From the NCBI GenBank assembly GCA_964457525.1, contig CAYWGS010000088.1, positions 638 through 6,242 on the forward strand: a DNA stretch of 5,605 nt, in the 5' to 3' direction. The notes beneath the pieces are model-generated. The model was not told the origin of the DNA. It saw only the letters and a program-made list of their open reading frames with translations, and did not search any database. How positions within the stretch are numbered: position 1 is the stretch's first letter; the number at the start of each line of letters is the position of its first letter. Positions 1 to 5,605 of the stretch are shown here, piece by piece. The DNA is from an uncultured Erysipelotrichaceae bacterium (GTDB lineage Bacteria > Bacillota_I > Bacilli_A > Erysipelotrichales > Erysipelotrichaceae). Position numbers and translations under genes: made by a program.

Positions 1-368
1 ATACATGGAAAGCGATCTTTTTTAGTAAAATTTGGTTTATACAGATTCGCCGTTACGTAGATTTTTTCTAAAGATTCGAATACGATATTTTCACGCGAAT
101 AAAATTCGTACTTGTCTACCTTAACAAGTTTCGCATTCAGTGATTTTGTTGTATATGGTATGTCACCTAACGCTTTGAGAACTGATACTTCAATCCAAGA
201 TTGATGTTTCTTAAGATCTGATATTAGTTTTATTGATTTCTTTTTACGATCTCTTTTCTTAAATGCGTTATGAGAACGATTAATAATCATTTGATTTAAT
301 TGATCCTTAGAATCAACATTTAAGAGACCATGGTATGATAAATCTTCAATTTCTTTTAATATTTTCAT
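1..368 (-). CDS. Probable alpha/beta-hydrolase-type esterase (acetyl-esterase / dienelactone-hydrolase-like); N-terminal 122 codons only, 3' end beyond window start
   Basis: Not in the supplied ORF track because it has no stop in the window. My hand translation of the reverse complement from ATG (368..366) is stop-free to position 1: MKILKEIEDLSYHGLLNVDSKDQLNQMIINRSHNAFKKRDRKKKSIKLISDLKKHQSWIEVSVLKALGDIPYTTKSLNAKLVKVDKYEFYSRENIVFESLEKIYVTANLYKPNFTKKDRFPC. A helical leader followed by '..Y..E.IVFES....V.ANLYKP......FP' resembles the segment preceding the core of acetylxylan-esterase/dienelactone-hydrolase-like alpha/beta hydrolases. The GxSxG nucleophile elbow would lie outside the window, so the family call is tentative. 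The ATG overlaps the upstream TGA (ATGA at 365..368), supporting real translation. Confidence 0.55.
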   Translation of the reverse strand, partial: MKILKEIEDLSYHGLLNVDSKDQLNQMIINRSHNAFKKRDRKKKSIKLISDLKKHQSWIEVSVLKALGDIPYTTKSLNAKLVKVDKYEFYSRENIVFESLEKIYVTANLYKPNFTKKDRFPC

Positions 369-1297
369 AGAAAGTTTAAATCATCAACCCTTATACAAGG
401 GTAATGTCCTCTCTTATTTAAATCACCAAATATATCCAAAGCACTAAGTTTTAAATTAGGGTTTATAACTTTCATTGTTCCAGTAATAGGAGTTGAAAAT
501 GTATAATCTTGGTGTTTTTTAACTACTTCTGTCGTCCGATAGAATAATTTGTCGCAATCGTTTTTAACAGCAAAATCCTCATTCATATCAACAATTAATT
601 TTAAATTACCCACACTCTCTATAACATAAGCAATCTTAATATCGCCTTCAAATCCAATTCTAATGCATGAGAATGATTGATAATTCAAATCATGTATAAC
701 ATAGTTATGCTCATTATTTAGTGGTTCTAAATGACCTTGAATCATTTTTTTTGTTTCATCTAAGGTTCTGAAAAATTTCGGTAATGTTTTAAGTTCATAG
801 GCATTGTAGTATTTTTCAACTTCTAATTCCTCAATATGCTCAATAATTTTGTATTCTAATTGAGTGACATTTAGCTTTTCTTTAGGTACATGAACTTCGT
901 ATATTTGCCCTACAATCATGGCCCCAAATTTAAGATAATTCTTTCCATCACCTGAAATAACTAATAAATCTGTTTTATTACTTAGTTCTTTTTCAATGTA
1001 ATTGAGAATGCTAGTTGAAAATCCATTTCCTTGAAAATCTTTATATGTACAAACCGCTCCTAACATTCTCGTATTTAAAGTTAAATTAAGGAAATCAATC
1101 TTTGTAGGATAAGTTGCGATGAAACTTACTAATTGACCGTTATAAAAAGCTCCAAACAAATTATCGATATTGCACTCATTAAAGACATGCGGATATCGTC
1201 GTTCAAAAAATGATTCGCACTTAAAAAATACAGTATTACATAATTTATAAGCCATCTCTATTTCTTTTTGATTTTTTAAAGTGCGAATTTCATTCAT
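365..1297 (-). CDS. GNAT-family N-acetyltransferase domain (about residues 1-135) fused to a ~170-aa C-terminal region of unclear function (possibly Eis-like architecture)
   Basis: 310-aa ORF. The acetyl-CoA motif A-like sequence Q-G-N-G-F-S (residues 89-94, nt 1016..1033) follows a beta-strand-like 'MLGAVCTYKDF' and is followed by a helix 'TSILNYIEKEL', then 'LLVISGDGKNYLKFGA'. This is the typical GNAT core order. A GGAG Shine-Dalgarno lies 9 nt upstream. The start codon directly abuts the upstream stop (TAAATG). The C-terminal half has no motif I can assign by eye. Confidence 0.7.
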   Translation of the reverse strand: MNEIRTLKNQKEIEMAYKLCNTVFFKCESFFERRYPHVFNECNIDNLFGAFYNGQLVSFIATYPTKIDFLNLTLNTRMLGAVCTYKDFQGNGFSTSILNYIEKELSNKTDLLVISGDGKNYLKFGAMIVGQIYEVHVPKEKLNVTQLEYKIIEHIEELEVEKYYNAYELKTLPKFFRTLDETKKMIQGHLEPLNNEHNYVIHDLNYQSFSCIRIGFEGDIKIAYVIESVGNLKLIVDMNEDFAVKNDCDKLFYRTTEVVKKHQDYTFSTPITGTMKVINPNLKLSALDIFGDLNKRGHYPCIRVDDLNFL

Positions 1298-2476
1298 TTA
1301 AGTTAACTCCACAAATACTTTTGTTTCAATGCTTTCATCAGCACAGAAGGATAATAGTGAAGCTCTAAGACCATCTTCGACTGAAGCTACTGGTTTTGTT
1401 TGATTGATGATACATTCTGTAAATTCTTTGACAACTTGAGTATCACCTCCACCATGAAAATTCATTCCTGAAATATGATACTTCTCTGTTTGATTTCTTC
1501 GATAATCCATTTTAGTTAGATTCCCTTCTTCTAAATCACCAAAAATAAGACCATATTCAAAATGTATCATAATATCTCTTCCATCTTTTCCACTCATCGA
1601 AATAACGTTAAATATTCCATGTGTATTATCATCAAATAAAACCATGACTGTTTGAGAATCATTTATATCAGAAGTATTACCGTAGATACATTCATTAACT
1701 CCACCAGCTGTTTTGTCTAAAAGCACTTTACCATCATGATATTTCGCGTATTGTGTGATGTCCTCTCGATAAATACATTTTTTATCTGGGCATGTTGAAC
1801 AACTTACTTGCCCTACAGATTCACGCGCAAATGTACGCGACCCCATGGACATTACACCAATTGGCTTTGCATCATTTGATTTAATCCAACACATCATGTC
1901 CAGATCATGTGAACATTTTTCGTTCATGAAACCACCCGTATATTCTTTCATTCTATGCCAACTACGCTTGAATTTAGTTCCATGAACAACTGTTAGTCTT
2001 TCATTCATTTGAATTTGTGTGATTCTTCCTAAATCATTCTCCGCAATCCATGATTTTATCTTTCTATAGAAAGGAGAATAACGCATAACAAATCCTACTT
2101 GAATAACTTTTGAATAATTCTTTGCGATTTCTCCAATTTCTAATATGGCTTCTTTAGTTGTAGCGATTGGTTTTTCAAGAAAAATATTATAGTTTGATTG
2201 TGTTAGTCGTTTAAAAACTGATAAATGTGTCCACTCTGGTGTCATAATAAACGCACCATCTACTTTATCACTAGGATACTTTTCTAACATTAATTCAATA
2301 TCATTAAAGATTTCTACACCTTCAATCTTTGCGTCTTTTAATCTAGCTTCGATAAAAGGATTACCTTCCACAAAGGTATCCATAATAGCGACAACTTTAC
2401 AATTTAATTCGTTTTCAAGTATTTCCGAGAAGAAAATACCACGAGCTCCCCCACCAACAATAATAAATTTTTGCAT
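1298..2476 (-). CDS. Gfo/Idh/MocA-family NAD-dependent oxidoreductase, paralog 3 (392 aa), with 4-Cys insert
   Basis: The N-terminus starts directly with Rossmann beta1 and the glycine motif IIVGGGARG (G-x-G-x-x-G). An acidic residue ends beta2 (VVAIMD, Asp33), which suggests NAD over NADP. The family-defining EKP motif is present (FLEKP, residues 100-103), as are the active-site helix EKCSHDLD (186-193) and the C-terminal HGGGD (341-345, nt 1442..1456). No signal peptide. An AAGGAA Shine-Dalgarno lies 8 nt upstream of the ATG. Confidence 0.9.
   Translation of the reverse strand: MQKFIIVGGGARGIFFSEILENELNCKVVAIMDTFVEGNPFIEARLKDAKIEGVEIFNDIELMLEKYPSDKVDGAFIMTPEWTHLSVFKRLTQSNYNIFLEKPIATTKEAILEIGEIAKNYSKVIQVGFVMRYSPFYRKIKSWIAENDLGRITQIQMNERLTVVHGTKFKRSWHRMKEYTGGFMNEKCSHDLDMMCWIKSNDAKPIGVMSMGSRTFARESVGQVSCSTCPDKKCIYREDITQYAKYHDGKVLLDKTAGGVNECIYGNTSDINDSQTVMVLFDDNTHGIFNVISMSGKDGRDIMIHFEYGLIFGDLEEGNLTKMDYRRNQTEKYHISGMNFHGGGDTQVVKEFTECIINQTKPVASVEDGLRASLLSFCADESIETKVFVELT
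1307..1312 (-). promoter_or_regulatory. Shine-Dalgarno (GTGGAG) for the GNAT gene, embedded in the last codons of paralog 3
   Basis: The minus-strand mRNA reads GTGGAGTTAACTTAAATG. GGAG lies 9 nt before the ATG at 1297, and the stop TAA directly abuts the ATG. Confidence 0.65.
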
Positions 2477-2484
2477 ATTAATAG

Positions 2485-2490
2485 TTCCTT
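2485..2490 (-). promoter_or_regulatory. Shine-Dalgarno (AAGGAA) for oxidoreductase paralog 3
   Basis: The 24-nt spacer reads ACATAACATAAAGGAACTATTAAT on the minus strand, followed by ATG. AAGGAA lies 8 nt from the start. Confidence 0.7.
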
Positions 2491-2500
2491 TATGTTATGT

Positions 2501-3724
2501 TTATCTTTTAAATTCTTCAATATGAACAACACGATTTTCCGCCAGAGATAAATTTATAGCCATTCCAATATATGCTGCATTGAATCCAGCTTCACTATTT
2601 GCCATATGATTGAGAGGATCCGTTATGATCTTGTTCGCAAAAATCATCTCCATCATGCGATCATCTCCACCACCATGACTTCCACTAGATACGGGTACAT
2701 TTATTTCTTTTTTATTCCCGTTATCATCATATACATTTAACAGATAAATTTGTTTATTTGCATATGGTCCAACTAAACCATGAAAATCTTCTGCTTCAAT
2801 TCTACCCTTGTCACCTGTGATACTTAATCGGTAACCTTCATATGGAGCATAAGCAATAAGCTTATAGCTCATATCTATATTATCTTCATAGCTAATAAGT
2901 GCGGTTATTGTATCTTCTATATCAATTTTTTCTGAGTATACACACCCATCTCTAAAATAACCATCTTCATGTTCTGCTTGATAAAACATAGAATTAATTG
3001 CTTCATCATTTGAATAATCTTTATAAAATTTACATTCATTCTTATGTAAACATACTCTACAGTTTATTCCATTAAATAAACTATTCTTTGCGCCATAGAA
3101 ATATAACCCACCTTTTGCATATACTTCTATAGGTTTTTTCTCTATTAACCAATTGATTAAATCAAAATGATGAGTTGCTTTATGAACCGCTAACCCACCT
3201 GAATTCTTTTTTTCTCGATGCCATCTTCTAAAATAATCTGCACCATGTACTTGATCCAATAACCACTCAAAATGAATGCTTTTAATTTTTCCAATTGAAT
3301 GCGATTTAAGTGTTTCTTTTATAGTAGTCGCAAATAATGTAAAACGATAATTAAATGTAATCGTAAGTTTCTTCTGTGTTTCCTTCTCCGCATTTATAAT
3401 AATATTAGCCTTCTCTTTTGTTGTTGTGATTGGTTTCTCGCAAATAACATCACATCCTAATCTCATTGCTAAATCAATATAATAATCATGAGTCGCATCT
3501 AATGTACCAATTAAAACAGTATCACATCCACTTTCACTAATTAATGCCTCAGCGCTACTATAAACTTTTACTTTATTTTCTAATCGTTCACTTAGTTTAT
3601 TTGCTCTAGTCATGTTCTGATCAAATACACCTACAATAGTGACTGTATCTTGAAACTTTAGATATAAATTCAATGCATATTGAAAAGTTATACGATTTCC
3701 TGCTCCAATTAATGCTAATTTCAT
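2501..3724 (-). CDS. Gfo/Idh/MocA-family oxidoreductase, paralog 2 (407 aa), with 4-Cys insert and an atypical glycine motif
   Basis: MKLALIGAGNRI (G-x-G-x-x-I; the third glycine is replaced). Asp35 ends beta2 (IVGVFD). EKP motif present (ICEKP, residues 94-98). Active-site helix HKATHHFD (181-188) and HGGGD (350-354, nt 2663..2677). A strong AAGGAG Shine-Dalgarno lies 8 nt upstream. The ATG overlaps the stop of the upstream gene (ATGA, 3721..3724). Confidence 0.9.
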   Translation of the reverse strand: MKLALIGAGNRITFQYALNLYLKFQDTVTIVGVFDQNMTRANKLSERLENKVKVYSSAEALISESGCDTVLIGTLDATHDYYIDLAMRLGCDVICEKPITTTKEKANIIINAEKETQKKLTITFNYRFTLFATTIKETLKSHSIGKIKSIHFEWLLDQVHGADYFRRWHREKKNSGGLAVHKATHHFDLINWLIEKKPIEVYAKGGLYFYGAKNSLFNGINCRVCLHKNECKFYKDYSNDEAINSMFYQAEHEDGYFRDGCVYSEKIDIEDTITALISYEDNIDMSYKLIAYAPYEGYRLSITGDKGRIEAEDFHGLVGPYANKQIYLLNVYDDNGNKKEINVPVSSGSHGGGDDRMMEMIFANKIITDPLNHMANSEAGFNAAYIGMAINLSLAENRVVHIEEFKR

Positions 3725-4965
3725 ATATCAATCTCCTTCTCAAAAGCTTCTAAATCAATAACTCTATGATTTATACGAGAGGATTCTGCTGCTAATGACA
3801 TTAAATGACTCATTATTGATTTATCTACAGAAGTACGACCATTTTTAACATTGTTCTCTTGTACTTCTTCAATGAATCCTTTTATAATGCCTGCATCTCC
3901 ACCTTCATGTAGTGAATCAGACTCTCCGATTTGTATAATTCTTTCTTCTGATTCATCATAACGCTTTACAGTAATCTTTCGATCTAAAGTATTTCCACGT
4001 ATTTCTCCTTCAGTCCCCATTAAATGCATATATCTTGATATTTCATCCGTAAATGCGCACAAATGAAAACTAACATGAACGCCATTTTCAAATTCAAGCA
4101 AAGTCACTTGTGTTTCCATAACATCATTATCTAAGTCATAAACACATCTACCATAATCTGATACTTCAAACCCTTTCTCTAAACTACCGTACTCATTTAC
4201 AATAATTTTAGCTAGGTGTTGAGCTTTTTCTTGTTTATAAAGTTTATTGACTTCATATAAGCAACTTTTTGCATGTGGGCAATGTTCTCCACATCGAGCT
4301 GGTACCCCCTTTGGTTTATTCATTTGTATAAATGTATTTTGAACACCAAAAGATGAGACTCGTGTACACTTTGAATCAACATACCAAGCCATTAAATCCA
4401 TATCATGACAAGCCTTAGCTAATATAATTGGATTTGCCATATCAGATCTATTCCATGGTCCTCTCACAAAACTATGTGCATAATGATAATATGCTATATT
4501 TTCCTCATGTTGTATGCTTTTAAGTTCACCTATTACTTTTTCTTCTAGCAAATGTTTTACAACACCGAAGAAATCTGAGTATCTTAATACGTGTGCAATC
4601 GATAAGATTCTTTCTTGTGACTTAGCATGCTCTCGCAAATTAATTAACTCTTGTTTAGAACCTGAGATTGGTTTCTCTAATAGGACATGATAGCCTTTTG
4701 ATAAAGCTCTCATAGTTGGTTCATAATGCATAAAATCCTGTGTTGCTATTATAGCTGCATCTGCTAATTTCTCAACTTCAAGAATAGATTCCCACGAATC
4801 ATAACATGCATCCAGTGGTATATTAAACTCACGAGAAAACCGAAGACGTTTATTAAGATTAGGATCCGCCATTGCTACAAAAGAAACATCTGGATGGTTA
4901 TTTTTTACCCAATGAGCATATATTTCCATGCCGCGGTTACCCGCGCCAATTAGTATTAATTTCAT
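3721..4965 (-). CDS. Gfo/Idh/MocA-family NAD-dependent oxidoreductase, paralog 1 (414 aa), with 4-Cys insert
   Basis: MKLILIGAGNRG (G-x-G-x-x-G). Asp34 ends beta2 (FVAMAD). EKP motif present (LLEKP, residues 95-99, EKP at nt 4669..4677). Active-site helix AKACHDMD (183-190) and HEGGD (353-357, nt 3895..3909). An AAGGA Shine-Dalgarno lies 7 nt upstream of the ATG. No signal peptide. Confidence 0.9.
   Translation of the reverse strand: MKLILIGAGNRGMEIYAHWVKNNHPDVSFVAMADPNLNKRLRFSREFNIPLDACYDSWESILEVEKLADAAIIATQDFMHYEPTMRALSKGYHVLLEKPISGSKQELINLREHAKSQERILSIAHVLRYSDFFGVVKHLLEEKVIGELKSIQHEENIAYYHYAHSFVRGPWNRSDMANPIILAKACHDMDLMAWYVDSKCTRVSSFGVQNTFIQMNKPKGVPARCGEHCPHAKSCLYEVNKLYKQEKAQHLAKIIVNEYGSLEKGFEVSDYGRCVYDLDNDVMETQVTLLEFENGVHVSFHLCAFTDEISRYMHLMGTEGEIRGNTLDRKITVKRYDESEERIIQIGESDSLHEGGDAGIIKGFIEEVQENNVKNGRTSVDKSIMSHLMSLAAESSRINHRVIDLEAFEKEIDI
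3733..3738 (-). promoter_or_regulatory. Shine-Dalgarno (AAGGAG) for oxidoreductase paralog 2, embedded in the last codons of paralog 1
   Basis: The minus-strand mRNA reads GAGAAGGAGATTGATATATGA. AAGGAG lies 8 nt before the ATG at 3724, and the ATG overlaps the upstream TGA. Confidence 0.8.
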
Positions 4966-4972
4966 AATAATA

Positions 4973-4977
4973 TCCTT
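4973..4977 (-). promoter_or_regulatory. Shine-Dalgarno (AAGGA) for oxidoreductase paralog 1
   Basis: The minus-strand mRNA reads TAGAAGGATATTATTATG. AAGGA lies 7 nt before the ATG at 4965 and immediately after the permease stop codon. Confidence 0.75.
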
Positions 4978-5605
4978 CTAGCCTTTTACAGCCCCTATAG
5001 TTGCACCTGCGACAACTCGTTTTTGGAAAATGGCATAAATCACTAATGTTGGAACAAGTGATATTACAATTGCCGCAAAGAGTGTGACGTAATTTGACGT
5101 ATACCTTAAAACTGTATTCGCATAATAAACACTTACAGCAACTGTGTGTTTACTTGGATCTGTAAGATAAATAAACGGATTGATAAAATCATTATATAAA
5201 TTTAAGAATCTAAAGATTGAAATTGTAATTATACCTGGCATAGATAAAGGAAAAATGATTTTCCAGAATATAACCCACATAGTCGCCCCATCAATTCGAG
5301 CACTTTCTTCTAATTCCTTTGGTATGCTACGCATAAAACTACTCATTAATAAAATATCAAAGGCACTTAATGCAACATTTATAAGTAATATCAACCCAGT
5401 TAGAGAGTTATTTAGTTTAAAAAATACAGCTAATACATATTGTGGAACTAGTATGTTTATACCTGGCAAGAATAGTGACAACATTATTAATCCTAAAATA
5501 AACTTCTTCCCTTTCCATTCTAGTCGAGTCAAAATATATGCAGCTAATGTATTAACAGCAACTCCTACAATTAAACCACCAAATACAAAATAGAGTGTAT
5601 TTAGA
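4978..5605 (-). CDS. Carbohydrate ABC transporter permease (CUT1 family, MalG/LplC-type); C-terminal ~209 codons, N-terminus beyond window end
   Basis: The EAA loop of binding-protein-dependent permeases is present: EESARIDGATMWVIFWKIIFPLSMPG. Flanking segments are hydrophobic and TM-like, and the protein ends in GAVKG as many Firmicute sugar permeases do. The track starts the ORF at a TTG (5532..5530), but I translated the same frame upstream (5533..5604) and it stays open: ..LNTLYFVFGGLIVGVAVNTLAAYI-LTRLEWKGKK. This is the usual TM helix and 'AAY..R..fkGk' cytoplasmic turn of MalG-like proteins, so the real gene continues past 5605. Confidence 0.9.
   Translation of the reverse strand, partial: LNTLYFVFGGLIVGVAVNTLAAYILTRLEWKGKKFILGLIMLSLFLPGINILVPQYVLAVFFKLNNSLTGLILLINVALSAFDILLMSSFMRSIPKELEESARIDGATMWVIFWKIIFPLSMPGIITISIFRFLNLYNDFINPFIYLTDPSKHTVAVSVYYANTVLRYTSNYVTLFAAIVISLVPTLVIYAIFQKRVVAGATIGAVKG

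Follow-up and report, generated by a model that had tools for sequence, protein, structure and literature searches.

What might a bacterium accomplish with an operon that couples a sugar permease to three different oxidoreductases of the Gfo/Idh/MocA family, an acetyltransferase, and an esterase? This question is raised by the stretch of 5,605 nucleotides analyzed here (hereafter, the window), which forms the central part of a conserved bacterial locus of 19 genes. Judging from the genes that it encompasses, the locus most likely would import and break down an acidic oligosaccharide containing an amino sugar. Our preferred reading, with a probability of about 0.45, somewhat short of even odds, is that uronic-acid or hexosamine glycosides are cleaved with NAD as a cofactor, aided by de-esterification and N-acetylation.

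Organization and conservation of the locus

The six genes of the window are co-directional, all on the minus strand, and neighbors are separated by 0-24 nt or share 4 nt; taken in order from the permease gene, the junctions measure 12, -4, 24, 0, and -4 nt, with negative values denoting overlaps. A search for terminator-like sites on the coding strand of the window found none, and promoter-like sites, at 18, are outnumbered by those in shuffled sequences (32.7 +/- 6.7). The six gene calls and the operon structure proposed in the first-pass annotation hold. The first gene (4978..5605, minus strand) encodes the C-terminal 208 aa of a MalG-type permease, the second permease of a CUT1-like carbohydrate ABC importer; its N-terminus lies beyond the window edge, and the complete gene on the source contig (L001) encodes 275 aa. 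The fragment matches Pfam BPD_transp_1 (E 4e-16), and its best NCBIfam matches, GlcU, MalG, and UgpE, all fall below the equivalog cut-offs.

The source contig supplies much of what the window lacks. Upstream are genes for Eda, KdgK, an AraC regulator, a CPR_0540/NgcE-like solute-binding protein (SBP), and a MalF-type permease, and downstream are those for a NagB-like deaminase, an unannotated GH42-fold protein, NagA, UxaB, a UxaA-like dehydratase, and an AgaS-like isomerase, with an AgaF-like EIIA also among the amino-sugar genes. UxaB and NagA score above their family cut-offs; NagB-like and AgaS-like score below theirs, the former matching Bacillus subtilis NagB with E 3e-28. Neither UxaC nor a hexosamine kinase was detected within the ~21 kb of the locus that could be seen. 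Hence, the statement that no glycosidase, kinase, or isomerase is in view applies inside the window only, and given these flanking genes, the end of the pathway is conventional and only its front-end chemistry is undefined. Of the partners that the first-pass annotation proposed to look for, the binding protein, the MalF-type permease, and the regulator were found on extending the contig, but a xylose-isomerase-like TIM-barrel gene ('sugar phosphate isomerase') is present in none of the three conserved loci, and neither is a DUF1080 gene.

These loci belong to three lineages (L001/L081, L094/L095, and L096/L097) that share the order SBP-permease-permease, GFO-A, GFO-B, GFO-C, GNAT, esterase, GH42-like, where GFO-A, -B, and -C denote the three Gfo/Idh/MocA proteins, a conservation that we count in favor of the preferred reading. 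The GFOs are the most constrained genes of the locus, with 79-86% identity between lineages (80-83% for GFO-A), compared with just 49-56% for the GNAT. The earlier view that the locus is of none of the iol, thu, ycj, and ntd types was supported: the IolG model scores 60-98 bits vs a cut-off of 355, the BT_2158/BT_2159 models 23-33 bits vs cut-offs of 650-750, and the levoglucosan dehydrogenase model likewise falls far below its cut-off. A search for a close homolog in a biochemically defined pathway, which that annotation would have taken as refuting, yielded no characterized protein, the relatives bearing no name beyond 'predicted dehydrogenase' or 'Gfo/Idh/MocA family oxidoreductase'.

The three Gfo/Idh/MocA proteins

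GFO-A (3721..4965, 414 aa), GFO-B (2501..3724, 407 aa), and GFO-C (1298..2476, 392 aa), all encoded on the minus strand and all cytoplasmic, match PF01408, PF02894, and PF22725 above the Pfam cut-offs, yet are deep paralogs, with pairwise identity of only 22-24%. Common to all three are an NAD-type Asp at the end of beta-2, an insert at about residues 207-270 that contains four cysteines (Cx2-3Cx4-5C, then C(V/I)Y), and an H-G-G-G-D loop. Signal peptides are absent, the sequences beginning straight at the Rossmann beta-1 strand, and we count this for the preferred reading. GFO-A carries GAGNRG (7-12), EKP (97-99), WNR (171-173), KACHDMD (184-190), the cluster C225/C229/C235 with C274, and HEGGD (353-357), and its best PDB matches (3e18, 5e-13; YjhC, 2e-9; 8qc2, 9e-7) align with the N-terminal half alone. 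In GFO-B, which represents a very large clade (>576 relatives in GTDB genomes), EKP (96-98), E153, the H160...WHR170 loop, KATHHFD (182-188), HGGGD (350-354), and the cysteines C222/C225/C231/C261 are invariant across the 32 sequences of the family alignment A3. GFO-C carries EKP (101-103), E159, WHR (173-175), E186 followed by KCSHDLD (187-193), which reproduces the E-K-C-x-H of the GH188 sulfoquinovosidase SqgA, C226/C229/C234/C263, and HGGGD (341-345); across 45 relatives from a smaller clade, conservation of this signature is 87-100%, and only 70 cluster representatives among 1.84e9 reach E<=1e-30. The insert of GFO-B (2915..3106, minus strand) is mostly coil in the AF2 model (overall pLDDT 94.9), with pLDDT >90 nonetheless; PDB sequence alignments end at about residue 205-215, and the C-terminal half of the protein has no sequence match in the PDB even at E 10. 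Its four invariant cysteines are a candidate structural metal site, for Zn or Fe-S.

The comparison with solved structures points to enzymes that cut sugar linkages. The top Foldseek matches of GFO-B are the GH188 NAD-dependent sulfoquinovosidases (8qc8, 8qc2, 8qc6, 8zn9; E ~2e-24, TM 0.69-0.78), and the best PDB sequence matches of GFO-C are GH188 as well (8qc2, 2.5e-13; 8qc3, 1.3e-11). By alignment, the catalytic Lys, His, His, and Glu of GH188 are retained in the GFOs: the SqgA positions kept are Lys107 (EKP), Glu163, Glu189/His193 (E/H-K-x-x-H-x-x-D), and His321, the last of these in a GAHHGS segment that aligns with H-G-G-G-D and corresponds to the acid/base His404 of the GH109 GGHGG loop. 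Several observations weigh against the preferred reading. The Foldseek margin over plain oxidoreductases is small (AFR 2glx, 1.8e-23; YjhC, 2.4e-23); residues vary at the position of SqgA Tyr136 (Y/V/A/C among members of the GFO-B family, M for GFO-C, L for GFO-A), and the sulfonate-binding Arg166 and Lys172 are absent; no GH109 chains appear among the PDB sequence matches of the three GFOs; and none of the 31 Fervidibacter enzymes annotated as GH109/177/179 was active when expressed in Escherichia coli.

The orthologs of GFO-B provide a different kind of evidence. About 23 of 80, from Acidobacteriota and Bacteroidota, bear Tat (twin-arginine) signals and are encoded among GH28, CE8+PL, GDSL esterase, and GH88/105 genes, that is, in pectin-degradation loci. 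Because the periplasm has no NAD(H) pool, Tat export implies that these proteins hold their cofactor bound, an argument already made for AL3/BT3. Together with GH188 as the nearest structures and the kept catalytic residues, this counts for the preferred reading, and it favors the earlier proposal that a decorated glycoside is cleaved in an NAD-dependent manner; the aminocyclitol named as another possible substrate found no support. It seems most likely that the three unusual four-Cys GFOs are not ordinary dehydrogenases but oxidize the sugar transiently in order to cleave its linkages.

That the GFOs are, after all, ordinary NAD(H)-exchanging enzymes acting on free monosaccharides released by others, with the GH42-like protein as the sole glycosidase of the locus, appears somewhat unlikely. 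Such enzymes could be keto-uronate (tagaturonate/fructuronate) reductases or C1/C3 dehydrogenases of hexosamines or uronates, and the generic family assignment and the NAD-type Asp are compatible with this role, as is the direct adjacency of GFO-B, in other loci, to makers of keto-uronates (UxaC, UxaE) or 2-ketoses (NagB-like). A two-gene GFO-B/NagB-like unit, a cluster of lactonase-like Amidohydro_2, GFO-B, PfkB, and glycerate kinase, and a TRAP-linked operon with a TAXI-TRAP carboxylate transporter (L031) all look monosaccharide-level and so speak for this role and against the preferred reading; also in its favor, no UxaB/UxuB homolog occurs within +/-10 kb in the GFO-B pectin loci. However, Tat-exported orthologs cannot use the NAD(H) pool, a bona fide UxaB is already encoded in the locus, and simple keto-reduction needs neither the invariant His of HGGGD nor the base-position Glu shared with SqgA. 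Moreover, the acidobacterial GFO-B genes are found among those for depolymerases (GH28, PL, CE, GH105), not cytoplasmic catabolic genes, and three deep paralogs are kept at ~80% identity beside the GNAT and the esterase.

A Tat signal suits a 3-dehydrogenase dependent on a partner lyase equally well as a self-contained glycosidase. The GFOs could, then, be glycoside 3-dehydrogenases of a multi-enzyme route of oxidation, elimination, hydration, and reduction (of the AL1-4, BT2156-2160, P2B11, DgpABC, or levoglucosan type), with one paralog oxidizing and another re-reducing the 3-keto sugar, and an unrecognized partner, possibly the GH42-fold TIM barrel, serving as lyase/hydratase. Such pathways typically encode two or more GFOs per cluster; AL3 and P2B11-Oxido1 share with the GFOs the W-x-R and His pocket; P2B11, which prefers sugars anionic at C6, cleaves glycosides negatively charged there; and 8tdi, a glucuronide 3-dehydrogenase of 405 aa, matches the GFO-B profile (E 1e-19). 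We nevertheless regard this scheme as unlikely, considering the missing TIM-barrel and DUF1080 genes, the low BT_2158/BT_2159 scores, and the alignment of the HGGGD-loop His with the acid/base His of self-contained glycosidases.

Esterase, GH42-fold protein, and acetyltransferase

The window includes the first 122 codons of the sixth gene (1..368, minus strand), and these 122 aa match no Pfam or NCBIfam family. The serine esterase becomes recognizable only with the full 641-aa protein that the source contig encodes (ABH641; AXE1, E 4e-9). Its catalytic alpha/beta-hydrolase domain starts at about residue 80-94, so that only the first ~30-40 residues of this domain are in the window. The closest solved relative of the esterase is the pectin methylesterase BT1017 (6goc, E 6e-13), which acts on 6-O-methyl GalA and GlcA. 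The two share the alpha/beta-hydrolase fold and the GxSxGG nucleophile motif (GNSGGG in ABH641); they differ in that the alignment spans residues 80-342 only, and ABH641 lacks the DUF3826 domain and has a ~300-aa C-terminal region with no assigned domain. Because the activity of BT1017 is that of a uronic-acid methyl-esterase rather than an acetyl-esterase, the proposed pair of acetyl-adding and acetyl-removing enzymes is not established.

The GH42-fold protein (646 aa), encoded directly outside the window, belongs to a family of >100 members annotated as hypothetical only. It has the three-domain fold of the clan GH-A GH42 beta-galactosidases (E 1e-21, TM 0.62-0.69) and a homologous DNEY...CxCPxC region, but identity is 11-12%, there is no Pfam match, and an Asp of an invariant DDD motif stands in for the canonical acid/base Glu, a substitution that is in line with the partner-lyase scheme.

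The acetyltransferase (365..1297, minus strand; 310 aa) is an Eis-type GNAT (Acetyltransf_9, E 1.5e-10, 41.6 bits vs a cut-off of 25) with a motif-A-like acetyl-CoA signature, QGNGFS, from residue 89; the C-terminal ~200 aa have no recognized fold, and the PDB offers nothing closer than 2i00 (E 0.16). Homologs number just 11 in 5.8e9 proteins, with the same gene order in both contexts that were looked up. Acetyltransf_9 enzymes are known for acetylating aminoglycosides, and GNATs are uncommon in catabolic sugar operons, which brings up the possibility that the locus serves not to exploit a nutrient glycan but to modify or inactivate, through oxidation, acetylation, and removal of esters, a small glycoside or a compound resembling an aminoglycoside. 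This seems highly improbable, given that the operon is flanked by AraC, an SBP-dependent sugar importer, and complete exits to central metabolism (NagA, NagB-like, UxaB, UxaA-like, KdgK, and Eda), that biosynthetic and efflux genes are absent from the locus, and that GFO-B orthologs are found in pectin loci.

A putative pathway and its relation to known systems

Under the preferred reading, the AraC-regulated CUT1 importer would take up an acidic, esterified, hexosamine-containing oligosaccharide, probably composed of a galacto-configured uronic acid and GalNAc/GalN or GlcNAc. The genes and their order, the fold, the residues kept, and the Tat signals of the orthologs were observed directly; the chemistry, the task of the GNAT, and the nature of the substrate are inferred from them. 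UxaB, UxaA-like, KdgK, Eda, the nearest structure of the esterase, UxaE/UxaC beside GFO-B, and the TAXI-TRAP transporter make up the uronate theme, and NagA, NagB-like, and the AgaS-like/AgaF-like genes the amino-sugar theme. Each GFO paralog, holding NAD+ as a bound catalytic cofactor, might serve a different residue or linkage, transiently oxidizing the glycoside C3, which would acidify H2 and allow cleavage of the glycosidic bond by elimination, either in the manner of GH188/GH109 or like the first enzyme of a multi-enzyme 3-keto pathway. The esterase could strip a blocking methyl or acetyl ester, the GNAT might N-acetylate free-amine hexosamine residues and so render them processable, akin to the acetylate-then-cleave logic of lysosomal HGSNAT, and the GH42-fold protein would cleave a further linkage. 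The amino-sugar products would then pass to NagA, NagB-like, and AgaS-like, and the uronates to UxaB, UxaA-like, KdgK, and Eda.

Among known systems, the Ashwell uronate and nag/aga pathways resemble the locus in these exit enzymes; the locus differs in that the ~21 kb seen shows neither UxaC nor a hexosamine kinase, and NagB-like genes occur next to GFO-B, and in L002 next to UxaE. GH188 SqgA (8qc2, 8qc3, 8qc5, 8qc6, 8qc8, 8zn9) shares with the GFOs the fold of ~390 aa and, besides the residues discussed above, W-[NH]-R, but identity is only 16-18%, the four-Cys insert is missing from SqgA, and the genes around the GFOs point to the catabolism of uronates and amino sugars rather than to sulfoglycolysis. 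The GH109 alpha-N-acetylgalactosaminidases offer an NAD+-cofactor mechanism on the same fold, which the GFOs of the window may share, as well as Tat export in Gram-negative members and a link to N-acetylhexosamine catabolism; they differ in the loop motif, and a four-Cys insert has not been described for them. GH177 and GH179 are CAZy families related to GH109 and may be counted with it in this comparison. The multi-enzyme 3-keto-glycoside pathways (AL1-4, BT2156-2160, P2B11 8tdi) likewise combine several GFO oxidoreductases with bound NAD and a C3 oxidation that primes elimination, as proposed here, whereas the locus lacks the lyase and the hydratase and encodes, in addition, the GNAT, the esterase, and the GH42-fold protein.

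Gene order and conservation of the locus

All six genes of the window lie on the minus strand. The C-terminal fragment of a MalG-type ABC permease (4978-5605; BPD_transp_1, E 4e-16) is followed by three Gfo/Idh/MocA paralogs, GFO-A (414 aa; 3721-4965), GFO-B (407 aa; 2501-3724), and GFO-C (392 aa; 1298-2476), each with Pfam Rossmann and C-terminal domains above the cut-offs, then by an Eis-type GNAT acetyltransferase (310 aa; 365-1297; Acetyltransf_9), and finally by 122 codons of a sixth gene (1-368), which has no Pfam or NCBIfam match within the window and was identified as the start of an esterase from the full-length protein only. From the permease to the sixth gene, successive reading frames are separated by 12 nt, overlap by 4 nt, are separated by 24 nt, abut directly (0 nt), and again overlap by 4 nt, with purine-rich ribosome-binding stretches at most of these junctions. 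Scans of the window showed the coding strand to be free of terminator-like sites, promoter-like sites were not in excess, and no Rfam family matched; G+C content is about 30% and GC skew is steadily negative. Gene calls, Pfam, and the junctions all bear out the first-pass annotation in its description of six tightly spaced, co-directional genes. A 137-aa open reading frame antisense to the permease gene (5180-5593, plus strand) is almost certainly spurious, given its low-complexity composition and absence of support.

The window is 99.6% identical to positions 8120-13724, in reverse, of JAJZTY010000007.1 (L001; MAG Bacillota bacterium SKS3.bin96), which is collinear with L081, a near-identical sediment contig. 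On both, the locus starts with a nucleoside hydrolase and a CMD-family protein, continues with the aldolase Eda (242 bits against an NCBIfam cut-off of 156), a PfkB protein of the KdgK type, an AraC regulator, a solute-binding protein (SBP), and two permeases, and then reaches the core of GFO-A, GFO-B, GFO-C, GNAT, and the 641-aa esterase; next come a NagB-like protein (Glucosamine_iso, under the nagB cut-off) and a 646-aa protein without a family, and the locus ends with NagA and the tagaturonate reductase UxaB, both above cut-off (UxaB at 472 bits against 359), a UxaA/GarD-family dehydratase (Pfam GD_AH), and an AgaS-family SIS protein below cut-off. On L094, a contig with the whole locus, an AgaF-like EIIA and a GatZ/KbaZ-like gene come after the rest. 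Neither UxaC nor a hexosamine kinase was found within the roughly 21 kb of the locus seen. The Eda open reading frame (L001 2560-3513; L094 148-1101) is 317 aa long, with the aldolase domain ending at about residue 204-207 and a conserved C-terminal extension of about 110 aa, of no assignable function, ahead of the separate KdgK gene; a fused aldolase/kinase form of this pair exists as an NCBIfam entry.

Extension of the contig, a check that the first-pass annotation had proposed, thus placed the SBP, the second permease, and the AraC regulator beside the window genes. Two BPD_transp_1 permeases and an SBP_bac_1 binding protein make up a CUT1 carbohydrate ABC importer; the SBP is similar to CPR_0540 and NgcE family proteins, with scores under the family cut-offs, and the locus contains no ABC ATPase gene, so that the ATPase is presumably supplied in trans. 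The earlier statement that no glycosidase, kinase, or isomerase was in view turned out to be an effect of the window edges because the flanks on L001 and L081 carry the 646-aa protein, which has a GH42 fold, KdgK, the NagB-like protein, and the AgaS-family protein.

Homologs of the GNAT are rare, 11 among 5.8 billion proteins, and the contigs of two that are 49-50% identical to it (P0238 and P0241) both keep the gene order of the window. The whole locus is present on L094/L095; L096/L097 encode AraC, the SBP, two permeases, the three GFOs, GNAT, the esterase, a 650-aa protein, and CMD, with NagA and the NagB-like protein absent. The conserved core, therefore, is the transporter, the three GFOs, GNAT, the esterase, and the 646-aa protein. 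Between lineages, identity is 80-83% for GFO-A, 79-80% for GFO-B, and 81-86% for GFO-C, compared with 65-68% for the 646-aa protein, 55-61% for the esterase, and 49-56% for GNAT; all three GFOs are thus kept under the strongest constraint and are not redundant. A metagenome scan with GNAT recovered only a short, 2.7-kb contig of a near-identical strain (L093), and looking up contigs by the exact GFO-B sequence gave no match. One partial member of the 90% cluster of GNAT is labelled Acholeplasmataceae; if the host were a wall-less mollicute relative, it would be noteworthy for so small a genome to keep a glycan locus of 19 genes.

A four-cysteine clade of GFO-fold proteins

New here is the four-Cys clade of the GFO fold, which is both large and sharply delimited; the locus contains three non-redundant paralogs from it, linked to a GNAT, an esterase resembling BT1017, and a GH42-fold protein that is as yet unclassified. 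All three GFOs match PF01408 and PF02894/PF22725 above the Pfam cut-offs and contain the EKP motif (residues 97-99 in GFO-A, 96-98 in GFO-B, and 101-103 in GFO-C), yet they are deep paralogs, with 22-24% pairwise identity. Each begins directly at the Rossmann beta-1 strand, and hence lacks a signal peptide, and in each an Asp closes beta-2, from which we infer an NAD-type enzyme. Their common signature begins with EKP and a Glu after beta-6 (E153 in GFO-B) and continues with an H...W-[HN]-R loop and with K-x-x-H-x-x-D; next comes the insert, in which Cx2-3Cx4-5C is complemented by a fourth Cys within C(V/I)Y, and close to the C-terminus stands H-[GE]-G-G-D. Among 32 sequences of the GFO-B family, with identities as low as 43%, the signature, including the four Cys, does not vary; among 45 sequences of the GFO-C family, where identity falls to 26%, its residues are 87-100% conserved.

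These families differ greatly in size. The GFO-B family is very large, with 7,642 of the 8,000 scored candidates at E<=1e-10 and more than 576 relatives in GTDB species genomes of Bacillota, Chloroflexota, Acidobacteriota, Bacteroidota, and Armatimonadota (orthologs on L024 and L030 in the latter), whereas the GFO-C clade is small (70 cluster representatives at E<=1e-30). Overall, the clade with the four-Cys insert has thousands of members, from soil, gut, and sediment bacteria; sources name them no more specifically than 'predicted dehydrogenase' or 'Gfo/Idh/MocA family oxidoreductase', and our searches turned up no solved structure or named family representing the clade. Three GFOs behind a permease are also found, independently and with another set of paralogs, in an Oscillospiraceae gut MAG (L067 9995-13945), where three tandem GFO-B-type paralogs, each about 40% identical to GFO-B, lie behind an ABC importer and a beta-lactamase-family hydrolase and are followed by a NagB-like gene and a fourth GFO.

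Of 80 retrieved GFO-B orthologs, about 23 carry clear twin-arginine signals, such as SINRRDFVKSAAATAASVLLANALPVSA. They come from Acidobacteriota, Runella, Paraflavitalea, and Ferruginibacter, with the gene at about 9,800-11,200 of loci that include L025, L035, L037, L040, L054, L058, L066, L068, L071, and L079, and the gene is embedded in pectin-degradation loci, between GH28(+GDSL), pectinesterase (CE8) with pectate lyase, a GDSL esterase, GH88/105, cupin, and GntR genes, or adjoins UxaC or UxaE. We found no described role in the literature for a periplasmic NAD enzyme in pectin breakdown. For the periplasmic enzymes AL3 and BT3, the argument for a bound cofactor has been made on the grounds that the periplasm has no NAD(H) pool, and it follows that an exported GFO-B ortholog must likewise keep its cofactor bound. 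These exported forms, which cannot draw on the NAD(H) pool, argue against a simple NADH-consuming reductase. That the GFOs are plain monosaccharide dehydrogenases or reductases, in which case the locus would be an ordinary sugar-acid and amino-sugar operon, is a less likely reading. Replacement of UxaB/UxuB by GFO-B is disfavored on account of the same orthologs and of the true UxaB in the locus. Instead, Tat export favors C3 oxidation within glycoside cleavage, without separating a self-contained glycosidase from a 3-dehydrogenase that requires a partner.

In Clostridia, the NagB-like protein, 45-55% identical, is the commonest neighbor of GFO-B (15 of 80 loci), usually directly downstream and often followed by the esterase and NagA; a variant is a two-gene unit of GFO-B and the NagB-like gene under AraC control. 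On L002, GFO-A, GFO-B, the NagB-like gene (11327-12097), and the UxaE tagaturonate epimerase (12186-13763; E 1e-191) lie behind an ABC importer; on L031, GFO-B, the NagB-like gene (8504-9238), the esterase, and NagA run divergently to AraC and to a transporter of the carboxylate-carrying TAXI-TRAP class; and L091 has a cluster of Amidohydro_2, GFO-B, PfkB, and glycerate kinase. Throughout, these contexts suggest uronic or other acidic sugars together with amino sugars, yet they are not uniform, and the GFO-B family may not be isofunctional.

Accessory enzymes and a candidate pathway

The first-pass annotation had read the sixth gene as a probable ester- or acetyl-removing enzyme. In the full-length esterase, the catalytic domain (residues ~80-342) has BT1017 as its nearest match (6goc, E 6e-13), ahead of the CE7 acetyl-xylan esterases, which match more weakly; the complete protein matches AXE1 (E 4e-9), and its GNSGGG motif fits the nucleophile motif GxSxGG, so that this full-length protein is a predicted serine carbohydrate esterase. 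BT1017, a pectin methylesterase of the alpha/beta-hydrolase fold, acts on 6-O-methyl GalA and GlcA but showed no activity toward the acetylated substrates on which it was tried; the assignment as an esterase is therefore supported, and removal of acetyl groups is not established. The GNAT scores 41.6 bits against a cut-off of 25 with Acetyltransf_9 (PF13527, Eis-like), and QGNGFS at residue 89 fits the acetyl-CoA motif A (Q/R-x-x-G-x-G/A/S) and is predicted to serve as such; the search for a close structural relative in the PDB gave 2i00 as the best match, at E 0.16.

The 646-aa protein (L001 16003-17943, plus strand) is encoded about 2.3 kb past the low-coordinate end of the window and belongs to a family of more than 100 members, all 'hypothetical proteins', with no match in Pfam (including Glyco_hydro_42) or NCBIfam. 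The confidently predicted structure (pLDDT 93.3) shows the three domains of GH42 (5e9a: E 1e-21, TM 0.62-0.69, 11-12% identity) and also matches GH164 and a GH35-like transferase. The family has an invariant DDDF...GCFCPLH, including a Cys/His cluster, which we take to correspond to the DNEY...CxCPxC region of GH42; with DDD in place of the NE of GH42, the acid/base Glu would be Asp. We consider this family a candidate new family of clan GH-A. In Hungatella and other Clostridia, a homolog is the only glycosidase-like gene in a small ABC locus under two-component control, where it is paired with a sulfatase, and elsewhere homologs are paired with a metallophosphoesterase and an MBL-fold protein.

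The NagB-like protein (L001 15279-16013), a divergent NagB paralog, matches B. subtilis NagB at 3e-28 and 6-phosphogluconolactonases at 2e-5, and keeps the motifs LDEY and GHIxFN(D)P. On what we take to be the E. coli NagB numbering, the Asp of LDEY, the His of GHIxFN(D)P, and the anion-binding Arg172 and Lys208 are all kept, and Glu148 is replaced by Asp. From these residues, the protein is predicted to be of the deaminase/isomerase type; a lactonase was rejected on the scores, the deaminase motifs, and the anion-binding Arg/Lys. The gene is seen beside the tagaturonate epimerase, beside the TAXI-TRAP transporter, and in loci that have neither UxaC nor a hexosamine kinase. The protein may act on a substrate with a C6-carboxylate rather than a C6-phosphate. 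The lack of UxaC and hexosamine kinase in the part of the locus seen leaves room for a route that would lead from an N-acetyl-amino-uronic acid straight to tagaturonate by deacetylation and deamination, and the adjacency to UxaE and the TRAP context point likewise; such a route, which would bypass UxaC and any hexosamine kinase, is speculative and, on balance, quite improbable. The literature searched had nothing on galactosaminuronate catabolism or on an amino-uronate to tagaturonate pathway.

The model that we find best supported, with a rough probability of 0.45, combines import, de-esterification, N-acetylation, cleavage by the GFOs and the GH42-fold protein, and separate exits for uronates and amino sugars. 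An oligosaccharide would be imported and an ester taken off by the serine esterase, after which GNAT, on the model of lysosomal HGSNAT, might N-acetylate free amines. Each of the three GFOs, and likewise the GH42-fold protein, would then cut its own linkage, the GFOs through NAD+-mediated transient oxidation at C3 followed by elimination, and the resulting sugars would leave via NagA, the NagB-like protein, and the AgaS-like protein, on the one hand, and via UxaB, the UxaA-like dehydratase, KdgK, and Eda, on the other. A more specific version, in which the four-Cys clade comprises one or more unrecognized NAD+-cofactor GH families for C6-anionic (uronic or amino-uronic) glycosides, GNAT acetylates ahead of cleavage, and NagA with the NagB-like protein turns an N-acetyl-amino-uronic acid, such as GalNAcA, into tagaturonate, is doubtful. 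Recycling of peptidoglycan fragments, suggested by beta-lactamase-family hydrolases beside GFO-B (L007 and L067) and by the SIS protein, was rejected: it would not account for UxaB, UxaA, KdgK, and Eda, and the SIS protein resembles AgaS rather than MurQ. The first-pass observation is real and its interpretation partly right, in that the front end of the locus follows no textbook pathway; the flanks make the overall logic that of a conventional glycan-utilization operon, and small-molecule tailoring, the remaining proposal, seems highly improbable.

Gfo/Idh/MocA proteins are among the commonest 'predicted dehydrogenases' in carbohydrate loci, and metagenome surveys increasingly tag them GH109, GH177, or GH179, almost without biochemistry behind the tags. 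The present locus is a compact, conserved test case, with three non-redundant paralogs, a signature of four Cys, HGGGD, and K-x-x-H-x-x-D, and clear metabolic exits. If the GFOs are indeed NAD-cofactor glycosidases, thousands of genes would be re-annotated, including the Tat-exported ones in pectin loci of soil Acidobacteriota, and the locus would reveal the means by which bacteria process acidic glycans that are esterified or in part de-N-acetylated.

Relationship to known NAD-dependent sugar enzymes

The first-pass annotation matched the locus to no textbook pathway, and for its front end the NCBIfam and PDB searches agree, with no characterized close homolog. Against the IolG model (TIGR04380, cut-off 355), the GFOs score 59.8, 98.4, and 83.2 bits, in alignments confined to the N-terminal ~200 residues, and no iol genes occur in L001, L081, or L094; the NCBIfam models of levoglucosan dehydrogenase and UDP-GlcNAc 3-dehydrogenase score far under their cut-offs. 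The iol, thu, ycj, ntd, and levoglucosan pathways were rejected on equivalog scores far under the cut-offs and on missing partner genes. In the multi-enzyme 3-keto-glycoside systems AL, BT, and P2B11, the W-x-R and His pocket of the GFOs recurs in the glycoside 3-dehydrogenases AL3 and P2B11-Oxido1. This common pocket speaks for GFOs that operate in such a pathway with an unrecognized lyase; however, the BT_2158/BT_2159 models give 23-33 bits against cut-offs of 650-750, and neither AP_endonuc_2 (xylose-isomerase-like lyase) nor DUF1080 genes are found in the conserved loci. This alternative is rather unlikely.

The three GFOs probably cleave glycosides with NAD as a cofactor and may fall outside the families described so far. 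The PDB sequence matches of the GFOs cover the N-terminal ~200 residues only: the best are the GH188 structures 8qc2 (2.5e-13) and 8qc3 (1.3e-11) for GFO-C, 3e18 and 8qc2 for GFO-B, and 3e18, YjhC, and 8qc2 for GFO-A, and the C-terminal half of GFO-B, including the insert, has no PDB sequence match even at E 10. The AlphaFold model of GFO-B (pLDDT 94.9) is closest in Foldseek to GH188 (8qc8, 8qc2, 8qc6, 8zn9; E ~2e-24, TM 0.69-0.78), by a small margin because 1,5-anhydrofructose reductase, YjhC, and RgNanOx come close behind.

CAZy has four NAD-dependent families of the GFO fold, GH109, GH177, GH179, and GH188; the founding members of GH177 and GH179 are Tannerella SiaHI and the archaeal QFQ13829.1. 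Armatimonadota, in which GFO-B orthologs occur, are reportedly rich in GH109/177/179 annotations, an indirect hint at most. The literature searched contained nothing on YteT or on further NAD-dependent glycosidase families. No entry named as GH109 or N-acetylgalactosaminidase is among the PDB matches of the GFOs at E<=1e-3, and no GH109 structure is among the top 50 Foldseek matches of the GFO-B model. Where GH109 has the GGHGG acid/base loop, the GFOs have H-G-G-G-D or H-E-G-G-D.

The GH188 sulfoquinovosidase SqgA permits a comparison by residue. The paper describing it assigns roles in catalysis and binding to Lys107, Tyr136, Glu163, Glu189, His193, and His321, and equates His193 and His321 with His259 and His404 of GH109, the latter within the GGHGG loop. 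HMMER alignments of GFO-B and GFO-C to 8qc2 and 8qc3 indicate that the EKP Lys (Lys107), E153/E159 (Glu163), H185/H190 (His193), and H350/H341 (His321) are kept; the residue four before the His193 position is E, H, or A, and the kept His321 lies in GAHHGS in SqgA and in GSHGGGD in the GFOs. Tyr136 is not kept. The sulfonate-binding Arg166 and Lys172 of SqgA are replaced by Leu/Asp and Gly/Ala in GFO-B and differ again in GFO-A and GFO-C; the GFOs, therefore, are not sulfoquinovosidases.

Follow-up and report, generated by a model that had tools for sequence, protein, structure and literature searches.

Three tandem Gfo/Idh/MocA oxidoreductases carry a strictly conserved four-cysteine insert that most likely holds a metal

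The window, that is, the whole 5,605-nucleotide stretch of DNA analysed here, carries three Gfo/Idh/MocA oxidoreductase genes in tandem on the minus strand, which from their ORF translations encode paralog 1 (3721-4965, 414 residues), paralog 2 (2501-3724, 407 residues) and paralog 3 (1298-2476, 392 residues). The N-terminal Rossmann NAD(P)-binding domain exceeds the gathering score of PF01408 in all three (1.7e-18, 3.4e-20 and 2.8e-12, respectively), with the GxGxxG signature at residues 7-13 (GAGNRG, GAGNRI and GGGARG). The C-terminal alpha/beta domain (PF02894/PF22725) is likewise above the cut-off in each, with both families matched in paralog 1 and PF02894 matched at 2.3e-22 in paralog 2 and 2.8e-09 in paralog 3. 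None of the three has a signal peptide, the GxGxxG beginning at residue 7-8, and the AF2 models of paralogs 1 and 2 match many Gfo/Idh/MocA structures with a Foldseek probability of 1.00. The catalytic EKP lysine and the K-x2-H-x2-D helix are invariant across the three paralogs and their families; in the three-paralog alignment the helix motif (K184-x2-H187-x2-D190 in paralog 1) lies at 4396-4416, 3161-3181 and 1898-1918 on the minus strand for paralogs 1, 2 and 3. The alignments also contain an invariant H-x-G-G-D loop (H353-D357 in paralog 1; minus strand 3895-3909, 2663-2677 and 1442-1456), which is outside the cysteine site and is given as context only. Enzymes of this family are among the commonest sugar-active oxidoreductases of bacteria and include the recently recognised NAD-dependent glycosidases; to our knowledge, they are treated as metal-free enzymes carrying only the nicotinamide cofactor.

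Each translation contains a motif of the form C-x2/3-C-x4/5-C-x28-38-C. On the minus strand, paralog 1 has C225 (4291-4293), C229 (4279-4281), C235 (4261-4263) and C274 (4144-4146), in RCGEHCPHAKSCLY...GRCVYD; paralog 2 has C222 (3059-3061), C225 (3050-3052), C231 (3032-3034) and C261 (2942-2944), in NCRVCLHKNECKFY...DGCVYS; and paralog 3 has C226 (1799-1801), C229 (1790-1792), C234 (1775-1777) and C263 (1688-1690), in SCSTCPDKKCIY...NECIYG. The first-pass annotation had listed these residues, with their spacings and nucleotide positions, and the translations of the three ORFs match it exactly. It had also placed the first cysteine (Cys1) some 35-38 residues past the active-site histidine helix, and the measured distances are 38, 37 and 36 residues (from H187, H185 and H190 in paralogs 1, 2 and 3). 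The aromatic context that it described holds in all three copies as well, with [LKI]-[YF] after Cys3 and [VI]-Y after Cys4, and so does the divergence of the copies elsewhere, their pairwise identity being about 26%. The remaining cysteines, three to five per protein, include not one common to all three paralogs. On these sequences, the four-cysteine motif exceeds chance.

The cysteine segment is a true insertion and separates two beta-strands of the C-terminal substrate-binding and oligomerisation domain, in which it had been placed from sequence. DSSP assignments of the AF2 models delimit it to residues 209-284 of paralog 1 (4114-4341, minus strand), between strands 200-208 and 285-292, and to residues 207-271 of paralog 2 (2912-3106, minus strand), between strands 198-206 and 272-279; in paralog 3, alignment to the other two sets it at approximately residues 213-272 (1661-1840, minus strand). 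Solved relatives bridge the same interval with few residues: in 3e18, about six residues (197 to 203) cover residues 204 to 277 of paralog 1, and in the comparison of 3q2i with paralog 2, 13 residues cover 68 profile positions. Both models are confident (mean pLDDT 96.1 for paralog 2 and 94.5 for paralog 1, with 91-98 in the inserts). In both, a single-residue beta-bridge is predicted just before Cys1 and Cys4 (N221/G260 in paralog 2; R224/R273 in paralog 1, where it is the sole bridge of this kind), which supports a folded lobe in which Cys1 and Cys4 would be brought together.

The four cysteines are invariant in every full-length homolog of each paralog (121/121 for paralog 1, 122/122 for paralog 2 and 120/120 for paralog 3), and paralog 3 homologs keep them down to 26-30% identity. 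This supports extreme purifying selection, as would be expected from the earlier suggestion that retention of all four residues points to function. Alignment A2 has 56 invariant columns out of 407, among them the four motif cysteines and, within the paralog 2 insert, E251, Y256, R258 and D259; other cysteines vary in paralog 2 homologs, with C67 present in 16/122 and C95 in 33/122. The spacing is much freer, since the Cys2-Cys3 interval ranges from 3 to 7 residues and the Cys3-Cys4 interval from 24 to 62, and a proline often follows the second or third cysteine (GCP, CPF/CPY/CPW). Invariant cysteines set among freely varying spacers, in three families that share only about 26% identity, argue for ligands rather than for a sequence-specific motif.

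The co-variation of the four cysteines, which had been proposed as a check, was followed with a search blind to the insert, using the N-terminal 205-210 residues as query and analysing 121 full-length representatives together with the three paralogs. The cysteines proved to be all present (112 sequences) or all absent (5 sequences lacking Cys at all four positions), with 7 further sequences apparently frameshifted or chimeric and no clean partial pattern in the set. Among 80 species genomes, the counts are 78 with the four cysteines and 2 without. The cysteine-less proteins form one clade, so that a single loss event underlies the all-or-none evidence. In them a Tyr/Phe-rich stretch with several bulky aromatics takes the place of the Cys1-Cys3 stretch, and the other parts of the lobe are retained, AE-x-EDGY-x-RD-x-(N)-VF among them. 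Since this clade keeps the lobe, with packing in place of the cysteines, the site seems dispensable for the chemistry, as expected of a structural site.

Taken together, these sequences place the insert in hundreds of species from at least seven phyla, as a property of a subfamily and not a peculiarity of the window locus. When species-representative genomes are scanned for the pattern, at least 592 of the first 600 matches encode a relative, and the clade includes Bacillota, Chloroflexota, Bacteroidota, Rhizobiales, Acidobacteriota, Planctomycetota and Verrucomicrobiota. The first-pass annotation had called the insert unusual for the family. That view holds against the PDB, where none of about 95 matched sequences aligns across the insert, and against the searchable literature, in which we found no paper describing a four-cysteine insert in Gfo/Idh/MocA proteins; it does not hold as a statement of rarity, since the insert marks a very large multi-phylum clade. 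Neighbouring genes in the window operon and at the 80 loci encode LacI, SDR, PfkB, UxaE, pectate lyase, GDSL esterase, NagB-like and AP_endonuc_2 proteins.

The most likely function of the four cysteines is to hold a metal, probably zinc and possibly an iron-sulfur cluster, and a metal site appears to be the most economical reading of the sequences and models. We give roughly even chances to a structural Zn(II) staple that shapes a substrate-side lobe. Mechanistically, each paralog would project a lobe of 60-75 residues from between two strands of the C-terminal domain, and four cysteine thiolates would bind one metal centre, most likely structural Zn(II). The start of the lobe would supply three ligands (Cys1-x2/3-Cys2-x3-7-Cys3) and its very end the fourth, just ahead of the point where the chain re-enters the sheet, so that the metal would shut the lobe like a staple. 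In turn, the staple would position the conserved polar and aromatic residues beside Cys4 (E251 and D/G-Y256-x-R258-D259 in the paralog 2 family), which presumably border the active site on its substrate side; the metal would have an architectural role rather than one in electron transfer. Metal binding, the identity of the metal as zinc and the substrate-shaping role are what we infer from the invariance of the ligands, the all-or-none pattern, the packing in cysteine-less proteins, the AF2 bridges, the cytoplasmic location, the lack of electron-transfer neighbours and the chemistry of NAD(H), all of which favour this reading; against it, the all-or-none evidence stands on one loss clade.

Alternatively, and we propose this only tentatively, the four cysteines might ligate a [4Fe-4S] or [2Fe-2S] cluster, with a structural role, a regulatory one (sensing of O2, redox state or iron that switches sugar catabolism) or a role as electron relay or outlet for Tat-exported, periplasmic NAD-loaded dehydrogenases or glycosidases. 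The arrangement C-x2/3-C-x3-7-C with a remote fourth cysteine recalls known Fe-S motifs, CX2CX5C of SPASM domains among them, and this 3+1 layout is more typical of Fe-S than of two-knuckle Zn sites, but Zn tolerates variable cysteine spacing equally well. The frequent proline after the second or third cysteine, and the absolute invariance of the ligands, with no replacement by His or Asp in about 480 sequences, also speak for a cluster and against zinc; the bulky aromatics that fill the site in the cysteine-less clade may suggest a large cofactor. Twin-arginine signals, typical of Fe-S proteins, are found in 37/85 four-cysteine relatives, and about 40% of the relatives in other phyla are predicted to be Tat-exported; NAD(P)-loaded GFOR likewise uses the Tat route. 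Finally, the absence of this type among the roughly 95 solved members matched, despite the size of the clade, could hint at oxygen-labile proteins, but strict aerobes (Rhizobium, Pedobacter, Maribacter, Paenibacillus, Microvirga) commonly carry the family. Searched against Pfam at E <= 10, the insert matches no zinc-finger, zinc-ribbon, Fer4, Fer2 or other metal domain, its two matches (E = 0.11) being judged chance, and no conserved ferredoxin, flavoprotein or cytochrome neighbour occurs in the window operon or recurs in the 80 loci. Moreover, NAD(H) carries electrons only as hydride and, unless a flavin intervenes, can neither trade single electrons with a cluster nor feed a one-electron Fe-S relay.

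A metal-free lobe, stabilised or regulated by one or two disulfides or by a CxxC redox switch, seems improbable. The C-x2-C arrangement exists and many relatives are predicted to reach the oxidising periplasm, but paralogs 1-3 have no signal peptide, which makes disulfides unlikely in them, and most relatives in Bacillota, Chloroflexota and Rhizobiales also lack one and are cytoplasmic by prediction; Tat substrates, for their part, fold before export, in the reducing cytoplasm. The 3+1 layout of four invariant cysteines is furthermore unlike a thioredoxin-like switch, and the C-x3-C variant of the paralog 1 family is atypical for a redox CxxC. We consider it highly improbable that the cluster is itself catalytic, as a Lewis-acid metal or thiol acting on the substrate, as its location in the substrate-binding domain and the invariant polar residues beside Cys4 might suggest, because the sister clade without the four cysteines retains the K/H/D helix, the EKP motif, the HxGGD loop region and the E..DGY.RD motif, so that the chemistry does not need the site, and because four protein ligands leave a metal no vacant coordination site and metal independence is reported for SqgA and GH109 (PMC10755693), the closest of the solved relatives.

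A strictly conserved four-cysteine site thus defines a very large clade with no structure, biochemistry or dedicated annotation model, and offers a simple sequence marker to sub-classify thousands of 'predicted dehydrogenase' genes within polysaccharide-utilisation loci. If zinc or an Fe-S cluster is required, expression and assay practice would change, as aerobic, EDTA-containing preparations could inactivate the proteins. If the cofactor were an Fe-S cluster, it would be an unexpected one, and the clade would hold the first Fe-S-containing Gfo/Idh/MocA enzymes.

The closest solved relatives are SqgA (8QC2/8QC8/8QC6, 8ZN9), an NAD-dependent sulfoquinovosidase of GH188 (PMC10755693), 1,5-anhydrofructose reductase (AFR, 2GLX), YjhC/RgNanOx (6O15, 6Z3C), DgpA (9M3D) and 3E18. 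Paralogs 1 and 2 have the two-domain fold of these enzymes, with Foldseek E-values between 1e-24 and 1e-26. The paralog 1 model matches AFR (2glx), YjhC and SqgA at E of about 1e-24; SqgA (8qc8/8qc2, about 1e-25) tops the list for paralog 2 and not for paralog 1. Normalised to query length, the TM scores are no higher than 0.69-0.72, with 0.70-0.72 for the best fold matches. For paralog 3, the best PDB sequence match is SqgA 8qc2 (2.5e-13, N-terminal half only). The paralogs also share with these enzymes the EKP lysine and the K-x2-H-x2-D helix, paralog 3 having E-K-C-x-H as in SqgA. Unlike the paralogs, however, the solved relatives lack the insert, the HMM alignments ending at about residue 205 and restarting past Cys4. 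In NAD-dependent glycosidases the catalytic histidine sits in a Gly-rich C-terminal loop (His321 in SqgA, the GGHGG loop in GH109; PMC10755693); the invariant H-x-G-G-D loop of the paralogs is a candidate counterpart, though the alignment did not join the two.

Outside the family, the profile of the insert finds nothing significant in the PDB. The sole sequence that it catches is the C-clamp-type Zn peptide of SLC2A4RG (7DTA), a 33-residue eukaryotic DNA-binding peptide aligned over YG...C-x2-C-x5-C at a non-significant E of 0.38; we take 7DTA to be a Zn domain, and the match shows only that the spacing of the insert suits a Zn site. The 3+1 Fe-S motifs (CX2CX3CX~27C of the N-terminal [4Fe-4S] site in Mo-bisPGD enzymes, CX4CX2CX~29C of plant-type [2Fe-2S] ferredoxins) resemble the insert in having three close cysteines and one some 25-30 residues off, often with a proline after a ligand, and many such proteins are Tat substrates. 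They differ in showing no sequence or profile similarity to the insert and in a cysteine spacing far less variable, and the neighbourhoods of the insert proteins contain no electron-transfer partners. Medium-chain alcohol dehydrogenases, which are NAD-dependent too, likewise carry four cysteines on a lobe that protrudes from the enzyme and holds a structural Zn(Cys)4 site (Cys97/100/103/111 in horse liver ADH). Their zinc site is non-catalytic, present in some subfamilies and wholly missing from others, to which we liken the insert; the fold is unrelated (a GroES-like catalytic domain), and all the ADH ligands lie within 15 residues, whereas Cys4 of the insert is 24-62 residues away. Two other modules, the adenylate kinase LID, in which many Gram-positives have a four-cysteine Zn site where E. 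coli has a hydrogen-bond network, and the C+/C- ribosomal protein paralogs, with their all-or-none structural metal site, differ in having two CxxC knuckles, another fold and a much smaller size. In both, as proposed here for the cysteine-less clade, side-chain packing replaces the metal site and function is kept.

Each of the three tandem Gfo/Idh/MocA oxidoreductase paralogs of the window, par1 (414 aa, 3721-4965), par2 (407 aa, 2501-3724) and par3 (392 aa, 1298-2476), carries four cysteines (Cys1 to Cys4) in its C-terminal domain: C225-x3-C229-x5-C235-x38-C274 in par1, C222-x2-C225-x5-C231-x29-C261 in par2 and C226-x2-C229-x4-C234-x28-C263 in par3. Translation of the window ORFs reproduced all the residue numbers and nucleotide coordinates of the first-pass annotation, as well as the placement of the motif behind the active-site His helix, with Cys1 36-38 residues past the His of the invariant K-x2-H-x2-D. 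The paralogs are divergent (26% mutual identity) and yet, as had been claimed, all keep the four cysteines, while none of their other cysteines is common to all three. The motif is real and highly non-random. All three proteins are Gfo/Idh/MocA members, displaying every defining feature tested, and match PF01408 and PF02894/PF22725 over threshold in Pfam. NCBIfam returned only sub-threshold matches to the IolG, UDP-GlcNAc 3-dehydrogenase, levoglucosan dehydrogenase and BT2158/2159 families, leaving the three proteins without a specific functional assignment.

Searching each paralog against a collection of 5.8 billion proteins, we found the four cysteines in 121/121 sequences of the par1 family, in 122/122 aligned sequences of the par2 family (down to 42% identity) and in 120/120 full-length sequences of the par3 family (down to 26-30% identity), the sole exception in the latter being a truncated fragment. 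Other cysteines vary in the same alignments, such as C67 of par2, present in 16/122. The residues between the motif cysteines are not conserved, the Cys2-Cys3 spacing can be anything from 3 to 7, and 24 to 62 residues of unrelated sequence separate Cys3 from Cys4. Four positions kept while spacing and flanking sequence drift are, at the level of sequence, the signature of ligands.

The motif segment had been described as an insert, and the HMM alignments to solved relatives bear this out, since they break off directly ahead of it and pick up again right behind it: across the insert, 3E18 has about 6 residues versus 73 in par1, and 3Q2I has 13 versus 68 in the par2 profile. AF2 modelling places the segment between strands 200-208 and 285-292 in par1, and between strands 198-206 and 272-279 in par2. 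No structure covering the insert was found when each paralog was searched by sequence against the PDB, and none of the 95 distinct PDB sequences matched by the par2-family profile aligned across it. Likewise, the C-terminal 108 residues of par2 had no PDB match, an insert-only profile returned nothing significant from the PDB (best E = 0.38), and the inserts hit no Pfam domain at E <= 10, save for two chance matches (E = 0.11). Among the families tested, the lobe thus appears to belong to no known metal-binding domain family. The idea of a mobile four-cysteine domain common to other protein families found no support in the insert-only PDB or Pfam searches. A survey of the open-access literature under the wording "MocA family" found no cysteine or metal site described in Gfo/Idh/MocA proteins; the motif is indeed unusual for the family, as first suspected, being absent from its solved members matched in the PDB and from that literature.

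Confidence in the models themselves is high, with a mean pLDDT of 96.1, a pTM of 0.93 and insert blocks at 93-98 for par2 (103-sequence alignment), and a mean pLDDT of 94.5 with insert blocks at 91-96 for par1 (114 sequences). Foldseek searches of both against the PDB matched family members strongly, among them SqgA sulfoquinovosidases, 1,5-anhydrofructose reductase, YjhC/NanOx and DgpA, at query-normalised TM-scores of no more than 0.69-0.72. In both models, DSSP assigns single-residue beta-bridges to the residue preceding Cys1 and the residue preceding Cys4 (N221 and G260 in par2, R224 and R273 in par1). R224 and R273 are the sole isolated bridges of the par1 model, so they are most simply paired with each other. 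Although DSSP is a weak proxy, two independent models are thus most simply read as bringing together the start and end of the lobe, and with them Cys1 and Cys4. Cys2 is predicted to follow Cys1 in a short turn (helical at 222-224 in par2).

To sample relatives blind to the insert, a profile restricted to the first 205-210 residues of each paralog was run against 1.84 billion cluster representatives, giving 69,349 matches at E <= 1e-3, of which 638 reached E <= 1e-30. Those of the best 150 matches that are full-length were realigned with the three paralogs, which revealed all four cysteines in 112 sequences and none at any motif position in five (P0396, P0404, P0407, P0414 and P0486); the seven remaining anomalies seem to be frameshifted high-GC translations, fusions or truncations. 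Most of the initial regex calls of "3 Cys only" or "no Cys" proved on realignment to be fragments, frameshifted high-GC translations or chimeras, leaving a DPFAL...RDxNVF clade as the one true case of a missing motif among the realigned representatives. With one genome taken per species, encoded relatives of par2 numbered at least 592; 78 of the best 80 have the four cysteines and two are Cys-less (L060, Anaerolineaceae, and L078, Opitutales). The Cys-less proteins still have the lobe, along with the rest of its conserved residues (...LY-x-D-AE-x-EDGY-x-RD-x-N-VF-GDGI-x-IEDTM), with Asn in place of Cys4 and a Tyr/Phe-rich stretch (Y-x-RYTG...DPFAL) in place of the Cys1-3 stretch. The seven Cys-less sequences group as one clade in a neighbour-joining tree from which the insert columns were left out; the sister of this clade, P0382, carries four cysteines. 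This speaks against several independent losses, which would have been strong covariation evidence, and indicates a single evolutionary loss. Of the co-variation that the first-pass annotation proposed to look for, the clean all-or-none pattern therefore stands, while repeated covariation does not.

Homologs with all four cysteines occur, among the matches listed, in Bacillota (Paenibacillus, Clostridia), Chloroflexota, Acidobacteriota, Planctomycetota, Verrucomicrobiota, Calditrichota, Bacteroidota (Pedobacter, Maribacter, Parabacteroides, Mariniphaga) and Rhizobiales (Rhizobium, Pararhizobium, Labrys, Microvirga), in anaerobes and strict aerobes alike. The motif marks a large, uncharacterised, multi-phylum subfamily and is not an oddity of this locus. 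The tandem triple itself was found, among the matches listed, in no organism but that of the window; tandem or nearby pairs occur at L005, L006, L007, L022, L049 and L058. In other phyla, 37 of the 85 four-cysteine genes of the listed loci encode a canonical twin-arginine (Tat) signal at the N-terminus, e.g. MKRRDFITTTAGVAAG (loci L014, L015, L016, L025, L026, L030, L033, L036, L038-L041, L044-L046, L048, L052-L054, L056, L059, L061, L064-L066, L068-L071, L073, L076, L080 and L083). Such a signal implies export in a folded, cofactor-loaded state; par1, par2 and par3 have no signal peptide. Recurrent neighbours at the listed loci are LacI regulators, SDR proteins, PfkB kinase, the tagaturonate epimerase UxaE, pectate lyase, GDSL esterase, NagB-like proteins, 2-hydroxyacid dehydrogenase and xylose-isomerase-like TIM barrels, with no ferredoxin, cytochrome or flavoprotein among them.

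All genes of the window lie on the minus strand. Upstream of par1 is a truncated ABC sugar permease (BPD_transp_1, 4978 to at least 5532), which reaches the window edge, the TTG start in its ORF list being an artefact of that edge; a 137-aa ORF antisense within it (5180-5593, plus strand) is probably spurious. Downstream of par3 come a 310-aa GNAT protein (365-1297) and the first part of a further gene (1-368). The par1 stop overlaps the par2 start (ATGA, 3721-3724), the GNAT ATG directly follows the par3 TAA (1295-1300), and the GNAT stop overlaps the next start (365-368); these tight junctions suggest translational coupling. A near-identical locus in a Bacillota MAG (L001/L005), where the permease has 275 aa, places the paralogs inside a carbohydrate operon: KDPG-aldolase-like, PfkB kinase, AraC regulator, solute-binding protein, two permeases, par1-par2-par3, GNAT, AXE1-type esterase (the further gene of the window), NagB-like, a 642-aa protein, NagA-like amidohydrolase, mannitol-dehydrogenase-family (UxuB/UxaB-like) and altronate-dehydratase-like. 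Judging from Pfam names, this suggests catabolism of an acetylated amino-sugar/uronate glycan, which would make oligosaccharides of that kind and their 3-keto products candidate substrates. The 642-aa protein (L001 16015-17943) has no Pfam match on record. The GNAT protein has no NCBIfam match, and its Acetyltransf_9 match is limited to the first ~110 residues, leaving ~200 C-terminal residues without one; lying between three oxidoreductases and a deacetylase-type esterase, it makes with the latter an odd pair for a catabolic operon.

The most economical reading is that the inserted lobe is closed by a four-cysteine metal centre: the metal would join Cys1-3, from the N-terminal end of the lobe, to Cys4, which stands at the C-terminal end right where the chain rejoins the sheet, and would keep the lobe in shape. 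Residues E251, G255-Y256 and R258-D259, directly upstream of Cys4, do not vary within the par2 family and persist in the Cys-less clade, indicating that the lobe has a function of its own. Presumably it shapes the substrate pocket, and in solved relatives this region would be the variable, specificity-determining part of the fold. The hedged first proposal of a structural Zn or Fe-S site fits every test run, although it is not proven.

As to the metal, we put the chances of zinc at about even: it is the default for non-redox four-cysteine sites, electron-transfer partners are absent, NAD(H) can only carry electrons in pairs, aerobes commonly have members of the family, and the packing replacement in the sister clade recalls the adenylate-kinase LID or the C+/C- ribosomal proteins. 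An Fe-S cluster held by the four cysteines is a possible but distinctly less probable reading, favoured by the 3+1 ligand layout with frequent Cys-Pro, the complete absence of Cys-to-His and Cys-to-Asp variants, the bulky aromatics that replace the cysteines in the Cys-less clade, the high share of Tat substrates among homologs and the fact that this clade, despite its size, has no representative at all in the PDB. A disulfide or redox switch is improbable both in cytoplasmic proteins and in Tat substrates, which fold before export. A purely catalytic role is unlikely because the sister clade manages without the cysteines.

Par2 finds its best structural matches among NAD-dependent glycosidases (SqgA), and the paralogs might be oxidative glycosidases instead of plain dehydrogenases. 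SqgA has a conserved catalytic His321, equivalent to GH109 His404 (PMC10755693), and work cited there assigns the catalytic acid/base of GH109 to a "GGHGG loop". An invariant H-x-G-G-D loop is found near the C-terminus in each of the three paralogs and across its family (minus strand: HEGGD, 3895-3909, in par1; HGGGD, 2663-2677, in par2; HGGGD, 1442-1456, in par3). An extra cysteine stands beside the catalytic His in par1 (C186, K-A-C-H, 4408-4410) and par3 (C188, K-C-S-H, 1913-1915), kept in 119/121 and 115/121 family members, respectively. SqgA likewise has a cysteine there (E-K-C-C-H-F-F-D), whereas par2 has Ala/Thr.

In function, the four-cysteine lobe would resemble the structural zinc lobe of medium-chain alcohol dehydrogenases and the zinc LID of Gram-positive adenylate kinases. 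The nearest solved relatives of the three paralogs, SqgA (GH188) and GH109, are explicitly reported to be metal-independent (PMC10755693).
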